DNA of 64,000 nt from Squalus acanthias (lineage: Eukaryota). The notes below the pieces were generated by a model. The model ran no database searches, was not told the DNA's origin, and saw only the letters and a program-made list of their open reading frames with translations. The stretch is from assembly GCA_030390025.1 (NCBI GenBank), contig JASTWF010000036.1:2418001-2482000 (forward strand), read 5' to 3'. Below are positions 1-64,000 of the stretch, piece after piece. The translations under genes and the position numbers were made by a program. Position 1 is the first letter of the stretch, and each line of letters opens with the position of its first letter.

Positions 1-1006
1 CACCTCTCCAGGCAGACAGGACGGAGATTGGGAATTCACTATGTGGAGAATCACAGGCATGAACACGAGTCTTGCCACTCCAGTGTGATGTGCCATTATT
101 CAAAACTTCAAATTAAGAAAATTCAAGGCTCAACAAAATAAAGTCCTGAACTTCTTTTTATTATTCTCTAATTTCATTCATTTTTTAAAATCTCCCTAAT
201 CTTCCTGCACCACGGATCTCCTACAGCTGAGATTGGCCAGGCAACCTATTCCCAGGCTTGTGTGCCTATGTTGCTCTCAAGTTGGGTGCCAAATATTTTT
301 CCTATGTTCTTCATCCCCTTCTCTGTGGAGAGATGCCTGGCCTCAGCGTGGCATCTTGCCACAGCAGCATGGCCAAGACTGCAAACTTACAGTAACCATG
401 AATCCTGCCACTCTGTAATGCCACAACAGTGGTGCTCCAACCCACTATACCACCTGAAGTTCAAAACTTCTCCAATGAACTTCATCAGATTATGCAAGAC
501 AAAGATGATGTGCATTGAAAGAAATCAATAATCAATAAGCAGAGATGAAAGTAATCAGTGCATTTTACTGATGGAGTTGATGTCATAGTTTTCTCAAAGA
601 GAAGACTCTTTTTTTCCACTGAATTTATCAAATTATTGAATGTAATATTGAACATTCTGAAGAGCCATTCATAAATGTACCTCAAAACATTTGTACTTCA
701 TGTCATGTAGGAAAAGTGATTCCATTAAGAACCATGACAGAAGAATGCTGGTCGCTGTGTGTAGCAAAATTGTAAACAGCATTTTACCATGTCACTGCAC
801 ATAGTGACCAGAGCTATTCTTCCCCCTCTGTTACAGATGCTTTTGGACAAGCATTATTGGTATACTGTCCAAATAAAATATCTCCCTGTGGCTAGCAGAA
901 GTGAAAGATGGTGGTCATTAGTAAAAAAAAAAACAGTTGCTCCAAATGGTAAAAACTGTGGCATCTTTGCTTACATAGGATACGCTTACCAAAAAAAGAC
1001 ACAGCT

Positions 1007-1735
1007 GTGAAGGAGCAAAGGGATTTGGGTGTTCAGGTACGCAAATCACTAAAAGCTAGTGGAAAGGTACAAAAAGTGATCAGAAAGGCCAATGGAATGT
1101 TGGCCTTTATCTCAAGTGGGCTGGTATACAAAGGGGAGGAAGTTGTGCTTCAGTTGTATAAAGCTCTAGTTAGACCCTATCTGGACACTGCGTTCAGTTC
1201 TGGGCACCGCACCTCAGGAAGAATATATTGCCCTTGGAGCGGGTACAGCGCAGATTCACCAGAATGATACCAGGGCTAAAAGGGTTAAATTATGAGGACA
1301 GGTTGCATAAACGTGGCTTGTATTCACTTCAGTTTAGAAGGTTGAAGGTCTCTAAGTGAGCTGTCTAAAATGAGAAAGGGATTCGATAGGGTAGATACAG
1401 AGAAACTATTTACTCTTGTGGGGGAATGCAAAACAAGGGGGCACAATCTTAAAATTAGAGCTGGACCAGTTTGGAGTGAAGTCAGGAAGCATTTTTTCAC
1501 ACAAAGGGTGGTGGAAATCTGGAACTCTCTCCCTAAAAGGTTGTGGATGCTGGGGGTCAATTGAAATTTTCAAGACTGAGATTCAATATTCAACATTTTT
1601 GTTAATTAAGGATACTAATGGATACAGCGAAAAGGCAAGTAAATGGAGCTTGGGTACAGATCATCCATGATCTAATTGAGTAACAGAACCAGCTTGAAGA
1701 GGTGAATGGCCTACTCCTGTTTCTATATTCCTAAG
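1007..1735 (+). mobile_element. CR1 LINE 3' fragment
   Basis: QRDLGV...LYKALVRPYL and TRGHNLKI...FFTQRVVEIWNSLP peptides, followed by a CR1-type 3' UTR (ATGGCCTACTCCTG). Confidence 0.9.
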
Positions 1736-2399
1736 ATGTGTATCTAAAATGTGATTCTGCAGAACAACTAATCATAATGATGAATATATTACAAATCCAC
1801 CAATGGCATAGTATGTAAAGGTACCACCTGGTATAGTGCTGTAAGTGCTTGTTATTGCAGGTCAGTTGGTAACAAACAAGAAAAGACTTCAGAGTCTGAA
1901 GATGTGGCCCCCAATATTTCACCACCCCGTGTGCTCTGTGCTAAAGTACCTGAACCTGCCCATATTTCTGAATTCAAGGGCTTTGCATATTGTGGGCATG
2001 TGCTGGGTGTATGTCTATGCAGACATCATCACCGATCTATTCCTGTTTCTTTCTTTGTAAGAGAACTCAGCACACAATAGAAGAGTTATGTCTGCACTTT
2101 GAGAGAAGGAAGCAGCCTTCCAAGATCTGATCCCATTTGAGGAGTGTACCCATGTGGGTGAATGCTATTTAACTCCAGGGGATTAATAAGATGGTAGGAA
2201 GAATGGGAATGAGTAAGCTACTTTCAGGAGAATGCTTCATTTACCAATGTTTGCTGAATGGATTTAGCAGCTGACAACTGGGCTCTTCCAGCTCCTCAGG
2301 GATGGCCCCCGGAAACGCCATGAGGCAAAACAAAAAAAATTCAATGCCATCATAATCTTGTGTGTGACTGGCAGCGCTGTGCCACTTCTCTAACTCTCC

Positions 2400-4627
2400 G
2401 AAGACATTCTTGGATTCCAATGTGGAACTCTGTATTTCATCTCTTTTTCTTATCTGGACTGGTAATATTGCAGCATATTTATGGTTTCAATCTCTTTGTT
2501 TCCGAACGTAGCCAATTGACATGACTTCCTTGTCAACCTTCCTGGCCAGTGATGTGCATTGGCAATAAACAGTTCCTTGCCTCTCTTGCAGACATCAAAT
2601 TTGTACCATAGACTAAAATGTCATGTGTCACGACAGCACCGTCTTCCCAGTTTCAACTGCCTCATGAAGTCGTCTCTGAAATTCCTCAGGAGCTGGATAG
2701 ATTCCAAAAGGCATGTGCAACCATCTGTACCTTTCAAAAAGTATGGAAAAGGGAGTGAGCAGACTCAATTCTTCATCTTATATAATATGCCAAAACCCAT
2801 TCTTTGTATCCACAGCCGTGAATATCTTCACTTTGGCTGATTCAGAGAGAACATCACGTACAGAAGTTTTGTTAAGTGGCTTTGGATCGACGCACAGGCA
2901 CACGTAATCATTTGCTTTCACTACCATCATTGAAGAGATACAATAAATCAGGACACTTCCTATCAACAAGCTCATTAATGTGCTTCTTGACAAGTTTTTT
3001 TTACAGCTGGAGGAAGTTTCCTGGCTGGCAACTGGCATCTTGAGATCAACTTGAAGGTGCAGAGTGCCCAACTTTCCTTCTCCTTTGAAGACATCCTAGT
3101 ACTTGGACAATATATTTTGTTTTGCGAGTTTATCATACTGTTCTCATGAATCACCAAGTTGCATTTGCTGAATGACTAGCACCCAAAGCAAGTCCACATC
3201 TAGTTGGTAATATTTGAAACTCAGTGCTGTATTTCTTGGAGTTTCTGACAATGACTCATTTTTTCCCCAATGGTTTAATTTCTTTTTTTTTTAACGTGAG
3301 CAGTAAAGTGTTAGATTTCTGAAGCTCTCTACCACTTGGATCATCAGTCTCAGGTATTGATTCTCAGGTAGAACATTGACAATAAAAGCACAGCTAGCTG
3401 AAATCTGATTCGCTTGTTGCTTAAGAGCATGTTGACAGATAATTTGTTAGGATATTGATCTTCTATAGGTCCAATAACTTCATGCAAGAGATGTAATCTT
3501 CATCTAAGCCACAATTAGTTTCATCGACTGAAGACTGCCTTTGTTCTGACCTCTGGACTTTGGACACTTGGCTGAGAAATACTTCTGTTCTTTACATGTA
3601 TTGCACTTCTGACCCCAAGACAGGCTTCTTTCTTTCTGATATGGCATGATATTTTCCATAGTATTTACAGTCTATTTCAGGAGCTTTTCAAAATTTGTTG
3701 GGCTTTACATCTGGAGTCATTTTCTCCTTTTTCTTTCCTAAATATTGAACTTCTTCCTGGGTCCTCATTTCTTTCAGTTGCTTGGCTGTTGATTCACTAG
3801 CTTTACATATGTCGATGTTTTCAATGTTAGATTTAGTTCTTGTAAAATTTTCTTCGTAGTACCGGGGTCCCAATAAATATGGTGTCTCTGATGTGACTTT
3901 CTTCTAGCCAAGTTGTGGAAATTGGCAACATACAACTATTGCTTCATCAGGATCTTGTTCCCAATTGTTGAATATATAGCATTTAGAATTTGCATTAGTC
4001 TTTTCAACACAAAATTGTTCCAACAACCTCTACATCAATCTTGCCTCAAACCGAAGACCATCAAGTAATTTCAGTGCTTCTCTGCTCATATGGGTAATTA
4101 GTGCTACAGTTCTGACATCTTTTGGCTACTTAATGAAATGTGATTTTTTTTGCACATTCTTAAGGTTTTTCAAGTTGCTGACAACATTAGCAACCATTTC
4201 TAGACTTGCTATCGATGGTATGTTTGATAAAAGGTTCACAGAAATTCTTTGTGCTTTAACATTTTAATTTTCCATTTTAAGTGACTCGTCGATTGATACA
4301 ATTACACAAAGAAGGATACAGTAAAACAAAAAAAATATTTTGATCAGTTTTGATGAAAAGCACATGGAGTTGTAGGAAATTGCTTTCCTGGCTTCAATTT
4401 CTTTTTCCATCGTCTGTATCTCCCTTTAAAAAGTTTTGGACACCAAGTAGTGTTTGTTATTACGTTCAGGTGGTAACAATCTAGAAGACTTCAAAGGTTC
4501 AAAACATACTGCGTATTGATCAGGAATTTCAAGAAGACTACACTACCAGGTTAGAGGGAATAGTCAGGGAACTTCCTGTACTTGACTATGGATACAAAGA
4601 TGCACCAATAGAGATACATCCACAACA
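2400..4627 (-). mobile_element. Degenerate Ty3/Gypsy LTR retrotransposon (5' LTR, PBS, gag-pol relic with internal deletion)
   Basis: RT motifs LCVDPKPLNK and DTKNGFWHI near 2790-2900. Gag-like frames at 3700-4200. PBS-like TGGTGTCC at 4438-4445 directly follows a ~180-nt segment starting TGTTG at 4627. Confidence 0.7.
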
Positions 4628-5814
4628 TCAGGTTACTGGAGCCAACTCGGTCGATCCAGGATCCTTTCAGGTAGGATTATGAATTCGTGATGCTGGGCAA
4701 TTTAACTTGCTCCTTGAATTATGAAGCAGAACATCGCTGGATTGCTTTCTTTTTTCATTTTCCTCAATCAATTTTCTCCACTCCTATTCTTCCCAAAACA
4801 CCAACTCCTTCTTGGACTACAGGTTCCAGTTGTTTCCCAGTACCTTCTTCAAATGGCCATTCATCATGTCTTCTAGCCATCAGTATCGGCAGGTTATTTT
4901 ACCACATGGGGCATCACATCCTCAGCCCCGATCCTGTACACACATGCATATCTTGCAGCAAGGGTCTTAGATGGCCATCAGGAAAACCATCTTGGTTGAT
5001 CTTTCCACCTCCCTAATTCAGTAACACCCCTACTCCCATCCAGATGCAAATCAGCTAATGCAGCACAGACTAGCGATCAAATCTGGGACCTTCTGATCTG
5101 TGCGGCTCAGCTGCAAGCTGGCTTAACCAAATGTCTCCTGGAAGGCCATTTCAAATGTTGACCATTCTCTGTGTAAAGAACTTCCTGGTATCAGTCCTAA
5201 AGTTACCTTTTACGAGCTTGAATCTGTGTCACCTTATTCCTACTCCTACAATTTAATTTAAAGCAGTATTCCGTATTCTTTATCTACAGGCCTGTTATTA
5301 TCAAATTCACCACAAGATGTTTCTCTGCGTATCAGTGACTAATGGTCCTGTGCAGCATGCGGATGGCTGGCTTCCCAGAGTGGTTCTAGGACTGGGTACA
5401 TGTGTACACACACTCAATGTGACAAATTTTGTTCTATTGGGTTTTTAAGTTTGGCCAATGTATGTACATTTGAAATGGACATTTACAGCTTGTTTAACTT
5501 GAAATTTACTTAATGTGGTATTTAATTGGATAATGAATGAACATTGTTACTCTAGGTTAAATCATCAGATTAAATGCAGTAGAATATAGAATTAAGGTAT
5601 TCAAAAGTGGTTGCTAGAAATGTCTTCCAGTTTCACAGCAGGACAAAGTGATTTGGAAATAGCAGTAGTCACTATACCAGCACCTGCAGGACACTCCTGT
5701 ACACAGTTATACTGAGCACCAGGGAAGCATGGCCCCGCTACCTCCCAGTTCCACTATGTCATTTCTATTTCACCAGTGCACTGTCTGGTATGAGAAAATA
5801 CAAATACGAAGAAA

Positions 5815-6245
5815 GACTTAAAAATTGGGGCTGTTTTCTTCAAAACAGAGGAGATTAAGTGGTGATTTGATTAAGGTGTTTAAAATTATGAAGCGATGGG
5901 ACAGAGTAGATAAAAACATACTGTTTCCAGTGGTTAAGGGGTCAAGAATGAGGGGACTTGGATACAAGGTTAAATATAAGTGATTTCTGATCGAAAGCAG
6001 GAGAAGTAATTTTACACAGATTTTGAGGCTGTGGAATTCACTACCAGAGTTAGTGATTGAAGCAGAGACCAGGTCAACATTTAAAAATTGGTTAGAGGGG
6101 TGGTTGAAGGAAAAGGGAATGAAGGGACATGGGAACAGGAGATGCACATGGGATTAGGACTTACTGATCGAGTGGAGGATAAACAGCAACACGAACCGCT
6201 TGGGCCAAATGGCCTGTTTCTGTGTTGTAATTTCTATGTGATTAA
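5815..6245 (+). mobile_element. CR1 LINE 3' fragment, flanked by older minus-strand CR1 pieces (~5150-5330 and ~6245-6520)
   Basis: LGLFSS..RRLSGDLIKVFKIM frame and 3' UTR GGGCCAAATGGCCTGTTTCTGTG. Confidence 0.8.
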
Positions 6246-7610
6246 TCTTTTCCATACCATTTACTATCTTATATCCCTTTAAGATCACCTCTCAGATACC
6301 TTCTTTCCAGAGAGAAAAGCCCAAGCATCGCCAGGCTTTCCTCATAATTTAGACCCTATATTTAGGGATCAGCCTTGTATCTCTTTTCTGCACTGCCTCC
6401 AGCACTTGAATGTTTCCCTTGTATCTTGCTGACTAGAACTGGACACATTGCTTGAGGTGCACTCTGACCAGAGCACGGTACAGTTTGACCACAACTTTCG
6501 CTGACTTGTATTCTACTGAATTAGGTTGAATTCAGCTCAAGATTACAGCCTGTATCAATGGCTTTAAGGAATATCAAAGAGAAACAAGCTTTGCGATTCT
6601 GAATCCTTTCCGTTAATCTGTAGAACCATGCGCTGAAACCACCAGTTCAAGAAGGCAACTCACCATCTCCTCCTCTGGGCAAGTAGGGATGGACAATAAA
6701 TGCAGCTTCGACAGTGTTTTACACATCCCGAAAACAAAAAGAATTCTCATTTCTTTTCAAGGAAAAGAAACACTGGTCGAAGTCTAAGCCTAATCGTGGG
6801 GAAAAATAAAGATTCCTATTTCCCTACTCTATTTTTAAAGTGACCGCATATATTGAGATTCTGTATCTATACAAAACATCCAGAATGGCATCTCAAAAAC
6901 ACTAGTGACCAAGATTGCCAAAGAACCTCTGTGTTTGATTAATAGTTAGGCACATCACCTACCCTTAGTTACCAACTATACAATTGCCCAATGATTTTAA
7001 ACCTCTATAGTGTGCACAATCTTATATTTTTTGGGACAAAAACCCTCTTGCACTGTACACAATCGGATGCCAGAACACACCTGGAGTTTCTAATGCCCCA
7101 CTGCTGAAATAATGCATTTGTTGTCCTTAAGTAGAAACTGACTGTTAGTCACTGTAATCTACTCACCTTGACATAATGGCAGCCACCTTTCAAACACAAG
7201 GCAAGTATAAAAGTATGTTTAAAATGTGCTGTATTGTATAACATAACTGATGGTCAGTGACGAATTACGAGTTTGTGATTGTGAGTCTGTAGGTTATGAG
7301 TGTAGCTCATCAGGGATTACATACACCTTTGTCACACATTCCTTCCATCCGTTATTCTAAAAGTCACCTTTCACTGCACTTTTACCTCTTCTAAGGTTGG
7401 GGGTTTAGACTGCATTGTTTGGTAATACTGTTAGAGCCAAACAGTCTCACTCAACCATACCATATATCTAACCTAGGGATGCTTGCAAGTCATTGAATGC
7501 AATACTGGGAAAAATTCAAATTTTTCAACACATCATCCCTTAAGAGCATTGGAAGGTCTGTGCTGTATATTCGGTATTTTAAAACAAAGGTATTGGTACA
7601 TCGTAATTTA

Positions 7611-8407
7611 CATGCACCTTCAAAATGCGTGACCGATTATTCAATATGGATTCCATGCAATCAACAGCAGTGAGTCTCATCCCACATTAAATTATTTCAA
7701 ATCTTTCTAATGTTATGATGGCATCAAACTCATTCAGTGCAATGCTTGATTGTGATCAGATTCTTTTAAAGTGACACAACAGGGGTACCATAGAGCATGG
7801 TATAAAGAAGGGAGGAAGTGGAAGGAAAAGCTGTCAGACAAGGCCACCAGTCTCCATTGGACTGGATTGAGAACAACCAGGTACAAGAAGATGAACACCA
7901 TGGCCATGCATATATTTAAAAAGCCTAAAAATATGTATTTCTGATAACACGCACAGTCAGAATTCAAAAACATTCAATTTTACCTCATATTTGCACAAAA
8001 AACTACATTCCCCAATTGAAAAATTTAATTAAGTTTGGCACTGTGTCTATCATTTTCAATTTTCATCGATCATTCATTCTGCCTGATCCATATTTAAGCA
8101 TATGCTTCATGCATACATCTTTGCACCTGGTGATTCTCTGTTTAGGTTACAGCAGAAAAACCCTTTTAAACATTAAAGGAAAGCCAGGCCAAATGAGAAC
8201 AGCTGATGTATGTTCTACGATGGCATGTAGTTTGGGCCAATCTAATGTGATGAGGCAGCCTAATGTATCTCCTTTTCAGGAGAGGGTGCAGGTGGGGAAT
8301 AACAGGGAGAGGGGATAAGTTCAGCAGCTGTGTCATGGTTAATTTCCCCCTCCCTAGAGTTTATTGATCAATTCTAGCATGCTTAAACTTTTTCTCATAT
8401 GCATGCA
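7611..8407 (-). promoter_or_regulatory. Cluster of RBFOX-type (U)GCAUG intronic splicing elements downstream of exon 18A
   Basis: TGCATG on the minus strand at 8402-8407, 8108-8113, 7905-7910, 7654-7659 and 7611-7616, plus GCATG at 8378-8382. Confidence 0.65.
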
Positions 8408-8415
8408 GAAGGTCA

Positions 8416-8556
<141 letters not shown>

Positions 8557-8849
8557 CTATACAGAAACAGAAAAGCAAAGTTCCCAATACTGTTAGCAAA
8601 GGCCCTATCACTGATGAAACAAAGTGGACTAATTGTAAGATTGCCCCAAGCTCGTTGCGATGAACTGAGGTCAGCTCCCTACTTCCCTTGCCTGAAGTAA
8701 TTCCCAGTGACCTAGAAGGAAATGCGTAGTTGAGAAGAGGCATAAGATAGAACAAAAGGAAGAAAAGTGAAAAAGAAGGGTCACAGACACACAGACAACT
8801 AAAGGGGACCTGTTGGAGGAAAACGCCCAATGGATGATAAGAACCTTAC

Positions 8850-8931
8850 CCTTGCCCTTTACTTTGTGAAGATCCAATCGAAGTGAGGGGAGAAAAAGCC
8901 CAGAAAATTAAGCCACACAAATAAAAGGTAC
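8850..8931 (-). other. SCN8A: SCN8A exon 18N-type poison (premature stop) alternative exon
   Basis: 82 nt. Acceptor TTCTTTTTTGTAG|GTACC, donor AGG|GTAAGG. Reads VPFICVA then TAA (8908-8910). Lies 293 nt upstream of 18A. Start GTACC..TTTGT.TGGCTTAATTT and end GTAAAGGGC.AGG resemble mammalian 18N as I recall it. Confidence 0.85.
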
Positions 8932-10994
8932 CTACAAAAAAGAATACAGGTAAATCTGTGCTGCATATCAAACTAACCTCTGATATATCCTTTATATACA
9001 GAGGCACTGCACTGGAAAGGGGGGGTGAGGGGTGGCAGAGGGGACAGAGAGTTCGGTCTGCAAACAAACTATTACCAATGTATAGTCACACTGGCACTTG
9101 GTGATGTATTAAGTTTGGTCACATTCAACCCTTTGTACTTATATTTAGTTAAACAAAACGTGCATTTACAAAGCAAGTGGGTTCCCCAGAAAGTTTTCAT
9201 TTAAAGCTACAGTATCTCTTTACCTACCAATAATCAATCACAAATATTTAAGAAGTGTCTTAGACATTACTTGTTAGTCAGGCTTGAAATGACTCACTGG
9301 AAAGGTGCTACAGTACTTGAAGACAATACCTGGTCGAATATATTGCCTTCACGTAAAATTTGGCATAAAGTTTAAGACTTCTCCAATGTGAGAAACTTAA
9401 AATACAGGAAAGATTGCGCATTTATATGTTTTTTTTCCCCAGTTGTCTACTCAGCCTCTGTATGGGTGTGCCACACAGCAGAAAGGCTTGGGGCAGGGGA
9501 AAAGGAAAACAGACACAGGCTCAAATTTACAGATTTGAGACACATCTGTTTTAATACGTGCAGATAACTGAAATTAATTTCATTTGCACCCCTTAGTGCC
9601 TGCTAGGGAAAAAAGAGGATCTCTCACTATTTCTCCAAGTGGGATTAAAATTCGGATTTAAGAGGTGAAAGGGCAGAATGCTGTTTCAACACAAGGCATC
9701 GCCTATTCAACATGGCTTGATATCTGATTGTGTTCAGAATTGATCTATTTTGGATAACTAATTAATAGCATTGCAATTGTGTCTCTATTGTACTGGTACA
9801 GTAATGCAACTCTTTTACAATGATGGAGAGTCCAAACAAATCATATATTATATCTCACGTATGTATGATGTATGTGCAGAGTAAGTGTACCAGTATCTCC
9901 CCTGATCCATGCTTTTTAATACCCCTGTTTATTCTAGTGAATGTCATGTGTGGTCCTTCGTACCCAAAAAAGATGCTTGGTCATAAACAAAGGGAGGAAC
10001 AGAAACCCATTTTGTGAGCATTCTAACTAGTTTTTTTTTAAAAAACACTCTGAGCACTAAAGACAGTATTGTAGAGATAAGCCACCCACTTAAGAATTGA
10101 TGGAAACATTTGCTTTATCCATTATGACTTCGGACTCAGCATTTTGGCTCGGCTTATAATTGACTCAAAAAACTGAATAAACAATCGTCATTTAATAGAG
10201 GTAATTGGCACTACAGGTTGCACTCATCCCCAGAAATGACACCAGGAAAGTGCTGAGAAAGTTAGTTACCATAAACAATATAGCAGACCAAAATCTGTCT
10301 TCAGTACTCAGAGGGGTCAATAGGAGTTGTTTTGCACAATTGGAAAACATCTAAAATCAATTCATTTTTTGCACTTACACAAAGACACACTGAAACAATT
10401 CAAAGCCTTCTATAAGGAAATAAATCTAAACAGGAGTTTACAATACTATCGGTATTCGCTCTAAACACAATAGGGAACAATCTTCTCTACAAGGAAAGGA
10501 ACTATACAATAAATTGGTCTACAGGTTATGAACTCTGTATTAGTTCACCTTCAGCCAAGAAGAAATACTAAGCATGCTCACATCCACCTGTTTACAATGG
10601 GTATTGTACCCGAAGCCAAAAGGGAAAGTAAGGATGCTGATCGTCCAAGACTCTGAAAGGGAAGTTAATGAGATCTGTATGTAACATGTTCATTAGTATG
10701 CGTTTATCTAATCAATTCAACCAAAATGGAAATTCAAATCCACAGGCAAAATACTAATATAGGTCATTCTCCACCATTTTGCCTCCATGTTTTTTCATGC
10801 CCACATTACACCGACAGGTTTCAAAACAATCATTGGAAACATCATAGGGCTAAAACACCAAGTCATTATAAATGTTCTTCATATAAAGTTTTATGATGTT
10901 GCTCTAGAAGAATGTTGGGACACACAGCTAGGGGACCCAAATTCAAATTTCTAGTTTTGACTGACCGTGGCATTCTGACTCGCTCTAGAAACAT

Positions 10995-11166
10995 GGGGGC
11001 TAAAATGGGACACGGGCGAGGACGCAAAACAGGCAGGATCACTTTTGCCGCCCTTTATGCAACACGCCCAATGAAGTCAATGAAACTGAATATCGGGCTG
11101 GGTGTATAATGGGCGACCAATGCAATACTGTCTGTTTTGGTCCCACCTATTTCCAATTTCACCCCC
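10995..11166. mobile_element. Palindromic MITE-like element
   Basis: Termini GGGGCTAAAATGG / CCAATTTCACCCC with imperfect internal symmetry. A related copy lies at ~13044-13223. Confidence 0.6.
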
Positions 11167-11707
11167 TAGGTTTGATAGTCTTAGCCTTGTTACTTGAGCA
11201 GAATAAAGCAGACTCCAACTATGGTAGAGTCTGCACCTACATTTGTCAAGTGGGCCTTCTGTGAGTTCAACCCGACACTGATGGTGTACATGGAGATACC
11301 TCCAGTCCTGGACAGTCTACTTGAGTGAGGAGAATCTAAGGGTGTTGGACAAAGTAAGGGGGAAGAGAGGATTGCAAGACTAAAATAGCAAACTTTCTTC
11401 AGAGAATAATAAATATTGAAGTGTTTCAGCCTATTAAGGAAGCAATAAAGACAGTAAAATTGGTGGCTTATTAACCAAGAATGACCAATATCACACAGTG
11501 ACATTTCAGATGTTAAATCAATAGATCAACTTAAAACAAAAACACAAACTATTCAATGGATGTATTTTCTATTAACAGTGAAGACATGCAGATGCAAATA
11601 AACCAAAATGTTTTTGAATTTATCAAAACTATGGTAGGGTTCCCCTCCCACATTTGTCAAGTGGGCCTTCTGTGAGTTCAACCTGACACTGATGGTGTGC
11701 ATGAAAA

Positions 11708-12358
11708 TGACTCAGAAACTCAACTGGACCAGCCACATCAATGCCGTGGCTACTAGAGCAGGTCGGAGGCTGGGTATTTTGCAACGAGTGGCTCATCTCC
11801 AGATTCCCCAAAGCCTCTCTGCGACCTACAAGGCACAAGTCAGGAGTGTAATGGAATACTCTCCACTTGCCTGGATGGGTGCAGCTCCAACAAGATTCAA
11901 GAAGCTCGACACCATCCAGGAGAAAGCAGTCCACTTAATCGGCACTCCATCCACCACCTTAAACATTCACTTCCTCTACCACCGGCGTACTATGGCTGCA
12001 GTGTGTACCATCTACAGGATGCATTGCAGCAACTTGCCAAGACTTCTTCAGCAGCATTTCCCAAACACAAGACCTCCCCCACCTAGGAGGACAACAGCAG
12101 CAGGCGCATGGGAACACCACCACCTCCAAGTTCCCCTCCAAGTCACACACCATCCTGACTTGGCGCCGTTCCTTCATCGTCGCTGGGTCAAAATCCTGGA
12201 ACTCCCTACCTAACAGCACTGTGGGAGTACCTTCACCACACGGACTGCAGCGGTTCAAGGTGGCGGCTCACCACCACCTTCTCAAGGGCAATTAGGGATG
12301 GGCAATAAATACCGGCCTTGCCAGCGACGCCCACATCCCAAGAATGAATTAAAAAAAA
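11708..12358 (+). mobile_element. 5'-truncated non-LTR retrotransposon (non-CR1-type C-terminus) with A-tail
   Basis: LNWTSHIN...YKAQVRSVMEYSPLAW post-RT peptide. The 3' end GGGCAATTAGGGATGGGCAATAAA runs into an A-tail. Confidence 0.85.
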
Positions 12359-13043
12359 CAAATAACAAAGTGAGACCTGTTGAAACTATTAAACTTCAAC
12401 AATTAAATCAAAGTGTCTACGTGTTGCAATATTCACCCACTTTATAATGAGAATTGTGTGTGTGTTAATCTCATATCTCATGTTTTTTTCACCATTTTGT
12501 ATACTTTATGCTATTCTCTATCATGTTCGGAGTTCCATTGTATGGCATTTGTAATGCATTGGCTAATGTGCTCACTTCCTTTGTTTCTTTAAAATAAATG
12601 GGTTAGAGATTTTGTTGAAAAGATTTCATGTGAATGTATTAACCAACTATTACAGTGGAATTTCAACTCCTTAACACAAACGTGTAAAAAATCTCTACAA
12701 AAACATATTTCCTATATATGCCTATAACATGCCAAGCATAAACATGGATATTTATGCTATTTAGCTTATTACAGAGAGAAACACGGTTTTAAACCATCGT
12801 CCAGAAATTACGCTGTGCGATATTACTTTAACCACTACTTTAACGGAGGCATTAACCCATTCCTTTTAAATGGTTAGTGCTTCGATTAAAATAGCAGACA
12901 AAAGAATTTGATACAAATGCATTAAGCGTTGATACAGTAATAAGTGTAATTTCTAGGCTTATATAATAAAAATGGAAGAATACAGTTATTGAAGTAATAC
13001 ACATTTTATACATTGGGGAACCAACAGATGATAACAGTGCAGG

Positions 13044-13223
13044 CGGGATAAATTCGACTTGGGTGGGGATGCTAAATGTGGGGTATCGCATGGGCCGCCT
13101 GTTATACGCCTGGCTTGATATTCAGTTCTATTGAAATCAATGAATATCAGGCGGGATGTATAATAGACGGCCGATTTGATACTGCCCATTCTGCACTACT
13201 GCTTAAGACAAATTTCTACCCCA
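13044..13223. mobile_element. Palindromic MITE-like element
   Basis: Termini GGGATAAATT / AATTTCTACCCC. The central ATTGAAATCAATGAA resembles that of the 10995 copy. Confidence 0.55.
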
Positions 13224-14876
13224 ATATATATTATAGGGAAATAACATGCATTATGTGTCATTTAGAGAATGATCATTGATTCACTGAGCAACATTAGTAA
13301 CAAATGTGTTTGTGAAATTCCTGTCTGCTAGTCAACAAAGATGTTAACCTGTTTAGTTGAAATAAGTTAACACCATGAAAGTAGCAGACAGGACTTTCAT
13401 AAAAACTCATTCATGGGTTTGAATTCAGCTTCTAAGTCTTCAAAATCTGGTGTGCAAGATCTCATATTGTCTAAATATTGGTGAGTAAACTGCACTTCTA
13501 GGGTTTTTACCGGAATGGCAACCATAAAATGACAGCAACTTATATATAGAGGTGCAAATTAAATACTGGAATTTACAGCAGCTGTATTTGCAATTTCAAA
13601 GTTTGAAAGTAGTTGTATTAAGAAAATGTGCTCTTCCGTTATCCCATGGTGAAAAGTACCTGTCAGAACGTTAACATTGGCCGCAGTTACTGAAGGAATT
13701 CCTCTGGCAGATTTAAGGGAAGCATTGCATTGAGGATGCCCATCACAGATCTGAATGGGGTCCACTGTTCTGCAGCATTCCAGACTAAAATCTGCCATTT
13801 AAATCATAGGCAAACATTTTTACACATAGCTTTATGAAGTCAACACCTTCTTTCTTCAGCAAACACCCATATTTGATATGGCAACTTAATCATTTGGGAA
13901 AAGGTCTACATATTAAGATCAATGTTACAATAAAACAACCCACCACAGTCAACAGATTTGCATGGACAAATCCTTCAAACAGTGAAAACTAAATCACAGA
14001 CTGTACCTTTGGTGACAGAGCTAAAATTCCACATGATTACAATACCATAAAACATACTTTGCCATAAGTTAACATTCAAATTATTTAGGGAGAGGACATT
14101 GAAAGATGGTTAGTGGAGAAGGTTACATTATAAACTGCCTCTTAATTTTTCTTTACACAGCAATAAAATACAAACTAATGTTTTTATGAATATTGGACAA
14201 CAATTGGCTTCAATTTCTGTATAATGAATTTACAAGTGAAAGCACTGCATCTCCAGCTTGCATTCACTATTAATAACTCTTGCTGCCACTCTCAAAATGT
14301 ACTGAGATTTCGTTGTTAAAAGCAGTTTTATATTTTTAGAAGGCTTCATTTGAAAGTATGTTTGCCTCTGGAAAAAAATGAGCAAAATATTAATGATATA
14401 GGGGTCCAGTACTCCATGTTATTTATGGAAAAAAGAAATGCGTCAGGCTTTGTTTAGCCCAGTAGGCCTCTTGGAGAACTGGCCTGGAATTAAGATTCAG
14501 GCCTCCTTCAGGTTCTCACTGAAGACTACTAACCTACTGACCAAAAACCCCCATCACTTAACCAATTTCTTTGTCAGAATAAGCCCTACAGTCACCCAAT
14601 TAGCCACTTGGTGGCACCTCATTGACATAGCTCTTACATGCACTTTAGATTAGTTTACGAGACCAAGCCTCATCCTCACAGTACATTTTGGCAAGACTGG
14701 CACTTATAGTTCTCTACACCTTAAATGCATTATACTGGATTAAACACATATTATTCTTTGACCACTAAGTGAGACACTACAGAACCAGACTTCAGTATTT
14801 CATACTCCACCCCACCGCCCCCCCACCCCCACCCCCCGAAAGTTCTCAAAAAGTACAAAAAAGGCTGGATACATAC

Positions 14877-15050
14877 ATCCACAATCAGGAAGTCCAGCCA
14901 GCACCATGCATTCGTGAAGTACTTTTGAAATCCATAGGCCACCCACTTCAACAACATTTCAAGGATGAAGATATACGTGAAGATCTTGTCAGCGTACTCA
15001 AGGATGATCCGGACTGTCTTTCTTTGTTCAATGTAAATATCCTCAAAAGC
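14877..15050 (-). CDS. SCN8A: Nav1.6 exon, DIII S2-S3 ([11 protein letters not shown]...[10 protein letters not shown])
   Basis: 174 nt. Acceptor TTTTCAG|GCT, donor GAT|GTATGT. Confidence 0.96.
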
Positions 15051-15564
15051 CTGAAAAAAAGACAGTTTTAAAACTGTATAGCAATTGCTTTTAAAAAAAA
15101 ATGTAAACAAATTCTTCTAAATGCACCAGCTTGTGCCAAGGTTTACATCCACAGGTGTCAGCTGCCCTCTGCTTCCTTACTTCATGAGTGTTGGCAGCGT
15201 ATTCAACGGGAGGGGGAGGGGGGGGGGTGCAGTAAATCATAGTTCACCTCATTGTCTTGTCTTTGCCTGATGCACTATCCAGCAGCAGTCACTTTGGCTG
15301 ATTTTCCCCATCCCTAGGAGACTACTGTAACACCCCAACGAGTGCCCTGGCTCAGATCAGATAACTTAGCACAGACTGGGGATTAAAGCTGTAACGTGCC
15401 TGGTTTGTGTGACTCACTTTCACGCCAAGTGGTGCATTTACCAGCTGATCCACGGGGGAGGTCTTTTCAACAGTTTATTTATGCCTGACTCATTAGTAGC
15501 AAATACAGTCATGCCATGTAACAGTACACAAAAATCTCATTTAAAACCTGACTTGATCAATTCA

Positions 15565-16020
15565 AAGATTTACTAGAAGGATACCAGAATGGAGAGGTTT
15601 TACAGATCAGGAAAGATTGAACAGGCTCTATAAAAGAGAAAACTGAGGGGTGACCTGATAGAGGTCTTCAAGATTATGAAAGGGTTTGATAGGGTAGATG
15701 TAGAGACCAGAACTAGGGGCCATCAGTATAAGATAGTCACTAATAAATCCAATATGGAATTCAGGAGAAACTTCTTTACCCAGAGAGTGGTGAGAATGTG
15801 GAACTCGCTACCACAGGGCGTGGTTGAGGCGAATAGCAAAGATGCATTTAAGGGGAATCTAGATAAACACATGAGGGAGAAAGGAATAGAAGGATATGTT
15901 GATAGGATTAGATGAAGAGGTGTGCGAGGAGGCTCGTGTGGAGCAGAAACACTGGCACGGAGCAGAGGGGCCAAATGGCCTGTTTCTGTGCTGTAAATAC
16001 TATGTAATACTTTGTAATTA
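15565..16020 (+). mobile_element. CR1 LINE 3' fragment
   Basis: KGFDRVD..TRGHQYKI...FFTQRVVRMWNSLP peptide plus 3' UTR. Confidence 0.9.
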
Positions 16021-16159
16021 AGGATTTGAAATTGTATACCAGAGATTGCAATTGGTAATAAAAAAATTAAAAATTAGATTTATGTGCAAGAACAAATCTA
16101 GTTATAATTTAATAACCGACTAATTGAGATGTAAAAATCTCCCCCCCTCTACGGCCAGT

Positions 16160-16510
16160 GGGAAGAGACCAGCCTGTGTGATACCGCGCCATACAGAATT
16201 AGAAGGTCCTAGGTTCAAATCTTCTTTTTGTGTCTAATTAGTTGATCTCATCTAGGGCTGCACTTGGTCAAAGTGTCCCTGGATTAGGGAGGTGAAAAAT
16301 CAGCCTGGGTTCCTACTGCTACTCACTGTCCAAAGACCCTGCTGGAAACGTATGTTGACTTTCGGTGAGGCTCAGTTGCGATGGTGCCACAGTCAAATAG
16401 CTACTGACTTCACTGACTGGGTGCACTCATGAAGAATGACCACTTGGACAAGATATCGGAGGGCATCTGGTGCTTGTGGGACTTGGATCACAGCAACAGC
16501 CAGCAACTTC
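16160..16510 (+). mobile_element. SINE-like dispersed repeat (unnamed family, core CCCTGCTGGAAA)
   Basis: B-box-like GGTTCAAAT head. Homologous reverse-orientation copies at ~4900-5150, 15170-15460, 32500-32720, 34290-34480, 37040-37285, 50030-50285 and 57100-57400. Confidence 0.65.
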
Positions 16511-16691
16511 AGCAAAGAAGGAGAAAAATACTTGCAAATACAGCCAGCACATGAAGCTGTGGTTCGAAGAAAACAGGTATTTGTGGCTCAGCTTGAGAAT
16601 ACAAAGTACTGCCTTTCTTTTGGTTAACTGATGGTGCACCTGTGTATTTGTTGTCCGAGTGCTAATTCTGCTCTCGTCCACAAGAACTTAC

Positions 16692-16846
16692 CAGTGCTCC
16701 ACTGCTGAGTAGAATCATAAAAACGATGAAGGTTTCAAACCAGTTATGTTCCACTATCAAAAAGCAGGTCTTTCGCAAAGTCCACCATGGTTTGCCCCAG
16801 CCTTCTTCGATGCTGACCTGACAACATTTAAACCGTTGCACACAAC
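16692..16846 (-). CDS. SCN8A: Nav1.6 exon, end of DII-DIII loop and DIII S1 ([11 protein letters not shown]...[16 protein letters not shown])
   Basis: 155 nt, phase 1/0. Acceptor GACAG|GT, donor CTG|GTAAGT. Confidence 0.96.
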
Positions 16847-17019
16847 CTGTCGAAAATAAAAACAACACACAGCTGTAAGAGTACTGGGCAGGATTATTTA
16901 GCAGTTAATTGGCTCACACGCCTTGGCTGTTCAGCTGTGGTGACCATTTTGTTCAAGTACATAGTCCAATTTCTGAATCTACACTTTTGGACAAATGTTA
17001 TTTCATCTGACAAGCCTAT

Positions 17020-17720
17020 CCCTTTTTGATTAATTTCAATCGTAGCTACCTGCCTCCTCACCAGATCCCTAATTTCTTGTTACTCCAAGAACACATCTAC
17101 ATTCCTCTTGAACTCATTTTATGCAATTTGCTTCAATGGCCTTTCCTGATCCACAAGTCAATTAACCTTTGTGCAAAAAAGCTCCACCTGACTTCCTTTT
17201 TTCAAACTTCAAAACTTTTAACGTGCATCCTCCAATATTTAAACCCATTGCCCAAAGTAAACAATTTCCCTCAATCAATTTAGTCCATTGCCTTCTTGAT
17301 GTTGAAAACTTCAGTTAGGTCGGTCAAACATTTCTCTTGCTCTACATTGCTTGCTCCTCAAAAATTAAATTCCTGATACCTGGGATTATCTTGTTTGTTT
17401 CTGAACCAGTCTGCAAGTAATAATATCCTTCCTCTAATTCGGTGAACGTCACATAGCAATCTAGATAGAGTCCAACCAACATCTTATACAGCAACAATAC
17501 AGCCTCTTTTGTATTCTATCTTAACACAAACCAATCGCCTACTTGCACATTTAACTACAGTGAAGTATTGCATTGACAAAACTACTTTTAACACATGCTT
17601 CAATACTAATTATTTTACACTTATCCACATTGAACAGCATTTGCCACCTACTGGCCCAGTATGTCCTTGAAATGATGGCTGAGCTGCTTACTACTTTAAC
17701 AAGTTGAATCATCAGGACAA
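17020..17720 (-). mobile_element. Old degenerate CR1 fragment
   Basis: Weak similarity to the CR1 RT-to-3' end region seen in younger copies in this window. Confidence 0.55.
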
Positions 17721-17869
17721 TGTCTATTTAAGAAAGTGAGAGAGCATGAAGAAGAATAGGCTGTCTTGCCTAGTTCTTGCACAGACAACATACAATCCAC
17801 TCTACCCCAACCCATTCATCTCCAGCAATGCTAATTGTGATTTTACAAAGTTGTGTACTCAGCCCCCAC

Positions 17870-17990
17870 CATCAGTGAAGCACGCGTCAGGGTCCAAGTA
17901 CTCTTCAGGTTGCTCTACTGGTGGGCCCTCGTCTCCTTCCGGCTTTATATCTATTGTACTTCCTTCCGACGAGCTGGTGTCATCCAGTTT
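17870..17990 (-). CDS. SCN8A: Nav1.6 DII-DIII loop exon ([40 protein letters not shown])
   Basis: 121 nt, phase 0/1. Acceptor TTGCAG|AAA, weak donor ATG|GTGGGG. Read manually. Confidence 0.9.
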
Positions 17991-18479
17991 CTGCAAGTTC
18001 AAGAGGCAAACAAATGAATGGCAACTTCATAACAATATGTAGTGCTAAAGCAAACTTACCCGCTCAGATCCCTTTCACATTATTTTGGATTTTAACCTGC
18101 AGGATTCTGCAGGCAGATGAGGCAGCTGCCTAAAGCAGGTGGGGGCCTCATGAGTTTATGCAAATTTGGTCCTATTACGTCAATGGGACTCCAATTACTT
18201 TTTAACCGGGGCCTGAGCGCAGAAACCACTGTGCCTTTCCCGCCAGGCTGAAGCTGGTCTGCAGCTAATTTGCAGACAGAAGGGACCTCCAAGGAAAGTG
18301 TCAAACTTTCTTACATGGAGACAGGAGGAGCAGGAATGCTCTTCTGAGCCGAACAATTAAAGTTGCAGCCTCCATTGCTCCAGACTCACCCTACCCCTAC
18401 CCTACCGTGAGACCTCCAAAAACCCCACTCTGTCAGTTATTTGCAAGTCGCTCGATCGTTCCCTGCCAACAGTTGCTCT

Positions 18480-20215
18480 TAGGAACATAGGAACCTAGGA
18501 ACAGGAGTAGGCCATTTAGCCCCTCGAGCCTGTTCTGCCATTCAATCAGATCATGGCTGATCTGCGGCCTAACTCCATATCCCTGCCTTTGGCCCCTATC
18601 CCTTAATACCTTTGGTTAACAAAAAGCTATCAATCTCAGATTTAAAATTAACAGTTGATCTAGCATCAATTGCTGTTTGCGGAAGAGAGTTCCAAACTTC
18701 TACCACCCTTTGTGTGTAGAAGTGTTTCCTAATTTCACTCCTGAAAGGTCTGGCTCTAATTTTTAGACAATGCCCCCTAGTCCTAGAATCCCCAACCAGC
18801 GGAAATAGTTTCTCTCTCTCTACCCTATCTGTTCCCCATAATATCTTGAAAACTTCGATCAAATCACCCCTTAACCTTCTAAATTCCAGGGAATACAACC
18901 CTAATTTGTGTAATCTCTCCTCGTAATTTAACCCTTGGAGTCCGGGTATCATTCTGGTAAACCTACGCTGCACTCCCTCCAAGGCCAATATATCCTTCCT
19001 AAGGTGTGGTGCCCAGAACTGCTCACAGTGCTCCAGGTGTGGTCTAACCAGGGCTTTGTGTAGCTGCAGCATAACTTCTACCCCCTTGTACTCTAGTCCT
19101 CTAGATATAAAGGCCAGCATTCCATTAGCCTTTTTGATTATTTTCTGTATCTGTTCATGACATTTTAATGATCTATGTACCGGGACTCCCAAGTCTCTTT
19201 GGACATCCACTGTTTTTAGCCTTTCACCATTTAGAAAGTACCCTGTTCTATCCTTTTTAGGTCAAAAGTGGATGACCTCACATTTGCCTACATTGAAATC
19301 CATTTGCCACAGTTTTGCTATCAATTTCTCTTTGTAATTTTATGCTTTAATCTACACTGCACCTATCTTTGTCTCATCAGCAAATTTGGATATGTGGCTT
19401 TCTATCCCATCATCCAAGTTGTTAATAAATATGGTGAATAGTTGAGGCCTCAACACAGATCCCTGCTGGTCACCACTAGTCACATCCTGACAATTAGAGT
19501 ACCTGCCCATTATCCTGTCGCTCAGCTAATTTCCTAACCAGGTCAATAATTTGCCTTCAGTTCCATGGGCTTCAATCTTAGTTAACAGTCTCTTATGAGG
19601 GACTTTATCAAATGCCTTCTGGAAGTCCAGATAAATAACATCCATAGACATTCCCCTGCTCACTACTTTAGTCACCTCTTGAAAAAATCAATCAGGTTCG
19701 TCAGGCATGACCTACCCTTTACAAATCCATGCTGGCTCTCTCTGATCAGCTGAAACATTTCAAGGTATTCAGTCACCCTATCCTTAATTATAGACTCTAG
19801 TAATTTCCTGACAACAGATGTTAGGCTAACTGGTCTATAGTTTCCTCATTTCCCTCTCACCATTCTTAAATAGTGGAGTGACATGCGCAATTTTCCAATC
19901 TAAAGGAATGGCTCCTGAATCGAGAGAACTTTGGAAAATTATAGTTAGGGCATCTGCAATGTGCTCACCTACTTCCTTTAAAACCCTGGGATGGAAACCA
20001 GCTGGTCCTGGGGATTTGTCACTCTTTAGTGCCATTATTTTCTTCATTACTGTTATTTTGCTTACGTTAATTTTGCTGAGTCCCTGTCCCTGATGCAATA
20101 TTAGCTTCCTTGGGATTTCCAGCAGATTATCCACTTCCTCTACTGTAAATACTGACGTAAAGTAATTAGTCAACATGTCCGCCATTTCTGTGCCCTCTTC
20201 CCACCACCCGTTCCG
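18480..20215 (-). mobile_element. CR1 LINE, 5'-truncated and frameshifted ORF2
   Basis: [29 protein letters not shown] and LVRPHLEHC motifs. The 3' UTR has TTCCTATGTTCCT-type repeats. Confidence 0.92.
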
Positions 20216-21169
20216 GGTGGGAATTGGAGCAGCGGAATTTAAATGAGTCCCAGGAGTTAACATATCCCGGGCCTGAAACTTCAGCCCTGCCCCTGTCTGC
20301 CTGAAACCAGAAGCTCCCAATTTATTCCTACAAGACATTTAATTCTTAACGCATGGATAAATGCAACTGACACTTTTAAATGGGAGCTGGATCAATGTGT
20401 GTTGAGAAGGTTAACAGAATCATAAAATATTACAGCACAGAAACAGGCTGTTCAACCGATCAAGTCTGTACTGGTGCTTTCTCTTCAAGAGCCACCTTGT
20501 CTAATCCCACGCTGTTCCTCGCTCCCCATAACCATTAATATTCTTCTTTGACTGTGAAAATGGTCCTACATGCACTGAAAAAAAGAAAAACCCACCCCTT
20601 TCTATCCACAAATTATTTTTGGTTAATTAGAACTCCTACAATTATGACTCTATTGTTAATAAATGCCGAGCAAATCATCTACAAATTTTGTCCTCAATCC
20701 ATAAGGATTCTATTTGGACCACTTCTCTATTTAAATTCTTATGCTCCAGTGCTATTACAGTATTTTGTTTCTAGTTGGGAAAAAAACTTCAGCCCTGAAA
20801 TACCACTGTGCATTCATCTGAAATTCCTTTCTCCACTATGTTAGCAGTGGAGTTGACCTGTTTCTGATGAATTGGGTTAAAACTTCTGCTACAATCTCAG
20901 AGAGGAATTTCAGACTATCCTGTCAACTACTTGAATGCTCAACGTAGACTTTTCAACAGAAGGTGGTTGGGGTGGGGAAAGGGAAAACCCATGATAGAGT
21001 GATCATACACGGAGTGTGAATGGAGTGGGATTGGTTAGCCTAAAGGCATTTTGTCGCGCTGAAGTTCATCTTCTGGTGTACTTGGCTGAATTCATTAATG
21101 TTAGATGGTTTAGGTTTGACAGCAAAGAAACAACGACCATGGACAAGAATCACAAATATGTTTTCTTAC

Positions 21170-21640
21170 CTCTTTGCTTCCACCAACTTCGGATTCACTG
21201 CTGAAGTCTTCAGTGTTTAGGTTTTCAAAATCTGATTCCCCAACAGCTATTGGAACTCTGACAGTAAGATTAGGGTTGTGTATAAAGGAATTGTGGTCAT
21301 CGTCAATTATGTATTTTTCCACGCTGCTCCCAATGCCACTAGTGGTGCCATTGCCATTCTTTTGGTAGTCCATTTCTCGGTTTATGTCAGCACCAGTATG
21401 GTTCCCTATGTAGTTCACTTTTTTGTCTATGAGCTCATCCAATGGTTTGGCTTCATCTGCGTCTTTGCTCTTGAAATGTTTTTGAACAAATTCGTGCCCA
21501 TATGCCTTCATGAAGGCGATTCCTTTTTTGATCCTAATCACAGACAATTGAAGGTTGTTGATCTCTCCATCATCGTCAGTCGCTGCTAGATTATCAGCAC
21601 TGAAAGAACTCAGCAGCAAGGCCAAGAACAAGTTCAGCAC
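21170..21640 (-). CDS. SCN8A: Nav1.6 exon, DII S6 and DII-DIII loop with ankyrin-G-binding motif VPIAVGESD
   Basis: 471 nt. Acceptor ATAG|GTG, donor GAG|[27 protein letters not shown] is Nav1.6-type. Confidence 0.96.
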
Positions 21641-21969
21641 CTATATTGTAACAAACATTTATCAATAATATGAAGACGACAGGATGACAGCAGGATTTCT
21701 AAACTTTGTAGCAAGCAAACTTTGCCAATTTTTTGAGAAAAATTCTGATTGTTTGGTGCACACAATTCTTTGTTGAAGCATTCTCAGACCGTCTTTAAAC
21801 CACATAAAGTTGCCTTAATTAACCCAATGAAAGCAAACCTTTGTTAAAGTATCATTCAAAGGAATTTCTTATGAACTCGTTAAGTGTTGTCACACTAATA
21901 TTCAAAGAGTCCGGTTTCAAGGCAATTGAGACCTCAGTTGCATCGAGACCAACAATGTAAAACTGGTTA

Positions 21970-22615
21970 TAAGAACATAAACATAAGAATATAAGAAGTA
22001 GGAGCAGGAGTCGGCCATTTGGCCCCTCGAGCCTGCTCCGCCATTCAATAAGATCATAGCTGATCTGATCTTGGCCTCAACTCCACTTCCCTGCCCGCTC
22101 CCCATAACCCTTGACTCCCTTACCTTTCAAAAATCTGTCTATGTCCACCTTAAATATATTCAATGACCCAGTCTCCACAGCTCTCTGGGGAAGAGAAGTC
22201 CAAAGATTCACAACCCTCAGAAGAAATTCCTCCTCATTTCCAATTTAAATGGGTGCCCTCTTATTCTGAAATCATGCCCCCTAGTTCTAGATTCCCCCAC
22301 GAGGGGAAACATCCTCTCTGCATCTACCCTGTCAAGCCCCTTCAGAATCTTATATGTTTCAATAAGATCCCCTCTCATTCTTCTAAACTCCAATGAGTAT
22401 AGGGCCAACCTGCTCAACCTTTCTTCATAAGACAACCCCTCATCTCTGGAATCAACCTCGTGAACCTTCTCTGAACTGCCTCCAATGCAAGTATATCCCT
22501 CCTTAAATAAGGAGACCAAAACTCTACGCAGTACTCCAGGTGTGGTCTCACCAACGCCCTGTACAGTTGTAACAGGACTTCCCTACTTTTATACTCCATT
22601 CCCTTTGCAATAAAG
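21970..22615 (-). mobile_element. CR1 LINE 3' fragment
   Basis: [19 protein letters not shown] peptide and TTCTTATGTT-type tail. Confidence 0.92.
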
Positions 22616-23438
22616 GTTGTTCCTCAGCATCTGATAACACTGAAGCTAGATTCGTTTTTAATATCATTAAAAGGTATAAAGGGAGATTTCCCACCACGAC
22701 ACTGCCAGCACATGTTGGGAATGCATAGCGGGAAATTGTGTACTCCAAGACTATGACTTTCTATGCCCAATGGATTGCAAATCGCAAGCTGGGGTGCACA
22801 ATTTCCCTATATGAGCTCCTAGCATACGCCAGTAGTGCCAAAGTGGAAAGTATCCCTTACAATCACCAGCAGCTCCTCAATGGATCATTGCACTCAGGAG
22901 GTATCAAATGTTGGTGGTACTGCTTTCAGTCAAAGAATGAGACATTCACATAATCAGTCAAAATTTAGGTAAAAAGTACCTTAGCAAAAAACAAATACAA
23001 ACTCAAACTCCTATGGGTTTCATTCCCTGTGTTCTATTTTTAGTACATCTCAATGCATTCTCAAATTTGTGTCTGCACTACGAACATCTAACAGATGTTA
23101 AAATGTCTATTTTAAACAGATTAACTTCAGCATTATAATTATGTAGACAGGGATTTATGCAGGAAATAATGGGTGCACTACAAAATAGGACACAGAGGAA
23201 ATTAAACCTTTTGCTTAGCTACCCACTAAAATTGACATTTCATTTTTAATTCTGGGCTTTTTCTTCTATCTAAGCTTAAAAACACCATTTACATTTTATG
23301 CAGCTTTGAGTATTTGTGACAAAGCTTTATAGTCTGCACAAAAGCAATTGCTTGGAATATCTGACACTTTCGGGCCCCACATAAAACATTAGAGGCCTTT
23401 TTTTTTGGCAAGTATTCATGTAAAAGTTTGCTACTTAC

Positions 23439-23795
23439 CACAAGATTGCCAATAACCATGACCATCATGAACACAGTGAGACACATGGTCTGGCCTGCCA
23501 CTTCCATACAGTCCCACATTGTCTCAATCCATTCACCGCACAGCACGCGAAACACGATCAAGAAAGAGTGGAAGAAGTCATTCATGTGCCAACGGGGCAG
23601 AATGCAATCTTGATTGATCTTACAGACGCAGTCCTTGTAGCTTTTACCAAAGAGCTGCATGCCCACCACGGCAAAGATGAAGACGATGATCGCCAACACC
23701 AATGTCAGGTTTCCCAAGGCACCGACAGAGTTGCCGATGATTTTTATCAACATGTTGAGTGTTGGCCAGGACTTTGCCAATTTGAACACTCTCAA
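23439..23795 (-). CDS. SCN8A: Nav1.6 exon, DII S4-S6 including pore loop ([13 protein letters not shown]...[14 protein letters not shown]...IGNLV)
   Basis: 357 nt. Acceptor TTACAG|TTG, donor GTG|GTAAGT. The selectivity-filter E of DEKA is present in CGEWIE. Confidence 0.97.
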
Positions 23796-24589
23796 CTGTA
23801 AAACAAATAGAAAGGTTGATCAACCAAACAGGTAGTGATTTCAATCGAATCATCAGAGAGGACAGAGATAATCTTAAGCAAGAAAGAATCTGCATTCATA
23901 TAGTGGCTTTCATGTCCTCAAGTCGTTCCAAAGCACTTTACAATCAATGGATTACTTTTGTAGTCACTGTTATTTTGTAGGCAAACGCAGCAAATGAGGT
24001 AAACGACAGGTTTACTCCTCCAGGTTCCATTAATGAATCAGGTAAGCTGGTCACGTTTCTGATAAACGATTACCGAGCTTGCTACAGACTTGGTTCCGAT
24101 CTTCCATCACCAAGCATGTTATCTTGGAGTTGCTTTGACCCCAAAGAGACTATGCTCCCACATATGTAATGAGATTTGCAAAGTAATCTTTGCTGCAGTG
24201 CAAGTGTTGCAGATGTCAGATGAGGAGCAGAGCAAACCTCCTGAGGCTGCCCCAGAGACTAACACAAGTGCAGAGTTTGATGACTGCTGCACACTGTGAT
24301 TGTGAGAATCTCACGTCTGGACTATTGAGAAATAATCCCAGTTGAGACTGTGCTCACGGGTATTACTCGATAGTTCTGACGTTGAGATGTGGTATCAAAA
24401 CTACAAGTTGCCTTTTTTCCCTGAAAGTTGCCATCTTGGTATAGTTACGATGTTTTTATACTTTCATTTCTAGTCATTTTCATTCTTTGTAAATTATCTG
24501 TCATTTTTGACCCACCAAGAGAGAGCGTGGTCTACTGCCAGACTGCCACCAATACTTTATGTAGCCAGCCATCACGAGTTACCAATGAC

Positions 24590-24950
24590 TACTACAAGAA
24601 CAATTTACATTCATATAGCACAATTAACAGAGAAAAAATTCCCATGACGCTTCAGGAGAGCGTTATCAGACAAAAACTGACACCGAGCCAAAGGAGGAAA
24701 CATTAAGAGGGATGACTAAAAGCTTGGTTAAAGAAGTAGGTTTTAAGGATGGGTTTTTACCAAAGAGAAAGGTGGCAAGGTTTAGGAAGGGAATTCCAGT
24801 GATTAGGACCTAGACGGCTGATGGCATGACCACCAATGGTGGGGCGAAGGGAGTGGAGTATGGACAAGAATCCAGAATTGGAGGAGCGCAGAGTTCATAA
24901 AGGTTTGTAGGAGGTCACAGAGATAGGGAACAGTGAGGCCATGGAGGGTA
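24590..24950 (-). mobile_element. L2-type LINE 3' end (related copy at ~27275-27640)
   Basis: Both copies share ATCAGACAAAA..TGACACCGAGCCA and GTAGGTTTTAA, with an L2-like terminal GCTATAT.AATGTAA motif. Confidence 0.7.
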
Positions 24951-25111
24951 GGCATGATGCCCCTCTTTCATTTTCCCTTCCACCTGCCAGCCGACACTTC
25001 AACCTCCTTTCGGCAGTGCTTGATCCTTCTGTACGCACCTTTTGCACACCTCAACACTGGGCTTTATCTTGGTCCTCTGCTCCACTATTGGTAATCGTTC
25101 ATTCAGGAAAC

Positions 25112-26793
25112 TAAGGGCTGGATTTTGCGGGGGAGTCAGAGGGCGCAATTGGTGGCGGGCCGGTGGGAAAATATTTTTTTTCCCCCCAGCGGGTCAGGAC
25201 CCCGCTGTGAACCCGCCGCCATGCGCCTTTACCAAATGTCAGGTATGTCAGCGCTGAGCAGACCCGACTCGCAGCGGTGGGGGAGGCAATTAAAATCATT
25301 AGTGGCTTGTTTACAGCCACTTATCAATGGTTTTTTCCCAGCTTTTTGGATTTGACAGGTCGCCCACCAGTTTACCACTGTGCCGAGACCTCGTCTGTGC
25401 AGCTGAGGCGGGAGGTCAGTGACCATTGAATCAGCTGATGAGTTGACAGCTTCAAATGTCAAGTCAAAGCTCCCAGCTGATTGAGACAGGTTTCCTTAAC
25501 CACTAGCTTTGCTAAACTGCATTTCCACTACAGATTCAGGATGTTGCAAGTCTTTACATAAGTCTCCATCCATTCTGACCTCATTACCTCTCCCACCATT
25601 GACAGATCGCTTCTGTCATCTCTACTTCACCTGCCATTTATTCCATCAGCATGGGTGCCCTTGAAACGCTCTTACCTTGGTCATCAGAATCCCACCACGA
25701 TCAGCCCCAACATCAACATCACCAGGCACACCAACACCACCAACCTTCTCCACAATCACCGGATGCTGCACAGGACAGAGGGCATCAGCACCCGACCACA
25801 TTGCTGCCCGAGAGGCCAGGGATGACCTCACCATGGCCAGATGTACTTCACTTGACGCTGTACACCCTGGCTGCCACATGATGCGCCAGGTTAGCACCAC
25901 CCCACACCAACACCATAAAGCATCCCTACAATGCCCAAGCCATTCCTTTCACACTCATCACCATTGCGTGGGGTACCGTTATGTCTCAACATTCACTGCA
26001 ACTCACTAAACCACTTCCAAAGGTGCACACAAATCTGTCCAAGAACGCAAAGTGTTGAAAATAAAGGTTTCAATGTTTGCCACCACATTAACAGAAACTT
26101 TACATGAACATTGGACAAAACACCCAAGTGCCTACCCTTGTGTGTTGTTAGTTGGTTTGATTGCACTAGGATGAGGGTGAGTGTGAGGGGTGGCTAGTGA
26201 GATGGGGATGTGATAATGTAGATAGAGAGGGATGGGTGGAGGTGCAAGGTAAGTTGGTGTGAGTAAGGATGTGCAGGAGTAGGGTAGGGAAGGCAGAGTG
26301 ATGGGGATGTGATGAGAGGCACTTCAGGATGAGGTTGAGTGTGGCTTTGTACTAGCGTTTTGTGATCTACTGAGATCATTGAAACGTTTGCAGCACTGCA
26401 CCCTGGTCCTCCTGACCACATCTCTGCTTGTGGCCTCCTCTGCAATGTACAACCAGGCTGTGTTGATGTCCTGGGGAGGTCTCTTCCGCCCATGGGAAGG
26501 GAAGAGGACCTCCCTGTGTGCTGTGACTCCCTCCATAAGCACCTCAATGCTGTAAAACACTGATAGCACAAATGTCAAAGTAAATTTGACCATGGTCCCT
26601 TTAAGGAAACCAGCTGATGACGTGTCATCAAATGATGTCACCAGACCCGCCTCCTCTAATTGGCCAGGAAACACGCTGGGCGGGCTTAACAAGCCCAATC
26701 AAGGGAAATTCATTTCAGAGGCCGGGATGGAGACAGCAGCGGGGTCGGGACCCGCCACTGACATCGCCCACCACGGTTCGTAAAATCGCGGCC
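25112..26793. mobile_element. Internally deleted PIF/Harbinger-like DNA transposon with Myb/SANT-like gene relic (minus strand)
   Basis: Imperfect TIRs GGGCTGGATTTTGCG / CGTAAAATCGCGGCC. Peptide EVLMEGVTAHREVLFP...AWLYIAEE...RRTRVQCCKRFNDL at ~26370-26550. Transposase-like C-terminus AAREARDDL on the plus strand. The element interrupts an L2-like tail. Confidence 0.75.
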
Positions 26794-27274
26794 TACGCTC
26801 CTGTCTACTTCACCTTCCCACCACCATCCCTGCGTCCTCAAAACAATTGTATCTGACTGTGCCTTGTGCCCTCTTCCTAATTTTATCCATTACCTCATAT
26901 TTTCTTCCTGATCAGTGGCTACTGTTTCATCCTCAATATAAAGCACTTTGAGCAGCGCGATAGAAATATAAGTTGTTGGTGCTGCTCAGCTCGAGAACTG
27001 AGTGGAGTAGGAATCAAACATGAACTCACCCCTATGTCTGTGCAGAACCAATTCATATTGGATTCCGTCACATTTGTATCTAATCTACTGCACAGGACAT
27101 TATAAACAAGCATCTTCCACCCTTAGCATGTCATAGATTAACTAATGTTGCAGGAACCATGTGCCTACCTAGCTACGCACTGGCTATTTCCATGCCAGAG
27201 TTAGATGAGTAAGAATTAAAGTAAGAAGAGTAAGGTAAAGACCAGTAACATTCTAGAAATAAATGTTTTTAAAT

Positions 27275-27640
27275 CAACAACTTACATTTATATAGCGCCT
27301 TTAACATAGTAAAACATCCCAAGACGTTTCACAGGAGCGATTATCAGACAAAATTTGACACCGAGCCACATAAGGCGATATTAGGACAGATAGTTAGAGA
27401 GGTAGGTTTTAAAGAGCATCTTAAAGGAGGAAGAGAGGCGGAGAGGTTTAAGGCACAGCCACCACTGGTGGAGCAATTAAAATCGGGGGTGCTCAAGAGG
27501 CCAGAATTGGAGGAGCAGATACCCCAGAGGGTTGTGGGACTGGAGGAGGTTAGCGAGATAGGGAGGGGCGAGGCCATGGAGTGATTTGAAAACAAGGATG
27601 AGAATTTTAAAATCGAGGCATTGCTTAACCTACCCTGATC
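27275..27640 (-). mobile_element. L2-type LINE 3' end
   Basis: Minus-strand SLHGLAPPYL-type frame (CTCCATGGCCTCGCCCCTCCCTATCTC) and terminal AGGCGCTATATAAATGTAAGTTGTTG. Confidence 0.75.
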
Positions 27641-28636
27641 ATCATATATGTACATTAGAGAGTAGATTTTATCAATCCTCACACATGGTGATGCTCAAGG
27701 CCTGCTGCTGGTGTAGTGCAAGCAATTTTCCAATCTGCGCTCACAGTGAGCTCAGTACCTCACCATTGGCCAAGAACATGGAAAATCTACCCTTAAATGT
27801 CTTTCTTACAAAAATTGTTTATTGTTGAAATGTTGACTATATATTAGCCTATTGCAATTTCTGGATTATATTATAATATGCAGTTTTCATAATTTCTCAT
27901 TTCTATGTAGCATTGTTAACAGCAATCAGAGCCAAAACATTTTACAAATTGAAATTGCTAACAATTTGGATGCTTGGAAAATTCTTAATTTGGAGCCATT
28001 CAAATCAGATTCAGCTACGCCTATCCTTTTAATAAAGCAACATGCAGATTTGGATATTTCACCAGTTAGTAATTATTCACGCACGTGTGCTATGCCAATT
28101 TATTTGTCATGTCAGAAGTTTAAAGCTATACTTTTCAGTGATGGTCTAATTGTGCTATGCCTCTGACTTGCCTCCCTAAACCTACGATTGATTTTACGCA
28201 CATAATTTGTAGGTAACTATCATCCAGTCACTGCATCTTGCTGGAGAAATAATCAATTTGTATTATGTAACTATATTCCACTCACTGCATTTTGCTGGAG
28301 AAATCATTGCTCTTATCGGGAAACTTTGCTGTAGTTTCGGTCATGAGTTCTGTTTGCTGTAGTTTGTAGAGACTTTGTTTAAATAGACTCTGTAGACTGT
28401 TTGCTGTTGTGCGCCGTTTTAACAGACTCTGTTTGCTGAGTAAATAGACTCGGTTTGCTGTGAGTCCTGCCATAAGTCGCACCCCACCTCTAAGTCATTG
28501 GCTGACACAGTGGTGTCAACAGATACTCTGAACATTGGGGAGGACTTTGCAGGGTTCTCCCAGTAGAGAACCCCTGTGGAGATTGCAGGCGACTGTAAAT
28601 AGGGTGAAGGTATATAACCCAAGACTTGATATTTAC

Positions 28637-28810
28637 CAATCTGAAAGACCTGAGCACAGACAGTCCTTCAACATTTGCCAGACCTAGTTCCATTAAACTG
28701 AGGGACACTATAAAGCCATCAAAAATGTTCCATCCTTCCTGAAAATAGTAGTAAGGGTCCATCGCTATCAGCTTCATCAACATTTCAGCTGTGAAGATCG
28801 CAGTGAAGAC
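28637..28810 (-). CDS. SCN8A: Nav1.6 exon, DII S2-S4 ([10 protein letters not shown]...[12 protein letters not shown])
   Basis: 174 nt. Acceptor TTTTCAG|GTC, donor TTG|GTAAAT. Confidence 0.96.
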
Positions 28811-31619
28811 CTGAAAAAGACAGTGTAAAAAAAATTGCATTTATGATTCATAAGGCAAGTGATTTGACAAGGCAACAATTGCCAACAATTACAGGGCATA
28901 CTTTATTTTCCAAGCTGTGGATCAGTCCCAGTCAGTTTCGACCCTCACCAGCACTTGGATTTGAATCAGCAGCTTATTTTAAACTGTTGGGTGTCTGTCT
29001 TTTTGGGTGCTCAACATAAAAGGAAGTTTCCAGCTAGTTGCTGCAACAGCTGGTCTTATTGTCCGCAAGGCCCAAGCTCACAAGCACTGTATAAAATTAG
29101 AGTCTGAATTCAAGTGTCAGTGAGCTGAGTGGAACAAAGCCTGTTTTTGACTGTAGGATCAGCTGTTGCACGAACCATTTGGTCTTATAGACTGACCACA
29201 GCTCAGATACGGAACTGACCCTGTGGGGAATTATGAGTGCCAACGTATGGGTGCCAGCCTATGATTCTGTCACAGGTTTGATCTTCTTGCATGTGCATTT
29301 TGCAGAAACTCACAGTAGGACACTAATATTTGGTTTGTGTGAAGTTATCTTTGAGTGTTCCTTTGTATGAGCAAGTTTCTTTAAGTTACCAATGACTCAT
29401 ACCTACTTTGATTCACGGAAAGTCATGAAAAAATATCACAGTATAAACTTAAATACCAGAATACCAAAAGTGTCAAACTCAAATATAGCCACAACAGTAC
29501 ACTGTACTCTAGGTGTCCAATTGAGCGTAAATGTGTATGCTTGTGCTAAATGAGTGGGCTGTGGAACTGCACCTCGCTGTTTGTATCACTGCTCAAATGC
29601 TGGCAGTACTGCACCAGCAAAAGCCATGTCATGACAGTATTATATAACATATTGTATTTATAACACATCCCTGCATGAGTCGCCATTGACAAACAATGGG
29701 AGGGCCAGAGAACAGGAAAAATACATCTGTCTCCAAGCAGGATGCCTTTCACATGTGACAGAACGCTCCAATCATTTTATACACAAGGTAATGCTGCTTT
29801 CCATTGTTAGCAGTAACCTCAATATTTAGTCACACATCCACACCTTAATGTTACCTTTCTCCTGATCACAGCAGTGAGTTGCAACAATTTACAACGCCTC
29901 ACCAAATTTTCTCCATGTCCGTGCACTTCCACAAAGTGTCACACCTAGTTTCTGTAATATTTTACTGTCATAAAAAAGAAAGATTTGCATTTCTATAGCG
30001 CCTTTCACGACCTCAGGACGTCCCAAAGTGCTTCACAGCCAATGAAGTACTTTTGAAGTGCAGTCACTGTTGAAATGCCTACTTCCATCACAGTCATAAC
30101 TGAACTTACCTGCTCATTTTATTTGCCTGTAATTAAGTCCTCGATGCTTGGTCTCCAAAATAGGTGCACTGCTGTTCACGGCACCACCTGTCTTAAAGCA
30201 GCTAAAATTCAGCCTACGGCCCACCTCTTCCCATTGCTCACTGGATCCACAACCTGATGCTACCTGCCATTCCCACTCCTGCTGTGACTAGACCATGACC
30301 CTATCTGCAGTCCCAAAAGCCATGTTCTAAAAAACATGCTGAAGATGCTTTAAGCCTGTTCTTGGCAATGGTTGGGATCAAATTTCTTGAGATCATGGGT
30401 GGAAGCCTCGGGGTTTGGTTCCAGCAGTGATGGTGGGGGCGGGGGGGAACTTGTTTACAGGCTTTCCCGAGGATTGGCCTGGAGAAACCTATAGTATGAA
30501 TATTCAGCAGTGTTCATTATAAATAATTCAGCTTTTCCCATGGAAGAAATCCCTCCTTCACCCTTGATACCACCACTGCAACTGGACCCCAGCCTGAGCA
30601 CCCATACCTTTCCCCCATGCCTGCTGCCTCCTGCCACCTTTTGTCACTTCCACACAGAACACACATATTTTTCCCCTGAACAGCTGACTCACTCCAAGAA
30701 ACCTCCCTCCATCACTTTGCTTTTGACAGCAGCATCCTGCAACCACCCCCTCCCAGTACAATGAAATCCAGCAACCCCCATCACCAATGCTCCCACACAT
30801 GCTACCATCATTTCACTGCCAGCACACTCCAAGACCACCCTCCCAGCGCTCCCACACCCAGTACCCCTCCCATCTTTTGCATGGTGGGGGGATGGATTCC
30901 CTAAAGGGCCTTCACACAATTTTAGGGAAGATTCTTATTAAACTCGTGGGAAGTCCTTTCTTTAAAAAAAAATCTCCGAAGAGGGATGGAGAGTAAACTG
31001 AAAACAGGTTTCACTCTTTCAGCTCTGCTCACCCCACCCACCCTGAGCATTTGCCTTCCTACGACCCCTCTCTGCTCCCACGTCTTTCCCCCTCCACCCC
31101 CAACATGCTGCTCTCTTGTATCCACTCACGACATTGCTTCCCTCTGCCCCAAGCCTTCCGTCGCCCCCCCCCTCCCTTTCGCTCCAGCTACAACCCCCTA
31201 CCCCCCACCCCCGGCTCAAGCAACACTGCCTCCCCTACCACTCTCTCCTGCAGCCTCTCGCTGCTCCCATACCCCATCCTGAGTTCCCATGTGTTTGCCC
31301 CCCACAGACAAAAACCCCCAGAGATAGAGAGGCTCAAGCACAAGGTACGAGAAGTGACAGAGAAACAGAGAAATCAAAATACAATGTACAAATCAGAGAG
31401 CGAGAGCAAGCAAAACAATGGACACAGGCTGGAGACTGAAACATGAGGTATAGACCCAGGAGAGACAAAGCAAGAGAGGCTGCATATTTTATTTTAACCT
31501 TGAATTAAAACTCACTAGAAAGTTGTGAAAAAAAAATTATTTTGCCCTGCACTATCCTGCTAAAGCCTACTATGAAAACGAGTTTCTTCTTTCACAGTTT
31601 TGCAGAGAAACTAAAGCTC

Positions 31620-32100
31620 ATAGGTTACAACTATCAGAAAAAGGTTACAACTATCAGAAAAGGTTGAACAGAGTGGGACTCTTTTTCTCTAGAAAAGAGA
31701 AGGCTGAGGGGTGACCTGGTAGAGGTATTTAAAATTATGAAAGGGTTTGATAGGGTAGACGTAGGGAAGATGTTTCCACTTGTGGGGGATTCCAAAACTA
31801 GGGGTCATAAATATAAGATAGTCACTAATAAATCCAATGGAGAATTCAGGAGAAACTTCATTATCCAGAGAGTGGTGAGAATGTGGAACTCGCTACCACA
31901 GGGAGTGGTTGAGGCGAATAGCATAGATGCATTTAAGGGGAATGTAGATAAGTACATGAACGAGAAAGGATTTGAAGGGTATGTTGATGAGGTGAGATGA
32001 AATAGGGGTGGGAGGAGGCTCGTGTGGAACAGAAACACCGGCATGGACCAGTTGGGCCGATGGCCTGTTTCTGTGCTGCACATTCTATGTAACTCTGTGT
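31620..32100 (+). mobile_element. CR1 LINE 3' fragment with a short tandem duplication at its 5' junction
   Basis: KGFDRVDVGKMFPLVG...WNSLP peptide. AGGTTACAACTATCAGAAAA occurs twice at 31622-31661. Confidence 0.9.
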
Positions 32101-32165
32101 ATATAATTAGAGACAATACTGCATTACTGTTATTAAAAACAGAAAAAATAAACCATGAGCCTTAC

Positions 32166-32404
32166 CAGGTTTCCCACAGCCAAAACATCTTCAAAGTTCT
32201 TTGTCATTGGGTAGTGCTCCATTGCCATGAAGAGGGTGTTGAGTGCAATACAAATGGTAATGGCTAGGTCCACAAATGGATCAAACACAAACAGGTGCAA
32301 ATACTCTTTAAGCTTCAACCAGAAAGGGCAGCATTCCCAGATCAGAAACGTATTAGCAAACTTATACCAGCAGGGCGGGCACTTCCTTTGAGACTCTTCA
32401 AGTT
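32166..32404 (-). CDS. SCN8A: Nav1.6 exon, end of DI-DII loop and DII S1 ([25 protein letters not shown]...VLAVGNL)
   Basis: 239 nt, phase 1/0. Acceptor TTTCAG|AA, donor CTG|GTAAGG. Confidence 0.96.
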
Positions 32405-32809
32405 CTGAAATCACAAATCAGAATTTTCAATAAAATAGTCACCATTGTTAACTACACAAAGTTGTTATTTTACCATGGAGGGCATCACAGGTGAGCTCAA
32501 TGTCCGGTCCTCATCTGATGTCCACACATGTGCATTTCCAGCAGGAATTGCTGGAACCGCCATCAGATGTAGGCTCTGTTTCCATTCTTTAACCCCAGGC
32601 CACTGTAGCACCAAAGCTGCCACACTGGCTAGGTCAGCTAACTCAGCGCGAACCAAGGAATTGAGCCTGGACTGTAATAGCTTAAGTACTCACTATGTAA
32701 ACGTCTGAGTACTTAGGGGGAGTTATACTGATTTAACGTGAACATATGCTGTTGACAAATGTGAGAAGTCGCACAACACCAGGTTATAGTCCAACAGTTT
32801 TATTTGAAA

Positions 32810-32846
32810 TCACAAGCTTTCGGAGCGCTGCTCCTTCGTCAGGTGA
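32810..32846 (-). ncRNA. Minimal type I hammerhead ribozyme motif in a short Penelope-like terminal repeat (~32760-32855)
   Basis: Minus strand reads UCAC-CUGACGA-A-GGAGC-AGC-GCUCC-GAAA-GCUU-GUGA: intact core, 5-bp helix II, 4-bp helix I, palindromic AAGCUU helix III. Confidence 0.75.
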
Positions 32847-33044
32847 AGTGAAGAAATTTCGAGATAGGGTGTGCTGGAGGAAAGATGTATTTGTATAACC
32901 GTATTTATTTCTTCTGCTCCAATTTTCACCCCAATTCTCTCTTGCAGGTATTGATTCATGCTGAGATACAGTTTCCCTGCCACTCAGTGATATCTAACTC
33001 ATTCTTTATGTGCGAGTCTAGATGTGAGGGTCGGCAGGATATTT

Positions 33045-34235
33045 ACATACATAGGATTACATTGGGTATACAGTACAGAAACAGGCCATTCGGCCCAACC
33101 AGTCCATGCCGGCGTTTATGCTCTACTCGAGCCTCCTCCCGTCTTTCCTCATCTAAATCTATCAGCGTAACCCTCTATTCCTTCTCCCTCATATGCTTGT
33201 CCAGCCTCCCCTTAAATGCATCTATACTATTCGCTTCAACCACTCCCTATGGTAGCGAGTTCCACATTCTCACCACTCTCTGGGTAAAGAAGTTTCTTCT
33301 GAATTCCCGATTGGATTTCTTGGTGACTGTCTTATATTGATGGCCTCTAGTTATGCTCTTCCCCACAAGGAGAAACATTCTCTCTGTATCCACTCTATCA
33401 AAACCTTTCATAATTTTAAAGCCCTCTATTAGGTCACCCCTCAGCCTTATTTTTTCAAGAGAAAAGAGACCCAGCCTGTTCATCCTTTCCTGATATGTAT
33501 ACCCTCGCATTTCTGGTATCATCCTTGTAAATCTTCTCTGCACCCTCTCCAGTGCCTCTATATCCTTTTTATAATATGGCGACCAGAACTGCACGCAGTA
33601 CTCCAAGTGTGGTCTAACCAAGATTCGATACATATTTAGCATAACTTCCCTACTTTTCAATTCTATCCCTCTAGAAATAAACCCTGGTGCTTGGTTTGCA
33701 TTTTTAATGGCCTTGCTAACCTGTGGTGCAACGTTTACTGATTTGTATATTTGTACTCTGAGATCCCTTTGTTCCTCTACCCCACCTAGACTCGCACCCT
33801 CCAAGTGATATTCTTCCTACCAAAATGTAATACCTCACATTTATCTGTGTTGAACTTCATTTGCCAATTATATGCCCATTCTGCAAGTTTATTAATGTCC
33901 TCCTGTAATTTGTTGCAGTCCTCCTCAGTACTGACTATCCCCCCCAATTTGGTATCATCCACAAATTTAGAAATTGTGTTTTTGATTCCTCAGTCTAAAT
34001 CGTTAATGTAAATTGTGAACAGCAGTGGTCCCAGCACTGATCCTTGTGGAACACCACTACCCACCTTCTGCCACTGTGAATAGCTACCCTTTACTCCTAC
34101 TCTCTGCTTTCTGTCTTGAAGCCAGCCAGCTATCCATTCTGCTACTTGTCCCCTGACTCCGCATTCTCTGACCTTGTTCATCAGTCTATTATGGGTTACC
34201 TTATCGAAGGCCTTTTGAAAATCCAGATAAATTTG
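33045..34235 (-). mobile_element. CR1 LINE, 5'-truncated
   Basis: [32 protein letters not shown] and [15 protein letters not shown] motifs plus 3' UTR. Confidence 0.93.
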
Positions 34236-35329
34236 ACCATGGAGGTGCGGCATCATAGCAACAATTTATTCTGTCCTTGCGTTGTGTCAATACATGCACA
34301 CTTTCCAGCAGGGGTTATTGAAGTGTGAGCAGGATGGGAACCCTGGCTGGTTTTTCCCCTCCTTAGGCCAGGGGCACCGAGGTCAGGTAACTCAGTACAG
34401 TCTGGGACATTCCTCGTCCACGTGGCATGGTTCCACTCTGGACAGCACACTGATTGCGGCCACCAATGAGTGAAATTTGTACCTGTGTTTGATGAACTCT
34501 ACAGTGCATTCCTGGAGCAGTGCATTTGTCTGCACACTCGTAGAATAAAACTGGAGTTCATGGTGGCAAATGGTAGACTAAACTACATAGCTGTAATTTG
34601 TTCAAGAATGCTGCACAACTAATACTGATCATTATAAAGAAAGTGTTGAAAATAATAAAGCAAAACTAAAAATAAATACTATCCCTGAAGGACAGCTTTA
34701 TTCTGGTGAAAGGTTTTTTTTTTTAAATGACCATGCTTAATTCAATGGAAATTGCAGATTTAATTCAGGATCCCAAAGAGGCCCGGAGTCAGTCAAGATC
34801 TGCTGAATGCACTGGAACAAATTGAGGGGGAGTCGGCAAGAATTTACACCGTGTTGCAGTCCTGCCCTCTTATTCTAAAGCCATTTTATTTTCTCCACTA
34901 ACTAACAAATTCCTGCACTGCTCACCATTATTTAGCCAAAAAGACTGGGATGGGATCTATTCTGCAGCCTTTGCCAGTGCTGCTCTTAAGCCAGCTGCTA
35001 CAGTGTATGGAATCTCATTTTCCCTACTACCCTGTCGAAAAGCAGCTCTGCCCCCAATGGCACAGCCAAGATTAGGAGCTTGCTATGTGGAGAACCAAGG
35101 ACACTAACCTGCATTATGATACTACATAGCACAATCTATGGAGGAACCGACAGCTTGCGCTACTACACTGCCCGAGTGCGACATTTCCTTATCGATTAAA
35201 ACACCTAAGCATATCGGGGCTCATGGTGTTCTCTATTTTATGCATCTACTTTTTAGCAAAATTAGGCAACAGAAGAAAATAAAGCCCTCGGCCTTCCTTT
35301 CAACTCTTGATTTCAGAGCATGGCATTAT

Positions 35330-35935
35330 ATCATAGAAACATAAACACATAGCAAAATAGGAGCATTCGGCCCTTCGAACCTGCTCTGCCATTCAATATG
35401 ATCATGGCAGATCCTTTATCTCAATACCATATTCCCGCTCTCTCCCCATACCCCTTGATGCCGTTTGTGTCTAGAAATCTATCTATCTCCTTCTTAAATA
35501 TATTCAGTGACTTGGCCTCCACAGCCTTCTGTGGTAGAGAATTCCACAGGTTCACCACCCTGAGTGAAGAAATTACTCCTCATCTCAGTCCTAAATGTCC
35601 TACCCCGTATCCTGAGACTGTGACCCCTCGTTCTAGACCCACCAGCCAGGGGAAACATCCTCCTTGCACCCAGTCTATCTAGCCCTGTCAGAATTTTATA
35701 CGTTTCAATGAGATCCCCTCTCATTCTTCTAAACTCTAGTGAATACAGGCCTAGTCGACCTAATCTCTCCTCATATGACAGTCCTGCCATCCCAGGAATC
35801 AGTCTGGTGAACCTTTGCTGCACTCCCTCTATGGCAAGTATATCCTTTCTTAGGTAAGGAGACCAAAACTGCACACAGTACTTCAGGTGTGGTCTCACCA
35901 AGGCCCTGTACAACTGTAGTAAGACATCCTTGCTC
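35330..35935 (-). mobile_element. CR1 LINE 3' fragment
   Basis: [24 protein letters not shown] peptide plus 3' UTR. Confidence 0.92.
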
Positions 35936-37417
35936 CTCCCACTACTATTTACTATGCCACTGGGTGCCACTCTCCATAAGACGTCAGTTGGGAACACAGA
36001 GACCTATCTTCTGCACATGCATGAAGAATAACAAAGTAATTACGGGTCTGTTTCAGCTCAAGCATTTTCATCTGCCATCTTTGGCGCACAGATGTCATGA
36101 CGTCAGTTGTCCTAAAGTGGCCTGCACTTTTAGCTGGCCTGAAACAGAGCTGAACAAATCTAGCGGCAGTTCACGAGACCCACGAGAAAGTGCATCTCTC
36201 CTGCCACCAGAACAAGGTGAGTCAAACCATTTCTATTTTTACGTGCAGCCGGTGGTGGGAGAATGCCGAATTTGCTGTTGACTGCAATTTGAGACTATAA
36301 AGGAAACTTTTATCTTCTAATATTTGGCGCAAAGTCTAGAAGAGTAACTATAACAAAAAGACTTAAGCAACATGCTAGCTGATGAACAGCAGTTTTGCGT
36401 CGCTTAGCAGTTTGATATTACTGTATTCATCCAGAAACAAATAGGTCACTATAATAATTGGGCAACCTGCAGCTAAGCTCTCTAGACTTAGGCAAGTGTT
36501 CCAATGGAGAGAGTGTGCACTCCATGTTGGGCAAACAGAAACTCTACAGATAGGTGCTTTAATTGGAGACTTGTCAACATGGTGATGGGTTTCTAAGCAC
36601 ATCACATAAAAAGACATTGGCCCCAAAATTCCTTGGGTCACAATCCCAGCTGAAGAAGTCTCTGCCTCTGGCCTCAGACACTAAGGCATTTGACTTACAA
36701 GGTATTGAGGAAACTCCCAGAAATGGTGGAGATCCAGTGCAACCAGGTCTCCACCATTTCACTGGGGCTTTTGCCGGGGTCCTAGGGATTCCACCAGAGT
36801 TACAGTGGGAAACCAGCAGAACCCCTGCAGAATTTCAGCACCATTGTTTTTAACATGGCCCATCTGTACAATTCTGTTTCTGAAGCCAAAATGACTCCAA
36901 TGAATGGATTTCTGTTGTTTTTGCCTCGAACAGTAAAAGCCAATTAACACATTTCACCTACTGGGCTGAAGTGGTTGCATGCAACCACTTCGCTGAATGC
37001 CAACATTAATTTATTTTGCTTGGTTTGGGGTGGTGGGGAATAACATCTGATCCCAATGCTGTCCTCACCCAATGTCCACAGGTATACTTTCCAGCAGGAG
37101 TTATTGGACAGCAATCAGGAGTGGGAACACTGGGGAATGTTTTCCCCTCCATAGAGCAGAGATACTTAGCCTAATTGTAGCATCCCTATGATCCCAGCTG
37201 AGATCTGCCAACCCAGCGGAGACAAGAGATTGAACCTGGGACCATCCAGGTTCAGTGCATTTACACGAGGCCATTGGAGGAGGCTGGTAAAACAGATTTA
37301 TTTAAAGCTTGAAATATTGTATTAAAGACATCATTACAACTAAACAGCACACTCATTTCAAATGCCCCTGAAGCTCACCTGTATAGAATTGAAAAGGAGA
37401 ACATGCATTGTACGTAC

Positions 37418-37550
37418 CTTCTAGAGTGTTTGTCAAAACACTTAAAACACTGTTTGCTCTGTCCTTCCTCCCGAAAGATGCATTCAACTGGTCCATGGAC
37501 ACCAGGAGGGATCCAGAATGTTTCTTTTTATTTTCTAGTTCAGTGGTAGG
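37418..37550 (-). CDS. SCN8A: Nav1.6 DI-DII loop exon ([44 protein letters not shown])
   Basis: 133 nt, phase 0/1. Acceptor TTTACAG|CCT, donor AAG|[21 protein letters not shown] is SCN8A-specific. Not in the ORF track; read manually. Confidence 0.92.
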
Positions 37551-37931
37551 CTGTAAATGGTTATATGCAAATTAGTATCATTTCAATTTTATTCTTTTAT
37601 GAAAAATGGCAGTGTGCAGCTCGCATGCTTCATCCATAGATAAGCAGGTGAGGAAGGGAGAGGGGGTTCAAGTATCAGTTCAATACAGCAATTGGCACCT
37701 GCCAAGGATGGCATCCTTCACTGCAACTAGCCTCGCTAAGTGTTACACCTCAAGTTTATGTCCAGTTCTCCATTTTTACAAACATGTTGAATAATCTGTA
37801 CATTGTATTTTACTTGGATGCATGTAATAGAGCTAGTCAGAATAGTAGTGGGATTATGCTTGGCCAGTACAAACTTCAAAAAGAGAAAAGGGAAAAAAGG
37901 TATATTTTGAATAAATGCAGCATATGCAGTT

Positions 37932-40580
37932 ACATAGATACATAGATACATAGAAGATAGGAGCAGGAGTAGGCCATCCGGCCCTTCGAGCCTGCTCCGC
38001 CATTTAATGAGATCATGGCTGATCCTCCAATTCAGTATCCCGTCCCCGCCTTCTCTCCGTAACCCTTAACCCCTTTTGCCTGTAGAAATATATCTAATTC
38101 CCTCTTAAATATATTTAATGAGCTGGTGTACACTGCCCTCTGTGGCAATGAGTTCCACAGGTTCACCACCCTCTGAGTGAAGAAATTCCCCCTCATTTCT
38201 GTCCTAAATGGTTTAGCCCTTATCCTTAAATTATGTCCTCTAGTTCTGTTCTCACCCGCCAAGGGAAACATCCCTTCTGCATCTAGTCTGTCTAGACCTG
38301 TCAGAATTTTATACACTTCTATGAGGTCCCCTCTCAATCTTCTAAACTCCAGTGTGTACATCCCTAAACTACATAGTCTCTCCTCATAGGTCAATCCCGC
38401 CATTCCTGGTATCAGCCTGGTGAATCGCCGCTGCACCCCCTCCATGGCAAGAACATCTTTCCTCAGATGAGGCGACCAAAACTGTACACAGTACTCGAGG
38501 TGTGGTCTCACCAGTGCCCTGTACAGCTGCAGCAAGGTATCCCTGTTCCTGTATTCCAACCCTTTTGCTATGAAGGCCAGCATACCGTTTGCCTTCTTGA
38601 TTGCCTGTTGCACCTGCATGCTTGCCTTCAGTGACTGGTGTACAAGAACACCCAGGTCTCTCTGTACTTCCCCCTCTCCCAATTTATTGCCATTTAAATA
38701 ATAATTTGCCCTCCCGTTCCTGCACCCAAGGTGGATAACTTCGCACTTGTCCACATTATAGTGCATCTGCCATTTATCCGCCCAATCACCCAGTCTGTCC
38801 AAATCGCTCTGGAGCTTCCTGGTCTCCTCCTCTGAGCCCACCCCCCCTCCTAGTTTAGTGTCGTCTGCAAATTTGGAAATGCTGCATCCGACTCCCTGAT
38901 CCAGGTCATTAATGTAAATTGTGAACAGCTGGGGACCCAGGACAGATCCCTGTGGTACCCCACTTGTTACTGCCTGCCATTCAGAAAATGAGCCGTTTAT
39001 TCCAACTCTCTGTTTTCTATCTGACAGCCAGTTCTCTATCCACGTCAATACTTTCCCCTTTATCCCATGAGCTTCAATTTTCCCTGCTAATCTTTTATGT
39101 GGGACCTTATCGAAGGCCTTTTGGAAGTCCAGGTACACCACATCTACTGGCTCGCCCCCATCTATTTTACCAGTTACTCCCTCAAAAAAATCCAATAGAT
39201 TAGTCAAGCACGATTTACCCTTTGTAAATCCATGTTGACTCTGTCCTATCCTGTCCCCATTTGCTAAGTGCTCCGCTATTTCATCCTTAATGATGGACTC
39301 CAGCATTTTGCCCACAACTGATGTAAGGCTTACAGGTCTGTAATTACCTGCTTTTTCCCTACTCCCCTTTTTGAATAGTGGGGTAACGTTAGCTACCCTC
39401 CAATCCATGGGCACTGTTCCCGAGTCCAATGAATTCTGAAAAATCATACTTAGTGCATCCGCTATCTCTAGGGCCACCTCCTTCAGCACCCTAGGATGCA
39501 TGTTATCAGGCCCTGGGGATTTGTCCGCCTTCAATCCCTTTAGCTTCCTTAACACCATATCCTTAGAGATATTGACTTGCGTCAGTTCCTCCTTTGCAAA
39601 TGTCCCTATTTTTCCCGATATCCCAGGGAGGTTTTTTGTGTCTTCCTTCGTAAAGACTGACCCAAAGTATGCATTTAGTTGGTCTGCCATTTCTTTATTT
39701 CCCGTTATATATTCCCCCGTATCTGACTGCAATGGGCCAACTTTGGTTTTCACCAGTCTTTTCCTCTTGATATACTTATAAAAGCTTTTGGAGTTAGTTT
39801 TTATATTTTCCGCCAGCTTGCTTTCGTAAGCTATTTTGCCCCTCTTGATTAAGCCCTTTGTCCTCCTTTGCTCTATCTTAAACTGTTCCCAATCTTCCGC
39901 TCTGGCGCTTTTTTTGGCTATTTTATACGCCCTATCTTTGGATTTTATGCTGTCTCTAATTTCCCCTGTTATCCACGGTTGAGTCACCTTTTTAGATTTC
40001 CTTTTATGCCAGATTGGTATAAACAATTTTTGCAATTTTGTCATTCTATCTTTAAATGCTTGCCATTGTTTATCTACCTCCAGTCCTCCCAGGAACGTTG
40101 TCCAATCAGACCTACTCAGTTCCCGTCTAATGGCATCATAATTCCCCTTGTTTAAATTCAGGACCTTAGTATCTGAGTCAATTTCTTCGCTCTCCATTTC
40201 GAGTGAGAAATCGATCATGTTATGATCGCTCTGACCCAAGGGTCCCCGTACAACAAGATTACTAATTAGTCCCTTCTCATTGCACAGTACCCAGTCCAAT
40301 ATAGCCTGTTCCCGAGTTGGTTCCTCGACATATTGATCCAGATAACCATCCCTTAAACACTCAAGGAATTCCTCCTCCTCATTATTTTTACTGATTAGGC
40401 TATTCCAATCTATATGTAAGTTAAAGTCACCTATGATGACAGCTGTGCTCTTATTGCACGCTTCTCTAATTTCCCTCGTGATGCCCTCCCCAACCTCTAT
40501 TTTACTATTTGGAGGCCTATATACCACTCCTATTAATGTTTTTCGCCCCTCGCTATTTCTTAGCTCCACCCATATAGATT
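37932..40580 (-). mobile_element. CR1 LINE with uninterrupted 845-codon ORF2 remnant (C-terminal half of APE endonuclease plus complete RT), 5'-truncated
   Basis: ORF 38032-40569 contains [45 protein letters not shown] and FADD. The 3' UTR ends in a (TATGTATC)n tail. Confidence 0.97.
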
Positions 40581-40689
40581 ATCCCATCAATAGACTTTCC
40601 ATGCTGAACTTAAGCATTAGTGATGTATATAATATTTCAACTTGACAGTTAATTCATTGTATAACTTTTAACACTCCCTACTTAAGCTT

Positions 40690-41250
40690 CAATCTCTTCC
40701 CCCACCTCTGCTGGAACCCAAACCCATGCCTTCATCACCTTGAGCACTGATTTCTCCAAAACTTTTCCTGCCTCCACCCTTCATAAACTCCATTAATCCA
40801 GGAACCCTCAATCCTGTATACTCTCCTCCAAATTCCCCCCAACATTCATCATTTCAGTGGCTCCTTCTACCCCAGGAAATAAACTAATATACTTGTCTTT
40901 GTCTTTAAATCCCTCCATGGCCTTATCCTAACCTATGTGAGGAATCTTCTTCAGCTTTGTATCACTGGCCATACCCTCTGCTCCTTTGATTCTGGATTAC
41001 TTCTTGCTCTCTGCTCCAACACTGGAGGTCAGATTTTCAGTCACTACGCTCTTGTCCACCAAGAAATCTCTCTCTGCCTTGCTACTTCCCTCTCTATCTT
41101 CAAAAGCCTCTGAAAAAATCATCTCATGAGCTATGCTCCCTGCCACTGCCAACATTTCTCTTTCACTGTTTGGTGTTCACTTCATCATCCAATTAAGTAC
41201 TGTGAGTTAAGTTCTTTTACATGAAGAATGGAATATAAATCGAAGTTGTA
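40690..41250 (+). mobile_element. Degenerate L2-type LINE 3' fragment
   Basis: VFKSLHGL-type frame (GTCTTTAAATCCCTCCATGGCC) and an L2-like terminal motif. Confidence 0.6.
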
Positions 41251-42063
41251 ATTAAACTATTCACGAAGAATTGACAACTTAGACTTTCTCTACCAATTCC
41301 ACAATCCCATCAGGGGGTGGCATTCATAGAGAACATTGGTCAGAGATAGGGCTACAACACTATAGCATCAGTTCGCTGCCCTGTACCCACTTCGAGCACG
41401 GGATTGCTGAATTTACTAATACCCATTTAAAAAAAATCTACTCCCCATTCCTGGCCTTCATCCAGCTTCACCTCTAGTCAAATTTGGTAATTCCCAAAGT
41501 TATGGCAGCATAATCAAAACCCAGCAGACACTATGAAAGCATAACAGTACACCTTAACAGTGCCACTATCCTCTAGCATCAGTCTCCAAGGTAGTCCTCA
41601 AGCTCTTCAGCAAAGACTCCTCATAATCTCTTTGTAAGCTTTACCTCGTACACTTCACTCGATCAGCGTCCCTGCCACTGGACTCAATATCCACCTGATC
41701 ACCAATGCATTATAGATGCACTATATATGATCTACAGGATGCACTGCAGCAACAGAAAATAGATCCCAGACTGTCGGAATTTTGATTCTTGACTTGGAGG
41801 CAAAAATTTCTCTTAAATGATCAGACGTTCTCATGTCCTTACTACAAGGAAAGTGTTATATGGCACCGTTCAGTTCCCACAGTTCTCCTTTTGAAACTTT
41901 AATTCATGAGAATAATAGAAGATAAATAAAAGTGTAGCTAGTTGAAAGCAGTCGGAAATTAAAACAGAAAATGCTTGAAATATATAGCATGTCTGTCAGC
42001 ATCTGAACAGAGAAAGGACAGATTAATGGTTCAGGTGCACGTCCTTTGTCAGAACTAGATATA

Positions 42064-44900
42064 AGCCTAGAATCTCCATTACCGGACGCTCATTATAATG
42101 GCATACATCAGCCGGTCAGTTGTGGAAAATGGGTGGAAGTTTTGTCTCACTGGAGCTCCATCCACTTTACACCACATGTAGTTTCTAGGAGCGGGGTGGG
42201 GACTTCATTTAAATACTTACGTGGAGACGGGGACATCTTGTATGCCATTTCCTGACTTTTAGGCATATAGCACATTGTTTCAAAAAGACACCCATGCGAA
42301 ATGCATGTCCAGCATTGCTAGGGAATTGGCTGTGGCGGGAGCTGATTTAAAGGCACATGTAAGGAATTTTAATTTTGAATATTTCAGTTATCTTTTGCAT
42401 TTTTGCTTTGTTTTATTGTGGGGTTTTTTCTGCTAGCACTTGGGTTCTCATGAGCCTTTGTGACAATTGTTCAAATTGACCCCCACCCTCCAGCATCATT
42501 ACTGGCATCAATGGGTTTTCTAATGGGAATTCACCCCTATCTGAGGTGTTTGGAATGAAAAGGAGGATGAACAGAGGGATGCAAGACAGGTCAAGATGCA
42601 CAAGTAGTTCAGTGCCTCCCAGCAAGTACCCATTATTGCAGAGGAAGCTGGGACAGCACACCCGATGGAATCACTACGACATGTGAATGTCTGACTGACC
42701 GTCATGGTGGTTGCTTCTTCAGACCACCTCACACTCAGTCTGTCATGATTTCAGTGGTACTCCATGAAAGAAGACACATCAGGGTCATCAAAGGCAAACC
42801 TGGATTGGCTGCCAAGATGTCACCAACCATATCTGCAGTCCCAGCACCACGATCTGGCAACAACCGGGAGGAAGTTTCTTCACAGGGCCTGGGTCAACAG
42901 AAGGCCGGATGCAGAGCAATTCCATCTGCTGAAAGGATATTTGCAGCTACCATGCAGCACAGAACTAGCACATTCATTTATGTTCCTTCCTAAATTCCAT
43001 CATCAGTGACACCCGACCTAACTGAAGTGCGACTATGGAAATAATGATTTTGGCCAGATCATTATCATCTGTTCTAAATTCCATCATTTAGATCCACCAA
43101 TCTAACTTATGCCATTATAAAACAGGGTAACTTAGAACAGCAACTAAGGAAGGCTGATGCTGGGAGCTTAACGGTCAATTGCTGTGCTTTTCTTTGTGTT
43201 GTAAGACAGAGGCTCATAACTTTACTCTGGTCAAAACATTTTTTATTCTTTATTTTGGACACTCTTGGCTACATTTCCAAGTCTCCCTCGAGACTGGTTC
43301 TCATTTCTCTAGAATGAAGGGGTGACTACAAAATGGTTTTCCCCATAAATATTCCGCTCTGTATGATTTATTTGTTGGAGGAGGAAGAGGAACAGCAGGC
43401 AACCCGGAAAGCCAGGCACATAAGGCAGCATCATCGGAGATCTGGACCCTCCTACAGATACCCAGCCCAATATATCCATGAGGTTACGTGCCAAGAGGCC
43501 TCTTTGCGACGTGTGCTGGAGTTCCTGGAGCTGCCACTCGCTGCATTGTTGAGAAGCCCGCTCTAATGTTGCCGCAAAGGAAGGCATTGGACTCTGCCGC
43601 TACAACTGCCATCTGCTGAATATTTTCAGAGAAGCTCTACAGTTTGATGCTCTGCTAGCATCCTTCTTTTCTTGGCAGAATCCGTGAGATCAACATCCAA
43701 AAGAGCTTCAGCCAAGGACTGACATCTCCTTAGCTTTCACTTGGGAACATCCTTCTTGACTTCCACTACCTCTTCCTTTGGCTTCCTTGTGTGTCGTGCA
43801 GCACTCTGGGGTAGAAATTTATCTTGGGCAGTAGCGATAAATGGGCAGTATCACATTGTCTGCCTGTTTTATGCCCCGCTTAATATTCAGTTCCAAGATA
43901 AATTTCTACCCCTCTGTGTCCACTCTTCATCTGTACTATCATTAACAACCTATGACATTATTTCTGCTGGTGACTAAGTGAGAGGGTGACTGATGGGGTG
44001 AGTGAATTTCTGCTGGCTGTGCTGTTGAAGGTGCTGCCATTGGGTCAGTTTCTCTCTCTGCTTCCAGCTCTGAAGACAGAGAAATGCAAGGAGTTTCCTG
44101 CAAGCCACCATTTCTTACTGTTCTGCTCAGGGTCTCCTCAGAGGATGTGTGTCAGCAAACTGATTATTTTTTTAAATCATTGAACATTAGCACTTGTTCT
44201 GCACATTTCAACTGTGGGTGCAGGACCCCTCATATCTCTGCCACAACTGAGTGGTATCCCAGTATCGCAACTGCCTCCTCTTCCTGTTGAGTTAATGGAC
44301 GAATGATTGCTCTTCCTCCTGCTGGAACGTGGTGTTGCTGCAAATTATGGCCAATTTTCTTTCCTGCATGCAGACAGAATGTTGTTACTTTCAGACAGAG
44401 AATCGTTTATTTGAAAACTATTGGAACATTTATATTACGTCGCTTACAGAGTTCCTATATTGAAAATGATTCTTCAAAGGGTATGCACACACTGCAAGAT
44501 TCTCCAGTGATATAATGTAATTATTCCATGTAACGGAGTCTGCACAGTTCACAGGGTTATAACCTTAAGTTTGTGACTGCACTTTTAGGATCAAAATGTA
44601 GATGAATGGCAGCTTACTTTTGCTGACCTTGAGGTCATGAAACTTCTTCCTGCACTGGACGGGTGTCGTGAGGGTTTGGGAGTTGCTACTCACTGCCTGT
44701 GCCACCTCCTTCCACACGGTCTTGGCTTGTTGCAGAAATCTTGCCACCCACTCCCACTTTTGCTTCCCTTTTGTACCCAATTTCAGTCAGAAGAATAGTT
44801 ATGTCACTGAGAAGTTTGCTGTTCTCTTCTTACTTCTTGTAGGAGCCAGGTCTTCACTTTGCTGCATGCTGGTCCTGCATCAAGAACAGTCCCGCTTCAA
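42064..44900. mobile_element. Degenerate Harbinger-like element(s) with Myb/SANT relic on the minus strand
   Basis: WKEVAQAVSS...TPVQCRKKFHDLKV at ~44620-44720. TIR-like GCCTAGAATCTCC at 42065. Weak transposase-like frames at 42550-43050. Boundaries uncertain. Confidence 0.5.
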
Positions 44901-44924
44901 AATTCTACAGCTGCACTCAGATAA

Positions 44925-45260
44925 AAAACAAATGAATTTGCAGTGCATTTCACAATCACAGGACGTCCCAAATCACTTCAGAGCGAATTTGCGCACCGCA
45001 AGGTCCTACAAACAACAATGAGACTTAGTGATGTTGTTTGAGAAATAAATATTGACCAGTACACTAGGAGAACTCCCCTGCTCTTCTTTAAATAGTGCCA
45101 TAGGACTTTTAATGTCTACCTCAGAGGGCAAACAGGATCGCATCTGAAAGGATCTGCACTCCCTCAGTACTGCACTGAAGCTTCAATCTAGTGGGGCTTG
45201 AACCTATGACCCTGTGACTCAGAGGACAAGACCACAACCACTGAGCCAAGGCTGACACCT
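44925..45260 (-). mobile_element. tRNA-derived SINE of Deu-domain (SacSINE1/AmnSINE-like) type
   Basis: GGAGAACTCCCCTGCTCTTCTT..ATAGTGCCA, CACTCCCTCAGTACTGCACTG and a reverse B-box CTTGAACC. A second copy lies at 50455-50900. Confidence 0.75.
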
Positions 45261-46242
45261 CCACCATCCCCCATGTAATTTCTGGGCCTCCTTAGCATAA
45301 CTCACCAATTCCTGAGGGAACCTACATTTTTATCCTGGCCAGCAACATTAAAACAAGCTCACCTTGTGATTTCTTGTGGTCAGGGCCATGGGGCAGGAAG
45401 AAATCCCGCCCCACTGCACTTCAGACAACAGATCACAGGACTTTGACGTTTGGGGCCTATATCTATAAGTCCATTCTAGTGGCCCACAAAGACAAAACAC
45501 TTAGGCACTCTTGCATTAACTTGTTTTGTTTCTATTTACAGATGCTGACAGACGTCCTGTACATTTCTACTATTTTCTACTTTGTTAGAAATTCAAGAAA
45601 TCAGTTTCACCTCGCAGACATTCCGGAACTGTTCCTTTAAGGCCGCACTTCTTTACAAACAAATCAAAGTAATTGTAGCTATTTATAAAATGCTAGTGAT
45701 GCCAATTTTAACTGCTTGTAAATTTAATTCTCCCCAATTGCTTTGGATTTGTAACAAAGTTTAGCACCTGGAGTATAGCGGATCTGCGGTAGATACTTTA
45801 ATATTGAGATCTCCCATGGGTGTTGCTCTCCAAAAATCAGATATGCTGTTTTACAAGGACCAAATAATGTGGAATGTATTATTCTGCTGCTAAGGCAAAG
45901 CTGAGTCCCTTCAAGACAACAATTGTTGTAAAGTAAACCCTGGGTGAGGTCACAGTTGAATCACTCTTCAGGCTGCAGGTCATATCCCTGAAGGAACCTT
46001 CATTATCTGCCACAGTGGAGGGAACCTACTGGTAGATAATGGAAATTGGTGGATAGAGTCTCCGAAATTTAATCTTGCCCACATTCCTTGGATACGGGAA
46101 TGAAGACAAGTAGAAATAACAAAAGAAATTTGACAGAGTTTGATTCACCAAGAACATGTGATGAGGCAAAGTCTCACATGGAGCTTTGAGCTGTGAAAAT
46201 TCTGACTGATAATCAAGATAAAAAGGACTGTAGTTAATGGAG

Positions 46243-47059
46243 GCTCGATATTACATTAAAAGTCACAAATCTACACTTTCCCTGCCCTTTGAGTTTCTAA
46301 ACAATAAGATACATAATGTTATGGGGTTTTTTTTTTAAACAGAAAGACTTACTCACGACGGCACATCATCACGTCACTGAGAAATATCTCAAAACACATA
46401 CCATAAATTATTTTGAACTGCAGTGACTATTGCCAAGCATGGAAATGTGGCAGCTATGTTGCACACAGCAAGTTCCCACAAAGGAATGACCAGTTAATTT
46501 GTTTTTGGCAGAGCTAGTTGAGGGAAGAACCCCATTTCTGCCTCACTTCTGGTGAAGTTATGGCAATGGAACAGGAGCAGCTCCGCAGAAATTCCCAGCC
46601 TATGTACCAAGTCCTGTAGCAGGCCTAAATTGAAAACGTTCTGACTTTATTCCTATTTATGATAAATGTTGAGATACACCCGGGTAGAAATTGGTCCATA
46701 TCGCGCCCATTTCTCGGGACCAATTTCGGGTCACAACATCCCGCACCGGAGCTGCACCTGCCATATTGATAATGGCAGCTTTCCAGGCCTGAAACAGACG
46801 TTAACAGTCTTGCATATGCAAATCAGCGGCCTAACTTGCTGTGTGCGATATAGCTGCCACATTTCCATGCTTGGCAATAGTCACTGCACTTCAAAATAAT
46901 TTATGGTATGTGTTTTGAGATATTTCTCAGTGACGTGATAATGTGCCGTAGTGAGTAAGTCTTTCTGTTTAAAAAAACCATAACATTATGTATCTTATTG
47001 TTTAGAAACTCAAAGGGCAGGGAAAGTGTAGATTTGTGACTTTTAATGTAATATCGAGC
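46243..47059. repeat. Local inverted duplication (arms 46243-46474 and 46833-47059)
   Basis: The arms are reverse complements with about 5 substitutions and one ~5-nt homopolymer indel. Spacer 358 nt. Confidence 0.95.
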
Positions 47060-47699
47060 TTATCTGCAGTCCTTTTGAGGACCCCTGCTGGAAATTTGTC
47101 TGCTCGATGTGGAGCAGTTAAAATGGAGCAAGAAAATTACCCACTCCTTTCCTGCCCTGGTCTGGTCTGCTTGTCTACAATTCAAAATTGCAGACGGCAA
47201 TGAAACCCGCCCCAAGCCGACAGGGACCTCTTTAAGTATGCACATTGGGCTCCGATGACAATATTGGGGCCTGATCTGCAATTTTAGCCTGAGCGGGGTA
47301 GCAGTGATGGCTTCCCTCCCAGGCGAAACCTGCTGGAAAAAGCCAGAAGAGTCACTTGGTGCAAATTAAGACAATAAATGTCTGAACTCCAATTTTTTTT
47401 GACAAATTAGTTTTAGGACATGGTTTAAGGTGTCATTTTTCGTCTCCTCTGTATGTAATTTGCATGACAGCAATTCTACTAATCAGAGTGGGGAAGGAGA
47501 ATAAAAAAGAGTGGCCAATCAGTAATCAGGACATGCTTAATGAAGCTGTACCATTAATTGCCACAGCTGCCAAAGCTTTGAAAAATGTCCAAGTCTGAAA
47601 TAAGTCTTTTTTTCCCTCCTCCATTTTCCAGCAGTTTTCAACCCTTTCCTCTCCTGAAGGCATTGGCCTAGAAATTGGACACCCAATTAGGCTAGAATT

Positions 47700-48720
47700 T
47701 TGTGAGGTTAATGGACGAGGGCATCCCGGTAGATGTTGTCTAATTGGCCTTCCAAAGTGCCCTTGACAAGGTACCCCACAATAGGTTACTCTACAAGACA
47801 GAATCTTGTGGTATTGGTAGGAAGCTGTTCCAATGGATTAGGAATTGGCTACAATCCAGGAGGCAGAAAGTTGTGGTTAGTGGTTATGGATGTGCTTGGA
47901 GGCCGGTTACAAGGGTGCCCCGCTGGGATCGGTCTTGGGGCCGTTGCTTTTTACTATTTTTATAAATGACCTAGGTGTAGGTGTTGGGGAAATGGTCTGC
48001 AAGTTCGCAGATGACACTAAAAATTGTGGAAGTGTCAGGACTATGCAGGAGAAGGAACTTTTGCAAGTGGATCTAAACATGCTGGGGGAATGGGCCAAAC
48101 TCTGGCAGATGTCATTTAACTTAGATAAGTGCAGTGTAATTTACATGGGCAGGGCCAATACCAAGTGTGCTTGCACGTTACATGGTACAGAATTAAACTC
48201 AGTCGAAAGGGAAAGAGATCTTGGTGTTGATATTCATAGCTCTCTAAATGTTCATGAACAATGCCAAGAAGACATAGCCAAAGCAAATATGGCATTAGCT
48301 TGCACAAATAGAACCATTTAATATAAAACAAAGCACACCGTCTTTTCCTTGTACTGTACAAGGCCCTGATTAGAATTTGGAATACTGCATCCAGTTTTGG
48401 TCCCCTCACATGGTGGGTGATATAGGAACTTTGCAAAAAGTCTAAGGGAGGCCCACAAGGATGATTCCCAGCTTAAAAGATCTTCGTTATTCAGAAAGCC
48501 TTAAAAGGCTGGGTCTATTTCTTTTAGAAATTTGTAGACTTTGGGGCGATCTGATAGTGGTGTACAAAATTGTTCAAGGGCTTGATTGTGTTCTCCTTGA
48601 GAGGCGATTTCAACGAGATAGGTTGGGGAAGACCAGAGGTCATGTACATAAGCTACACAGGGGAAGGCATGGTTAGATGTTCGATGGTTCTTCTTTTCCC
48701 CAGAGGATAGTAATTAGGGA
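47700..48720 (+). mobile_element. Degenerate CR1 LINE RT fragment
   Basis: [26 protein letters not shown] and KFADDTK motifs with frameshifts. Confidence 0.88.
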
Positions 48721-48964
48721 AATCTTACAAATGTATCTTTCTTAACATTTAACTTAGAACACAAATTTTCACCTGCTCTTTGTTCTTTTTGATAAAAAGA
48801 TAAATCCCTTCTAATAAGCTATATCGTGTCAAAGCTGATACTATCTCACATCATACATGGCAACTTTACTCCAATTGTACGGAGCACAGATGCCATTTAC
48901 ACACTGCTGTAAGAATTGTCTTTTTCTCTTATAGTGGCAGAAACAAGTCAGCTTAACGTGGAGC

Positions 48965-49228
48965 ATTAGTATTGAAGTAACAACAGAAAACGCTGGAAAA
49001 ACTCAGCAGGCCAGGCAGCATCCGTGGAGAGATTTAATCAAATAGATTTAAGGCTCTTTTTGATTTCCGGCTCTTCCCAGTTCTGATGAAAGGTCATCGA
49101 CCTGAAATGTTAACTCTCTTTCTCTCTCCACGGATGCTGCCTGGCCTGCTGAGTTTTTCCAGCGTTTTCTGTTGTTATTTCGGATTTCCAGCATCCGCAG
49201 TATTTTGCTATCGTATTAGTATTGAAGT
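48965..49228 (+). mobile_element. Short Penelope-like insertion with 14-bp TSD, perfect 55-bp inverted arm and hammerhead motif
   Basis: TSD ATTAGTATTGAAGT at 48965-48978 and 49215-49228. Arms 48978-49032 and 49123-49177 are exact reverse complements. CTGATGA-A-AGGTC-ATC-GACCT-GAAA at 49083-49107. Confidence 0.8.
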
Positions 49229-50454
49229 CATGCCTGTATTTTACTTGCCCAACAAGCCTCGGGACAAAGGAAGCTATATGTAAACAAAAGCCTTAAGTGA
49301 AGGGGGTTATGTGAACAATATTAAGGATATCATGTAAATTAACAGCACCCCCCCCCCCCCACCCATCCATAAAACAGATTTAAATGGAAGTTATGAACTA
49401 TAGCCACTGATTTGCAGTTTTGAAAGAAAAATTGGTAGAATTGCAAAATGTGATTCCCAAAACACCAGGAAAAATCATGTAATAATTTGACTTGTACAGT
49501 CACTGCAAACCAATGGTTCTGATCAGAGCTTCCCAGTAACTAATGCAGTTCTACTACTTCTCCATCTATTGACCCTAGTCTAAAGTACTGAGAGAAATCC
49601 GTATTCATTTTGGGATACACACCAAACCTAAAAGACCTAATTCTGACTATAAAACAAGGGGTAATATGGATAGTGTGGCAGTCCAGCTGCCGAACCATTT
49701 CAGATCACGTTTGCGTCCAAACAAGTTAACCTTTGATGCACAAATCTCCATCATCCAAATGAAGCTTTTGAGAACATTCATGCCAGTGCAATGAATATTC
49801 TGTTATATTCCGTGTACACTTGTATTTTGAACAGTCAATAAAAGATGGCGGGTGGAGAAGAGGAGCAATCACGGCTGTGTTAACAGCTGACACAAATAAA
49901 TATACTTTTACATTTTTCCCCAATTTTCTGCCCTCCTGTCCTGAAGGTACAGTTCTATGGATGCTGGCTGCCCTTGAGTACTTCACCCATTCGTCATGTG
50001 TACCCCTGGACAGTCAGGAGTTATTTTTCCGTGGGAAGCATCACAGTTGATCTTATCTTCACCCAAAACCACTCGTGAACTTTCCAGCAGGATCCAGTCA
50101 ATCGCAGTTAAGAGCAGGAATCCAAGCTGATTTTTGTCCCGACCTAGCCCATGGGTCCTGAGGCCAATTGTGGCACCCCTATTGCTGCCCCAGATAAGAA
50201 TAGCTAACTCAGCACAGACTAGGAATTCAACCTCTGATCTTCCGGTTTGTAGAGTTCAGTACAATACCGGATGATGCTTCTGTCCAGATTAGTTTTGTTT
50301 ATTCAAAATTTTTTATTAAAATATTAATATATATTTCCCCATTATTTAATTCCCCACCCACTTAGGTCCCATTACGCCCAGGCCAAAAAAAAAAATCAGT
50401 TAATGGGCCCACACCTAGGCCTCCATCTATATCGCTCGAGTCAGCCATTATAAA

Positions 50455-50900
50455 GGTGGCATGCATTTTTCTAGCATCATATCAAGTCTTTCAGAAACGT
50501 CTCATAGCATTTCACAAACAATGAATTCCTTTGAAGAGCAGCAACTGTTATGCAGACAAATGTGACAGCCATTTTGCACACAGCAAGATCCCACAAATAG
50601 CAATGAGATGATTAACCAGTTAATCTGTTTTTCGTTGCATTAATTGATGGAGAAATGTTGGCCAGAACACTGGAGAACTCCCTGCTCTTCTTCAAATAGT
50701 GCCATGTGATCTTTTACGTCTATCTGAGCAGGTAGATGGGGCCTCAATTTAATGTCTCGTCCGAAGGATGGAACCTGTGACCTTAAGTACTGCACTAACG
50801 TGCCAGCCTAGACTACATTCTCAAGTCCTTGGAGTGGGGCTTGAATAACTTTCTGATTCAGGAGGCAAGAGTGCTACCAACTGAACCAAGCTGACACATT
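50455..50900 (-). mobile_element. tRNA-derived SINE of Deu-domain type, near full length
   Basis: Same blocks as the 44925 copy. Head reads GTCAGCTTGGTTCAGTTGGTAGCACTCTTGCC on the minus strand. Confidence 0.8.
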
Positions 50901-51827
50901 AGGAAGTGCCCGAGAATGGTACAGATTGGCTTGCTGGCTTATTCTCCTTCCCTCCCACCCCCACGAGGAACCATCACACCTCTCACCTGGGATATAGGGA
51001 TTACAAAATAAAATTAATAAATTTGACGAGGTTTGTGGGATATACCAATATGCTGGGCCATGGAGTGCAAGGATTTGACCTGTGATGCCCCACATGGTAA
51101 ATTCCTGATCTTGGCTGGACCAGATGTGTCAAGTGTAAGGTAAGGGCTTCCCCCATGGGGGAAACTCAGATGGAAGGTCACCAGGGTTTGCTGTTGAGTG
51201 CTTTCTCACAACCAGTTACAGCAGATATTGGCAGAGGGCTGGAAACAGGGGACAAGCCTACCTTCTAGCTGGGGAAATGGTGTTTGGGACTAGGGGACTG
51301 AAATAAGAGAAAATAATTGAAATATGAGGAATTCAAATACAACAGAAACACATTACAACAGCCAAAGACTTTACACTGTGCATTCACAAGAACAGATCCA
51401 TGCATAGAAGGACTAAACTTAAGACTTACAAAATACTATGAATTAGATGACCTTTTGATAAAAAAATATCTAAATATCTTCACTGATACAAGTTAAACCC
51501 AAAAATGTTCATTATATAATATCTATATAATTTATATAAACACTTGAATAGGGAGAATGCAGTAAGCGTAAAAAAGGACAGAAATAGGCCAGTAACTTTC
51601 AACTAGCCAAAAACTTTACATCAATTAGGCCATGTTTACGGAAATCAAGAACAGGCAGAGATATACTGCATCTCACAACCAAATACCTTGCCCCTCCTGG
51701 TTACCTAAATCTTTTGCAGCTTAATTGTTGTCTCATATTAGCCCTCAAAGAACTGAATTTTCTGTACAATTTCACAATTTCTGTCAAAACAATCATTTAC
51801 AAAGAACATGTTTTAGGGAGGATTTTT

Positions 51828-51969
51828 GGCCAGGAAATTCCTCGGAGCTGCTGCCGCTCGGCTGGCGTGACTTTGCCTGAAGTGCATCAGAAACCCTGTT
51901 TATCTGCACAAATGGGGTTTCCACCACACTTCCAGCGGAGTGGCAGCAGCTCCGAGGAATTTCCCAGCC
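51828..51969. mobile_element. MITE-like element with long TIRs
   Basis: GGAAATTCCTCGGAGCTGCTGCC.CTC at the left end and its reverse complement at the right end. Confidence 0.75.
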
Positions 51970-53383
51970 TTTGTCTCCATTAAAAAGGAGAGATGTTGAT
52001 TCTGAGAAATGAAACACTTTTGGTATTCTGTATCAGTATCAAGCACACAGGTCAGGTAATAGCAAGGTTACATGGAAAGTAAAGCTCCCTCTGTGCTGTC
52101 CCAACGTGTTCACCTGCACCCTCAGAAGAGCACCCACTACAGCACTAATACCTTGTTACTATTTTCCATCCCAGCCATTGGGTGGTTTCGGAGTGAAATT
52201 GCCAGTTTAACACCAATTGGGGGCAGTAGACTTGCGTCTAACAGGAACAGAATATATACTGCCCAAACTTATTTGAAGCCTTGACAGCCGGGAGAGAGGG
52301 AGGGAGAGAGGGGAAGGAAAAAAGGACTCATCAGTGTAGGCTGGATTCAAATCCAGGTCTCAGATGTGAAAAGGTTTTTTGTTGCACTACCCACTCCCCA
52401 AAAGGAATATTTTGTCATTATAACTTAAATGATATTCTGCCAAAAAGACTGCAATTATTATTTTGTATAATTTGGTGAAAAAAAATGCAAATTCAGTTCT
52501 TAAAAGGTTAAAATACAGGTTGTAATTTGGGCAACAAAGGAATCCTTGGTATTTTGCTATAAGTGCACCAAATAGTTTAAAGCACATTGGCAGGCATTTT
52601 TACGTATGCCGCATCTGTACTTCATGTCATCGGAGAGCAACATCTTTGCACCAGCTCCATGAGTTTAGATCACTAAATTCAGGTCATGTTTTTCAGCTCA
52701 GACCCATGTTTTTGTTGGATAAGCGATAAGGGAGCTGGCTTTAGCAATGTAAACATGGGGAGCTGACACGTGGATTCTGGTCTCCCATGATCCAAACTGC
52801 AGAAGCACAAAATATGAAAATGCTTTCTAGTTTCCTGGGCTAAGTCGCACCACCGGTGCTGTTTTCAGTTCATTTATAGCCCAATTATATGACACAACAT
52901 GTTTTGTGTCGATGGGAATCAGTTCCTGCTTTGCATCGATTGAAACGGTGTTGCAAATTCAGCGGAGAAGTTATCCAAAATGAGACCATCTTGAGGCAGG
53001 TGGACACCTCTCAGGCTTGCATCCCAACTGCAGTAGACTACAATCAGTGCAAGCAGATGTTTAAAAAGGTCCTAGATGGTCCATTGGATTTTCATTTTTT
53101 TAATTTAATTTATCTTTTTGTTGACTGTCCTTTTGACTTCTCTGTTAACACTAAAATGGAACCAGCACTTGGGTGCCAATGTGCATACACAGAGCTTCAT
53201 TTCCCCGTGTACAGAACTGGCAATGTAACTTGGGTCTTCCAGGCCCGTCGTCACTCTGAAGACCAATACCTGGAGCACAAACATGTACTTCAAGTCTGGC
53301 TAGAATACAAAAGAGAAAGATTTAGCATAACAACGTAATGCTTAACAACTGGCTCCTTTACCAGCGTTTGTTTAAGCCCTGGT

Positions 53384-53559
53384 CTTGAAATTATGCTATG
53401 AGATACTAGAGTAAAAATGTTTAATACGCTCTTCCTAAATTCTTATCTAAATACCATTTAAAATAGATAATTAACATCTCCGTTAAAATAGCAGAGATAG
53501 GAATTTAAGATGAACGTATTAAGCATTTGTACTCTGGTATCGAACAGCATAATTTTAAG
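53384..53559. repeat. Imperfect inverted repeat (65-nt arms, 46-nt loop)
   Basis: Arms 53384-53448 and 53495-53559 are complementary at 54 of 65 positions with no gaps. Confidence 0.85.
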
Positions 53560-56394
53560 GAGGCTCAATCTTTCAATCTAAGCTGACTGGAATGAGCATA
53601 GAACTTTTTAACTGAAATGAACCAATTGCGTATCTACAACAGTCCTCTTGTGTCGGGGCTTTACGATCCTTGTTTGAGTGTGATCTGGTCTACATATAGT
53701 ACGAAGCCAACATCCATTGAAACAGTTTAAGTTCATGCATTATGCTGGACATAATTAAAGAGACAGTATCCTTTATCATCTTGATAAAAATTAAATTCTC
53801 TTCATGCATCTTATTAAAATACTGTATTTACTAATGAGCTTCACCATCCTATTAAACAACGAAATTATACTCATGATCAACATCCTTTTGTATTTTTTCT
53901 GCCTCTTTCTTTCTTTTTGTTGTAAAATATATTTCTGTTTATATTATGAATGCTGATTACATCATTAGGGAAAGCGGTTTGAAAAGGGTACCTGAGCCTG
54001 ACAGTGCGAGGGTGCTGCTTTAATTCATCCGTAAACAGAGTGTTTTGAAAATTTGGGCAGAAGAAAAGATCGCAAAGAGTTCCAGTGACTTAATCGCTCC
54101 AGCAGGCCAGGTCAATGATTATGTTAATTCAGCTCCTGCTCACCGCTAGGCTCGGTAACCCCTTTGCATCAGTTCCCTCCCATAACAAACAGCAACCACA
54201 ATACATTTGAGCTGTTTTTAGACAGAACTGTGCTTTGTATCAACCAGGCCCCATGATGTCATCAGGGTTTGCTGGGTGAACAAAAATATATAAAAATAAG
54301 AAAATCGCAGATAAACAAAAGGATGTTACCAGGGAAACGGCTTCACTAGAAAGCATTTGGCAAACCTTTTTCCATTTGTTTACCAAGCATGTAAAGCAAT
54401 GCCATAAATTACACTGAAACCCAACACCCATCTCCTGACTTCCACCCCAATCAAACAAAGGTTTGCCAAACACTGTTCTGTGACGACAGTGGTCCTTGTG
54501 AAATGTATAACTCTTTGTAACTATTTCATTTTTCAAAAAGGGGTACTTGGTAGCAAACTGCTTTCTGGTGGATGTACTACTGCAGCAGTTTCTCAATGCT
54601 CCTTAAAAAAGCTCACACACAGTTTCCTGGGTTGAGAGAAATATCGGAGTGGTCCGAATAACATTACACAAATCACCCTAATGACTTAAAGTTACCAGTT
54701 TAGTTGGCACACCTTTAAAAAAAAATGGAAAATATTTTAAAATAACTTTACAAAGTAGTTATTTGGGGGCACATTAAATGACCTGTGTCCGTACAACCAA
54801 CTTTTAGCTAAATGCATAAAAATAGACATTGGTACTCTATTTATAGGACAGCCGTGCTTTTGGAAACAGCGCTGTAACATAAATGAGACATCACAAATGC
54901 CGATGGAGTCAATGAACACCACCACACAAATAATTTCATTCCTCGCCACCAAGGTTAAACAGCAGTGGCAAAGGTAAATGGCGCTGCAGTGCTACCTGCT
55001 GTCAGTGCCATCATTTTCACGTCCAAGATGAACCTTTCCCACCTCCACCCTCCTGCGACATCGGAATTGCAAAACCACAAACGCAATTTTAGAACAACTG
55101 CACGTGTGCAACATTGCACTGGAAGCAGTTCTCCAACATAAATGAGGTATAAAACTATCTGCAAAGTGCAACACAAGATTAATGACATCAACCACAATGC
55201 TAAAAATTGGCTTTTTGAAACAGGTCAGGTTTTTGAACCAGGGCTTACAAAGCACAAATGAAAAGGATACTGTCTGTTTAAATCATGTTATTAATGCAAA
55301 ATTGCTAGTTTTATCTATGTTTAAATTATTTTCCATGCTCCATGCTTCAGATTGTAAGCTTCAGTAAGGCTATGTTGGCATGCTAGTTCTACAGATATAG
55401 ACCTGAAGGTACATGTGCTCACTAGATGAGGGAGATAGAAAGAGACAGAGAAGTGGGGAGTTAAATGCTGGTTGCAGGATCTCAGAAAATGCCGTAGAAT
55501 ATAATCAGTACTAATTCTGAACAAATGTCCTTTTTCCACCCAAACAATTTGGAATCACATTACTTTCTTGATTCCTGGATTACAGTATTATCAAAGGAAG
55601 AAATGCCAACCGAGCAATTATGGGGCACTATGACTGATCTCAGTTGGAGTGAAATTGCAGTGTGCGATATTAGTAAATTCAGTAATCTTGCGTTCTCAGT
55701 GAGGAGCCATGCTCAGCGGGATTGTGGTCAGAGATAGGGCTACAACACTGAAGCGTCGACTCTCAACTACGTTTCATTTGAGCACGGCTCTTTACTGGGA
55801 GTGTAAAATCATTGAATTTATCCTTTGGTGATTTCCTTGTACATTAGTGTGTTAATATGTCATTTGTTTCTCATTAGTTGTAAACTGGTTTTTGCCTTGC
55901 TTTCATTCCCAACTTGCTCTTCATGAGGAAGGATACATCACAAAAAAAGCTTGGCCCGTGTCTAGCTTTTATGATGTAGCAGATCCATAGAAACCATTAA
56001 GAAGAGGGAGGAAGAGTCAGTCTACTGAGACAGTCCATACCAGTTCCAAAATGCTTCTTATAGGCCTGTAATATTGTTTAGTGTTTACAATTATAAATTA
56101 GGCAGTGGGCTAGAGATCGGTGAAGGAATTTCCTTTGGGTGGAAAAGGGTTCAGATTTCTATCTGGAGATTAATCATCCTAGGTCATTTTCAGAAAGGGG
56201 TGTTTTTATAGGTTCCCAATTCAGCACGTTCACTACTAGGTAATAATTTGGACTTAGGAGAAGCGCATGTAGGTTCTGTTGCACAAACCAACTTCCATTC
56301 CTAAATGGCATCCTCTGTCGGGAAGGGCGGCATACATAAGTGCGGAGTGGTTAGACCGCCATGCCTAAACTGATCTACTCATTGGCTTCCTTAC

Positions 56395-56778
56395 ACTGTC
56401 ATCAGTAGCTGCCTTATCTATTATCACCTCAGGCAGTAGTCGTCCACCAGGTAGGGTAGCTCCTGGGCCACCGATAAGCGAGACCACACCATTGCAGTCC
56501 ACTGTGCTGTTCCTTTTCACATTGACTGGAAGAACAGGAAACATTTTTGACGACTTGCTGGGTTGACTGTAGCCACTGTAGCTATTCCTCCTGTTGGGCT
56601 CCCTGTTTGGGACAAATAAGGAATTCTTCCGATTGCCATCTGTTTCTTCCACCGTGCTGTGTTCGTCATCAGCAAATTCAGTTTCCGAACCGGGTTCTTT
56701 CCGATCTCTAATACTGAAAATACTGCTTTTGCTGTCGAATCTAGTTAGGTTTGGGGACCCCAAAATACTCAGTTGAGA
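56395..56778 (-). CDS. SCN8A: Nav1.6 DI-DII loop exon, long form (SQLSILGSP...[12 protein letters not shown]...[19 protein letters not shown]...[16 protein letters not shown])
   Basis: 384 nt. Acceptor TTGCAG|TCT. Distal donor AGT|GTAAGG ends the exon at 56395; proximal donor GAG|GTGATA ends it at 56428. Confidence 0.93.
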
Positions 56779-59700
56779 CTGCAACAAGAAGAACAATTAC
56801 ACATTTCAACTATTAACATAACAATGACTCAACAATAATGACTCAAAAACATCAGTAACATTTTTTAAGATGACGTTTGTGCTCATCCAGGCGAGGGATC
56901 GGAGTGCTTGGGAATGGAAGACTTTATCTTTGTTACGAACTGGTAAATCTAACAAATTTAGAGGGATTCACAATACCAAGGGCCCTTTTAAATTTATTTT
57001 CCCACTCTTCTGCCAAAGGCACTGATAATAATTCCACAAGTACTTTTCACCCTCCAGTGTATCACCCAAGTGACCATTATTCACGTGTTAGTCTGGACAA
57101 TGAGTGCCAGCAAAGCAGTTTAACCATCACAGCTGGGCCTGATCCCCTTCTCACCTGATGTCCATGTACATTCACTTTCCAGCAAGGGTCACGAAATCAC
57201 GATAAGGAGTGAGAACTCGGACTAGTTTTTTTGTACCCTAGTCCATGGGTACGGAGACTAATTGTAGCAGCCCCTCCTGCCGTCCCATCTAAGATCAACT
57301 AACTCAGTATAAAATGGGAATAAAACCTTGGACCTTCCTGATGGCCATGGCTCAGCTCCACAATGGGCAATGCAATGACCAAATGAGCCATCGGGGGAGC
57401 TATCTACATGACACACCGACACTCTTGCATTCTCTCCTCCTCTGTAATGGCAATAAGAGGGCAGACAGAAGTGAAGGCAATTTATTTATTTTTGGTTTGT
57501 GAACGGTCACTTTTTCAGTCCCTCGTGGGCTGATGTCACTTGATGGCCGAGAGCAACATTCACAGGAGGGTGTTGAAAGGGTCTGGGATATGAGTTTTGC
57601 AGAAAAATCTAATTATTACAAGGTTATACTAAAATACCAACCTGTATGGTGTTACTCACAGATAAAAGAACTGATGGTAATAACATTTAGCAAAACAATT
57701 ATCTATAGACTAGAAGCCTGGAAATTAAGCTGTGCAATATAATCATTGGAACACTTGATGCATTGTATGGAATTGCTTCCTCTACTATTACAACAGAGGT
57801 TCTAACACATTTAAAGCAAACAGATTAATTCCTCTGTTAAAATAATTGGATTTCATACAACTGCATTGAGAATTTGTATGATAATATTCGCACACAATTT
57901 CAAGGCCACATTGTCTATTATAATCTAATTCTTTGAGTTCTGAAATGGCTTTTCATTTTTTTTTAAATAACCAACACTTTTCCTTCAATATATTAGCAAA
58001 ATAATTTCTCGATTTTGAATAAGGAACTGGAAATGAGACAATAAATAGAATAAATGAATATTGTCTAATTCATATGTTGAAATAAATAGAGAGGTTTGTT
58101 TTCTCCTCTTTAGGCCTTACCACACAATGTAGTGTTTTCCCAGCTAAGAAAGTGAACATGCAACCTGTCCCCAAGTTTCAGCTAGTACGAGAAGTTCTTA
58201 ATTATGGATGAATGACTCACTGTGAGAAATTGCATAGCTTCTGCCTGCTGCCTCCTCCAACAGTTCAGCTGAGATTGGGAAGTCACAGTACAGTGAATTG
58301 TTGACGTTAACCTGTGCCCTGTCACACTGTTAAAACGCATTGCAGCACCAAGCCCTCCAATCTGGTGATTTTGATGCTGAAATGTGACTCCAGTGTCCAG
58401 AGTCACTTTTCATAGACCAATGTATTATTACAATACAGAACAATAACTCAGTGAAAGAGCGGAGGTAGTACAGTGGTAAAATGGATTACTTTGAAATGCA
58501 GTGACTTACTGTTTGTGAACGTTCTCTTTCTTTGCCACTTTTGCTAGCATTCCAGAATACCAGTGCGGCGCTCAGTGATGTGTGCAGAAAGGTATTGCAT
58601 TTGCTAGTGATATCTTTACAGCAGAGTTAGCAGAATGTTTGCACTAAATTGCATGGAAATGCCATGCAGAGCATATTGTACATACATAAAGGGAGATTTT
58701 CCTGGGTTGGCACCCAAATGTACTGGATTGCCTGGGCACAGCGGATATCAGAAAATCAGCCAGGTTGGAGTGTGTGTCTGTAAAGGACACTGCCTGATTT
58801 CCTGACATTTGCTGCACCCAGCTGATCCAGTGCAACTGTGTGCAGACCCAGGAAAATCTCCCCGATTGTGGCATCATCAACTTCTTTGCATGTTGAAGAT
58901 TTTGCAGAATTTCAGAGTTGTTCCGGTCTTCGGCAAACCATTACATCTTCAGTTCTTTAACCTATCTTGGGCCTTCGCTGTCTGTGGCAAACATTTACAT
59001 CTGATAAAAGTTCAGGAAATTGGACAAGTTGGTCTGATTTAACCATGCTTCAACACCACAAAAGATGAAGAAAACTAGAAATGAAAAATGGGCAGGTGAT
59101 TCATCGGCAGGTTACTGCCCAGGTGGCGAAGTTGAAAATGACCCCCGATATGTTTGACTGACTGCAATATATAGAAGCCTCTGCAACACAATTGGTTGCC
59201 ACGCTATCAGAGATACAGAACTCCATTTTGCTGCAGACTTGCATTGTGACCTCACCATGAATGATCGCCAAAATCATTCAAGTGATAGCCACAATCACTC
59301 GATTACAGTTATTATTTCCCTTCGGCAACGTTAGTCCAGGTGTGTATCTTCAAAATACTGTTTCATTAACAAATCACGTGCCAAATGGAAGCTCCATAAA
59401 ATGGGTGTAGCTAGCAAAAAAAGATAAAGTTCCTATCCATACAGTGAGTGAGAAATTCAGGAAATGTTTGCTGAAAAAAATTAAATTCAAATATCTAAAC
59501 TATTACATTTATACAGTAACCATGAGTAAAAAGAAACGAAACATGAGATGTTGGAAAATAATTTTTTTCTGTCCCTTCAAATTGGGAAATTAAACAGTTT
59601 GCCTTTAATGCCTGGTTTTCATGGGTGGAAATACCACTGGAAAAACAAAGAATGATCTCGTTAGCATGCTGGATGCACGCTTAATTAGGTTATTTGATCA

Positions 59701-60300
59701 AAATAAGTTGGAGTGAAGTACAAGGGTGTACAGCCAAATTGAGAAAAAGCAGCCCCCATTTGCCCGACTTGCATTGCTGATAGAGGCAGTATATCAACTC
59801 TATTATAGTCTCAGACTGCTGGTCTATAAAGGATTGGTGTGCACAGAACACAATGTGCCACCACTTTTGTTTTTAAATATGATGGGTATAATGTCCCAAT
59901 TGAAGAGTTGGCCATTGGTCACTTCTTGTATCTGTCCAGGAACACAAGACAGGTGTCAAACGTATATCCTCTGTTACGGGAACAGTAGTCAAGTTCTGGA
60001 AAGAATTAAGAGTTGTTGAAGGGAAAGGACGTGCTTGGCATCAAAGAGGAACTTGAGCTTCCTGGAGGTAGCTTTAACAATGGAGGAGATGTGGGAGTTC
60101 CATTTCCCATCAGATAAAATAGCGATGCGAAGAACCTCAACAAATGGAACAAATGAAATAGTTGGTAGTTGATAACTGTTAGCTCAACTTGTGAGAGACA
60201 TGCATCCAAAAACTTGAGAGGTATTTTCAACCCAAAAATAAGCACATTCTACTGACGTCTACCATGGAAAAATAGAGATACTTGTCCTTCATGCCCCCGA

Positions 60301-60632
60301 TGGGGTACGGTAGCATAGTGGTTATGTTACTGGACTAGTACGCCAGAGGCCTGGACTAATGATCCAGGGATATGAGTTCAATTCCCACCATGGCAGCTAG
60401 TAATGGTGACCTACCGGATTGTCATCTGGTTCACTAATGTCCTTTAGGGAAGGAAATCTGCCGTCCTTACCCGGTCTGGCCTGTGTGACTCCAGACCCAC
60501 AGTAATGTGGTTGACTCTTAACTGCCCCCTGAAATGGAGACTCACCACCACCTTCTCAAGGGCAATTAGGGATGGGCAATGAATGCTGATCTTGCCAGCG
60601 ACGTCCACCTCCCATGAATGAATAAAAAAAAA
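60301..60632 (+). mobile_element. tRNA-derived SINE with LINE-derived 3' tail
   Basis: A-box-like GGTAGCATAGTGG and B-box-like GAGTTCAATTCCC. Central GGAAGGAAATCTGCCGTCCTTACC domain. The tail matches the LINE at 11708-12358. Confidence 0.85.
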
Positions 60633-60944
60633 TGTCTATTGGTAAAAATAGCCTCTCTTTACTACGAACACTGGTGATAGCAATAATCCTAAATCTATCT
60701 TTATTGAAGAATTTATTTATCTTTCTGACATACAAAACAGATCAGAATCTGACCAACAATTTTGGGACATAGTGGTGAAAATACTAGCAACTTCTTTCTA
60801 AGCCAAGTACGACTTCTTCAGTAACCAAAGCTAGACTGTCTGGTGTACATTTGTAGTGGTGGCCTGCACTGGGGCAAACTCATCTCCCAATGACTCATCC
60901 GCTATGCAATTCAGGAGAAAGTGTCTTCTTGGCATTAGAGTCAC

Positions 60945-62560
60945 TGGCGTAGAAATCCGATCAGAACCGTGTGCGTGAAGGCAGGGCATGCATTACATGC
61001 GCCCATTACAATAGACTCAGGCAACATGTAATATTCATGCTGCCTGATCATTTTAATCACGCAAGCGTGCAGCCTGTAGGAGGGGCTGGTTAGCGGGGAA
61101 TGCCAGCACCTTAAAGGCAGCCAGCACCTCATAAAGGGGATGTGCACTCTGGCTGCAGACACCAGGGAAACACTTTTGGAAGCAGAGATATGGTTGAAGC
61201 AAGTGCTGAGAGCACCAAGGTTCTCCGATGCTGCCCTGGAGGCCCTGGTCTAGGCAGTGGACAGGAAGAGGGATATCCTCTATCCTCTCCCCCACCCCAC
61301 CACCCAAGAGGCAGGAAGCCCTCCTGGCATCAACTACACCAGCAATGGGAAGAGTTTGCAGAGTATGTGAATGCCAGGAGTTTAGCACCCAGTACTTGGC
61401 TGCAGTGCTGGAAGAAGTTCAATGACCTCACTAGAGTCGTTAAGGTAAGAATAGTGCTCTCTTACTCTCTGCTCACAGCTCCACCACCTCCAGCCTCACT
61501 ACTCAAGACTCTCAGCACTCAAAAGATTCCCCTCCCCCACTTCCCTTCACTCTCCTAAAATCTTCGCTTCACCTCCTTCTCCTCATACTCACACACACAC
61601 CACTATTACAATCTTCATTTACCCACACATCACATCTGACATACTGGCTACCAACTATTCCACATTGACAGACACATTCTCTGAACACCTCACAAAACTC
61701 TCACTAACACACTCCCTTCTTTCTTGCAGAAGAAAAATCGCCCACAACTCAATACTCCGAGCCCACCTGCCCACCTTTACTCCCCTCGAAGAAAACATCC
61801 TGGCCATCACGGTCAGGGGCAGAGTCGAGGCCATGGTGACGCGAAGGAGACTTCGTGCAGGGTTTCTTCACAGCTCATCCTCTTTGTCCCTTCTGTCTAT
61901 CTCACCCCCACACACTCTGCAGGACAAACTGCAGTTGCTTCACCACCCACTCATCTCTCTGCTCTCCCTCCATACCACAAGCTAACCCTTGTCCCTCTCT
62001 TTCATTTCAAGTGCTGAGAATGTGGAAACCCCTGCGCCAGTGGAGGAAGAGGAGGCCAGCCTTCCTAAAGATGTATCATCTCTCAATCTGATCCATGCAA
62101 GCACCAGCTCTGAGATTGGCACCATGCGGACTTTAGTGGCCAGGTTAGAAGAGGGGTCTTCATGTAGTGAATCACTGGGCACAAGCATGCAGGAGCCAGG
62201 CCAAGGGGATAGGATGCCGCAGGTGCCAGCTCGCCAGAGGGCGAGATCACAAACTAGTTCTGCTAAAGAGGACTCAGATGCTGACTTTGAGGGCCCAGAC
62301 TACTGAAGAAGGCTGATGGGCGTACACCAAGAAATGCTTGGTGCACTGGGCAGCCTGCCAGCGAGCTTGCCCGCAGTGGCTCAGTACATGGAGGAGTCCA
62401 GCTCCAACTTGTCTTAAGGCTTCTTGCAGAGCATGGAGACCATTCTGTCCAACAGAGAACGAGTGGATAACTCCATTAACACCACAGTGGCATCCACCAT
62501 GATGGAGCCTCTCCTGACAGCTCTCACTGCTGCCATGGAAGCTCATACAGCTGCCATCAG
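60945..62560 (+). mobile_element. Harbinger-like element relic carrying an intron-containing Myb/SANT-like gene
   Basis: RAPRFSDAALEALV*AVDRKRDILYP ... WLQCWKKFNDLTRVVK. Donor AAG|GTAAGA at 61444/61445, branch CACTAAC, acceptor TTGCAG ending 61729. Stops and frameshifts present. Confidence 0.75.
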
Positions 62561-63248
62561 CTTTTCTATTATGTATGCTTTCTACGCGGATAGTAACCCG
62601 TTAAAATGGAGAACAGAAGTGCAGCTTCTGTTACCAACACACTGCACCAAGAAATGACAGTTTACCATTTCAGGCCTGCAATTCCTCGTCCAGCAAGTTC
62701 CCAATCTCAAGCAGACCATTACGAGACCTTCCAAGAGAAAGCTTGGCATTACTTCACAGGAAGAATGTATGGCCAGGCAGCTCAGGACACTATGACATTC
62801 CACCTGGCGTCTAGCAACATCGGTGGAAACCTTGGTATAAGGTTACCTGCCAAATTCAGATTGTGTGGTAAGGAAAAACTTAAAGATGGGAAAGCATACA
62901 TTGCGGAATTTTTGAAGTACAATGACAACCAGGATCTGTAGTACTCTGGAGTTTCAATATGCAGAATCCTCTGCTGCTGAGGAATTTTGATACTGCATTC
63001 AGAGGTGACGATACAAACTGTTTTACTATAATTAGTTCACCAATCTTATTGCTAAATTCATTATTCCATAATTTTATTTAACTTTTTCTTTAGCAGCAGT
63101 GATGTCAAAATGCGACTGAGCAATATATGCCCAATGATCTATCACCATAGAATAACCATTAGTCAGCTGGGCCAGTTACTTAATTGTGATTGGTCTCCGG
63201 TTGCATCACATAGCATAATAACCAGAATAAATCGAGAAATCACTGTAC

Positions 63249-63527
63249 CTGATTCATGGGGTATTTCATTCCGTGTGTTAAATGCCTGCCCCTTTTACTG
63301 ATTCCATTGTCAGATTCTGATTTTAAAATCTTTTCATGGTCTCCTTTCTCTTCCCCCTCAGAGTGTCCTCTTGTTTGCTTTCGCTTCCTCCGCCTGTTTC
63401 GTCTTTCCTTTGCACTTTTTGAACTGAGTTTTGACAACTCTGATGAGCTTTGTGACATTCTTCCTTCTTCATCTTCGTCAAGTGCATCTTCTGAAACGGT
63501 CCCTGCAGAGGTAGCTGCTGCAGCAGC
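63249..63527 (-). CDS. SCN8A: Nav1.6 coding exon, start of DI-DII cytoplasmic loop ([51 protein letters not shown]...MNQ)
   Basis: 279 nt, phase 0/0. Acceptor TAGCAG|GCT, donor CAG|[16 protein letters not shown] and [15 protein letters not shown] match vertebrate Nav1.6. Confidence 0.93.
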
Positions 63528-64000
63528 CTGCTATTCACACAGATAAATAAACATAGACACGTTTCAATTGGCGTTTCATTGACAATTTTACATAGATTGT
63601 ATGATGCAAAGGAATAAAAGTGATCTTAAAGAGGATTGGGTGAAATGGTGAGTTGGAACATTGTCCTTTCCCTTCACGGACATGGGTTGAAACCTTTTTG
63701 CCTACGATTGCTGAAATCTTTTGAAATGAAAGGGATTTGGGACAGTCTCAGTCTAGTTCTAATGGCTACAAATCCACATTGCATTACATAAATGTCGTGA
63801 GCTCACAAGAAATGTGTAGCATATATCATAATACATTAGGCTGAGCACATCTCGAGGTTAGTGCAGACAGCATATATTTGTACAGAGTTGATTGACTGAA
63901 TTAGATTATTTTGCGCTCACAAATGCTGATTTAACATGAAAAATGGAGGAATGGATGATTCAGATGCAAGCAGGCTACTTGACTTGGACTGTGAGTGCAG

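Follow-up and report, generated by a model that had tools for sequence, protein, structure and literature searches.

Gene organization around the hammerhead

The window, by which we mean the whole 64-kb stretch of Squalus acanthias DNA analysed here, contains part of an SCN8A-like sodium channel gene transcribed from the minus strand. The exon at 32166..32404 encodes the end of the DI-DII linker and DII S1, and is defined by its open translation and by a PDB sequence match in which SCN8A is the best among 37 PDB sequences (143 bits, versus 131 for SCN1A/SCN3A). It joins in frame with the upstream minus-strand exon at 37418..37550, which encodes the DI-DII linker, and the two are separated by a phase 1 GT-AG intron of 5,013 nt (32405..37417, minus strand). 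Sodium-channel exons located with short motifs extend, in window coordinates, from about +126 kb down to -15 kb, a set that lacks those at the very 5' end of the gene. At about 119,361 and 119,555 (L087) there are two near-identical DI S3-S4 exons 194 nt apart, an arrangement as for mutually exclusive exons, which we take to be the exons named 5N and 5A.

The intron contains a minimal type I hammerhead at 32810..32846 (minus strand), in the same orientation as the gene, with its predicted scissile bond 409 nt from the acceptor of the DII-S1 exon, close to the 400 nt given in the initial annotation. Read in the gene sense, the motif consists of the 5' strand of a 4-bp helix I (32846-32843), the core C3-A9 (32836..32842, with C3 at 32842 and G5 at 32840), an extra A after A9 (32835), a 5-bp helix II with G10.1-C11.1 and a 3-nt loop (32834-32830 paired with 32826-32822), G12-A14 (32821-32819, with G12 at 32821), a palindromic A15.1-G-C-U16.1 in place of helix III (32818-32815), U17 (32814), and the 3' strand of helix I (32813-32810). 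The description of this motif as a minimal, dimer-type hammerhead in sense orientation, with a complete core and perfectly paired helices I and II, stands: a position-by-position reading and a descriptor scan recover every core nucleotide, and all nine pairs (4 + 5 bp) are Watson-Crick, helix I being only 4 bp long. The predicted cut, after U17 and between 32814 and 32813, follows from the hammerhead consensus and is where it had been placed before. The remnant of helix III is palindromic as had been described, but its proper length is 4 nt and not 6, the longer version having included the core residues A14 and U17. Since these are the only four bases between A14 and U17, helix III cannot form within one molecule.

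A minimal-hammerhead descriptor scan of the 64-kb window gives two matches, the motif at 32810..32846 and a member of another family at 49083, as compared with a mean of 0.04 matches in 100 Markov control sequences and, at strict settings, none in any of the 100. By itself, a loose hammerhead pattern does no better than chance (10 observed, 6.3 expected), folding of the whole 96-nt fragment is no better than that of its shuffles (z 0.27) with no signal on either strand, and the Rfam covariance models run over 32000-33600 at E up to 10 report no hammerhead, giving five weak non-hammerhead matches of which none lies on the motif. The predicted pairing varies with the flanking context, with probabilities of 0.4-1.0 for helix II and 0.13-1.0 for helix I, and both helices are highly probable in a context of 41 to 58 nt.

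An abundant Penelope-like family

The hammerhead lies within a terminal (pLTR) piece of a Penelope-like element (PLE), truncated at the 5' end and placed at 32754..32857 on the minus strand. All 30 fetched sister loci match the window copy over the core and some 80-90 nt downstream, with homology edges at 32754 and at 32854-32857, and the fragment is thus about 100-104 nt long and not the 95 nt first estimated. Across the 3.71-Gb genome we count 18,654 exact matches to the 28-nt core and none to the reversed control; with N7, loop II and H17 relaxed there are 21,139 intact-core copies, or 5.7 per Mb. These are pattern-search counts, and they supply the genomic copy number that the initial annotation had called for.

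The hammerhead sits within the flanking repeat of a PLE open reading frame in three sisters (L045, L027 and L002), and longer sisters extend upstream into the end of the frame. The full copy L045 has the motif, an ATG 121 nt after C3, an 892-aa ORF, and then the motif again. This single ORF contains a reverse transcriptase (RT) domain (Pfam RVT_1, E 5.6e-9, 36.4 bits against a cut-off of 29.6), and its translation, read by eye, has a C-x4-C-x2-C linker and a GIY-YIG-like motif with two Cys. Pfam never calls a GIY-YIG domain in the L045 ORF or in pieces of it, and a PDB sequence search with the RT piece gives two chance matches only. An inverted copy lies within 300 nt upstream in 20 of the 30 sisters and an optional tail of about 35 nt is present in nine, whereas the window copy has neither of these and no TATA-like box. 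The earlier attribution to a Penelope terminus is borne out by the sister motifs that flank an RT and GIY-YIG ORF at both ends and by the fragment shared among all 30 sisters. To judge from this homology, the window copy is an end fragment, about 100 nt long, of a very abundant Penelope-like retrotransposon and carries its intact minimal hammerhead.

Several comparisons bear on the type of the parent element. The 5' truncation, inverted neighbours and optional tail are all present in the family as expected for EN+ PLEs, the latter two being described for PLEs in PMC8557442. With the Neptune/Nematis-type EN+ PLEs (Craig et al. 2021, PMC8557442) it shares these three features together with the single ORF, the order of RT followed by a GIY-YIG-like motif with two Cys, and the C-x4-C-x2-C linker; by eye, L045 also agrees with the C-terminal GIY-YIG with CCHH and the CX2-5CxxC linker given there. 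The parent element thus appears to fit a Neptune/Nematis-type EN+ PLE, with Neptune and Nematis not separated. The Poseidon element PAc of Anolis (Frangieh et al. 2024, PMC11167929) resembles it in that the hammerhead adjoins the ORF start, most templates are uncleaved, and there are two preferred 3' ends about 35-40 nt apart in an A/C-rich stretch. However, PAc lacks the zinc-finger linker that is present here, and its ORF starts inside the hammerhead, whereas here the hammerhead and both 3' ends precede the ATG, which is at +121 from C3.

The motif itself is of a known kind. Like the minimal hammerheads in the pLTRs of metazoan PLEs (Cervera and De la Pena 2014, PMC4209133) it is of type I with a 4-bp helix I, has complete C3-A9 and G12-A14 segments with A15.1, U16.1 and H17, carries an extra base between A9 and 10.1 and a G10.1-C11.1 pair, forms helices I and II, and has a palindromic 15.2-16.2 with no stable helix III; in both cases most copies are dispersed, single and derived from truncated PLEs. 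It differs in the length of helix II, which is 5 bp here and 7-8 bp in Schistosoma mansoni, and in abundance, with more than 21,000 copies of one family here compared to totals of about 4,000 in coelacanth and 9,000 in Xenopus. The window hammerhead is a further instance of a retroelement motif already described. The non-LTR retrozymes (bioRxiv 10.64898/2026.07.22.740005) are likewise derived from PLE pLTRs and carry type I hammerheads, and are reported there from one chondrichthyan; identity with them is rejected, as tandem hammerhead units are required and the window holds a single copy, a solo fragment. We found no literature on shark Penelope hammerheads, 'shark' in PMC6155905 being a shape; cartilaginous fish go unmentioned in the parts of PMC4209133 consulted, although its species tables may list them, and nothing was found on a hammerhead at this SCN8A locus.

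Variation within the family indicates that the hammerhead structure has been maintained in the source elements. Among 43 motif matches (L001-L032, overlapping loci in which some are counted twice), one helix I pair varies between C-G, U-G and U-A, a compensatory change, and the second family has different helices around the same hammerhead core. Many RT frames are 94-96% identical, with open frames of up to 932 aa, which suggests that the family may have been active recently.

Family 5' ends

Family 5' ends pile up at 7 and 6 nt before C3, with 2,793 and 1,799 copies genome-wide, respectively. A hand count of the first 100 listed, with the templated C excluded, gives G as the base preceding the -7 boundary in 64, T in 21 and A in 15, and 20 of the 36 copies with upstream context have a TATA-like box 30 or 33 nt before the -7/-6 boundary. 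An extra G at the 5' end of a retroelement can be copied from the RNA cap. It is therefore likely that a capped start lies immediately before the hammerhead and that the G derives from the cap, which would put the hammerhead at the extreme 5' end of the RNA; microhomology could also give the G. If the start is capped, cutting would detach a capped leader of 36 nt, and of the templates copied as far as their 5' end most would have been uncut. The window copy runs 5-8 nt past this putative start and has no TATA-like box upstream, so that it likely derives from a 3' repeat and lacks a promoter.

A smaller group of copies begins at the predicted cut site. Homology starts there in 219 copies, compared to 87 at +1, 107 at +2 and 137 at -1; scaled for letter filters and a uniform flank, these become about 780 at the cut versus 310 (+1), 380 (+2) and 325 (-1). 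This is a 2-2.5-fold excess, and the cut-site starts represent about 4% of the intact-core count; any comparison with the -7 and -6 counts is rough, as these use a different anchor. Of 30 such copies inspected (L052-L081), 16 adjoin an inverted copy, many via the 4-nt complement of helix I, two are internal changes, and 12 are classed as having unrelated flank. The excess may mean that the family cuts in vivo at times, but it is confounded by microhomology, which may explain part of it.

A probably recent insertion

The window copy is very similar to its dispersed relatives, with 0-4 differences from the 30 sisters over 87 positions and identity to five of them, in a sample chosen for an exact core and hence biased to young copies. 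Comparison with other species indicates that organisms B, C and F (runs X6, X7 and X12, from two studies) lack it at the orthologous site. Contigs joining both flanks are available in three of four runs, with one contig per run at each empty site (depths 9.6, 3.5 and 6.9), and the fourth run, X5 (organism A, another sample), had no bridging contig. Organisms B and C have 87 other letters between 32755 and 32859, and the letters adjoining 32858/32859 in organisms B, C and F are alike among the three and unrelated to the element; when sought in the window, the empty-site letters of these organisms gave one chance match only. The right flank of the spanning contigs has 3 to 10 differences from the window over about 173 positions. 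Inspection by eye shows no target-site duplication around the window copy. The absence of the element from the spanning contigs of three other species argues that the insertion is young, and the simplest reading is of a recent insertion that would have been accompanied by a loss of about 87 bp of the target.

These observations bear on whether the host retains the ribozyme in order to tune Nav1.6 output, in the manner of CPEB3 or the RECK-type hammerheads. There are precedents, shown for CPEB3 and proposed for the RECK-type hammerheads (PMC10919898; PMC6155905), and the window motif is likewise intact, self-cleaving in type, intronic and in sense orientation. However, the amniote ribozymes are conserved and full-sized, whereas the window motif is minimal, restricted to its lineage, and belongs to a high-copy repeat; the conservation at the orthologous position expected of a domesticated intronic ribozyme is not seen in organisms B, C and F, the element being absent from all three of the other species with a spanning contig. 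It also has neither helix III nor a loop 1, helix I closing a 4-bp open end. Because the copy is identical to five of 30 dispersed sisters, its intactness needs no host selection, and at 5.7 intact copies per Mb one copy in a gene of more than 140 kb is expected by chance. An exapted regulator is thus extremely unlikely, and the place of the copy in SCN8A, being what this density would give, matters little as such.

Possible consequences for the SCN8A transcript

There is no second family copy in the 64-kb window, nor any between the last coding exon and +204 kb. About 200 kb of neighbouring sequence contains just three family matches, all of them about 29-32 kb beyond the last coding exon, and no partner for a dimer in cis is therefore found inside the scanned part of the gene, which stops short of its 5'-most exons. 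The prospects in trans are predicted to be poor as well: in a nearest-neighbour model, which ignores core contacts and is a hint only, the active dimer has an energy of -20.7 kcal/mol, versus -23.2 for two monomers and -30.5 for an inactive helix II dimer, and the helix III formed between two molecules has 4 bp (-2.5 kcal/mol).

The most likely course of events is that the endonuclease of the element cut the SCN8A intron, that reverse transcription, initiated 80-90 nt downstream of the hammerhead, would have ended after about 100 nt, and that repair would have removed about 87 bp of the target. Within the element's own RNA two hammerheads about 3 kb apart would pair via the 4-nt palindrome, probably with assistance from the PLE protein. 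As a lone motif in the SCN8A pre-mRNA, the window copy would form helix II, and in many cases helix I, yet no helix III, and so would rarely cut before the intron is spliced. The core would be intact because the copy is young and its source elements kept the core, rather than through host selection. With no partner ribozyme to pair with, the window copy is very probably inert, a leftover rather than a gene switch. Against this it should be noted that no inverted partner masks the copy, that helices I and II can form, and that copies begin at the cut site 2-2.5 times as often as at neighbouring positions.

Published minimal hammerheads are in keeping with an inert copy. In PMC4209133, a single S. 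mansoni motif gives no detectable cleavage and dimers cleave at a low level, so by analogy the window motif is probably near-inactive as a monomer, as had been suspected. The Anolis hammerhead requires the protein of its element in order to cut, is dispensable for insertion in vitro, and shows no RNA-seq ends at the cut site (PMC11167929); a review (PMC6765202) agrees. Slow intronic ribozymes had no effect on splicing (Fong 2009, cited in PMC10919898).

Some residual activity of the monomer could be imagined through the single A15.1-U16.1 pair, fast enough to reduce the lifetime of the excised intron or of a few pre-mRNAs, with neutral effect. The high probability of helices I and II in the 41- to 58-nt context favours this, but a 2-nt loop cannot close helix III, and U17 is the weakest base allowed at a hammerhead cleavage site. 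We consider slow cleavage of this kind very unlikely. A comparable motif is without detected monomer activity (PMC4209133).

A more complex possibility is that expressed PLE RNA, or its ribonucleoprotein, uses the palindrome to pair with the window motif and cleaves a minor fraction of SCN8A pre-mRNAs, as a side effect common to thousands of sense intronic copies. The intact core and sense orientation, the roughly 21,000 compatible copies, the many long open RT frames at 94-96% identity that suggest recent activity, and the modest surplus of copies that begin at the cut site are all consistent with this, as are the hammerhead cleavage that a PLE protein enables in vitro (PMC11167929) and the under-representation of tandem-type retrozymes, found less often than expected, in Xenopus introns (bioRxiv 10.64898/2026.07.22.740005). 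However, helix III would have just 4 bp, the modelled double-hammerhead dimer is less stable than either the monomers or the inactive dimer, and the cut lies only 409 nt from the acceptor. Moreover, activity of the Anolis protein depends on the initial 172 nt of the ORF RNA (PMC11167929), and the window fragment contains no ORF sequence. Incidental cleavage in trans is thus quite improbable. Were it true, thousands of host introns would contain a site at which the retroelement can cut. A related and decidedly improbable idea is that the family ribozyme is switched on by the element's RNA and protein together, that a derepressed PLE pairs with lone sense-strand copies and cuts thousands of host pre-mRNAs including that of SCN8A, so that transposon activity would directly reduce the output of host genes, and that the excess of cut-site starts would be the fossil trace of this.

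The proposal of retroelement-dependent control of the channel gene is not supported: the motif is one of 21,139 copies, is absent in organisms B, C and F, and has no partner in the scanned gene, and published minimal hammerheads either show no detectable monomer cleavage and little dimer cleavage (PMC4209133) or need the protein of their element (PMC11167929). Control of Nav1.6 by this copy is unsupported, and we return to the reading of an inert leftover. What the locus offers is an entry to its family, of which over 20,000 young copies have 5' ends that record where element RNA began and was cut. These could make the in vivo role of PLE hammerheads testable from the genome and one RNA-end experiment.

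Other repeats in the window

Among the various other insertions, we note a second PLE-like family at 48974-49215, where a minimal hammerhead found by the descriptor scan (49079..49115, plus strand, antisense to the gene), its palindrome broken by one change, is accompanied by an inverted partial copy. A decayed relative lies at 41952-42056 on the minus strand, and there is a hammerhead-like match at about +70,064. A common interspersed repeat is present as two inverted copies at 31683-32109 and 33040-33465 (about 83% complementary over 289 nt), which bracket the DII-S1 exon and the hammerhead and could pair in the pre-mRNA across two introns; this inverted repeat (31683-32060/33090-33465) was considered as part of the element and rejected, being a pair of common interspersed repeats. 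The next intron upstream contains an 848-codon open frame at 38035-40578 on the minus strand with endonuclease- and RT-like text, probably a young LINE.
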